From positions 1-43,076 of the forward strand of contig JAUVXW010000037.1 in NCBI GenBank assembly GCA_030603385.1: 43,076 bases of DNA. The letters run 5' to 3'. Position numbers and translations under genes: made by a program. This document shows positions 1 to 43,076 of this stretch, piece by piece (the first letter of the stretch is position 1; each line of letters begins with the position of its first letter). The notes under the pieces were generated by a model. That model saw only the letters and a list, made by a program, of their open reading frames with translations. It did not search any database and was not told the origin of the DNA. This DNA is from Promethearchaeota archaeon. GTDB taxonomy: Archaea > Asgardarchaeota > Lokiarchaeia > Sigyniarchaeales > SOKP01.

Positions 1-993
1 GTGATGAATGGTGCCCTTGCACTCGGGATGCAGATGATCCTTTTTCCAAGACCACCTACTGACGATGTATTGTGTGAAACAATAAATAAATTGGAAGCTC
101 CTCAGGGAATCATGTATACTGGGGTTGAAATGTTATTTAAGAGACTAACAGATTTCGTTCAATCTATGGGTGTGGAAGAATTTAAGTCTAAGTACGACTT
201 TTGGAAGAAATTAAAATATGCTATTTCTGGTGCGGGACCATTACATGACTATGTGAGGATTCCATTTGAAGAAATCTTTTGTCCAATAAGAATAGGTTAT
301 GGACTAACAGAAACATCACCTATTCATAGCGTAGCTCCTTTTTGGGGACCAACTAAAACGGGAAAATTAGGTCTACCAGTGCCTGGTGCAGATTGGGCTA
401 TTTTTGATTCAGAAAATTTTGAAGCAGGACCTATTTGTGACGGAACTAAAGAAAAAGGGGGTTTTGGCGTCGAAAACACAGGTGAGATTTGCGTCGCTGG
501 TCCGCATGTGATGATGGGATACTTAGGAGTTCAGAAAGAACAAGAAGATAACTTGAAAATGTGGAATGGACAAAGGTGGCTTTTAACTGGTGATATCGGG
601 TTCATGGACGAACACGGTTGGGTAGAGATACGAGATCGTAAAAAATCATTGATCAAAGTTTCTGGTCATTCTGTGTTCCCAAAGGAAGTTGAGGATTTGT
701 TAGGAAATCATGAAGCTATCGATGAAGTTGCTGTTGCAAGCCTACCAGATGAAATGACCGGTGAAAAGGTTAAGGCGTGGATCACCTTAAAGAAAGGATA
801 TAAAATCGACAAAAATATAACTATCGATGAGATCAAACAATGGGCTTTAGAGAATATGGCAAAATGGAAAACCCCACGCTTAATAGAAGTCGTTAGGAAG
901 ATGCCAGTTAGCATGACTGGTAAAGTTCAGAGAAGGGAACTTCAAGAAAAAGATGTGGATAAACTTAAGCAAGGAAAATCGATTAAAGGATAA
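1..993 (+). CDS. AMP-forming long-chain acyl-CoA synthetase (ANL family), 5'-partial
   Basis: Motifs SGAGPL, GYGLTETSP, GEICVAGPHVMMGY, TGDIG, DRKKSLIKVSG, PKEVE and TGKV. The N-terminal part lies outside the window. Confidence 0.93.
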   Translation: MMNGALALGMQMILFPRPPTDDVLCETINKLEAPQGIMYTGVEMLFKRLTDFVQSMGVEEFKSKYDFWKKLKYAISGAGPLHDYVRIPFEEIFCPIRIGYGLTETSPIHSVAPFWGPTKTGKLGLPVPGADWAIFDSENFEAGPICDGTKEKGGFGVENTGEICVAGPHVMMGYLGVQKEQEDNLKMWNGQRWLLTGDIGFMDEHGWVEIRDRKKSLIKVSGHSVFPKEVEDLLGNHEAIDEVAVASLPDEMTGEKVKAWITLKKGYKIDKNITIDEIKQWALENMAKWKTPRLIEVVRKMPVSMTGKVQRRELQEKDVDKLKQGKSIKG

Positions 994-1049
994 TTTTTTT
1001 ATTTTTTTCAATTTCTTTTATTTTATTGAAATTTTTAATTAATCTTACC

Positions 1050-1073
1050 TTAAATTCATTTATATGAATTTAA
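1050..1073. promoter_or_regulatory. Inverted repeat overlapping the probable TATA box of the isomerase gene (candidate operator)
   Basis: TTAAATTCAT-ttat-ATGAATTTAA has perfect 10-bp arms, contains TTTATA and ends 22 nt before the ATG at 1096. Confidence 0.4.
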
Positions 1074-1095
1074 AATCATTTTACTTAATATTATT

Positions 1096-1878
1096 ATGAA
1101 ACCAGAAATTGGATTTATAGGGCTATTAAGCACAGAGGATATTTTAGAGGATTTAGCATTTGCAGTAAAAAATGGATTTGATTGCTTTGAAATTGCGTTA
1201 GATTGGAAGCAAAATTACTACTTATCCCCAAAAGTCATAAAAAAAATTAGAGAAATATCTATAAAGCATGGAATAAAGTTAATTGTACACACCCCTTACT
1301 ACCTCCCAACAAGCACTATGCTCCCTGAAATAAAAAAAGGGGTTATCGAGAATGTAAGTAAAGCAATAATTCTTGCAAGAGGGGTAAAGTCAGATAAATT
1401 GACAATTCATCCCGGATTTCAAGAGATGCCTGGCCCAGCTATTAGATATTGTTATGATTCATTAATAGATAATTTACAAAAAATAGTTGATATAGGACAA
1501 GAACATAATGTGAATATTTGTTTTGAAAATTTTGATAAACCTTTACTCTGCTCTGAATTAAAAGACTATTTGTATGTGTTAAATTCTGTTAAAGGACTTA
1601 TGGCAACATTAGATGTTGGACATGTAAACACAACAAATACTAAACCTTCAGAATATTTTAAGGAAACAAGAAACTATATAATGGACATGCATATTCACGA
1701 TAATAATGGAAAGCGTGATGAACATAAATGCCTTGGTGAGGGTACAATTGATTTCAAGGAATTCTTCTCAGAATGTAAAAATGCTAATTATTACGGTCCA
1801 TTCATATTAGAGCTGTTTCCATATGAAAATATCATTAAAGGTAGGAGAAGACTTCTTGATCACTGGGAAAATATATAA
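1096..1878 (+). CDS. Sugar phosphate isomerase/epimerase (xylose isomerase-like TIM barrel, AP endonuclease 2 fold)
   Basis: Metal-binding motifs VHTPY, IHPG, FEN, LDVGH, HIHDN, DEH..GEG.IDF and LE. Confidence 0.88.
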   Translation: MKPEIGFIGLLSTEDILEDLAFAVKNGFDCFEIALDWKQNYYLSPKVIKKIREISIKHGIKLIVHTPYYLPTSTMLPEIKKGVIENVSKAIILARGVKSDKLTIHPGFQEMPGPAIRYCYDSLIDNLQKIVDIGQEHNVNICFENFDKPLLCSELKDYLYVLNSVKGLMATLDVGHVNTTNTKPSEYFKETRNYIMDMHIHDNNGKRDEHKCLGEGTIDFKEFFSECKNANYYGPFILELFPYENIIKGRRRLLDHWENI

Positions 1879-1909
1879 AAAGAGATAAAAACTGAAAGAA
1901 TACCTATGA

Positions 1910-2281
1910 TTATTTTTTTAATCTATTTAGTATAGCAGCATTTATTAACTCACTTAATTCTATACTTTTTTTCTTGCCGTAACTCTTTTCATTAGCCATT
2001 GTTATAGAAAACAAAAATTGGTCTCTGGTTTCAACTCTTACCGTATAGATTTTTCCTTGTTTAAAACTATAAGCTTTTTTAATTTTTGATAATGGAATTT
2101 GGTAATCTTTATGGAAATCATCAACAGAGCCCCCTATCTCTGTTAAACTTATATTTGTTTTTTTTATTAGTGATAACTCTAGTTCTGTTAAAACAATTAT
2201 TCCATATTGCATTTCAAATTGCCATTTCGTTCTCACTTCTCCTTCACAGAAGTATCCTTCGGAATTAAAAAGTAATGTCAT
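1910..2281 (-). CDS. Hypothetical protein, possible PH/GRAM-like fold
   Basis: 123 aa with GIIVLTELEL, IPLSKIKK, beta-strands and a C-terminal helix, a pattern typical of PH-like domains. Confidence 0.55.
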   Translation of the reverse strand: MTLLFNSEGYFCEGEVRTKWQFEMQYGIIVLTELELSLIKKTNISLTEIGGSVDDFHKDYQIPLSKIKKAYSFKQGKIYTVRVETRDQFLFSITMANEKSYGKKKSIELSELINAAILNRLKK

Positions 2282-2517
2282 AATTTTTTAATATTTTTTC
2301 TCAAGTTATTATGTTAATATATTCAATACATAATTTTTAATCTATCTACCTATCTAACTATTGTTCTACTGGAAAATATATCATTGTTTAATATTATATA
2401 AATTTTTATAGGCTGACTAAGTTAATTACTTTAAGGACCATAAAATAGAGATTTCAAAAATATACTAGGGTCTGAATTAAACTACAATATAAATTAAAAA
2501 AAAAAATTCCAAAAAAA

Positions 2518-3048
2518 ATGTCATTACAAAAAACTAGAGATTTTATGCTTCAAGAGAAAATGATCTCTTTAAAGGATAAAGGCAAAATAATGAATCTGGA
2601 TAAAGAAACGATTGGAACTTTCGCAGGAAAACTAATAAAGATTGGCAACACTTACAGAATAAGAGACCTTGATGAGACTCCTGTACTAACGGTTCATGAA
2701 AAAGTAATTTCAATGCGTTCCACTTATAAATTCTATAAAGGTGGTGAACAAGACGATGATAAATATATCGGCAAATTGAAAAGAAAACTTGTATCTGTAA
2801 AACCAAAATATTGGTTTGAAGATCCAAATGAAAATAAGGTCTTTACAATGAAGGGAAATATTTTTACATTGAAATTCAAGATTCTAAAAGATAAAAAAGT
2901 TGTTGCTGAAATCCGTAAAAAGTTATTTAAAAGTCTAATCAAGGGAACCTATGGTGTACAAATGTCTCCTGATTTAGATGATGATTCTGCTCTGTTAATA
3001 TTAGGGATCGTTTTAATGCTCCATCATGAAAAAGAAGAAAATAGATAG
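2518..3048 (+). CDS. LURP-one-related / scramblase (Tubby C-terminal-like) family protein
   Basis: Repeated EK.IS and KLKRKL strands, GNIFTLKFKI, VAEIRKK, and TYGV followed by a C-terminal hydrophobic helix (ALLILGIVLML). Confidence 0.85.
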   Translation: MSLQKTRDFMLQEKMISLKDKGKIMNLDKETIGTFAGKLIKIGNTYRIRDLDETPVLTVHEKVISMRSTYKFYKGGEQDDDKYIGKLKRKLVSVKPKYWFEDPNENKVFTMKGNIFTLKFKILKDKKVVAEIRKKLFKSLIKGTYGVQMSPDLDDDSALLILGIVLMLHHEKEENR

Positions 3049-3054
3049 GTACCC

Positions 3055-3066
3055 TTTTTTTTTTTT
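3055..3066 (+). terminator. Poly-T tract, archaeal-type terminator between convergent genes
   Basis: 12 consecutive T immediately after the stop of 2518..3048. Confidence 0.5.
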
Positions 3067-4561
3067 ATTTTTTTAATTTAATATTTCTTCGATATTCAGC
3101 ATAATCACATATCTTTGCTAAACAGTTCACCGGGCGATCCCAGAATTGAAACACTATCCCTCCATGCTCTCTTATTTTTTTTGACCACGGATTAGCATAA
3201 CTTTGAGGGTTTATATAGATGACAGGAACTGAATATTTTTGAGAATTTTTAATTGTAGGCGTAATTACCAATTTATCCATATCATCGATCCTATCTCTCA
3301 TATCTTCTCTCAATTCTATATGTTTGGATACTCTATTGTTTTTTTGCTCAAGCGATATCATACTTTGGAAACCCATTGCCCCATATATTATGATTATATC
3401 AATTTCGCCAGATTTCATAAGTATTTTTGGGAAGTTTATGTACAGATTAAATATATTCATATCAAAAGTGATATCTATTGGATTACTCCAACTTGCTGTA
3501 TGAGGTAACATACTTTTTAGTTTTGATTGAAGTGATTCTGAAAATTCGGGCACAATTAACCCCTTCCTTTCAGCATTGTTTGCAATAAGGGCTCCTGGTC
3601 CTCCTGCAAAAGTTATTATTCCAATACGTTTTCCTTTAGGATATGGAAAATTTGGCGTTAAAAGCATAGAGCATATGTCTAAAAATTCTTCAATATAATC
3701 AATCTTTATAATACCCGTTTCTTTAATCATGGCATCAAAAATTTTTATATTTCCTGCAATTGAACCTGTGTGGCTCTTGATGGCACGATTCCCTGCTTGA
3801 GATCCTCCCCCATATATAGCAACTATAGGTTTCTTTAGCGTTACTTCCTTTGCTAATTGTAAAAATTGTTTCCCTCTTTTAATTTCTTCAATATATAATC
3901 CAATTACATCAGTTTCTTCATCATCTTTAAAGTATTCTAAAAAATCTACTAAATCTATGTTTGCTTCATTACCTACAGAAATAACTTTACCAACACTAAA
4001 ATCGGGATATTCTGCATCTAGCCATAATTGACTGGCTAAAGTACCACTTTGAGAAGCCATCGAAAATTTACTTCGCTTAGACTGTTCCCTCCACATCATC
4101 GTATTAAGTCTCCCATTATCTTCAGGATAAATCCAACTATTGTAAACCCCTAAGCAATTAGGACCGGTAAATCTCATTCCATAAGAATTTGAAATGTCAA
4201 TAATTTCGTCTGTCAGTGTATTTGAGCGATCTTCGATAAGTTCTCTAAAACCACCAGAAATTAAAACAATTTTTTTAACTCCTTTCTCTCCACATTCTTT
4301 AAATACCTGAGGTACAACTTTAGGGGGTAATACTATAATCACAAGATCAGGCACTTCTGGGACCTCAGCAATAGTCTTATAAGCTTTATATCCCAAGACT
4401 GTATCTAACTTTAAATGTATTGGAAAGATTTTACCTTTAAAATTAGAATTAATGATTCTAATTAGCAACATAGTTCCCATCGTCGTACCGAAGGTGTTGT
4501 TAGCGCCGTATATAGCAATACTTTTGGGACTTAGAAAATCGTGTAAAAAATGACTCGACAT
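3065..4561 (-). CDS. ADP-forming acyl/acetate-CoA ligase alpha subunit (CoA-binding protein)
   Basis: Motifs PKSIAIYGA, PDLVII, GPNCLG, SQSG, VGNEA.IDL, YIE, SHTGSIAG (phospho-His) and NPIDIT. Confidence 0.9.
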   Translation of the reverse strand: MSSHFLHDFLSPKSIAIYGANNTFGTTMGTMLLIRIINSNFKGKIFPIHLKLDTVLGYKAYKTIAEVPEVPDLVIIVLPPKVVPQVFKECGEKGVKKIVLISGGFRELIEDRSNTLTDEIIDISNSYGMRFTGPNCLGVYNSWIYPEDNGRLNTMMWREQSKRSKFSMASQSGTLASQLWLDAEYPDFSVGKVISVGNEANIDLVDFLEYFKDDEETDVIGLYIEEIKRGKQFLQLAKEVTLKKPIVAIYGGGSQAGNRAIKSHTGSIAGNIKIFDAMIKETGIIKIDYIEEFLDICSMLLTPNFPYPKGKRIGIITFAGGPGALIANNAERKGLIVPEFSESLQSKLKSMLPHTASWSNPIDITFDMNIFNLYINFPKILMKSGEIDIIIIYGAMGFQSMISLEQKNNRVSKHIELREDMRDRIDDMDKLVITPTIKNSQKYSVPVIYINPQSYANPWSKKIREHGGIVFQFWDRPVNCLAKICDYAEYRRNIKLKK

Positions 4562-4741
4562 GTTTTATTTCTATTCTTTTAATTGAGAGTTAATTAATAA
4601 AAAATTAAATAGGAAAATACATGTAAATTTTAAAACTTATTTAGTTGAAATTTAGACATTTGAATAGCAAAGATTATAAAGAACAAAATTTAAACCGTAA
4701 TTAAAATTTGAATTTTTATAAGAAATAATAAACGTGATTAT

Positions 4742-5842
4742 ATGACTATAGAAACGAATATTACCAAAATGTTTGGAATAAAGCACCCTATTTTTTCTGC
4801 GGCAATGGGTCCTTTCTATACCACAGACCTCTGCGCAGCAGTTAGTGAAGCGGGTGGATTGGGCGTATTATCCCATACAACCATAAAGCGCGGAGATGAT
4901 ATTGGAACTGAAACTAAAACTGCGGCAAGACTGGACGCTGATGCTCTAGAAGCCATGAAGAGGAATATGGAATTTGTTGTAGAACACACAGATAAGCCTT
5001 TTGGCTTTAATATTAGAACTTCCAGAAATGAATTACAAGCAGATAAGCTCTGTAGTGAAATACCAAAATTTATTATGGAAAATCAGAGAATTAGAGAGCA
5101 ATGTATATATGCTCTTACAAGTGCAGGATCATCTAAAAGATTACCTACGAGTAAATCATTTCAAGAACTAAAAGAGAGATCAGAGATTAAGCATTTTCAT
5201 GTAGCTCCTGCGTTATGGTTAGCAGATAAGTGCGTTGCTTCAGGAGTAGATGGTATGGTAGTAACAGGCAGTGAAGGTGGAGGTCATCAATCTTATGAAA
5301 AAGTAAGTACTCTCGTTTTACTTCAACAGGTCCATCAAAAATATCCTGATTTTCCAATAATTGCTTGTGGAGGATTTGCAACTGGTGCTGGTTTAGCTGC
5401 AGCATTAGCTATGGGTGCTGGTGGCGTTGCGATGGGCTCACGCTTCATTGCAAGTAAAGATGCCGAATTCAATGAGAATTACAAAGGTGTTGTACCTCCT
5501 GCAAAAGCCCAAGATACCATCATGGTCACTGGGGCGTTAGGACCAATTCGTCTATGGAAGAATGAATATTCATTGCATCATGGACTTGTGGCAGATAAAG
5601 AAGGAAAAATAGCTGAAGAAGAGGCACTTAGGAGCATGTCTCGTGAAGATATGATAAAAGAGTTCATTGCAACGGCTAATGCATATCTGGCTGCTTATAG
5701 GGGTGATGTGAATTCAGGAGCAGTGCTTCTTGGTCAGAGTATTGGGGTGATTAATAGTATTGAGAGTGTATCGGATATAATTAATGATATTATGTCTGGA
5801 GCAGAAACATTATTAAAAAATGCTGCCGGTAATATAAAATAA
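4742..5842 (+). CDS. Nitronate monooxygenase / FabK-like flavin oxidoreductase
   Basis: Motifs HPIFSAAM, AAVSEAGGLG, KPFGFN, GSEGGGH, IACGG, MGAGGVAMGSRF and GQSIG. Confidence 0.9.
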   Translation: MTIETNITKMFGIKHPIFSAAMGPFYTTDLCAAVSEAGGLGVLSHTTIKRGDDIGTETKTAARLDADALEAMKRNMEFVVEHTDKPFGFNIRTSRNELQADKLCSEIPKFIMENQRIREQCIYALTSAGSSKRLPTSKSFQELKERSEIKHFHVAPALWLADKCVASGVDGMVVTGSEGGGHQSYEKVSTLVLLQQVHQKYPDFPIIACGGFATGAGLAAALAMGAGGVAMGSRFIASKDAEFNENYKGVVPPAKAQDTIMVTGALGPIRLWKNEYSLHHGLVADKEGKIAEEEALRSMSREDMIKEFIATANAYLAAYRGDVNSGAVLLGQSIGVINSIESVSDIINDIMSGAETLLKNAAGNIK

Positions 5843-5931
5843 ATTATTCAAGATTCCTTGAATGATTGTTTTTTTCTTTTTATTTCCTAATTTTTAATAT
5901 AAAAAAAGAAAATTACTAGAGTTTTACATAT

Positions 5932-7551
5932 TTATTCTTTATTTAATCGTTTGTAGGTTTTACCCATAATTTTATAGATATTGACATATTCAGCGAAGAG
6001 CTTATCATAGATTTTCCTATTTTCTGGGTTTGGTGTAAACTCTTTTGATATCTCACAACACCTTTGGATCTCATCCCATTTAAGATATCCTAAAGCCACT
6101 GAAGCTATATAAGCAGCACCACGAGCATTAGCTTGAATAGGATCTACCACCTGTTTAATTTTTCTATTAAGAATATCCGCCATAATTTGGCACCAAATAT
6201 CACTTTGAGCCCCCCCCCCAATCATGTTAAGTTCAGGTATAATATTACTCTTTTTTGGAATACGGCGCTCTTTTATTACCCATTTTCTTATAAAATTCTC
6301 TATAACTGTTAACAACCATTTAATATTATACCCAACACCTTCAAATATCGCACGAATTATATGTTCTCTTGACATTTCAAAAGATAAATTATATAAACCT
6401 CCACGAATGGTTGGATCATCTACAGGTGATCTTTCACCTATAAGCCAAGGAGTAAAAATAAGATTATTTGAGCCTGCGGGAACCTTTTTTACGATTTGAT
6501 CAAAAATTTTGTAAACATCTGGTAGAGCTTCTTCTTTTAACAATTCGTCTTTATGATAAAGAATCTTATCTCTCAGAAAAGATAAAGCCCCTCCTGCTAT
6601 ATTTTGCTCGTTTCCTACCATATATCTTCCTGGTATAGCAGACGGTATACTACCCAAATTATGTACTATATCTGTTTTCTTATATGGGATATGAGTAAAT
6701 ATCCAATCACTTGTGCCAATATATATATGAGCTTCATAATCATTGACTGCACCAGAACCAATTGTTGCGGTATGTATATCTGGAGCGCCCATGACCACCT
6801 TTGTACTTCTTTCTAATCCAAGTTCATCAGCTACTTCATTTTTAAGTGGTCCTAAAACATCTGTACAGTTCTTTAATTCAGGAAATTTTGTTTTATCGAC
6901 TTTAAACATCCTCAATAGCTTTTTAGAATAATGGATATTGTTTAAATCTCTCGTATCTGTAATCCAATGAAGATGAATTGATGCAGTAGACGCCGCAAAT
7001 TTTCCAGTTAATTTAAGGTTAACATAATCTTGAGGTTCTAAAAATACAAACGTTCTTTCATATATATCTGGGAATTCATCTTTTATAACTAAGATATGAG
7101 CAATTGAATCTTTACCATGCGAAGCTGGACCCCCCGCAGTTCTTTTTAAAAGACTTAAAATTTTCCTTAAATTATATCCTGAGACTTTTATTAACCCTTT
7201 ATTAAGTTTTTCTATATATTTAGCACCACGGGTATCCATCCAGATAATAGAATTCATTAGATGGTTTCCATCTTTATCCACCGCAACTGTGCCACTCCAT
7301 TGACTAGTGTTGCATACTCCTACGATATCCTCAACTTTTACTTTACCATTATCAATCACTTTCTTAGCAGCATATTTGATAGCCTCCCACCAATCATCTG
7401 GGTCTTGCTCAACAATTCCACCACTTAATGCATTTATTGGTGTTTCTTGGAAAGCCCAATCAATAACCTCCCCTTCGGTAGAAACAATTGCAAGCTTCGG
7501 TCCTTGAGTTCCTTGGTCAACTGCAAGTATATATTTTTTTTCACTAATCAT
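5932..7551 (-). CDS. FGGY-family carbohydrate kinase (xylulokinase-like)
   Basis: Motifs AVDQGT, EQDPDDWW, IIWMDTR, IGTS, PWLIGERSP, RAIFEG, GGGAQS..WCQ and ARGAA. Confidence 0.92.
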   Translation of the reverse strand: MISEKKYILAVDQGTQGPKLAIVSTEGEVIDWAFQETPINALSGGIVEQDPDDWWEAIKYAAKKVIDNGKVKVEDIVGVCNTSQWSGTVAVDKDGNHLMNSIIWMDTRGAKYIEKLNKGLIKVSGYNLRKILSLLKRTAGGPASHGKDSIAHILVIKDEFPDIYERTFVFLEPQDYVNLKLTGKFAASTASIHLHWITDTRDLNNIHYSKKLLRMFKVDKTKFPELKNCTDVLGPLKNEVADELGLERSTKVVMGAPDIHTATIGSGAVNDYEAHIYIGTSDWIFTHIPYKKTDIVHNLGSIPSAIPGRYMVGNEQNIAGGALSFLRDKILYHKDELLKEEALPDVYKIFDQIVKKVPAGSNNLIFTPWLIGERSPVDDPTIRGGLYNLSFEMSREHIIRAIFEGVGYNIKWLLTVIENFIRKWVIKERRIPKKSNIIPELNMIGGGAQSDIWCQIMADILNRKIKQVVDPIQANARGAAYIASVALGYLKWDEIQRCCEISKEFTPNPENRKIYDKLFAEYVNIYKIMGKTYKRLNKE

Positions 7552-7644
7552 AATAATTAGATTAAATGCTATAAAACTAAATAAAGGTTCTTTGAAGGAT
7601 ATTTATAAAATAAAAAAAAAATTAATTAGTTACTTATAAGCTCA

Positions 7645-7971
7645 ATGTATTCTACAGATAAAAAGGTGCTAAAAAGGATAGTAGAGGCTGTACAAGGGAG
7701 CATTGGTCCCAACCAGATTACTAAGGTTTTTAAGTTAAATTTGAGGAAAATTATTCATCTTAAAAAAATTCAAGAATATAGTATTATACAAATAGAATTT
7801 CCTTACTATATTGCACTCCTAGATTATTATGATGATTATTACGATTCCCCTTGGTATAAAGTGCATTTCTTTTCCAAATTGGGAGAATAAATTGAAATTA
7901 AATACGTTGAGAAAGACTCGAAGGAGATTAAAACAATTAAAAAAGATTATATTCGTGTTCATTCGTTTTAA
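7645..7971 (+). pseudogene. Hypothetical protein or degraded gene (81-aa ORF whose frame continues past an in-frame TAA)
   Basis: The ORF 7645..7890 is followed in frame by IEIKYVEKDSKEIKTIKKDYIRVHSF*. No family was recognised. Confidence 0.3.
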
Positions 7972-8187
7972 TTTGAAAATTACACGTTCCGTGATAATAT
8001 ATTTCATTTGAGAATCAGACATATGTAAATAAAGATTATCTGATAATAATTCATTAAAAAATCTAAGAATGTTATGAGTAGCATGATTCAAAAATGAATA
8101 ATATTAAATATACAATATTGTCATGTATTCTAATGAGATATATCGGGTATAAGATTATTTTTAAATTGCCTACATTAATCAAGGAAT

Positions 8188-10368
8188 TTGTCTATGGTTA
8201 AATTCAAAAATTTGAAGGCATTGAAGAATGAAAGACTGAAGATTTTATATATTATAGTTATTTTAATTTCATTTTTGCTTAATTTAAATAATTTTGGAAG
8301 TGATAGGAATATATATCTAGATAATGACAAACTGCAATTATCCAATAAGAAATTTTATGAGATACAATGGCTTGAAAATCCCACATTTGACTCACCTATA
8401 GAATGTTGGAAATGTAACATTGAAGGAGATGCTTCGGATGTTAATGCAACTTCGAGTCAAGGTGAAGCTAATTTTGAAGTATTGGGAGATCAAAATTCCT
8501 TTACTTTTATCGCGGATCCACCAATCGCATCTGATTGGAATGTTGTTCTTAATCCAGAGTATCCTTCGTTTCCAGATATATATGAGATTAATACACTTGG
8601 TGCTTGCGTTTCTCACTATTGGGCGGAGGGCTCTGATCAATCAGTAGCAATAAATTGGGATAAAAACCTTACTATGCCAATTGATATGTCAGATTATGTG
8701 GTTACATCAGCAAAAATTTCTGTAGTTGCTAATGGGAGTGTTGAAACATATTCTGATGATCCCCCTAATTATTCTGAGGGAATCGATACCGCTAATGATA
8801 ATTGTGAATTTTTTTCCACGGGAGATTATGCTCGTTTTTATGTTAAAATTTCAGATTTAGAAAAAAATAAAGAATATGAAATTGCTTATTATCAAACTTA
8901 TAATCTAGGTCAAGACTCCGATCCTGAAATTGCTTATATGAATGATACTCAACTGATCTCTGTACCTGAGGAGTCTTTGATAATATTTCTTACTTCTGTA
9001 CTAAATTCAGATAACAATAATTTCACAATAACTATTGGGATGAGGATTTGGTGTGAAGATAATTTTCCTCAAGACAGTGATAGGTGGAATCTTTTAATCA
9101 TAAAATCTGCAAATCTCACCTTTTCTTATGAGAAGAAAATCGATAAACTAACGTCAGTATCATGGAATCAAATAGGAAAAAAAATTAATGATTTGAGTAA
9201 ATATAAAATCGAAATTATCGATGCACACATCAATTTTAAATGCAAGATAGATAGTGTTTGGCCTTCTTCCTTATCTCCTAATTCTGAAATACGAATTTTA
9301 ATAAATAATATGAAAATCTTAGAGACAATTAAATTCGCTGATTCTAACATTTCTACATTTTTTCAGGACGCAAAACCAGGGGGATTTGATGTTAAATTAT
9401 TGATTCCAGAAGAAGAAAATGTATCAGTTTCTATTCAACTTTATCTTGCAGATGATTTTATTTTAGATGAAATAATTACTATTTCAATAGATGATGTGGT
9501 TTTTGAGATTTCATATATAGAGTTTATTCCTGAGGAGGATCTCTCTACACAAGTATTTTGGATTGTTTTTTCAACATTGTTTGCAATAATTGGGATTTTA
9601 AGTGCCTTAAGTTTGAGATCTTATGTCTATATTCCACGTAAAAAGAAAAGAGAGAATTACTTAATTTTAAGAACTCAAAAGTTTAAAGATATAAGAGATA
9701 TACGAGCAATTATTCTGATACATAGGGAGAGTGGGCTTCCAATTTTCTCACGTAGCTATTCTTTGATAATGAAAGGAAAGAAGACTCTCTTCTCAGGATT
9801 CATTCAAGCAATTTCAATTATAGGTGATGAAATTTCCTCTGAAGATCAAAAGAAAACTAAAAAAATAAAATCTACTGAAAAAATTGATTATGATAAAATA
9901 ATAGAACTTGATCTAAAGCAATTTTTCTGTCTTGTATTAGATGTTGATGAATTACGAACGGTTCTAATATTGAAGTCTAGATCCTCTAAAAGATTAAAAC
10001 AAATTATGTTTAATTTTACTTTAGCACTATATTTAAAAATCTCAAAAAAACTCGAAAACTTTGATAATGACTTAACCGATTATCCATCAATTGTCTTACA
10101 ATTTTTAGATAAGTATTTTGAATTATATCATAAGGAAAACTTCGTAACAAAACATCATGAAAATGATATTCCGAATCTTAAGAAAAAATTTAAGCTCTCT
10201 AAATTACAAATCCAAATTCTTAATGTTGTTTCTTCTATTTTAAGTGAGAAGAGAACATTTAGATTAATGGATATTTTGGAAAAATTGAGTGAAAAAAATG
10301 AAGATTTAATAATAGATGCTATAGAAACGTTAATCGAATATAAGTTAATTCTCCCATATGATGGATAA
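8188..10368 (+). CDS. Membrane-anchored surface protein: large extracellular domain, TM helix, cytoplasmic longin-like domain and C-terminal winged-helix-like region
   Basis: N-terminal hydrophobic segment, ~400-aa acidic beta-rich region with N-x-S/T sequons, TM (VFWIVFSTLFAIIGILSAL), basic stop PRKKKR, then IRAIILIHRESGLPIFSRSY...LFSGFIQAI. The ATG at 8194 is an alternative start. Confidence 0.75.
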   Translation: MSMVKFKNLKALKNERLKILYIIVILISFLLNLNNFGSDRNIYLDNDKLQLSNKKFYEIQWLENPTFDSPIECWKCNIEGDASDVNATSSQGEANFEVLGDQNSFTFIADPPIASDWNVVLNPEYPSFPDIYEINTLGACVSHYWAEGSDQSVAINWDKNLTMPIDMSDYVVTSAKISVVANGSVETYSDDPPNYSEGIDTANDNCEFFSTGDYARFYVKISDLEKNKEYEIAYYQTYNLGQDSDPEIAYMNDTQLISVPEESLIIFLTSVLNSDNNNFTITIGMRIWCEDNFPQDSDRWNLLIIKSANLTFSYEKKIDKLTSVSWNQIGKKINDLSKYKIEIIDAHINFKCKIDSVWPSSLSPNSEIRILINNMKILETIKFADSNISTFFQDAKPGGFDVKLLIPEEENVSVSIQLYLADDFILDEIITISIDDVVFEISYIEFIPEEDLSTQVFWIVFSTLFAIIGILSALSLRSYVYIPRKKKRENYLILRTQKFKDIRDIRAIILIHRESGLPIFSRSYSLIMKGKKTLFSGFIQAISIIGDEISSEDQKKTKKIKSTEKIDYDKIIELDLKQFFCLVLDVDELRTVLILKSRSSKRLKQIMFNFTLALYLKISKKLENFDNDLTDYPSIVLQFLDKYFELYHKENFVTKHHENDIPNLKKKFKLSKLQIQILNVVSSILSEKRTFRLMDILEKLSEKNEDLIIDAIETLIEYKLILPYDG

Positions 10369-10499
10369 TTAAATTTGCTAAACAAATCGAAACTTATCTC
10401 AATTAAAGATTAAAGAAAAATAAACTTAATTTTTGATGTTATAAGTTACTAATTAATTTAGTTACCAAAGTTATCTATAGCTAATATGTGATATATTAA

Positions 10500-11897
10500 A
10501 TGAAATATGAAGAAATTCAAGCTAAAACCGAATTTATTGTAAACAACCCTATTCGACATTTTAAACCAGAAGAATTAAAAGGAATAATTGAAAGATATCA
10601 TAAAAACCACCCTAAATCTAAAGAAATATATGAAAGAATGCGTAAAATTATCCCTGGTGGTGTAGAGCACAATTTAGCTTTTAATCACCCTTTTCCAATA
10701 GCAAGCAAAAGAGTATATGATTGTTATATGGAAACTGTGGATGATATAATTATGACAGACTATTTGATGTGTGGTGGACCGATAATACTTGGTCATCAAT
10801 ATCCTCCATTAATTAAAAAAGTAGTCGAGACTATTCAAGAAATAGGACCTTGTCACGGAATAACACATGAATATGAGTATTTAGCGGCAGAACAACTACA
10901 AAAACACTTCCCTTCATGTGAAATAATTAGGTGGCTGCAAACAGGTACAGAAGCTGATATGCTGGCAATTAGAATCGCAAGGATTTTTACGAATAGAAAA
11001 TGGATTATTAAAATAGGTGGTAGTTATCATGGTTGGAGTGATCAGCTCACTTATGATATGCATGTTCCGGGAACTAAACTATTAGAATCCCATGGAATAC
11101 CCAAACCAGTATTCAAATTTACTGATTCATGTCCACCTAATGATATTGAAGAACTACGAAGAATGTTTAAAGAAAAGCGTAGAATTGCGGCTGTTATAAT
11201 TGAACCTATGGGCGGGGAAAGTGGGGCGATGCCTACAAGACCCGGATTCAACAAGGAAATAGAGGAACTATGTCATGAAAACAAGGCTTTAATGATATCA
11301 GACGAGGTTGTATGCGCTTTTAGATTGCATATGGGTGGAGGACAAGCATATTATGACTATACTCCTGATATTTCTGTATTTGGCAAAATAGTGGGACACG
11401 GATTCCCTTCTGCTGCAGCAATTGGAGGACGTGCTGATGTTATGGCTGTATGCGGCGCTGGCGTAACTGGAGGCAAGAGAGCTTATTCAGGAGGAACATT
11501 AGCTGCAAATCCATTAACGTGTGCAGCTGCATATTGGGCAATCAAATTTGTTGAAGAAACTAATGCTACTGAAATCGCAGGGCATGCTGCTACTCGCTTA
11601 TCTTCAGGTTTAAATGAAGTATTTGTAAAGTATGATTTGCCATGGTTTTCATACAATTTTGGTGGTACTGTACATTTTCAGACAAGCTGTGTTTTTGGTT
11701 TGAATTTGAACGATCCAAAACAATCAGGTCAAATTCCAGTTCGAAAAGACTTCATGGGCGAAATGGGCGCAGCATTAGTTGATCAAAAATTAATTTCAGT
11801 CGCTGGAAGCAGGTTCTATACATGTATACTCCATAATGATGAAATTATTGATGAAACAATTCAAAAAATAGATAATATTTGTCAGAAGATCGAATGA
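10500..11897 (+). CDS. Class III PLP aminotransferase, glutamate-1-semialdehyde aminomutase (HemL)-like
   Basis: Motifs IPGGV, GPIILGH, TGTEA, YHG, IIEP, DEV..FR, FGK (PLP Lys) and GTLAANP. Confidence 0.88.
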   Translation: MKYEEIQAKTEFIVNNPIRHFKPEELKGIIERYHKNHPKSKEIYERMRKIIPGGVEHNLAFNHPFPIASKRVYDCYMETVDDIIMTDYLMCGGPIILGHQYPPLIKKVVETIQEIGPCHGITHEYEYLAAEQLQKHFPSCEIIRWLQTGTEADMLAIRIARIFTNRKWIIKIGGSYHGWSDQLTYDMHVPGTKLLESHGIPKPVFKFTDSCPPNDIEELRRMFKEKRRIAAVIIEPMGGESGAMPTRPGFNKEIEELCHENKALMISDEVVCAFRLHMGGGQAYYDYTPDISVFGKIVGHGFPSAAAIGGRADVMAVCGAGVTGGKRAYSGGTLAANPLTCAAAYWAIKFVEETNATEIAGHAATRLSSGLNEVFVKYDLPWFSYNFGGTVHFQTSCVFGLNLNDPKQSGQIPVRKDFMGEMGAALVDQKLISVAGSRFYTCILHNDEIIDETIQKIDNICQKIE

Positions 11898-12155
11898 TTC
11901 ACGTGGCAATTTCTTCTATTTTTACCATATATTTTAATTTGCTTCAAATCTTCTTAACACTTTCAATTTAAAATTAGTATTATTTTGTCTTATGCTTTTG
12001 AAAAGATATTTATAAAAATTCTAATTTTACTGATTCAAGTAATTGTAGCATCTATTGATTTTATTCTTAAAACGGGAAAATCGTCGCAGTGAAGTCAAGT
12101 GTTTAAAGTTTTAACAGTATAACTATCATGCTAAACAATTAGAACCTTAATAATC

Positions 12156-12860
12156 ATGGAAAATAAAAATCTTAATACAAAGGAACCCAAAAAAACCAAT
12201 TCCTCTAATTTTAATACTTTAAATTTAAAGAAAGAAACAAGGATTCTTTTAAGAAAGTTAAAGTTATCCTTAATTATCTCAATATTAATAATACTAGTTT
12301 TCTATACCCTGATTGATATTTATGTATTTCATAAAGGAGATTTAGGTAAAACGATTTTAAAGTTAAACTTTCATGAATTTTGGGTATATTCAATTATTCT
12401 CATTTTTTTTCTTATTGTTTTCATTTTCAGCAAATTCATAATTAAAAAACAAGTTAATTTTGAAAGAATGATTAGGGATTCTGAGGAAAAGTATTTACGA
12501 TTAATTGAAGGAGCAAAAGATTTATTCTCAAGTATTCAAGATGGGATTGCTGTATTAGATAAAAATTTAAATATTATCCATATAAACCCCGCTTTAAAAC
12601 GTTTTTTTTCACATAAAGAACAAATTGTAGGAAAAAAATGTTTTGAAATATATAATAATCGCGATAAACCATGTGAAAATTGTCCTAATTTGAGTTTGGT
12701 TAAAGATAAATTAATTAAAAGTAAAATTCATCCAAAGTTTGATGAACAGGGGAATATGATCGGTTCATTAGAAATTTACTCCTTTCCATTGCTAGATCAA
12801 TCTGCTTCAAATATGGTCGGAATTATTAATTATTGCAAAGATATTACAGAAAAAATTTAA
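12156..12860 (+). CDS. N-terminal half of a sensor kinase: 2 TM helices plus a PAS domain
   Basis: Two hydrophobic helices, SEEKY linker, DGIAVLD...INPA, GKKCFE...PCENCP, ending DITEK. Confidence 0.8.
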   Translation: MENKNLNTKEPKKTNSSNFNTLNLKKETRILLRKLKLSLIISILIILVFYTLIDIYVFHKGDLGKTILKLNFHEFWVYSIILIFFLIVFIFSKFIIKKQVNFERMIRDSEEKYLRLIEGAKDLFSSIQDGIAVLDKNLNIIHINPALKRFFSHKEQIVGKKCFEIYNNRDKPCENCPNLSLVKDKLIKSKIHPKFDEQGNMIGSLEIYSFPLLDQSASNMVGIINYCKDITEKI

Positions 12861-13528
12861 TTACAAGGGTTTCACATGAATTTAAAACACCATTGAACTC
12901 AATTCAAAGTGCTACACAACTTCTTCTGCAGAATTATCAAATTGATTATCAAATAAGAAAATTTCTTGAAATTATTCACAACGGAGGAACTAGACTAACT
13001 AAACTAGTGGAGAATATTTTAGATGTTTCTGAGATAGAATCTGGAAAATTAATATTGAATGAGGAAAAAACAAATATCGCTGATCTCATTAGAAATTGTA
13101 TTAACGAAACCACTTTTTTGGCTCTAAAACGTAATTTATCCCTCAAATCAAATTTACCTAAATCTCTTTTCTTGAATATTGATCCTGATAAGATGGAGCA
13201 GGTAATTATAAATCTACTATCAAATGCTATAAAGAATACCCCACCAAATGGAGAAATTTATGTTGATATCATTACGAATAACAGTCATATTGATTTACAG
13301 ATCAAGGACTCTGGTGTAGGATTAACAAAAGAAGAACAAGTAAAACTATTTACTCCATTTAGTAAAATTGAAAGGTATGGTAAAAATATGAATGTAGATA
13401 TTGAAGGGTCAGGTTTAGGGCTCTTTTTATCTAAGGAAATAGTCCAATTGCATGGAGGACAAATTTTTATTGAATCTGAAGGAAGAAATAAAGGTTGTAC
13501 CTTCATATTGAGATTAATTAAAGAATAG
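12833..13528 (+). CDS. C-terminal half of the sensor histidine kinase (HisKA plus HATPase_c), in the -1 frame relative to 12156..12860
   Basis: H-box SHEFKTPL, N-box NLLSNAIK, G1 DSGVG, F-box LFTPF and G2 GSGLGL. Confidence 0.88.
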   Translation: MQRYYRKNLITRVSHEFKTPLNSIQSATQLLLQNYQIDYQIRKFLEIIHNGGTRLTKLVENILDVSEIESGKLILNEEKTNIADLIRNCINETTFLALKRNLSLKSNLPKSLFLNIDPDKMEQVIINLLSNAIKNTPPNGEIYVDIITNNSHIDLQIKDSGVGLTKEEQVKLFTPFSKIERYGKNMNVDIEGSGLGLFLSKEIVQLHGGQIFIESEGRNKGCTFILRLIKE

Positions 13529-13529
13529 A

Positions 13530-14264
13530 TTATAAGTACTCAAATAACTGTTCAAATTCAAAGAAGTTAAAAGGTTTTAAGAAATACCCATCTGCCATTG
13601 ATTCTTTTAACTTTGCTTTTACTTCATTAGCAGGTACAGCAGTAATTAAGAAAATAATAACATCTTTATGTCTATCATCCGATTTGATTTTTTTACATAT
13701 TTCATATCCATTGACATCTGGTAATAGAATATCTAATAATATTATTTTTGGTTTATAAGTTTCTAACTCTTCAAATGTTTGAGCACCTGAGATAACATCT
13801 TTACAAGAATACCCTTTGAATTGAAAAAAATCAATAAGTACTTTATTTGTGGAGAAATCATCATCAACTATTAATATGTCATACTCAACTTTTTCAGATT
13901 TATAATTATCTAATGCATTTTTAATAATTCCTTCAAGATTTAAGCTTTGATCAAAGACTTCTTTAATTTTTGTTAAAACGCCCCAATCTAATTGATCCTT
14001 ATAATTTTCAATTAACAAATGAGAAAAGCCTTTAATTGAAGTTAATGGTCCCTTCAAATCATGTGATAATTTAGAAAGAGTTTTTATAGGATTAGGTTTT
14101 GATCTATATTCGATATAGAATTCAACTGCATCTCTTATAAATTTTGATAAAGTAGAATAATTACTTTTTTTTGTAAAGGTTTGCCACCTATTTTTAATTT
14201 CTTCAGTAACTAAAATTGTGATCCTTTCTTTCTCTTGTTTCTCACTTTTATCTCTGTTTACGAT
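13530..14264 (-). CDS. RHH-HisKA(DHp)-REC response regulator, 244 aa, probable ATC start
   Basis: The frame is open 69 codons upstream of the track start (14057) and encodes ERITILVTEEIKNRWQTF..YSTLSKFIRDAVEFYIE (RHH) and LSHDLKGPL (H-box). REC motifs IVDDD, LLDILLP, ITA and KPF are intact. GAGGTG lies 8 nt upstream of the ATC at 14264. Confidence 0.85.
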   Translation of the reverse strand: MVNRDKSEKQEKERITILVTEEIKNRWQTFTKKSNYSTLSKFIRDAVEFYIEYRSKPNPIKTLSKLSHDLKGPLTSIKGFSHLLIENYKDQLDWGVLTKIKEVFDQSLNLEGIIKNALDNYKSEKVEYDILIVDDDFSTNKVLIDFFQFKGYSCKDVISGAQTFEELETYKPKIILLDILLPDVNGYEICKKIKSDDRHKDVIIFLITAVPANEVKAKLKESMADGYFLKPFNFFEFEQLFEYL

Positions 14265-14473
14265 TTACGCCGCACCTCTTTATCTTTCTTTACAAAAAAA
14301 ATTGAAATATTATAATTTTTTCAGAAGCTTATTTTACTAATTCATTATACATTTATATATTTATTTCTGATTAGGCTCAATAACTTCTCAACTACCTTAG
14401 ATTTCTCTTTGATTAAATACGTTAAATTAAGTGTTTTTGGTATAAAAGCAAAATTTTGTGTGAATAATTTGTA

Positions 14474-14518
14474 GAATATTAAAGGGGATTATCTATGAAA
14501 GATAACCCCCTAATATTC
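14474..14518. other. GC-cored imperfect hairpin or inverted repeat between the MCP and the regulator gene
   Basis: GAATATT-aaa-GGGGATTATCT-atgaa-AGATAACCCCC-t-AATATTC in otherwise very AT-rich DNA. Confidence 0.5.
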
Positions 14519-14657
14519 AAAAGGAGCTAAAAGGATTTGCTTTTATTATTGATAATCATGAATTAACATTTGTTCCATATTGGTTTTTAATATATTCACA
14601 AAAAAATAAAAAAATAAAATTATTATTATCATAAATTCTGTATTACTCTTTTTTAAT

Positions 14658-16364
14658 TTAATTTCTTTTAAATGCATTTGTTACATTTAGAAATTTTCTT
14701 TTTGCAACATTCTTTGAATCATCGTTTTCAAAGTCCTCTGTTGTCGTTTTTCCATCGCTACCAAATTCTGTTAATTTGTTTTTCAAATCTTCTGCTAATG
14801 ACCCTAATTTATTAGCTGTAGAAGTTATTTCTTCCATTGAAGCAGTTTGTTGTTCAGAGGAAGCACTAATACCCTCCATTGCCGTAGAATTTTCTTCACC
14901 AGCTGCAGTTGCACCTTCAATATCGTCAGTTATATTTCCAATATAACTTACTGTCAAATTAATTCTATTGGTAATTTCTTCTATTTTAGTACTCGTTTCA
15001 GAAACTGCATTTTGAGACACTTCTGCAAGTTTTCTAACTTCATCAGCAACTACAGCAAAACCCCTTCCATGTTCACCTGCTCTACCTGCCTCTATACTGG
15101 CATTAAGTGCAAGTAAGTTGGTTTGTTCAGAAATATTCTTTATCAAATCCATCACTTTATTAATGTTTTTTGTTGATGACATGACTTCATGCGACAGGGC
15201 CTTAATTTCATTTGCCATCTTGTTAATTTCTACTAAAGAATTAACCTGACTCTGAGTGTTTTGAGAAACTTCTTGAGTTGTACTAGCAATTTCTTCTGTA
15301 GCTGCGTTTACTTCGCTAGCACTTGCTGCTAACTCTGTCGCAATGTTTGAAACATTCACACTTGCGTCAGATCCTGCTTTTAAAACATTTTCCATATTTT
15401 TTGTAACTCTTACAATCCCTCTTACAGTTGGCACAGAAATAACTACACCTAAACCAATTGCTAAGCTTAAAGTTATTATCGTGACTAATAATGCTGTAGT
15501 AACAGTAAGATTTGCATTATTTACAGCCATATCAACTGATGCATCTAGTTGAATCACAAGATATTCTAAATGCTCTTTCATCTCATCATAGTTCTCTTCA
15601 AGTATTTCACTTGCTTCCCAAGCACTCCCATATTTATTTATAATATAAAAATAATCATTTATAGCTCCATCATGCCAAGACAATTGTTCATTAACAATAG
15701 TACTTGTAAGGTTTGCATCATTGACAATAACTGCTTTTAATGTATTGAAATTGTCGGCAGCATCTTCAATATCCAATGATAACATAGCAGCATCATCATT
15801 ATTTCTTCCTAGTATAGTTTCATGCATAATATGTTCTTCTACATCTCTCCAATATAACATTCCTGTAATATTTTTCTTTGTTGATTCATTAACAGCCCAA
15901 TTAAGCAACCTTTCTAAACTAAGTTCCCAACTTTCTACAACGTCATGAACTGTGTGTAGCATCGCGAACGCAGCATCAAAAAGATCAAACATTCCTGTAT
16001 TTTGACTTTTACAGATATTTACCATATTAGTATAATGTAATCGAATTTCTACCAATTCAACTTCATATTCAGGAAGCAAAGCATCAAGTTCGGTTAGATG
16101 TTCATCTAATTCTTCAGATTCAAGATCAAACATCGTTTTAGTCCCGTTTGTTTCACCTAACTCATATTCATGCATTAAATGTGACATAGCATTTCCATGA
16201 TACTTGATTTCTCTAGAATCTTCTACTGAAACTAAATATTTTTTAGTTATAGTCTGAATATTTGCATTTACCGAGTTAATCTGAAGTATTCCAATGATCC
16301 CTATTACTGTGCATAATATGATCAGTATAGAGAAACCAAAAACCATTCTTCTTCCTATATTCAT
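14658..16364 (-). CDS. Methyl-accepting chemotaxis protein (TM, helical sensor, TM, MCP signalling domain)
   Basis: Hairpin-tip motif [46 protein letters not shown] and two TM helices. Confidence 0.93.
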
Positions 16365-16564
16365 AATTTATTACCTTTTTTTTTATAATTTTTAAAATGT
16401 ATGTAAAATTATCATTTTTTAATGAAATTATAATTATCTTATAATAAAATTTATATTTAAGTGTTCCTTATTATAATATTTTTCAATTATTGATCATAAT
16501 TATCATAACAAATATTATTATATCATAAAAATAGTATAATTATTATTTGAGGTAAAATTCTACC

Positions 16565-16583
16565 ATCTGATTTAAAATCAGAT
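16565..16583. promoter_or_regulatory. Perfect palindrome upstream of the MCP gene (candidate operator)
   Basis: ATCTGATTT-A-AAATCAGAT, 9-bp arms. Confidence 0.4.
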
Positions 16584-16660
16584 ATAAATAGAAATTGTAA
16601 TTAGAATTTTCATGGATTAGTAATTTAGAACTCTTGATATAAAGGTTAATTAGGCTCTAA

Positions 16661-16819
16661 TTAACTTTGCTCAGTTTTTTTTATTTCCCTATGTTCTTTG
16701 GTAATTAAAAATCTAATAATTTCAGTAACATTTTTAATTCCATGATATTCTTTAATGATCTCTAATTTATCGAAAACATCCATCTCGAGAGAAATATGAA
16801 ATTCTTTATGTTCGACCAT
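16661..16819 (-). CDS. Small ribbon-helix-helix (CopG/MetJ-like) DNA-binding protein, 52 aa, absent from the ORF track
   Basis: MVEHKEFHISLEMDVFDKLEIIKEYHGIKNVTEIIRFLITKEHREIKKTEQS: beta strand, helix, G turn and TEIIRFLI helix. Confidence 0.8.
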   Translation of the reverse strand: MVEHKEFHISLEMDVFDKLEIIKEYHGIKNVTEIIRFLITKEHREIKKTEQS

Positions 16820-16860
16820 TAGTTATTTTTTTGATAAATTTGTTAATAAGTTTTCGTTTT

Positions 16861-16900
16861 ATGGATTTTTCATGGATAAATTCGGATAAAAAATGGATAA
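16861..16900. repeat. Four helically phased GGAT(A/T) direct repeats upstream of the RHH gene
   Basis: GGAT at 16863, 16874, 16884 and 16895 (spacing 11/10/11), adjacent to a TATA-like TTATATATAT at 16901-16910. Confidence 0.55.
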
Positions 16901-17067
16901 TTATATATATAGTTCAAACATGATAGAAAAAGGGATACGACGATCTTTACAATTGTAACTTCAAATCTTCTCTAGGTAAGTTGTATTAGAAGTTAAAATA
17001 GTTATAGTCGTCCAATTTGCATTAAACGTTAATTAATTTTAAATAATCATTTTATAGATAAAAAACA

Positions 17068-18027
17068 TTGATAAAATTTATAATAGCAATATTGGTATTA
17101 ATTTGCGGATTAATTTTAATTATATTTTGTAGTATTAAGGCAGTTAAACATTCTGCTCTATTAGCTGCTGCTTTAGGTATCTCACCATTGATAATTGGCG
17201 TAACTTTGGTATCTATAGGGACAGATATGTCAGAAATTTTTAACTCAATAATCTCATGCTCTTTAGGTCATGGTGATATTAATGTTGGGGATTCTGTGGG
17301 TTCAGATTTAACTCAACTTACCTTAGTGTTTGGGTTGTTACCTTTAATAACAGGAGTTATTTATGTACATAGAAAGGATATTATTATTCTGGGTGCATGT
17401 GAAATTCTTTCATTAATGCTAATTTTTTCTGTAGTAGAGAAAGGTTATATCACACGGCTTAACGCTATAATGATGGTTGGGAGCTTGGGAATTTTTTTTT
17501 GGCTAATCTATAATGCTAATAAGGAGAGCATCTTACAAAGAGTAGAAATGATTGAAAGAATTAAAACTCCAAAAAGTAATAAATTTCATCTTCTCATAGC
17601 CGTGTTAGGATTTGGTGGTGTAACATTAGCTGCGTATATGATTGTAGAATCTGTTATAGTTTTATCAAGCGTTTTAAACATTCATGAGTATATCATAAGC
17701 TTTTTTATTGTCGCTGTGGGTACTTCGCTTCCTGAACTGGCTGTAGACATAAATGCGCTCAGATTGGGGCATCATTCAATCGCCATTGGAGACATTGTAG
17801 GCTCGTGTATTGTAGATTCAACTCTTTCTATTGGAATTGGACTACTACTTTTTCCACAAGCAGTAACAGCATCCCTTGCTGTTCCTACAGTTTTATACAC
17901 GCTAATAGCAAGTTTCATAGTTTTTATGACCATTGCCGTACGACGAAAAGTCGATAAAAAAGCAGGAATTTTCTTTATTTCAATCTATTTAATGTCTTAC
18001 GTATTTCTTTTCGCTTTTTGGATATGA
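17068..18027 (+). CDS. Na+/Ca2+ (CaCA, YrbG-like) antiporter
   Basis: Alpha repeats IGVTLVSIGTDMSE...GD.VGS and VAVGTSLPEL...AIGDIVGS, about 10 TM helices. Confidence 0.92.
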   Translation: MIKFIIAILVLICGLILIIFCSIKAVKHSALLAAALGISPLIIGVTLVSIGTDMSEIFNSIISCSLGHGDINVGDSVGSDLTQLTLVFGLLPLITGVIYVHRKDIIILGACEILSLMLIFSVVEKGYITRLNAIMMVGSLGIFFWLIYNANKESILQRVEMIERIKTPKSNKFHLLIAVLGFGGVTLAAYMIVESVIVLSSVLNIHEYIISFFIVAVGTSLPELAVDINALRLGHHSIAIGDIVGSCIVDSTLSIGIGLLLFPQAVTASLAVPTVLYTLIASFIVFMTIAVRRKVDKKAGIFFISIYLMSYVFLFAFWI

Positions 18028-18055
18028 GTTTAATTTCTGAGTAAAATTTAGTTAT

Positions 18056-18403
18056 TTATTTTGGCATGTAAAATTTACATAAATTGCATTGATTTGCCCT
18101 TAATCTTCTTTCAGGACCAAGTATTATGAATTTTTCCGTCATATCTCCACCACATTTTGGACAGCTTTTAGAAAAATTCTCTTTAATCGAGTCTAAAACT
18201 CTTTGGATTCCTTTTTCTAACTTTAATAATTCTAAAGCGTTTTCGATTATTTTATTTGCAGAGAGCATACCAATACCTTTAATCCATGCTAATTGTTCTG
18301 GTTTTGATTTTGCAATCTCTTCTATAGTCTTTACACCAGCATTTACTAGCCTTTCAGCTGCTGTTGGACCAATGCCTCGAACTCGAACTAATTCTTCAAT
18401 CAA
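18056..18403 (-). CDS. Tandem helix-hairpin-helix protein with a C-terminal Zn ribbon
   Basis: VRGIGPTAAERL, IKGIGMLSANKI, and CPKC...CNLC. Confidence 0.85.
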   Translation of the reverse strand: MIEELVRVRGIGPTAAERLVNAGVKTIEEIAKSKPEQLAWIKGIGMLSANKIIENALELLKLEKGIQRVLDSIKENFSKSCPKCGGDMTEKFIILGPERRLRANQCNLCKFYMPK

Positions 18404-18494
18404 AAAAATCTTATTCTAATGCTAATTTTGAATCTAATTATATATAATAATGTTAATTAGACAAAATAAAATTTGAGATGGTAAAATGTAAATG

Positions 18495-18509
18495 AAAAAA
18501 AAAAAAAAA
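18495..18509 (-). terminator. Poly-T terminator (minus strand) of the 7TM gene
   Basis: A 15-A run on the + strand lies just downstream of the stop of 18516..19244(-). Confidence 0.5.
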
Positions 18510-18515
18510 TAGATG

Positions 18516-19244
18516 TTATTTCTCTAATTGGCGACCTACACCGTTATACATCAAATATCCCCCAGAAATCGCTAAAATCAAACCTATTGCGCCCATTACT
18601 AACCTAAATGTTGAGTCATTCAAAAAGTTCGATACAAAAATTCCATACATAAAGATTATTAAAGCAGTCGCTCCAAATATAAAAAATTTCCACTTCTTTC
18701 TTAATTGTTCATCTTCAAATTTTTTAAATATCTGGAACGAAAAGTAGAAGAAAAGACCAGTTGGGATAGATTCAATAATTAAAAGGTAAAGGAAGAAAGG
18801 AGGCATCCAATGGGGACTCCAACTTTCGGTATCAATACTTACACCCACGTCTTTAACATAGACGAATAAAATCATGCAAAACATGGCGATACCAAAGATT
18901 ATGAGAATTACTAATTGTTTTTTGAGAGTAACGACTTTTTCTGATTTTAATAGTATTAAGTCAAAAACTACGAGAAATATAATTGAATAAAAAATCCCAA
19001 AATTCGTTATATAATTCATAAACAAAATAACAGGTTCAAATTCCAACGGATCAAGTGGAGCATATATGAAATTCATAAATAATCCAAAGGCGGCAGATAA
19101 ATAGAATCCTGAAAAGATTATGTTCAATCGTTTTCTGTCTCTTTTAAGGATTTTATATGCTAAAAATATGAAAAAAAAGCAAATAAATCCTTGAGCTACA
19201 TACACAGTTATTGCTCTTGATATTGACATTTCATAAAGAGTCAT
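18516..19244 (-). CDS. Stand-alone 7TM membrane protein (HisKA_7TM-like sensor fold), paralog 1
   Basis: Seven hydrophobic helices, basic loops after TM1/3/5, and a W.P.W loop between TM4 and TM5. Confidence 0.8.
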   Translation of the reverse strand: MTLYEMSISRAITVYVAQGFICFFFIFLAYKILKRDRKRLNIIFSGFYLSAAFGLFMNFIYAPLDPLEFEPVILFMNYITNFGIFYSIIFLVVFDLILLKSEKVVTLKKQLVILIIFGIAMFCMILFVYVKDVGVSIDTESWSPHWMPPFFLYLLIIESIPTGLFFYFSFQIFKKFEDEQLRKKWKFFIFGATALIIFMYGIFVSNFLNDSTFRLVMGAIGLILAISGGYLMYNGVGRQLEK

Positions 19245-19391
19245 GATAAAACCACATTAAACCTTAATTTAATTTTAAAATATATTTAGTTAATGTAACA
19301 ATTTATCATTCTATATTTATTATTGTTGTTTTTTTCCTAACAGTAAAAATACTACTTTATTCTTTTCATTTTAAAAAAAAAATAAGTAACT

Positions 19392-20084
19392 TTATTCAAG
19401 TTGACGTCCTACACCATGATATATCAAATATAATGAAATGAGAGTCGGTAAGGATATAAGTGACCAAATGAATCTAAATGTATCATTATTTAACGTATTA
19501 GATAATGATGTTCCATAGTAAAGAAAGAAATATGCAGATACACCAATTAAAAAATATTTCCATTTCTTTTTTAATTGTACATTTCCAAGCTTTTTATATA
19601 TTTTTATGGAATAGTAACTTATAGGAAAAATAGCCATGCCACTACAAACTATGATTGAACAAATTAAGAAAATCCAACTCCAATCGGGTTTCCAATTTGT
19701 ACTTTGATTTATTATTATTCCACTCGGTATAAATAATAAACCTAATAAAATGAGCCCAAATAGGAGTAAAAATAAAAATTGGATTCTTTTATTAATTTTA
19801 CTAGACGGTTTTAGAAGAATTAATATAAAAATAAGCAAAAAAGCCAATGAAAAACAAAGAAAATAATATGTTGCAAAATGCAAGATGTAAACAATAGTTT
19901 CTTCAAAAATATTTGCATAAATGATATTTATAATTGCACCAATCGTATTAGAAAGATAAAAACCACTTAAGTAAAGATTAGCTCTTTTTTTACCTCTTTT
20001 TAATACTATATATGCCATGTACAGAAAAAATAGTGCAAAACCTCCTTGAATTATATAAATTTGTAGAAATCTTGCAATATCCAT
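19392..20084 (-). CDS. Stand-alone 7TM membrane protein, paralog 2 (tandem duplicate of 18516..19244)
   Basis: Shares QG, KR.N...SGFYLS, W.P.W, QL.KKWK.F..G, LN..TFR and Y.GVGRQLE with paralog 1. Confidence 0.8.
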   Translation of the reverse strand: MDIARFLQIYIIQGGFALFFLYMAYIVLKRGKKRANLYLSGFYLSNTIGAIINIIYANIFEETIVYILHFATYYFLCFSLAFLLIFILILLKPSSKINKRIQFLFLLLFGLILLGLLFIPSGIIINQSTNWKPDWSWIFLICSIIVCSGMAIFPISYYSIKIYKKLGNVQLKKKWKYFLIGVSAYFFLYYGTSLSNTLNNDTFRFIWSLISLPTLISLYLIYHGVGRQLE

Positions 20085-20370
20085 AATTTTTCTATCCCCT
20101 TTCTAATAAAGAAATAAAATTATTTTGTCTAAGGAATAATATTTAATTTGTCTTTACATAATTTAAAATGTTATGATTTAAGCTATTTTTAGTATTATTA
20201 GAACGTATTATTGGAGATATTATCTTGTGTAAATTTGAAAAAAGTAAAAAGAAGAGTAAGCCTAAATTATAGTATTTTGAGAACTAATTTACAGTTAAAG
20301 GTGAATCCATTAATTAAATATACTGTAATCTTAAAAAGAATAAAAAAAGTTAAAGAAACCAATTAATACA

Positions 20371-20562
20371 TTATTTTTCTCGCCACTCAACCCCGCATCT
20401 GCCACACCGGTACTTCTTTCCGTAAACTCTTGGGTAATCATTAATAATATTTGATTTATCTGTAGATTCATGAATCATATAATGGTTTTCTTCACTACAG
20501 CTTGGACATTTCCGGCGTCCATCAGTCTTCTCAATGGTTAACATACCATTTGGTTCTCCCAT
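20371..20562 (-). CDS. Small Zn-ribbon protein (TFIIS/Rpb9 C-ribbon-like spacing)
   Basis: CPSC...CGRC-GVEWRE, 63 aa. Confidence 0.7.
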   Translation of the reverse strand: MGEPNGMLTIEKTDGRRKCPSCSEENHYMIHESTDKSNIINDYPRVYGKKYRCGRCGVEWREK

Positions 20563-20704
20563 CTTATTTTCATCAACTCCAAAATATCGATTTTAAATAA
20601 AAATCTCATATTTTACAAAATATATCTTAAAATGTATTATATTGTTTTTATAACTTATCTCTTTTTTATCATGACTAAACAAAATAAAATGCTAGAAAAT
20701 AAGA

Positions 20705-21316
20705 TCAAAAATATTTTATTTTTTTATTACACTCCCGTACGAGTGTTTCTCCGTATATTCTTGCTTTTTCAAATAGTTCTTGACTAGAATATCGAAATCT
20801 GAAAATAAAATCGTTAAATATTTTCCTGTAAATTTCAACAACATCTCCCTTTTTATTGTAGATTTCATAACAGTATATTAAATTCAGATATTTTGTCATG
20901 TCTTCCAAACTATATCTACTTACCCTCATATTTTTTGAAGCTTTCTTTTTAAATATTTGAGAAATATCTATTCCTACGAGAATAGAAACACCTTGAAAAT
21001 AATAAGTATCGTTAAATTCTTCAATAATGTTTTTATAATACTGATAAATCGATTTCGTATCAGATTGGTCTATGGTGAGTATAATTGCATCTAGTTTCTC
21101 TATTTTATTAAAATTATTAATTATTTCTTCAAGATTTACAGCTAAAAATATCTTTACTCTAATTGGAATTTGTTTAAAAATAATGAAAAATTCTGAAAAT
21201 TCATCTGAAATCTTGGTATCTATTGCAAAATCTCTCAAGTTATCAAAAAATATATCTTTGTTATAATCCTTATTTCCAACAATTCCAATTCGCAAATTAT
21301 AGCTAATTTTTTTCAA
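20705..21316 (-). CDS. Degenerate Ras/Rab-like small GTPase-fold protein (pseudo-GTPase)
   Basis: Colinear with the Rab fold: LRIGIVGNKDYNKD (G1), VKIFLAVNLEE (G3 lost), DAIILTIDQSD..SI, ILVGIDIS (G4 lost) and CYEIYNKKGDVVEIY (G5 region). Confidence 0.7.
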   Translation of the reverse strand: MKKISYNLRIGIVGNKDYNKDIFFDNLRDFAIDTKISDEFSEFFIIFKQIPIRVKIFLAVNLEEIINNFNKIEKLDAIILTIDQSDTKSIYQYYKNIIEEFNDTYYFQGVSILVGIDISQIFKKKASKNMRVSRYSLEDMTKYLNLIYCYEIYNKKGDVVEIYRKIFNDFIFRFRYSSQELFEKARIYGETLVRECNKKIKYF

Positions 21317-21529
21317 CTGAATTCTTTCCGAAAAGAATTATTATAGTTCGTAATTTATAATTATTAATAAATCATTTTAAAGCAGTATTTTGATCTGTTA
21401 TTATCATCAGCATAAATCTACCTAATGTTAGTAATTTATTTATAATTAGTGTTTATGGTTTTAATTGGCATTATAGTAGCTGTTCTTATTCTAAATTATA
21501 AATAAAAAAAAGAGGTTTAGATAATTGGA

Positions 21530-22279
21530 TTATTCCAATGAAAGAATTTTTCTCATCCATTTAGGTAAAATAAAGCCGATGTAATAAGTTGTACTAGAAA
21601 TCAACATAAATGTCCTGAATATTATTAATGTTACTGGCGTTAAAGGGATAAATCCATCTCCAAATGCACCAATCGCAAATAAGTTGAATGAAATTATTAA
21701 GAACCTTCCCTTCCATTTAATTGCTGGATTATCTTTCACTTTAAGTGAGGCAATAGAGAAATCGTTCCCTGTAATAGTACTGATAAGCAGAGAAATTGCT
21801 AGAAACACAAAAATAAATCCTTTATAATCAATATCGACTGGATTTCTTTTAATACCGATAATGCCATCAGTAGGTGCGCCTGGAGCAAAAAAAACGAAAT
21901 AGAACAGATAGATATAAAATGCTATTGATAATAATATTATAACCAATGTTACAGGTTCTTTCTTTTTTGGGTGTAAAGTCGGCATATAAATTTGAAGCCA
22001 TGAATACAGGGCTATAGGCACTCCTATTGTTCCTAACAGAACGTAGACTTGATAGGCTATTTCTTGACGTGTGAACAGCCAGTATATATACCCAAAACCA
22101 CTAGGATACCATGGAGACATTGTAAAAATAATTGCTAAGAAGAAGTAAAATAACATTTTTTCTTTTGTCTTAATGTATTTAATGAGTACAATTACACCAT
22201 AAAACCAAGCAATAATAACGGCAATAAATCCAAAGATTCCAGATAATTGTGTTAAATCATCTAATGCTATAAAAATCAT
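21530..22279 (-). CDS. Stand-alone 7TM membrane protein, divergent subfamily
   Basis: Seven hydrophobic helices with KYIKTKEK, HPKKKE and IKWKGRFL cytoplasmic loops, and an SPWYP motif. Confidence 0.75.
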   Translation of the reverse strand: MIFIALDDLTQLSGIFGFIAVIIAWFYGVIVLIKYIKTKEKMLFYFFLAIIFTMSPWYPSGFGYIYWLFTRQEIAYQVYVLLGTIGVPIALYSWLQIYMPTLHPKKKEPVTLVIILLSIAFYIYLFYFVFFAPGAPTDGIIGIKRNPVDIDYKGFIFVFLAISLLISTITGNDFSIASLKVKDNPAIKWKGRFLIISFNLFAIGAFGDGFIPLTPVTLIIFRTFMLISSTTYYIGFILPKWMRKILSLE

Positions 22280-22547
22280 TATAATTACTATGGAAATTTA
22301 TGAATTTAAAATTTAATAATTTCTTATCATGTACTATTAAAAATTTAATAATATTACTAAAAAAACATATATACTTTATCACCATATGAAATTCTAACTA
22401 TCATTATCAATATAAATCAAAAATTAAGGAAGTTATAAAATTCCAAGACGTTATTATGCTAAATCTAAGAAAACTCATGCCAAAGATCAAGCTTTTACCC
22501 AAGATCAAGTAGGAGAAGAAAAATAACGTTATTTAATCAGTATAGAA

Positions 22548-22928
22548 TTGATGAGTTTGAAAACTTTAAAAGATTATGATATTTTAGGATGGCGTGGAGA
22601 ATTTTACTTTAAAGTAGATGGTCCTAAGGTTTTTAAGGCTAGATTTCCAAATAAAGGCACGATCAAATTGCAAAAAAACCAGGAATTCACTAGTCGTGCT
22701 GATATGTCACTTTGGAGTCAATTCAAAACTGTTCGAGTAGACAAACCCGCAGTAGAAAAAATAAAAGTGATTTTAAGGGAAATGGATCACCTGAAAAAGG
22801 ATGAAACTGTTGCTGAACAAGAATTTGAAATAAAATTGCCATCAAAAACCCAATACGTTATATTACAAGACGAGAAAGAAAATACTAAAGCTAAACTTCG
22901 AATTCAAGCAACAAGAACAAGATATTAA
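22548..22928 (+). CDS. C2-domain-like beta-sandwich protein. The frame extends upstream to ATT 22440 through an in-frame TAA at 22524.
   Basis: KDYDILGWRGEFYFKV and ILREMDHLKKDETVA resemble the two acidic loops of C2 domains. The first strand RYLISIEL precedes the track start. Confidence 0.6.
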   Translation: MMSLKTLKDYDILGWRGEFYFKVDGPKVFKARFPNKGTIKLQKNQEFTSRADMSLWSQFKTVRVDKPAVEKIKVILREMDHLKKDETVAEQEFEIKLPSKTQYVILQDEKENTKAKLRIQATRTRY

Positions 22929-22957
22929 AATATTTTTTTTAATTTTTATTTTTAATT

Positions 22958-23671
22958 TTACTTGAGTTTGTGGGTACAACTTACGCAGAATTTCCATGAA
23001 GATTCTACTTTACTACCACAATTGGGGCAATGGTTAACTGAGTCACTAGATATTAGCGAAGAATCAAGCATTTCTGCAAATTTTGTGGAAAAATTATGAA
23101 TTCGATCCCAATCACGAAAATCATTATATCCCTTCATATCAAATTCAATTCCAGTACGCTTCGACAGCACTTTTATCTTACGCCTTAAATCTTGTTTTGT
23201 TTCATATTTCATTTTCGAGGAACGTGAGAGATTTATAACTGGACCAAAAACTGCACAAATAGATGGCTTAAATCCATACCTTTCAATTAAGACTTGTTCA
23301 AAAAAAGCATCTGCTGGCTCAGGGCTAATAATAACGTGCAGATCAAAAGGATTACTCCTAAATACTCCTAGAAACTTATCCTTTTGGATAATCTCTTGAA
23401 TATTAATATTGAAAAAATTTCTTAGCTCTCTTTTTAAAGTGTGTTTACCATCTCCTTGAACGCCAAATGAGATAGTATTTCCCGAGCAAGAACCGGCTAA
23501 AATCCCATCATACTGTTCCATATATGGCCATTTATTCCTTCTTGTTTTTCTGAGATCCATAAGATCCACGGCTAATCCTTTTTCTTCTAAAGTTTTAGAG
23601 ATCTCTTGTGCGATCTCTGCTACATGCCCATATGTTGAAGAAAAAACAATTAAAACTCTTTTATTTGCCAT
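22958..23671 (-). CDS. Flavodoxin-domain (HemG/Flavodoxin_5-like) protein with a C-terminal Zn ribbon
   Basis: VLIVFSSTYGHVAEIA, YDGILAGS, DFRDWDRI and CPNCG...CVSC. Confidence 0.82.
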   Translation of the reverse strand: MANKRVLIVFSSTYGHVAEIAQEISKTLEEKGLAVDLMDLRKTRRNKWPYMEQYDGILAGSCSGNTISFGVQGDGKHTLKRELRNFFNINIQEIIQKDKFLGVFRSNPFDLHVIISPEPADAFFEQVLIERYGFKPSICAVFGPVINLSRSSKMKYETKQDLRRKIKVLSKRTGIEFDMKGYNDFRDWDRIHNFSTKFAEMLDSSLISSDSVNHCPNCGSKVESSWKFCVSCTHKLK

Positions 23672-23800
23672 ATTCCTTATTTTTCACCCTTTAATACATT
23701 AATCAATTCAAATTTTTATTTAATCTTTTTGAAAAAACATTATATATTTATGAGTTGAATAATATAATATAATTTAAGTTATCCACAATCACTATATTAA

Positions 23801-24619
23801 ATGAGTGAAATGTCATTAGTAACTTTTAGAGGTAGAGCTTATAGGGTAAAGAAGAATATCTTAACATTAAGAAACAAAAGAATAAATAGCATTGATGAGA
23901 TTGAAGGCCTTCTAAATATTCCATATTTAGCAAGTCTAGATCTCTCGAATAATAACATACGAGAAATAAAAGCGCTTGAAAACCTAACCAGTTTAGTAAG
24001 TTTGAATCTCTCCGGAAATGGTATTACCGAGATAAAAGGACTTGAAAACCTTACAAATTTGAATAGTTTGGATCTCTCTAGAAATGGTATTACTGAGATA
24101 AAAGGACTTGATACTCTTAAAAAGTTGCGTTTCTTAAATCTGAACATCAACAATATTGCTGAGATTAAGGGATTAGATAATTTACCTGAACTAATGGTCT
24201 TAAATCTTGAAAAAAATACTATTAGGGAATTAAAGGGTTTGGAAAATGTTCGCAAATTGAACGCTTTATATCTAGCAAATAATTTCATTACTGAAGTGAA
24301 AGGGATTCAACATCTACGAAATCTTAAGAGATTTGATATAGGTAAAGTTTCTAAAGTTCCACGAGATCAGATGAAACAAGTTCAAAGAGCTGGAATACAA
24401 ACAAAAGATCAGCGTTATTTTGAAAAAAGGACACAGTGGCAAATAATCGGGTATTTTATTGCGGTTATTATAACAGATTTAATCCTCTCAGCTTCACTAG
24501 TAGCTGGATTTCAAATGAGCGCGGATGCTCTTTTACCTGCGTTTGGCTTGTTGTTTTTCCCCTGTATGATCCTAGTTCCTTTTCTATATTGTTTTGGTAA
24601 AGCTTATTCAGGATATTAA
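23801..24619 (+). CDS. SDS22-like leucine-rich repeat protein with two C-terminal TM helices
   Basis: About 7 repeats of 22 aa (L..L.L..N.I.EIKGLEN) followed by two hydrophobic helices. Confidence 0.9.
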   Translation: MSEMSLVTFRGRAYRVKKNILTLRNKRINSIDEIEGLLNIPYLASLDLSNNNIREIKALENLTSLVSLNLSGNGITEIKGLENLTNLNSLDLSRNGITEIKGLDTLKKLRFLNLNINNIAEIKGLDNLPELMVLNLEKNTIRELKGLENVRKLNALYLANNFITEVKGIQHLRNLKRFDIGKVSKVPRDQMKQVQRAGIQTKDQRYFEKRTQWQIIGYFIAVIITDLILSASLVAGFQMSADALLPAFGLLFFPCMILVPFLYCFGKAYSGY

Positions 24620-24634
24620 ACATGAAACAGATTC

Positions 24635-25093
24635 TTACTCTTGATCATATTTCTTGATTTTAAATAAATTCCTCCATATTTTTTTTATATCTAAAATCTT
24701 TGCCAAATAGAAGCTTGTTAAGAGAATTATACTCATAAAGAATAATATTGTATATACAAGAAAAAAAACTCCTCCATATTGTGTATTAAACAGGGCAATC
24801 AACCCCCCAGAACTAAAAAAACAAATATCCATTAGAGAATTGATAACACTATCTCTCCTTTTTGCAAATTTAATCCCTTTATAATAAAAAATAGTATTTT
24901 CTAATGATTCCCAGATTATTGCTATAAAAGAAGTGTACATTAAACTAAAGATACCAAGAGGAATGCTGTACAGAATAAATAAAATTCCATTTAATACTAT
25001 AAAAATTAAATACCCAATAATTAGATGGGTGAAACTAAAAAAATCAATAGCTGTAATCCCAATATCGTCTTTATTTGTGGCTATCACTTTCAT
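24635..25093 (-). CDS. Small polytopic membrane protein (DUF2585-like, putative metal-binding)
   Basis: D.FSFTH...G, WE.LEN, DS..NSL.DI, 4 TM helices. Confidence 0.65.
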   Translation of the reverse strand: MKVIATNKDDIGITAIDFFSFTHLIIGYLIFIVLNGILFILYSIPLGIFSLMYTSFIAIIWESLENTIFYYKGIKFAKRRDSVINSLMDICFFSSGGLIALFNTQYGGVFFLVYTILFFMSIILLTSFYLAKILDIKKIWRNLFKIKKYDQE

Positions 25094-25140
25094 TTTTATA
25101 AATGTTATAAACTAGATTAACTTGAAACCTGTTATAAGTA

Positions 25141-26271
25141 TTATATCTTAAATTTTTCATATGCAGTATTGCAGGGATGATCATCAGTAACCCAAAATTC
25201 TCTCACTTGTGGAAGAACAATTATGGAACCAAGAGTACCTGCGGAAATTCCATGTGTACATATTGTAAAATCATCTGGTTCCCTATTATCATGATCACTT
25301 AAAATGGTTTTTATAGTATCCATCGTAATTTTCCCCTTCTTTTTTGCTAATAATTTAATTTCTCTTTCATATCGTCTTATTGGAGATTCTATAGGAGATA
25401 TATCCATATCATCCATTTTAAAGCGTATATGATCAGGTAAATTGGCGTCTTTAAGTTCTTCTGTTTGGTAGTGATTAGTGTGAGCTAAGATTCCATGTTC
25501 AGGCCTCCGAATTGCGTGCCGAGTACTTGTAGTCTCAATAACACATGTATCTCCAGAGATGTCCATAAGCCCATAATGGCATCCATTTGAGCGATCAGGG
25601 AATTTTGTTATAAAATTAATAGCTTCTTGAGTTGTCGCACAAGTTTCTAAGACTTCTTGTACGATAAAAGTACCAGGAACACCTTTCAACTTAAAATCGA
25701 GTGGTTCTTTTTTCCAAGAGCGACCATAATTATAACCAATTGCTAAACCTTCCTCATTTATTCCCATATGACTCCCTGTAAGTGGATATTGGGTAAAGTT
25801 TATATTTTTATATCCATCTTCAGGGCTTTCTTCGCGAACTACCTGAAATGGCTGAAGAACATTAGGAAAATCATAGTTTCTGCCAAAGATCATCGAATCA
25901 TCTGAAGTAGCTTCAGGAGTTGCAAAAATCATTGAGCATGCCTGAACTGGGGGATTTTTATAAATTGATTTTGGATCTCCTGACATGACTTCCAAAAAAT
26001 GAGCTCCGTATATAATATTTCTTCTTATATCAGCTGCTTTACCTACTGATATCATTTTTTCAAATTGACCTGGAAGGATTTGTTGTATTGACTTCTTTAA
26101 ATTCTTTTTACCCATAATACCTAAAGCAAGTTTGATTATTGAGAGGGGTATTAGTTTAGATGTCACTTCTGAAAACATTTTTGAATGAAAGACAATATCA
26201 AACATATTATGAATCTTATCCTTTAATAAATCTCCCTGTTGGAAGCCTCTTTCAGCAGGATTTCCCTGCAA
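25141..26271 (-). CDS. C45 family Ntn-hydrolase (acyl-CoA:6-APA acyltransferase-like). Possible CTG start at 26289.
   Basis: Autocleavage site A-CS, GRNYD, GINEEGL, HTNHY, R..R and LSDH...IC.H. Confidence 0.88.
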   Translation of the reverse strand: MQGNPAERGFQQGDLLKDKIHNMFDIVFHSKMFSEVTSKLIPLSIIKLALGIMGKKNLKKSIQQILPGQFEKMISVGKAADIRRNIIYGAHFLEVMSGDPKSIYKNPPVQACSMIFATPEATSDDSMIFGRNYDFPNVLQPFQVVREESPEDGYKNINFTQYPLTGSHMGINEEGLAIGYNYGRSWKKEPLDFKLKGVPGTFIVQEVLETCATTQEAINFITKFPDRSNGCHYGLMDISGDTCVIETTSTRHAIRRPEHGILAHTNHYQTEELKDANLPDHIRFKMDDMDISPIESPIRRYEREIKLLAKKKGKITMDTIKTILSDHDNREPDDFTICTHGISAGTLGSIIVLPQVREFWVTDDHPCNTAYEKFKI

Positions 26272-26291
26272 TTTAATAAAATCAACCAGTG

Positions 26292-27692
26292 TTATAACTT
26301 CCTCTCTTGCATTCTTAATAAAATAATCGCGATAACAACAATAGATAATGCTACAATAATTTGAATCACTCCAATTCCAGGAAGATCTTCTGCAAAAATA
26401 TCACCTAAAGCTAATGAAATCACTAAAGTAGCTAATTCAAACAAAGCAAGGTAATTAAGAATCGCTAAAAATTTATTTTCTATCGCTGAAGATTTAGTAT
26501 TGAGAGTATTCCTCTGCCTATTTAGAGTTTTTCTAATTCTCCCAATAACATCATCAGTTGCTTTTGAGAAAGTAAAACCATCTAATTTATCTATTTGCTC
26601 ATTGAACATGCTTGTTTTAAATGTACTAGTAAATAATAACCGAGTAATTTTTGATATGATTACGTCTTTATTTAATTCTAGAATAATTCTGTTTAATTCA
26701 GTCTCGAGTTTTTCAAGATTATCAATTTTATCTTTTAAAGTTAGATCTTCTTCCATAGCTCGGGTTTCTGAGATAATTCGATCAAATTTTTCAGCAACAA
26801 CTAAAATATTCTCCATATGCATTAAGATTAAAAATCTTTGCACATTTCCGACTTCTGGGCCATAAAGAGTATCTATTAAGAAATTTTTCATTGTATATGG
26901 ATCTAAAAGACCTGGTCCTGGGATAACTACATTTCCTGCATGGGTTATCATTACAAATTCGTCAGTATAAGGAGAAAGATTTTTAAGATTAATTTGATCT
27001 CTATAAGCTACAGGATCTAACTCGTGATACTTATCAGTTCGTAGAGTTAATCCGATTGAATACCGTGCATTCTTACCTATTTCCTGTCCAATAAATCTAT
27101 AATCAGATCTTTTAAAATCTGGTTTAGCATCCCATATGATCCAAGTATGATGCCAGGGTTCTAAACTAGATTCCAATTTAGCTTTATCTGGATATTCTGC
27201 TTTTTTCAATAGCTCTATAACATTATCTCTTATCTCTATAAATTTTTCTGTTATTGGTCTACCTGTACTTTGAAGTATCATATTCGAGGGTTGGGAAATT
27301 TCAATAAAATCTTCTATTTTATGATAATTGTCAAATATTAACTCACAGTGAATAACAAGTACAGAACCGTAATGAATGTGTCCTTCTAACCTTATTTTCC
27401 CTACTATATGTGGATCAGTAGAGCAAGAAAATCTATCTGATTCCCCTATTTTGAAGCAAACAGGAGCATAATTATGAGATTGACTTGAAATCCATTTTAA
27501 TGGTTGATCAACTTTGGTTCCATCTACCATTTCAATTTTAAATCGATAACCGTTGTATAATTTAAGAGATCCCTCCCTTTCTAAAAATTTTCTTACTTCC
27601 GGAAGTTCAAAATATAGCCCTAGCTCATAAAATTTCCAAAAAACAAGAGTTACCTTAAATGTATATTCTTCTTCTGAATCTGAATACGTCAT
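26292..27692 (-). CDS. Hypothetical membrane protein: alpha/beta N-domain, long helical stalk and two C-terminal TM helices
   Basis: 466-aa ORF with a coiled-coil region and two terminal hydrophobic helices. The layout is CorA-like but lacks the GMN motif. Confidence 0.7.
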   Translation of the reverse strand: MTYSDSEEEYTFKVTLVFWKFYELGLYFELPEVRKFLEREGSLKLYNGYRFKIEMVDGTKVDQPLKWISSQSHNYAPVCFKIGESDRFSCSTDPHIVGKIRLEGHIHYGSVLVIHCELIFDNYHKIEDFIEISQPSNMILQSTGRPITEKFIEIRDNVIELLKKAEYPDKAKLESSLEPWHHTWIIWDAKPDFKRSDYRFIGQEIGKNARYSIGLTLRTDKYHELDPVAYRDQINLKNLSPYTDEFVMITHAGNVVIPGPGLLDPYTMKNFLIDTLYGPEVGNVQRFLILMHMENILVVAEKFDRIISETRAMEEDLTLKDKIDNLEKLETELNRIILELNKDVIISKITRLLFTSTFKTSMFNEQIDKLDGFTFSKATDDVIGRIRKTLNRQRNTLNTKSSAIENKFLAILNYLALFELATLVISLALGDIFAEDLPGIGVIQIIVALSIVVIAIILLRMQERKL

Positions 27693-27770
27693 AAATATCC
27701 CTTAATAAGTTTAATATATACTATGTTTCTTAAATATAAAATAATCTCATTTTTTTTAAAAATGGACTCA

Positions 27771-27881
27771 TTATAGGGTTTCAACTGGTTTACCTGTGTC
27801 CTTATTTGTTTCTCCTAAATATCCTGCACCATGAGGAAGACCACCAATTCCAGGTTTAACCATAGGTGCATTGAATTTTCC
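27771..27881 (-). pseudogene. Short coding relic GKFNAPMVKPGIGGLPHGAGYLGETNKDTGKPVETL
   Basis: GC-richer, Gly-rich protein-like frame in an AT-rich intergenic region. Confidence 0.4.
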
Positions 27882-28002
27882 CTAAGAGGAATATATGGTT
27901 TAAAAGAATTTAGATAGATTATGAGAAATTTATACAGATGATTTCGAAAAAAAATATATTTTACTCGTGTATTCGACTTTCATGAATATACACACCTTCA
28001 TT

Positions 28003-28731
28003 TCAGGTCGGTTTGCTGATTATGCCATTTGGGGGTTCGAGTAACTCGATCCAGTTTCCACAAGGGTCTTCCACGAATGCAAGACGTACTGGACCAAATA
28101 TTCTGGGTGTAACTGGAAAATGGATGCCCTTCGCAGAAAGTTGGTTGAAGGTCCTGTCTAGATCATTGGTGTACCACCCTAAGTGATCAATAGGACGTTG
28201 AGCAGTTGAAAGAACGGGTGATGCCGCTTGGGTGAACAGGATTAGTATAGTGTCGTATTCGAGCGAGAGTCGGATCTCATCCCATTTCCAGGTTATACGT
28301 GTGCCACCCAAGTTGGATTCATACCAATTACGTAATTGCTCCGGCTCTGAAGAAGCGATATTAATATGGGTATAACCAATACGACAACTCTTGATTAGTT
28401 CGAATGGTATACCCCACGGATCCAGCACTCTAGCAGTATGACGCGTAATACCATCAATGGAACCCCCAGCAGATTGCCAATCAGCGACTGCCTCACTGAC
28501 GTCTAAAACCCCGATGCCGATGCTCTCAATACGTCCATCACTCGGTTCAGGAGCAACCCTAATGCTCTGAATCTGCAGTAGATTTGGGCCACAATACAGA
28601 TTTTCAGAGCGTTTTGTTGGCTGGGTTCGTTTTGCAGGTGAATGTTGCTCGTGCCATTTAGCAGCTGCTTCTCGATCGGTGAGTGTGATATGTACATGGT
28701 GCCAAGGTAGACTCTTCATGGTTTTATTCAA
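28003..28731 (-). CDS. Two-domain VOC/glyoxalase family protein (GC-rich, probably horizontally acquired)
   Basis: WHHVHI, DPWGIPFEL, THINI, IDHLGW and FVEDPCGNWIELLE. ATG at 28719 is an alternative start. Confidence 0.88.
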   Translation of the reverse strand: MNKTMKSLPWHHVHITLTDREAAAKWHEQHSPAKRTQPTKRSENLYCGPNLLQIQSIRVAPEPSDGRIESIGIGVLDVSEAVADWQSAGGSIDGITRHTARVLDPWGIPFELIKSCRIGYTHINIASSEPEQLRNWYESNLGGTRITWKWDEIRLSLEYDTILILFTQAASPVLSTAQRPIDHLGWYTNDLDRTFNQLSAKGIHFPVTPRIFGPVRLAFVEDPCGNWIELLEPPNGIISKPT

Positions 28732-28772
28732 TTTTTTAATTTTAGTAATTAGATTTAATATATCAAACCAAT

Positions 28773-28819
28773 ATTATCTTATAAATTTTAAATTGCTACT
28801 AATTAGTTTATAAGATAAT
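28773..28819. promoter_or_regulatory. 13-bp inverted repeat forming back-to-back identical TATA elements for divergent genes
   Basis: ATTATCTTATAAA (28773-28785) and TTTATAAGATAAT (28807-28819) with a 21-nt spacer. Confidence 0.55.
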
Positions 28820-28901
28820 TAATGAAATAAGGAAAAAAATATTAGCATAAAGAAGTCTATAATTTTATTAAGCAATAATGTTATCAATTTGAGGAAACAC
28901 T

Positions 28902-29504
28902 TTGAAATCTAATATTAGAGTTGCTATTGAAGAAGATGCTGAAGGAATTCTTAATGCTCTTAAGCAAAACCTGATTGAAATAAGAGAAGTTGATGAAATC
29001 TCTCAAAAACAAAGAAAAAAATTAGAGGAAGAAGGTTTTTTACGAAAAGAAGTTGACATAGATTACTACAAAAAACTGATTGAAGATCCTGACGTTGATA
29101 TTTATGTTGCGAAAAATAATGATGGAAACATTATTGGTTTTGCAATCATACATAGAAAAAAATACGACATCACAAAAGTACGTGATGTTGTTGGTAATCT
29201 CTCCTTCGAAAATAAAAAAACAAATGATTTACTCATTAATGCAAAAACCGAATTTGCTTATTTGGACCAAGTGAGTATTTTACCAGAATATAAACGTAAA
29301 GGAGTAGGTACTGCCATTTTTCAAAAAGGCTTACTAAAGATAAAAACGCCTGTTGTTGCCTTTATTGTAGAAAAACCGATATTTAATAAAGCCTCTGTTT
29401 ATTGGCATGAAAATAATGGATTTGAATTATCCGCCATAAGTGGTGGCGATTATAAGGGAAAAGCTTTTAAATTCCAAGTATTTGTGCATTGGAATGAAAA
29501 ATAA
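28902..29504 (+). CDS. GNAT family N-acetyltransferase
   Basis: IRVA..ED, IIGFA, LDQVSILPEYKRKGVG and N.AS..WHE.NGF. Confidence 0.9.
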   Translation: MKSNIRVAIEEDAEGILNALKQNLIEIREVDEISQKQRKKLEEEGFLRKEVDIDYYKKLIEDPDVDIYVAKNNDGNIIGFAIIHRKKYDITKVRDVVGNLSFENKKTNDLLINAKTEFAYLDQVSILPEYKRKGVGTAIFQKGLLKIKTPVVAFIVEKPIFNKASVYWHENNGFELSAISGGDYKGKAFKFQVFVHWNEK

Positions 29505-29738
29505 TCAAGAAGCAGATATTTAATTTATTATCGAAACGCTTTCTTTATTATTAAAAATTTATAAATAAATTCTTTTATAGTTAAATGAAAATTACTTAAA
29601 AGCACTTAATATTAGATATTAATTTCATTTTTTTGACTTAGAAAAGAGTTAGCCATTATAATAATAATTTTTTTAATTCATTATGAATAGTTCTCATCAA
29701 GACTGATGGAATTGATAAAGATTTTTTAAGGTTATAAC

Positions 29739-30551
29739 ATGAGTCGAATTGAGCATCACAGTGCTTTTGGTATTCTTATTTATTATCTAATATATATAAT
29801 TTGGACTAGATCGCTGATAGTTCCAAGTTATTATTTCAATGCAATAGTCTATTTTTCTTTGCTTCCCGACTTTGACGTGATATATTATTTTTTTAAAAGT
29901 AAAGGGAGATTAAAGCTCACTATGGAATATCAGCACCATTTAAATTCCCTTACTCATTATCCTCTCATTTTTTCCCATGTTATTATTATATTTATAATTA
30001 GTGTCATAATCAATTTTTATCCTCTCTATTTTTTGATTTCAGTTATAGGAATTTACGGTGGCCATTTTATAATTGATACAATAGCAAGTGGAGATGGAAT
30101 AATGTGGGGAAAAAACCCGTTCAGAAGAAAAAAGTACACTCGATTTATTAACAAATATTGTGATAAAACAGATGGATATCATGGTAGATATTGGGATGCT
30201 AGATACCGGCAAACCAAGATGTATAAAACAGGAAATTATGCTGTAATTGTAGTGCTTATAATTATTTCTTTTCATATTTTGAATTTATATATTTCAATTG
30301 GTTTATCCACCAGGACTCCAAGAAGCAGCCTTTTTAGCCTCATAATTTTCTTTTTAATACTACTTTATTTTGGATTAAGAAATCCCAAAGAAAAGTGGCT
30401 AAGAGAACCCCCAGAAGGTAGGTATTCGGATTACAGAGTCAATATGGAATATATTAATGGACTGAGTGAAAGTAATAGAAAGAATCATATAGAGAAACAT
30501 CAAGGACTATTAGAAAAAATTTATAAAATTAAATCTGAAGAAACTATTTAA
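29739..30551 (+). CDS. Membrane-bound metal-dependent hydrolase (YdjM-like)
   Basis: N-terminal HH, SLLPDFD, H...THYP, GHFIID and GIMW. Confidence 0.8.
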   Translation: MSRIEHHSAFGILIYYLIYIIWTRSLIVPSYYFNAIVYFSLLPDFDVIYYFFKSKGRLKLTMEYQHHLNSLTHYPLIFSHVIIIFIISVIINFYPLYFLISVIGIYGGHFIIDTIASGDGIMWGKNPFRRKKYTRFINKYCDKTDGYHGRYWDARYRQTKMYKTGNYAVIVVLIIISFHILNLYISIGLSTRTPRSSLFSLIIFFLILLYFGLRNPKEKWLREPPEGRYSDYRVNMEYINGLSESNRKNHIEKHQGLLEKIYKIKSEETI

Positions 30552-30591
30552 TACCAAAAATTAAGTAAAAAATCAATTAAAAAAATAGTGT

Positions 30592-31275
30592 TTATTGTTC
30601 AATTTCTGGAGTTTCAGCAAGTTTTTCGATAATATTAATTATGTCTTCTGCAAGTTCATATCTTTCAGCGCGATATTTCTCACGATTTAGTCTCTTTTCA
30701 ACCTGTAATGGATTACCAACTTTCACCTTAATTGCAGTACCTGTAAACATATTTAAAATTTTAGCTTTGTCTTGGATAATCGCTATAGGGATAATTGGAG
30801 CATCCGCTGCAATTGCAAATTTAATTATCGCTGCCATTGTTTTCACTTGTACTTCTCGATCTCGCTTTGCTTCGGGTGTCATAGCAACAAGGTCGCCTTT
30901 CTGATTTAGAATCTCAAATACTTTTTCAATAGGTTCAGTATCTTCCTTGCTTTCAGTTCCACGAATCATTCCAAGGCTCTTAAGAACTGGACCAAGAATC
31001 TGATGTTTCATCATTTTTGGATCTAGCATGAAATGTATTTTACGTCCTGATACTTGACTTATAATTAACATATCGCGTATAATATCTTTTGCTACCGTAG
31101 TAAGAATAGCTTTTCCTCTTATAGGTACATTATCCTTACCTTCGATTCTTAAATTCATAAATGCTTGAAAAAATAATCCACTTAATCCTTTTACAGCACC
31201 ATAAAGAATATCAGTAGCGATTACTTTCGGATTTAACTTATCTGAATCTTCTGAAACTACTTGTTCTTCAACCAT
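30592..31275 (-). CDS. PlsC/lysophospholipid acyltransferase-fold protein lacking the catalytic His
   Basis: IEGKDNVP..GKAIL, IHFM, MTPEAKR (FPEGTR equivalent), APIIPIAI and VKVGNP. HxxxxD is replaced by TVAKDIIRD. Confidence 0.8.
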   Translation of the reverse strand: MVEEQVVSEDSDKLNPKVIATDILYGAVKGLSGLFFQAFMNLRIEGKDNVPIRGKAILTTVAKDIIRDMLIISQVSGRKIHFMLDPKMMKHQILGPVLKSLGMIRGTESKEDTEPIEKVFEILNQKGDLVAMTPEAKRDREVQVKTMAAIIKFAIAADAPIIPIAIIQDKAKILNMFTGTAIKVKVGNPLQVEKRLNREKYRAERYELAEDIINIIEKLAETPEIEQ

Positions 31276-31299
31276 ATTATATTTACACCTTACATTATA

Positions 31300-31494
31300 T
31301 TATAACTTATCTATAAAATCGTTAACTTCTTCCATTCTTTTTTCATAATATTCTTTTAATTCTTTTTCTGATACAAAAGTGGGAATAACCTTTTCAGTAT
31401 ACAGGTCAAAAATCGTACTCAACTTTGTTTTATGTCTTAGGGTTTCGAGAAATTCTTCACCTAAATCTTTTAACTGTCTTAAAAACTCTGCCAT
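31300..31494 (-). CDS. Small helical hypothetical protein (64 aa, MAEFLRQLKD...)
   Basis: ATG lies 4 nt after the activase stop with GGAGGT upstream. The longer track start overlaps the activase gene. Confidence 0.7.
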   Translation of the reverse strand: MAEFLRQLKDLGEEFLETLRHKTKLSTIFDLYTEKVIPTFVSEKELKEYYEKRMEEVNDFIDKL

Positions 31495-31498
31495 TCTC

Positions 31499-32521
31499 TT
31501 AAAATACCTCCCATTTTCCACATCTACTACCCCATCGAGCAATTACTTTATTCTCATCCTGAGGCATTTTAACTTGAATAATGGTGCAATTATTGGGGCA
31601 ATCACCGCACAGAAATGCTGATGTTTTAAATTCTAGATCACCCACATTGAGTCCTCGAAACAGAGTTTCGGTAGGATGATCTAAATAATAATCTCTCACT
31701 AGGATTGCCATTCCTAAGGCACCCATTAAAACGTTATATTTCGGAACGATGACTTCACATTCCAGATGTCTTTCAAAAGCTTGTACAATTCCTTCATTAT
31801 AAGATACTCCACCTTGAAAGACTATGGGTTCTGCTAATTCTTTCCCCTTTGACAAATTGTTCATATAATTTCTAACTAATGAATCACACAAACCTGCTAT
31901 GATATCTTCTCTAGAATAACCCGCATTTTGCTTATGTATCATATCAGATTCTGCAAATACTGTACATCTTCCAGCAATGCTTGCTGGATTTTTAGCCTTT
32001 ATCGCATAACTTCCAAAGTCCTCAATTGGAATTCCTAATCTCGAGGCTTGATGATCAAGGAAGGAACCTGTACCTGCTGCGCACACTGAATTCATGGCAA
32101 AATCCACTATAATACCATCTCGTAGAATGATGAGTTTCGAATCTTGACCACCAATTTCTAAAATTGTTCTTACATCGGGATACAATGCCTGCGCCGCAAC
32201 CGCATGAGCAATTATTTCAGTTTTAGCAAGATCACCACCAACAATGGCTTTTGTTAAATATCTTGCTGAACCAGTAGTACCACAACAACGAATTTCATAT
32301 TCTTGTAGTTCCTCGCTTTCCTCAATATTTACTCTTAGATCTTCCATACCTGCCTTAGCGGATTCTATAGGTGAACCCCTATTACGTAGAAAGACGCTAC
32401 TTAGTAGATTACCTTCTAGATCCATTAATACAAACTTGCAGGTTACACTTCCAATATCTATTCCGAGAAAAGCATCTAACTTTCCGTCATCTTTAGCAAC
32501 TTTATCTGAAACTTGTACCAT
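31499..32521 (-). CDS. 2-hydroxyacyl-CoA dehydratase activator-type ATPase (BadF/BadG/BcrA/BcrD, CoA-substrate-specific activase)
   Basis: GIDIGS, TGS.R, EI.AH, IGGQDSK, MN..CAAGTGSFLD, CTVFAESD, FQGGV and a C-terminal CGDCPNNC...C. Confidence 0.93.
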   Translation of the reverse strand: MVQVSDKVAKDDGKLDAFLGIDIGSVTCKFVLMDLEGNLLSSVFLRNRGSPIESAKAGMEDLRVNIEESEELQEYEIRCCGTTGSARYLTKAIVGGDLAKTEIIAHAVAAQALYPDVRTILEIGGQDSKLIILRDGIIVDFAMNSVCAAGTGSFLDHQASRLGIPIEDFGSYAIKAKNPASIAGRCTVFAESDMIHKQNAGYSREDIIAGLCDSLVRNYMNNLSKGKELAEPIVFQGGVSYNEGIVQAFERHLECEVIVPKYNVLMGALGMAILVRDYYLDHPTETLFRGLNVGDLEFKTSAFLCGDCPNNCTIIQVKMPQDENKVIARWGSRCGKWEVF

Positions 32522-32533
32522 TTAATCACATCT

Positions 32534-33721
32534 CTATTGATTTTGAAGTAATTGAAAACATTCTTGAAAAAAATGCGATCCATTTGATTTATAAAAATTA
32601 TCCTTAGCTTTTTCTAATGAAATCTTTTCAATTCCTAATTTATGTTTACGCCTTGAGTCCATTAAGTCTACGAAGGCTTCTAATCTCGTCCTCATACCCT
32701 CAGTTCCAGAATGTTCATCAAAAGAGAAGAATATTATCGGGAGATCATAGATCCTCTTCAATTTATTCGTTATAATCGTTCGAGCTGTCACTTCGGGCAT
32801 ACAGGTAAAGGGATATACATGAACAGTTCCATCAAAACCACTCTGGGCTCTATCAATATATTCTCCTAACACCCACTGGCATTCTCCTCCGATATCCATT
32901 GGAACGTATGGGTGAGATAAGTGTTCTAGCCATTTTCGATGAAAATTCAAATGGAACTTATGAGAAACCCAATCCCACAAGCTTAAATTTTGATGTATCT
33001 CCACACCCATTTCTCCTAGTTTCCTTCTAATATCGACATTAACAAATGGCTCTAAACTTATATGTATTTCACCAAATAATGCAACTCGTAAAGGAGTTCG
33101 TGTAGTATCAACATCTATTTGATTAAAATCTTCTTTGATTACTTTTTTAAAATTTCGTAGTTCTTTAAGGGTATTGGTTTGATCGAGTTTATTTAATAAA
33201 CTATTCAAAACTTTAGTCGTATCTCCCTGATTCCGTTCATATGCCCGGAACAAGCCTTCAGCAGTTTGAATATCTTGCAAAAGTTTTGCTTTCTTCAAGA
33301 AAAATATAACCGCTTTTACGAACTTTGAATAAGCAAATAAATCCCTCTTTCCACTTAAATCTTGGAGTGTCTTGACCCATTTAAATTCGAGTAAATCCGA
33401 TTGGTCTAAGGGAATTACATTTACATGCTTATATCCCATATCATGTAAAAGGCGTTCTTGTACAGCATGATAAAATCCGAATCTACATGGTCCACAATCA
33501 ATTGCCATAACAAGCGTATCTGCGCCCTTATTAATGGCACTTACGAAGTCACCCAAAGTCGCCTTAAATGGAAAACAAACAAACTCAGGACTATATTTTA
33601 CTCCAATTTTAATGGCTTCACGATTAGTTGGGTCAGGTAATACAACTTCTATGTCAAGTTGTTCGAATAGTGCCTTGAATGCATAAACATTTGGTCCCAT
33701 GTTAGGGAATGAGAGAATCAT
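32534..33721 (-). CDS. 2-hydroxyacyl-CoA dehydratase-like Fe-S partner of the activase (YxcA-like C-terminal module)
   Basis: SFPNMG, PEFVCFPFK..LG, GPCRFG.Y, PFTCMPE and FDEH...G..TRLEAF. Confidence 0.85.
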   Translation of the reverse strand: MILSFPNMGPNVYAFKALFEQLDIEVVLPDPTNREAIKIGVKYSPEFVCFPFKATLGDFVSAINKGADTLVMAIDCGPCRFGFYHAVQERLLHDMGYKHVNVIPLDQSDLLEFKWVKTLQDLSGKRDLFAYSKFVKAVIFFLKKAKLLQDIQTAEGLFRAYERNQGDTTKVLNSLLNKLDQTNTLKELRNFKKVIKEDFNQIDVDTTRTPLRVALFGEIHISLEPFVNVDIRRKLGEMGVEIHQNLSLWDWVSHKFHLNFHRKWLEHLSHPYVPMDIGGECQWVLGEYIDRAQSGFDGTVHVYPFTCMPEVTARTIITNKLKRIYDLPIIFFSFDEHSGTEGMRTRLEAFVDLMDSRRKHKLGIEKISLEKAKDNFYKSNGSHFFQECFQLLQNQ

Positions 33722-34087
33722 CTATCTTAGAACTCCTCAAGTCTTCTTAATACGTATTGTTTCACTAATGAATGATTATAATCGACGTTTATTTAAATAA
33801 ACTATTGTTTAAATAACAAAGCAAATAATAAAAATGTACCTATTATAAACAAATTATCAAAAGTATGAATTCTTTTATTAAAAATCTTAGTTTTGGTTAA
33901 TAAATTTCATTAATTCATGAACTAAAATCAAAGTTTACAGCCTTTTTATCCTTTAAATGGTGTACTTCCTCAGGATAAAATTATTCAAAAGAATTATAAT
34001 AATTTAATACATTTATTCAAAATACTGCTTAGCAAATCGTGATTTTTATAAGCAAAATTTAAATTTTCACAGATCTTCTTTTATAAC

Positions 34088-34354
34088 ATGACAATTATAA
34101 ATATTAGCAATCATGGGCGAATTACAATTCCTTCAGAATTGAGAAAGAAATATGGTTGGAGGGATGGAGATAAAGTAATTATCATTGATGATCCTACGGA
34201 AGGAATTAAGATTTTACCTTATATTCCCGATGAGAAAATACCAGGCATATTGGATAGAAAAGTAGGCATTAAAATAATTGAAGATATTTCTAAAGAGCGG
34301 AAATTAGAAATAGAGCAAGAAAAAACTAAATTATATAAGAATACAACATCATGA
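34088..34354 (+). CDS. AbrB/MazE/SpoVT-type antitoxin (VapB-like)
   Basis: ISNHGRITIPSELRKKYGW.DGD, with an ATGA overlap into the PIN gene. Confidence 0.9.
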   Translation: MTIINISNHGRITIPSELRKKYGWRDGDKVIIIDDPTEGIKILPYIPDEKIPGILDRKVGIKIIEDISKERKLEIEQEKTKLYKNTTS

Positions 34355-34752
34355 AAAACATCATTTTTCTTGATTCGGGCGTGTTAGGTTTATATTTAGT
34401 AAAAGACGAATCTTTAATGAAAGAATTATCTCTTACAATTAAAAGAAATATTTCATATTTATCTTCTGAGTTAAATTTTATTGAACTTTATAATCATATT
34501 TGCAGAGAGAAAGGAAAAATAAGCTCACAAATTATTATGGAGAATCTTCGCAGAGGTACATTTATGAAGTTTATTCCTGTAACAAATAAGACTTCTATCT
34601 TTGCTGGGGAACTTAAATGTAAATATCGATTTTTATCTATAGTAGATTCAGTAGTTTGTGCTGAGGTTTTATTGAGAAAAGCTGATATTTATACGACTGA
34701 GACACATTTTAGCAAAATTAAAAATTTAAAAGTGAAAAAATTTAGATTCTAA
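34351..34752 (+). CDS. vapC: PIN-domain toxin (VapC-like)
   Basis: FLDSG, N..E, LS.VDS and YTTE.HF, translationally coupled to the AbrB gene. Confidence 0.85.
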   Translation: MKNIIFLDSGVLGLYLVKDESLMKELSLTIKRNISYLSSELNFIELYNHICREKGKISSQIIMENLRRGTFMKFIPVTNKTSIFAGELKCKYRFLSIVDSVVCAEVLLRKADIYTTETHFSKIKNLKVKKFRF

Positions 34753-35059
34753 AGAACTGTATTTTTAGAAAGTGTACAGCAGTCAATATAGTTTAAATAT
34801 TTTTTAGTAAGAAATATATGACTGTTTAACTATTTAATAAAAAATTGAGGATAAGAGAAATTGAGAAAGAAGATGACAAATAGAAGACAATCCAATAATA
34901 GAGGACTATTAAGACTTGTAGCGGAAAAAAAGCAATTGAACGCTCTTAATTGATACACTAATTTTCTTTAACAAATGTTTTTATTCAAATTATCTTACTA
35001 GATAGAGGAATAAGATATTAAAACTAAGAACTGATAAATTAATTGAATGATAGAAGGAT

Positions 35060-36019
35060 TTGAGTTCTACGGTTAAAAAAGAGAAAAATAAGCCAATAAA
35101 GGAAAAAAAAGAAAAAAAGAAGAAATCAAAGGTTCATGGAGCAAATATACCTAATGAAAATCACGAAGAGATAAAAAAGAGCAGCATCTTTTCCGCGCTA
35201 GACAAAATTGATAATAAAATTAAAGAAGAAACCAGAGCTATAGAGGAAAAATTAAGAGTAGGATTAATAAAAAGTGAAAAATCTAAAACTATTGAGGATA
35301 TTGAAAAAGAGGAAATTGAGATTAATGAAGTTAAAAAAAAGATAGAAAATCTAAGGATACTTAAAGACGAACACGATAAGAAGGGAGAGTTCGATGAATC
35401 TATTGAAGTTTCTAAAAAAATTATAACCGTTGCTTTTTCAAATAAATTAAAGGCTATAGTGAATGAAGAAAAGAAGTTTTTAGAGTTAACAGAAAAAAAG
35501 GTAATTCAAAAATCTGAGACAATGGAAATTCTTGATAAAAAAGACGATTTGGGATCCATTAGACAAGAAAAAGAAAAAATGGAAACCATAAAAGAGAATG
35601 TAAACGCAAAATTAAAAAAAGCAAGAATTCAAGAAAATAAGAAATTTGAAGAAGAAAAGCGAAAATTCATGGAGGAAAAAGAAACATTTAAGTGGGAAAA
35701 ACAAATGTTAGAAGAATTAAAAAAACATGAGAGAGATAAAGAAAAAGACACGACAAGAGAGGAAATTGATAAAGAAATAGAAAAGAATGAAGGTGATGAA
35801 AAAAAGAGATTCGAAGAAGAGAAGTTAAATTTCGAAAGAGAAAAAGCAAAATTTGAACAGGAAAAACAAAAATATCAAGAAGAAAGAGAGGCATTCAAGC
35901 AAGAAAGATTAAAGTTTAACGAAGATAAAGAAGCTTTTAAATGGGAAAAACAAATGTTTGAAGAAATGAAAAAACATGAAAGAAGCAAAGAAAAAAATAT
36001 TGAGATAAAAGAAGATTGA
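35060..36019 (+). CDS. Lys/Glu-rich coiled-coil protein with aromatic heptads and a duplicated FKWEKQM..E.KKHER block
   Basis: Low-complexity charged composition with an internal repeat visible in both protein and DNA. Confidence 0.75.
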   Translation: MSSTVKKEKNKPIKEKKEKKKKSKVHGANIPNENHEEIKKSSIFSALDKIDNKIKEETRAIEEKLRVGLIKSEKSKTIEDIEKEEIEINEVKKKIENLRILKDEHDKKGEFDESIEVSKKIITVAFSNKLKAIVNEEKKFLELTEKKVIQKSETMEILDKKDDLGSIRQEKEKMETIKENVNAKLKKARIQENKKFEEEKRKFMEEKETFKWEKQMLEELKKHERDKEKDTTREEIDKEIEKNEGDEKKRFEEEKLNFEREKAKFEQEKQKYQEEREAFKQERLKFNEDKEAFKWEKQMFEEMKKHERSKEKNIEIKED

Positions 36020-36059
36020 TAACCCATCACATTTCCTTATATTATAATTTTTTAATTTA

Positions 36060-37049
36060 TTAATCTTTCTTAAAATCTATAAATAGCCAATTCTTAGTGA
36101 ATTCATATCCTTCTTTGGTCGTTGGTGCTTGCCCGTGTTCTAAATGAAAACCAAGTCTATCAAGTGTATTCATCATATAAAATGGTGGGGAATCAGGTGG
36201 AGCACCAGGCAGTCTATTTTCGAAGATCTGGGGAACTCTCTCTTTCTTAAATAATTTTACAGTTTCCTTAATATCATCGACACACCAGTTAAGATTATGA
36301 ACATATGCTCCATTCTTTTGTAAAAGTTCATACCATGTTCCTTCTTTTCCTACAGGTTGACAATACTGAAGTACAGCATTACTCAAATTGACATGAATAA
36401 TTCGCATGAAATCACTATCTAAAATACTGGAAAATTCTTTTTCTATTATTTCAGTGCCAAATAGTTTATGCAAGAACTCATACGTCTTCTCATTATCAGA
36501 ATTAGTTAATTCAATATGTAGCATGGTTGATGCATCCCCAATTAACTTATCATAACCTGTTGGATACTGAGTTTTAGGGATATCCCCTTCTTTTATCATT
36601 GATCTTTCTGATAAAGCTAAATGGAAGCCGAATATTTCCATAGTATCCAAAATGTATAATGTTTTTGCATCCTGATTCATTTGCTCTAATGGAATTATCT
36701 TTTCCCATTCTATATCAATTCTCGAGAGAGGAGCAATCCCTCGTTCTTTTTCTATTATTTTAACTGTTTCTTTGATGTTGTCTACAGTAAAAGTTAAATG
36801 ATGGACTCCAGGACCTTTGGTTTGCAAATGATTATACCAAATTCCTTCTCTAGCTAATGGTTCAATGAATTGTAAAACAAGATCACCAACTCCAACATGT
36901 ATGACTTTAGCAGAATCTCCATTTAATAGATTTGCTAAATCCTCTTGTATTTTTAAAGCACCAAATAAATTATGAAGAAGTTGATAAGCTTCTTCAGCAT
37001 TAGGCACAATTACTCCAATATTAACCAAGGGTGAAAGTTTTATTGTCAT
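36060..37049 (-). CDS. Tandem VOC (methylmalonyl-CoA epimerase-like) protein
   Basis: Two homologous halves: LQFIEP...GPGVHHLTFTVDNI and LQYCQP...GAYVHNLNWCVDDI. Confidence 0.85.
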   Translation of the reverse strand: MTIKLSPLVNIGVIVPNAEEAYQLLHNLFGALKIQEDLANLLNGDSAKVIHVGVGDLVLQFIEPLAREGIWYNHLQTKGPGVHHLTFTVDNIKETVKIIEKERGIAPLSRIDIEWEKIIPLEQMNQDAKTLYILDTMEIFGFHLALSERSMIKEGDIPKTQYPTGYDKLIGDASTMLHIELTNSDNEKTYEFLHKLFGTEIIEKEFSSILDSDFMRIIHVNLSNAVLQYCQPVGKEGTWYELLQKNGAYVHNLNWCVDDIKETVKLFKKERVPQIFENRLPGAPPDSPPFYMMNTLDRLGFHLEHGQAPTTKEGYEFTKNWLFIDFKKD

Positions 37050-37242
37050 TTAAATCATACTTTTACAATTTTCAGGTTTGTTGTCTTATTAAATTTCTTA
37101 AGCTTACTTTTTATTTATCTTTCACGATTCTCCTTATTTTTCGTCATCAGGTATTGCGAGAATAATGAATATATTATCTTTGGCGATTTTAAGTTCTTTA
37201 TTTGTAATCGTAATGTATTTAGGAAAATTATAACTATAAAAA

Positions 37243-38040
37243 TTAAATTTTGTTGACATGATTTAAGAATGCTTTCACTATCATATGAAATTTAGGATCA
37301 GGGACAACAGTTAAATGGTCTTTTCCTTGAATTTGAAAGTGACACGCATCTGGAACTAATTGAGCTATTAAGGTTTTATCCCCAGGAATAAAATCATCAG
37401 ATCCTACAACAGTCATGACTGGGACCTTAATTCCTCTAAGAGCCTTTTTCATTTGGGCATTTGTTTGAAATTCGCTTGCCTGAGGTTGAAGACCACCTTT
37501 CATAACAGCAGCTAAAGCATTTAAATTAGCTCCAGTTGATTCAGCAAATTGTCGAAATCCTAATGCAACTGGATTTTTAATGTTATCAATATTACTTGCT
37601 TTTAAAGCCTCGATGATCTCAAGTGTTCGTTTCGCCGCCGCTGCCCTTTCTTCATCACTAAGAAACTGAAGAACGAATCCACCAAGAATAGCACTCTTAA
37701 AGAGTTCTTGTTTACGAAGTAATATATTTAATGTTAATCTAGAGCCCATCGAATATCCAAAGAAATCTGCCTTCTCAATAGATAGATAATCAATTAACTT
37801 TATTATATCATCGGTCATGTGTGCCCCATATTGAGTTGGATCTAAAGGTTTATCGCTTTTGCCATGACCACGGCAATCTAAAAGTATTAATCTATATTTA
37901 TCCTTTAGGATATTTACCCAATTTGCTAACTTCCAATTTCCTTCAAGACTTGCTGCAAATCCATGTATCATTACTACAGGAGGGCCTTCTCCTTCGATTT
38001 CATAATAAATTTTAACCCCATCGTTATTGAAATATGGCAT
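37243..38040 (-). CDS. Alpha/beta hydrolase
   Basis: HGF, D.RGHG.S, GYSMG nucleophile elbow, G..D and DH. Confidence 0.92.
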   Translation of the reverse strand: MPYFNNDGVKIYYEIEGEGPPVVMIHGFAASLEGNWKLANWVNILKDKYRLILLDCRGHGKSDKPLDPTQYGAHMTDDIIKLIDYLSIEKADFFGYSMGSRLTLNILLRKQELFKSAILGGFVLQFLSDEERAAAAKRTLEIIEALKASNIDNIKNPVALGFRQFAESTGANLNALAAVMKGGLQPQASEFQTNAQMKKALRGIKVPVMTVVGSDDFIPGDKTLIAQLVPDACHFQIQGKDHLTVVPDPKFHMIVKAFLNHVNKI

Positions 38041-38052
38041 TATAAGAATTCC

Positions 38053-38340
38053 TCATTCCTCTTTTATCCTTCTTAATTCAATTTTTACAGCATTAATTCT
38101 ATCCATGCATTCAAGTTCAACGACATCTTGATCTGCTACCCATTGCTTTGGAAATCCTCCACCAAACTGAAGCATAATAATATAAGGGAAAATATCATGA
38201 TAAAAGAATCCACATAATCCTCCAGCACTATGGCCACTCAGCTCAATTTTATCACCAACTTTATGGCCAGCATTACAATTGCCTTTAACTTCTTTTATAG
38301 TACCAACAATTCGATACCCAATCTTTAAATTTTCAGCCAT
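38053..38340 (-). CDS. TIGR04076-like small Cys-containing protein
   Basis: VKG.C.AGHKVGD, GLC...YH...PY, L.FGG.F and C.D. Confidence 0.8.
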   Translation of the reverse strand: MAENLKIGYRIVGTIKEVKGNCNAGHKVGDKIELSGHSAGGLCGFFYHDIFPYIIMLQFGGGFPKQWVADQDVVELECMDRINAVKIELRRIKEE

Positions 38341-38448
38341 AATTATCTACCTCTTTATTGTCTAATTTTATATAATTTCAAGTTTAATTATATCTAGTGT
38401 TATATTATTCAATTTATTTAAATTAATTAGGTTATTATTAGGTTTATT

Positions 38449-39954
38449 GTGATAAAAATGTCAAAACTAAAAGATTTAGGGCAACCAGAGGAGTTTTGGG
38501 ATTACTTTGAGCAAATTTCCAAAATTCCCCGCTGTTCAAGAAATGAAGAAAGAATTAGAAATTTCATCAAGGAGGAAGGCGAGAAATTCGGTTACAAAAC
38601 CCAGGTAGATAAGGTTGGTAATCTTGCCATTAACATTCCAGCAAAATCTACTCAGAAAGAAAAATTAATTTTACAATGTCATATGGATATGGTTTGTGAG
38701 AAGAATGATGATGTTGAACACGATTTCTTAAAAGATCCTTTAAAATTGAAGATTATGGAGATTGATAATGAAAAATGGTTAACTGCTGAGAGTACCACAT
38801 TAGGAGCAGATAATGGTGTTGGGATATGCTTTATTCTATCTATCATGAAAAAAATTAATGATGGATCTTTGAATTTTGATGTATTAGGTTTAGAACTAAT
38901 ATTCACAGTCCTTGAAGAGTATAATTTAGGTGGAGCAGAAGGTATCGACAGAAGTTTAGTAGATGGAAATATGCTTATCAATCTCGATTCTGGAGGTGAC
39001 GGAATGATTACTAATGGGTGTGCTGGGGGTATTGGTTTTATTGCTGATATTAAAACTAAACCTGTATCTGTTGATAAATTTAAGGAAAACCTGATTCCTC
39101 TTAATCTTACTCTGGGTGGTCTAATTGGGGGGCATTCAGGGGGGGATATCAATCGAGGGAGAGGAAACGCTAATAAACTCTTATGCCATATTTTATGGAA
39201 AATTCATAAGAACTATTCGATTCATATTAGTTCTATCAATGGAGGAAATGCCGCTAATGCAATAACTCGAGAAGCAAATACTACACTTTATGTAAAGGAA
39301 GAAAATTTCTCGGAAATAAAATCTCTCACTACTAATCTCTTTACAGAATTAAAAAAGAACTATGATGGAATTGAGGAAGATATGCAATTATCAATTGAAA
39401 GAATAGAAAGTAAAATTAATGCTACTGTTTTTTCTGAAGAAATTCAAAAGAAATTACTAGATCTCTTATATATAATCCCCTGTGGTCCTTTGTCAATACA
39501 TCCAAAGATTAGAGCATTTGCTTTTGCATCTACAAATATAGGTATAATAAGAACGGAAAAAGATTATATTAGAATACGGATGTTACACCGAAGTTTTAGT
39601 GAATATTACAATAAAAAGACTTGTGAAGAAATTATTACTCTATTAAAAATGTCTGGACTTGAAATGACCCGAACAATACCTGGAATCTATCCACCATGGG
39701 AACCAAATTTTAATTCAAATCTTCTGAAATTGGCAAAGGAGAGTTATTCTGAAATGTCTAATAAAGAACCATTGGTTATATTAGTTCAAGGAGGTTTAGA
39801 ATGTACACTCTTGATAAACTTAAATCCTGAAATGGAAGCGATAGCAATAGGTCCTACAATAAGAGATATGCATTCTCCTAACGAGCGCCTAAATGTTAAA
39901 TCCGTTGAAAAAACATGGAATTTCTTAATAAACATACTTAAAAAATTAGATTAA
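38449..39954 (+). CDS. pepD: Aminoacyl-histidine (Xaa-His) dipeptidase, M20C
   Basis: IPRCS.NE, LQCHMDMV, TTLGADNG, EE, NLDS, GGHSG.DI, NAI.RE, GLEC, GP.I...HSP.E. ATG at 38458 is the likely start. Confidence 0.92.
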   Translation: MIKMSKLKDLGQPEEFWDYFEQISKIPRCSRNEERIRNFIKEEGEKFGYKTQVDKVGNLAINIPAKSTQKEKLILQCHMDMVCEKNDDVEHDFLKDPLKLKIMEIDNEKWLTAESTTLGADNGVGICFILSIMKKINDGSLNFDVLGLELIFTVLEEYNLGGAEGIDRSLVDGNMLINLDSGGDGMITNGCAGGIGFIADIKTKPVSVDKFKENLIPLNLTLGGLIGGHSGGDINRGRGNANKLLCHILWKIHKNYSIHISSINGGNAANAITREANTTLYVKEENFSEIKSLTTNLFTELKKNYDGIEEDMQLSIERIESKINATVFSEEIQKKLLDLLYIIPCGPLSIHPKIRAFAFASTNIGIIRTEKDYIRIRMLHRSFSEYYNKKTCEEIITLLKMSGLEMTRTIPGIYPPWEPNFNSNLLKLAKESYSEMSNKEPLVILVQGGLECTLLINLNPEMEAIAIGPTIRDMHSPNERLNVKSVEKTWNFLINILKKLD

Positions 39955-40002
39955 AATATTAAACTTCTTTTAACTTATTATTACCTTTTTAAGGGATAGA
40001 AA

Positions 40003-40731
40003 ATGGAAGAAACAACTAAACTTGCTATAATCGCAGATATCCATGCAAATAAATATGCCTTAGACAGCTTTCTTAAATATAATGAAGAAAATTTCAAAGC
40101 AGATAAAATATTAAATTTAGGTGATTTTGTTTCTATTGGACCTCATCCAAAAGAAGTAGCACAAACGATCTTCAATGACGAACGATTTGAAAATATAATT
40201 GGGAACAATGAAATGATACTATTAGGAAAACGAAGAAATGAATGGCAGAGACAAAAGATGCCTCATCATGAATGGATCGCTAATCATATTGGAAAAGATC
40301 TTCTTGAAAAAATAGAAAAAACACCTACATCAAAAGAAATGAATGTGAATGGTAAGAAGTTGTTGATGCTCCACTCCCATTTTTATGATACTCCTGGTAG
40401 AACAATTCAAGATAACCTTTTAATATATCAGGGAAAAAATCTGGATGAATTTGTAAAAGATTATCCTGAAGATGTTGATATAGTAGTTGTTGGTCATTCT
40501 CATCTGCAACTCTATATTTCATGGAAAGGCAAAAAAATCATAAATCCTGGTTCAATAAGTATTACTTGGAAACCAAAAACTTCCTTCTGTTTAATGGAAA
40601 TTAGCGAGAATAACGTAAATGTTAACTTTAAAAATATTCCTTATGATTTCTCCAATCTCAAAAAAGATTATGAAGAAAGGAATGTAGTGGGAAAGGAATT
40701 TCTTATAAAGTATTTCTATCCTTTTCTATAA
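40003..40731 (+). CDS. Calcineurin-like metallophosphoesterase (YfcE/MJ0912-like)
   Basis: ADIHAN, LGD, GNNE, H, GHSH and NPGS. Confidence 0.92.
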   Translation: MEETTKLAIIADIHANKYALDSFLKYNEENFKADKILNLGDFVSIGPHPKEVAQTIFNDERFENIIGNNEMILLGKRRNEWQRQKMPHHEWIANHIGKDLLEKIEKTPTSKEMNVNGKKLLMLHSHFYDTPGRTIQDNLLIYQGKNLDEFVKDYPEDVDIVVVGHSHLQLYISWKGKKIINPGSISITWKPKTSFCLMEISENNVNVNFKNIPYDFSNLKKDYEERNVVGKEFLIKYFYPFL

Positions 40732-40899
40732 AACGTTTATAACGACTAATAGAAAAATATTATCCTTTTCAAAGTTATTATTGAAAAACTTTAAAATCAT
40801 ACCAATGGGTTTTATAATATCCTTTTAATGCTATTTTCTTAAGTTTAATAAAATTAAAAATTAAAAAATAAAAAATAACTAAAAAGGATGTAATATAAA

Positions 40900-41232
40900 A
40901 TGAGTTTTGATGAATTTGATGAGGATTTAACTGGAGAAGAACCAGTAAAATCTAAAACTCCTGCTACTAAGACACCTTCCGCAGGAAAAAAATTAACTCT
41001 TTATTTCATGTCAACGATTGGTCCTGGTGAAAAGAAGGAAAAATTAACTGTGAATGATGGCAACCGCGTCGGTGATATTAAAAGCACATTAGGAAATCTT
41101 TATGGACTTGATCCTAATGACTTTCATTTATCTTCTGGCGGAGTTACGATGGATGAAAACAGTCAAATAAGAGATTATGACGTAAACAATGGTGATGATA
41201 TTCTTTTAATCCCAGCAAGTACTGCAGGTTAA
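40900..41232 (+). CDS. Ubiquitin-like (beta-grasp) protein with an N-terminal extension, ending in ...STAG
   Basis: LTV...NRVGDIK..L...GL.P..FHL..GG..MDE...IRDY.V.NGD.ILL follows the ubiquitin-fold pattern, with a terminal Gly. Confidence 0.85.
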   Translation: MSFDEFDEDLTGEEPVKSKTPATKTPSAGKKLTLYFMSTIGPGEKKEKLTVNDGNRVGDIKSTLGNLYGLDPNDFHLSSGGVTMDENSQIRDYDVNNGDDILLIPASTAG

Positions 41233-41245
41233 ATATTTAATTAAC

Positions 41246-41257
41246 TTTTTTTTTTTT
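41246..41257 (+). terminator. Poly-T terminator of the ubiquitin-like gene
   Basis: A 12-T run 13 nt after the stop codon. Confidence 0.55.
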
Positions 41258-41306
41258 ATTTTCTATTCCATTCTTAAGTATTCGAAAAATGCGAACTAAG
41301 AATTTC

Positions 41307-41378
41307 CTAGGTTTTTATTGTTTCTTTCTTCTTTGAATCCATTAACGAATTGCCCATATTTGGAAAAGAAACTTTCAT
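41307..41378 (-). pseudogene. Internally deleted relic of a paralog of 32534..33721 (MKVSFPNMGNS/LMDSKKKETIKT)
   Basis: Joins the N-terminal SFPNMG and the near C-terminal LMDS(R/K)(R/K)K of the dehydratase-like protein. Confidence 0.6.
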
Positions 41379-41703
41379 AACAAAATAACAGATCTAAGGT
41401 AAGTCTTCGAATATTAAAATCTCAAAGGTTAATTGGAATTGAAAGGTAAATTCAGCATCTGATTTCAATGAAAATTTCTTTGAAAAAATAATTTTCCTTT
41501 AATTCAATTTGCTTATTTGGATTGTCTCAAATCACTATACTTTTGCTTCTTTAAGCAATGTTACCGGTTATTAGCGTAATACATTGAAAAATAATAAAAC
41601 ATAAATAGCAGATTTTCCGTTTTAATATTGCGATCCAATTTGTTTGGAACAAATTGGATTATATTCCTTTAAAAACTAAGGATATGAAGTTAGAAATTTT
41701 GTA

Positions 41704-42048
41704 ATGTTAAAAGAGGGAGAAAAAGTGCCATATTTGGTAATTAGGTATGTATATCCACCCCATATACTAGATGAGTTTGTACCGAAGGTTATGGAACTTG
41801 CCCAGAATAGAAGAAGAGAATTCCCGAAGGAAGAAGATCCTTCGATTGGGGAACCAGTATTTACTGCTGTTAAAGCTACTGAGCAAGGTTACATAAACAT
41901 GATCATCATTGAAGTAAAAGAAGGGAAACTCGATGCAGCATTTGCTTTTTGGACAAAAAACATGGCGTTATTAAGGAATGTCGAAGGATTTAAACACTCA
42001 ATAGAACTCTGGGCTACAAGTGATGAATTTCTAGTGTCAATTGCATGA
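41704..42048 (+). CDS. Hypothetical protein (ferredoxin-like/dimeric alpha-beta barrel-like pattern). Probable GTG start at 41725.
   Basis: PYLVIRYVYP...IIEVKEGKLD...VEGFKHSIE.W, with GAGGGAG upstream of the GTG. Confidence 0.7.
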   Translation: MLKEGEKVPYLVIRYVYPPHILDEFVPKVMELAQNRRREFPKEEDPSIGEPVFTAVKATEQGYINMIIIEVKEGKLDAAFAFWTKNMALLRNVEGFKHSIELWATSDEFLVSIA

Positions 42049-42422
42049 AACTTCCAGAATAATAATTTAATAATTTATTTTTTATTTTTTTTTTTCCTAA
42101 AAACATGAACATCAACAGTTAGGGAGTTTAGACAAGAAACAATAATATTTAATATTCTCCTTCAAATGGATTTCACTAGATAACAGATTTAAGCTATAGT
42201 TTCTCATTTTAAAGTCTAATTTGTGTTTTTTCCATATGATTGTAGTGGAACTAAATCAGAAAGGCTAAGATTGTCCAAAATAAATTGGCCAAATATATTT
42301 TTTCAAAAGAAACTGGAAAATAAATCGAGCCTAGTTTTATATTTAGTCTTAATCTATCTTTACTTGAGACCATCAATTTGAGGTCATGATGTTGGATAAA
42401 TCAGAAAAAGGAGAAAAGAATA

Positions 42423-42707
42423 TTGCCAAATGAGAGTGAAATATTGGCGACAATGGAAGCTTATGCCGCAGCCAGAATCAATGGGGATTTAGATGCGATA
42501 CTTGACTTTTATTCGGAAGATTGGGAGGACAGTAAGGGATTCCGAAAAAGTTCCCTAAAAGAAAGCTATTTTGTGTACACAGTAGGTGCTAAAAAAACAG
42601 AGATCAAGATAGATTTAAGTGAGGGCAATATAATCATTGAGGGAGATAGGGCGACGTGCAGTCCCGTATCGATACATACACCAAAAGGAAGCGTCACCTA
42701 CAGCTAA
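42423..42707 (+). pseudogene. SnoaL/NTF2-like protein, apparently C-terminally truncated
   Basis: Y..A...GDLDAILDFYSED and I.IEGDRA. It stops mid-strand at VTYS with no terminal W-x-I strand, and GC drops abruptly after the stop. Confidence 0.6.
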
Positions 42708-42852
42708 AATTTTCAATTTTTCTTCGATTATTAATAATAAGTGCATTGAGTGATGAACTTTAAGAAAAATCTAAAAAAGAAGGCATTAAAGAATATTATA
42801 CATTGTTTAGAAAAAGTCACCCATATGTATCATAGACGATAAAAATATATGA

Positions 42853-43076
42853 TTAAGTGACAAACTTTCTGCGTTTTTTAAACCCTTGAATGATTGTAAT
42901 TGTGCCTATTATCGCGAATATTATTAAACTATTGGCAAATGGAATACTTGGTTCTTCACCACTTGGAAGTCCATTATTCGGATCTTGAGAGCCCCAGAGA
43001 TTATTCGAAGCATTCCAGGTTTTTAATACTACATTTGATAATATTGAAGCTATATCAAAATTTATATTTGGATATT
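42853..43076 (-). CDS. 3' end of a surface protein with a C-terminal sorting signal (Loki-CTERM/PGF-CTERM-like), partial
   Basis: ...NNGLPSGEEPSIPFANSLIIFAIIGTITIIQGFKKRRKFVT*: linker, IPF motif, TM helix and basic tail. Not in the ORF track. Confidence 0.8.
   Translation of the reverse strand, partial: YPNINFDIASILSNVVLKTWNASNNLWGSQDPNNGLPSGEEPSIPFANSLIIFAIIGTITIIQGFKKRRKFVT

Follow-up and report, generated by a model that had tools for sequence, protein, structure and literature searches.

Neighbouring 7TM proteins and a pseudo-GTPase at a Lokiarchaeia locus: probably separate units rather than one signalling module

The origin of GPCR-G protein coupling is an open question, and Asgard archaea are a place to seek its precursor. 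The window analyzed here, positions 1-43,076 of contig JAUVXW010000037.1 of a Promethearchaeota archaeon of the Lokiarchaeia (assembly GCA_030603385.1), carries five consecutive minus-strand genes at 18516-22279 that a first-pass annotation read as a candidate module, in which 7TM proteins bracket a dead Rab/Ras-like GTPase and a zinc ribbon and may signal through the GTPase-fold protein. Whether a receptor-shaped 7TM protein and a dead GTPase constitute a primitive GPCR/G-protein pair is the question raised by this arrangement, and genome comparison gives little sign that they do. The locus is probably a slowly rearranging stretch of chromosome holding three separate things and not one five-gene signalling module, a case that shows how a deletion in a single genome, together with high background synteny, may look like a signalling operon. 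It nevertheless offers stand-alone GPCR-fold proteins with a conserved predicted pocket and docking face, as well as, in the pseudo-GTPase, a conserved archaeal protein that the literature search did not find described. The genes, in transcription order, are as follows.

21530..22279, minus strand: 7TM-A, 249 aa, stand-alone 7TM protein of an expanded Lokiarchaeia family
21425..21505, plus strand: remnant of an EamA/DMT transporter gene, in which some 14 codons of the N-terminal end are followed by some 13 of the C-terminal end and a stop codon comes early
20705..21316, minus strand: pseudo-GTPase, 203 aa, TTG start, predicted G-domain fold of the Ras superfamily with one additional helix at the C-terminus
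20371..20562, minus strand: Zn protein, 63 aa, stand-alone Loki-type (CxxC)2 zinc domain
19392..20084, minus strand: 7TM-B, 230 aa, tandem paralog of 7TM-C
18516..19244, minus strand: 7TM-C, 242 aa, putative GPCR-fold/HisKA_7TM-like orphan sensor
18056..18403, minus strand: HhH and zinc-ribbon protein, 115 aa, just outside the 18516-22279 interval

Coordinates, strand and lengths of the five genes agree with the first-pass annotation, as do the gaps of 142-286 nt between them (213, 142, 286 and 147 nt from 7TM-A to 7TM-C). All five are real genes held by purifying selection, as judged from dN/dS values of 0.07-0.30 against close relatives for 7TM-A, the pseudo-GTPase, the Zn protein and 7TM-B, and from an ortholog alignment for 7TM-C (78 intact alignable orthologs, 23 invariant columns). 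Downstream of 7TM-C, the neighbour that varies least is the HhH gene (31/34 and 24/27 loci). Transporters, namely EamA and a Na/Ca exchanger, are also found among the neighbours.

7TM-C is predicted to fold as a GPCR-type bundle whose nearest relatives are the HisKA_7TM sensors. Its model has seven helices (pLDDT 92), the loops that follow TM1, TM3 and TM5 being basic, and the fold search, which was weak by Foldseek alone (best E 3e-3), placed GPCRs or designed GPCR folds in all of the best 50 positions among 48,161 representatives, with Z 17.2 and an rmsd of 3.5 A over 213 residues and with ADGRL3, CD97 and GABA-B as the best matches. The closest annotated structures are HisKA_7TM domains (TM 0.72-0.77 over 222-228 residues), which serve as input domains of kinases and diguanylate cyclases. 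The Pfam profile PF16927 matches none of the proteins in the window and gives weak matches in 6 of 85 members of the B/C family (best E 3.5e-4). HisKA_7TM domains are known in archaea (PMC5847659) and have been connected to GPCRs through similarity chains (PMC13581589). Thus the GPCR/HisKA_7TM-like topology and the basic loops that had been noted from sequence hold for 7TM-C. The presence of three 7TM proteins is upheld by this model for 7TM-C and by 38% identity to it for 7TM-B, whose bundle fold is assigned by homology; for 7TM-A, the assignment comes from hydropathy and Atlas features, which group it with Promethearchaeota clusters auto-named HisKA_7TM-like.

7TM-C shares the seven-helix bundle of the HisKA_7TM (PF16927) sensors of histidine kinases and diguanylate cyclases, whereas it occurs in Lokiarchaeia, has invariant cytoplasmic motifs of its own and carries no fused kinase or cyclase. 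Its reading frame stops a few residues past TM7, in line with the earlier observation that no output is attached to these proteins, and a homolog search for long fused forms found none, which is weak evidence. The helix arrangement is also that of eukaryotic GPCRs such as ADGRL3, CD97 and GABA-B; however, identity to these is 5-14%, the class A motifs DRY, CWxP and NPxxY are absent, there is no ECL2 cysteine and hence no TM3-ECL2 disulfide (cysteines lie only at 22 and 123), and no G-alpha partner is evident. A rhodopsin, microbial or animal, was rejected because TM7 lacks the retinal lysine, with none in residues 211-236; no microbial rhodopsin is found among the best 50 fold matches, an absence that says little about a relation to that group. 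The outer polar residues and the cytoplasmic face of 7TM-C are invariant. 7TM-B is often absent and is broken in several relatives, so that it appears dispensable.

A sensor is not the only use to which such a bundle can be put. Some proteins with the GPCR fold have other roles (PMC13581589), a common fold does not show function, and the lack of an output domain together with the transporter neighbours (EamA, Na/Ca exchanger) would suit transport, lipid handling or scaffolding. This reading is considered unlikely, since the nearest annotated structures are the HisKA_7TM input domains mentioned above (with the TM range given there), and since growth to dozens of copies within a lineage and fusions to cytoplasmic finger domains are typical of receptors. 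In the preferred interpretation, 7TM-C, with 7TM-B as an optional duplicate, would be an orphan sensor of the HisKA_7TM/GPCR fold; its outer pocket probably takes up a small polar ligand, and a change of shape would pass to a soluble partner docked on the invariant cytoplasmic loops.

The 203-aa protein appears to be a G-domain without a nucleotide site. Pfam and NCBIfam searches yield no family for it or for 7TM-A, its sole sequence match in the PDB is Arl8 (E 0.5), and matches to intact Rab-like proteins are weak (E 1e-4 to 1e-3). Its model (pLDDT 90.7) has the six strands and five helices of a G-domain, finds Ras-superfamily G-domains by Foldseek at E 2e-8, and aligns with Rab3C (Z 13.7, rmsd 3.0, 156 aligned) and with the pG1 domain of p190RhoGAP (Z 10.2), so that the proposed Rab/Ras-like fold is borne out. 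An active Ras-superfamily GTPase was rejected in spite of this fold: canonical G1 GxxxxGK[ST] and G3 DxxG each occur in none of 75 family members and G4 [NT]KxD in 2/75, and G1, G3, G4 and G5 are eroded throughout the family, which justifies the epithet "dead". A heterotrimeric G-alpha was rejected as well, for the model contains no helical-domain insertion between alpha1 and beta2. The protein therefore combines a G-domain fold and eroded motifs with maintenance by selection (dN/dS ~0.15). It is single copy in 62/68 family genomes and was found in only one Lokiarchaeia family.

The G-domain fold is common to this protein, the Ras-superfamily small GTPases (Rab, Rho) and the eukaryotic pseudo-GTPases p190RhoGAP pG1, CENP-M and AAGAB; unlike these, it has a conserved extra C-terminal helix and was found in a single archaeal family, and its likeness to the eukaryotic pseudo-GTPases was seen in structure. 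Its most variable parts are the loops on the nucleotide side (entropy 2.1-2.8 versus 1.2-1.8 on the opposite face). The conserved face comprises the N-terminal strand edge, the beta2-beta3 turn, the alpha4-beta6 loop and the end of alpha5, the elements that in G-alpha form the face contacting the GPCR; packing of the extra helix could account for its conservation just as well. In a literature search of incomplete coverage, no specific account turned up of a pseudo-GTPase in Asgard archaea or of 7TM proteins paired with GTPases, and the family is apparently undescribed.

The 63-aa protein corresponds to the C-terminal Zn domain of Loki2DGel (PMC9433394): it shares the (CxxC)2 arrangement and the tyrosine loop, matches the C-terminus of the 335-aa gelsolin of this genome (E 2e-33) and has a Loki-centred range. 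Stand-alone copies of the domain had been noted by Akil et al. 2022 (PMC9433394), and the available portion of that report makes no mention of a link or fusion to a pseudo-GTPase. Such fusions occur in two lineages, genus g19 and P0242, and are likely to be independent, as their linkers differ and they separate in all bootstrap trees, on branches that are not strongly supported. Outside the genus, the Zn gene is present at no fewer than 16 of 33 loci, at least, because the ORF filter under-counts and further copies were seen otherwise. Because the two are fused in two lineages, the association of pseudo-GTPase and Zn protein is the best-supported link at the locus, and together they probably form a small unit. 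The pseudo-GTPase would most likely act as a fixed-shape adaptor through the face opposite the nucleotide side and the extra helix, and the zinc domain, found in Loki also as an appendage of gelsolin and other proteins, would anchor it to a common target in the cell.

7TM-A is outside this unit. It belongs to a family distinct from 7TM-B/C, profile comparison giving no significant match and no demonstrable shared ancestry, with four copies in this genome and up to ~49 matches per genome. It lies directly beside the pseudo-GTPase in 0/41 close relatives; in all 41, an opposite-strand EamA gene stands between them, directly upstream of the pseudo-GTPase and divergent from it. Relative to L031, 834 bp have been deleted here (junction near 21466/21467), and it is because of this loss that 7TM-A adjoins the pseudo-GTPase. 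An assembly artefact is unlikely, since the remnant has decayed further. In eight other genera, 7TM-A is not at the locus (36/36 loci), and its orthologs there lie among unrelated neighbours. The bracketing of GTPase and zinc genes by 7TM genes is thus due to the deletion, and the five-in-a-row co-orientation is a local product and not the normal state. 7TM-A, probably its own transcript, belongs to an expanded, scattered 7TM family and was brought beside the pseudo-GTPase by the EamA deletion alone.

What recurs in relatives is the order pseudo-GTPase, Zn, 7TM, HhH, which is conserved in one Lokiarchaeia family, with its orientation, at nearly all loci with enough DNA. A 7TM gene lies downstream of the pseudo-GTPase in 39/39 and 31/33 of them. 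A conserved operon was nevertheless rejected: besides EamA in 41/41 relatives and the wide gaps, opposite-strand genes, mostly Fe-S, intervene between pseudo-GTPase and 7TM at 14/31 loci of other genera, and T runs of 8, 7, 10 and 15 follow 7TM-A, Zn, 7TM-B and 7TM-C, the pseudo-GTPase alone having none. Runs of 7 or more occur in 3% of operon-like pairs, and those at the locus suggest separate transcripts, the transcription units being deduced from sequence. A promoter and terminator scan performed at chance level, its bacterial models being unsuited to archaea. When this genome is compared with the most distant genus examined, the background rate at which genes stay adjacent is 32% by strict count and 40-43% within 3-6 genes, and the remaining pseudo-GTPase/7TM linkage is not clearly above this background synteny. 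These results, with 7TM-A outside, give no support to a five-gene 7TM/GTPase module.

It could still be proposed that the pseudo-GTPase and zinc domain form a facultative, nucleotide-independent transducer for 7TM-C/7TM-B, lineage-specific and resembling a GPCR/G-alpha pair without the GTP switch. Pseudo-GTPase and 7TM are co-oriented across nine genera, and in genus g19 the fused pseudo-GTPase-Zn gene, 7TM and HhH stay together after EamA and all other neighbours have changed; the invariant cytoplasmic face of 7TM-C, which has no fused output, and the G-alpha-like position of the conserved pseudo-GTPase face, extra-helix packing being an equal explanation, would fit as well. Such a transducer is improbable, however, because 7TM genes persist without it. 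In G198 (98% complete) and G300, the order is EamA, Zn, Fe-S, 7TM and HhH, with EamA and Fe-S on the opposite strand and the pseudo-GTPase cleanly gone; G257 has nine B/C-type 7TMs and no pseudo-GTPase match; and the B/C 7TM family is present in 13/14 genomes of the sister family, where no pseudo-GTPase was found. Opposite-strand insertions are frequent, and background synteny would suffice to account for much of the linkage. There is also no excess tree similarity: the mirror-tree correlation of pseudo-GTPase with 7TM-C is 0.53 (partial 0.11), compared with 0.90 for EamA and 0.84 for HhH, in a test weakened by paralog exchange that may blur the 7TM-C tree.

Conversely, no well-supported case was seen of a genome with the pseudo-GTPase and without a B/C-type 7TM; G292 may be one and is too uncertain to count. 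When 7TM-C and the pseudo-GTPase, each entered as an alignment, were modelled as a complex, two runs scored 0.00, which is uninformative either way. Nothing specific speaks for 7TM signalling through a GTPase-fold adaptor, as had been suggested, with the 7TM kept where the pseudo-GTPase is missing and the trees not co-varying. Direct coupling of 7TM-C to the pseudo-GTPase/zinc unit, that is, a GPCR-fold Asgard receptor with a Ras-fold output lacking a nucleotide switch and possibly leading to actin regulators with the same zinc domain, is quite improbable. As regards exchange-factor activity of the GPCR kind, the neighbouring pseudo-GTPase lacks the nucleotide motifs that it would need. The partner of 7TM-C would predate the pseudo-GTPase and have a wider distribution, and its gene probably lies elsewhere.

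One proposal for that partner is that stand-alone 7TMs signal via intact small GTPases, or via regulators of longin/DENN-like type, whose genes lie elsewhere, the informative pairs being at other loci. Asgard small-GTPase neighbourhoods such as the roadblock/Rab/DENN operon, as well as 7TM/GPCR-like structural clusters, have been recorded (Liu et al., bioRxiv 10.1101/2020.10.19.343400; bioRxiv 10.64898/2026.10.28.762692); as far as the available portions of these reports extend, those operons join Rab-like GTPases with their regulators, unlike the pseudo-GTPase locus, and in neither report is there an account of this pseudo-GTPase or of a 7TM protein paired with a GTPase. The proposal is tentative and somewhat doubtful. 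In this genome, each of the three other 7TM-A paralogs lies next to an intact small GTPase gene; however, a general neighbourhood rule drawn from them was rejected, as 4 of 71 7TM-A-family genes in other genomes do so (5.6% versus 4.9% background), and longin neighbours showed no enrichment either (2/71, at background). A cassette of 7TM, GTPase and longin-like genes is kept in 26/30 loci of the genus and in one other genus, whereas the 7TM is missing upstream of it in four other genera. In G257, zinc-bearing DENN-like genes alternate with B/C-type 7TMs in a tandem array, the DENN-like and longin-like labels being based on sequence pattern without a family match. This proposal is compatible with the reading of the locus as three separate things and merely names the missing partner.

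The five genes that the first-pass annotation had read as a 7TM/G-protein-like signalling module are all present on the minus strand: in transcription order, 7TM-A (249 aa), a GTPase-fold protein (203 aa), a zinc-ribbon protein (63 aa), 7TM-B (230 aa), and 7TM-C (242 aa), with intergenic gaps confirmed at 213, 142, 286, and 147 nt. The relatives used for comparison were Promethearchaeota or Lokiarchaeota. Against three close relatives, dN/dS values of 0.07-0.30 were obtained for 7TM-A, the GTPase-fold gene, the zinc gene, and 7TM-B, which are therefore functional genes. 7TM-B and 7TM-C share 38% identity and, at the sequence level, are paralogs; profile comparison of 7TM-A with this pair gave no significant match, and by the same measure 7TM-A is a distinct family.

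The description of the 203-aa protein as a dead Rab/Ras-like GTPase is borne out by its fold and sequence motifs. Its AlphaFold model (pLDDT 90.7, built from 76 homologs) adds a C-terminal helix to a G-domain fold and has Rab and Rho GTPases as structural matches (Foldseek E 2e-8; superposition Z 13.7, rmsd 3.0 Å, 156 residues), and the G motifs are eroded family-wide, with canonical G1 and DxxG each in 0/75 members and NKxD in 2/75. The loops bordering what was once the nucleotide site vary most (entropy 2.1-2.8 bits), and the opposite face and extra helix are the most conserved parts (1.2-1.8 bits). A G-alpha-like identity was rejected, the helical insertion being absent. Within its Lokiarchaeia family, 62 of 68 genomes carry one copy of the gene; it was not found among 232 genomes from other Asgard families, nor with a broader profile in five sister-family genomes, and a full-library profile search returned its own family plus weak matches to intact Rab-like proteins. 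The protein is a pseudo-GTPase restricted to one family, probably derived from a Rab-like gene, and a literature search for Asgard pseudo-GTPases found no paper. One ortholog (L047:7998-9179) is lengthened to 393 aa by a tail resembling part of ribosomal protein uS3, which may be a mis-assembly.

The proposed bracketing of the pseudo-GTPase and zinc genes by 7TM genes is a local feature. An opposite-strand EamA transporter gene separates 7TM-A from the pseudo-GTPase in all 41 relatives with upstream DNA; the window lacks 834 bp here and retains a decayed remnant of both EamA gene ends at 21425-21505. 7TM-A itself occurs at the locus in 0/36 loci from eight other genera. In genus g20 (L114-L136), genes for a corrinoid protein, an S-methyltransferase, and an MttB-family methyltransferase lie upstream of EamA, where the window genus has 7TM-A. 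A variable insert at 22958-25093 (a flavodoxin-like zinc-ribbon gene, an LRR membrane gene, and a 152-aa membrane gene) is shared by 4-5 of 42 related loci.

Synteny across Lokiarchaeia holds at face value, as the order pseudo-GTPase, zinc gene, 7TM-(B)C, HhH-Zn recurs throughout the family, but background synteny is high: the genes on its flanks (EamA, C2-like, acyltransferase, exchanger) do so as well, and between the window genome and the most distant genus compared with it 32% of neighbouring pairs are kept, or 40-43% within 3-6 genes. Outside the genus, opposite-strand genes intervene between pseudo-GTPase and 7TM in 14/31 loci. T runs of 8, 7, 10, and 15 follow 7TM-A, the zinc gene, 7TM-B, and 7TM-C, respectively, runs of at least 7 being found in only 3% of operon-like pairs in the window genome, and the pseudo-GTPase has none; this suggests separate transcripts, with the pseudo-GTPase and zinc genes possibly on one. 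The most constant neighbour of 7TM-C is the HhH plus zinc-ribbon gene (18056-18403, minus strand), whose HhH part is replaced in genus g19 by a duplicated small domain, the zinc ribbon being retained (L110:5605-6351).

The 63-aa zinc protein is the C-terminal domain of Loki two-domain gelsolins, where the domain has been described and stand-alone copies already noted (PMC9433394). It matches the tail of the same genome's gelsolin (E 2e-33) and at least four further proteins; two relevant sites in the window genome are:
Contig C3, 13393-14400: two-domain gelsolin with this Zn domain
Contig C12, 3015-4593: gelsolin-like gene divergent from a gene for a coiled-coil protein with this Zn domain at its end
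In another genome, G201 (L240), a stand-alone copy comes immediately after the gene for a 321-aa protein that has the domain at its end. Fusions of pseudo-GTPase and zinc domain, with differing linkers, occur in genus g19 (326 aa) and in P0242 (400 aa), and this pairing is the one specific link at the locus.

The 7TM is independent of the pseudo-GTPase. In G198 (98% complete) and G300, EamA, zinc, 7TM, and HhH genes are in place and the pseudo-GTPase is cleanly gone; G257 encodes nine B/C-type 7TMs and no pseudo-GTPase match. Across 37 matched loci, the correlation of pseudo-GTPase distances is 0.53 (partial 0.11) with those of 7TM-C, a value that may be blurred by paralog exchange among 7TMs, and higher with EamA (0.90) and HhH (0.84). 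That 7TM-C couples directly to the pseudo-GTPase is improbable; the best argument for it is g19, where the fusion still sits with 7TM and HhH although every other neighbour is different, yet this is a single event against high background synteny. With the EamA deletion local, background synteny high, and the 7TM kept without the pseudo-GTPase, the five-gene module is not supported, although its components are genuine and mildly novel.

The 7TM-C model (pLDDT 92.4) is a seven-helix bundle with a beta-hairpin between TM4 and TM5, and it matches both GPCR and HisKA_7TM structures. Its top 50 matches among 48,161 PDB representatives are all either GPCRs or designs with a GPCR fold (best match Z 17.2, rmsd 3.5 Å, 213 residues; Foldseek alone is weak, E 3e-3), and HisKA_7TM input domains of kinases/cyclases are closer still (TM 0.72-0.77). 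In sequence and model 7TM-C, and by homology 7TM-B, resembles HisKA_7TM sensors minus the fused kinase and has the GPCR fold, GPCR identity being putative; the 7TM-C sequence has no TM7 lysine and no class A motif. Structural clusters of Asgard 7TM and GPCR-like proteins have already been recorded, and 7TM domains of archaeal histidine kinases have been tied to GPCRs via similarity chains (PMC13581589). Two sets of 7TM-C residues are invariant: polar ones on the outer side (R10, Q18, N58, Y61, T80, P144, N206, R214), fitting a putative ligand pocket, and those of the three cytoplasmic loops plus the tail, fitting a putative docking face for a soluble partner. The B/C family is present in 123/128 family genomes, 13/14 sister-family genomes, and 2/2 of a further family.

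The A family is expanded, with four copies in the window genome and up to ~49 matches in one genome. All three other window-genome copies adjoin intact small GTPase genes, against a 4.9% background:
C52:12013-13942 (L169:3014-4943): 7TM-A paralog, intact Arf/Roc-like GTPase, longin-like gene (4-bp overlap)
C55:41915-44590 (L170): 7TM-A paralog lying after a longin/DENN-like gene and convergent with an MglA/Arf-like gene (likewise in G189)
C31:9945-12998 (L171): 7TM-A paralog upstream of two longin-like/Rab fusion genes
Elsewhere, 4/71 A-family genes have GTPase neighbours, and a general neighbourhood rule is therefore rejected. The C52 cassette is a better coupling candidate than the window locus: its GTPase-longin pair is kept in 34/34 loci with upstream DNA, and the 7TM precedes it in 26/30 genus loci and, in one other genus, in G189, being absent in four more genera. 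A literature search for 7TM-GTPase coupling in Asgard archaea found no paper.

A tandem array in G257 (L235:8461-14977) alternates four zinc-bearing DENN-like 280-aa genes with two B/C-type and one A-type 7TMs; a related 326-aa gene, not in the window, follows HhH in 12 close-relative loci. A B/C-type 7TM in G348 (L233:1189-2181) carries a fused 100-aa basic tail, possibly a winged helix. In G321, A-family proteins of 353-372 aa end in a RING-like finger with eight cysteines, which may be a natural output domain of the family:
L244:2083-4367, L245:1998-3059, L246:130-1248, L247:2269-3345: 7TM-A-family plus RING-like finger fusions
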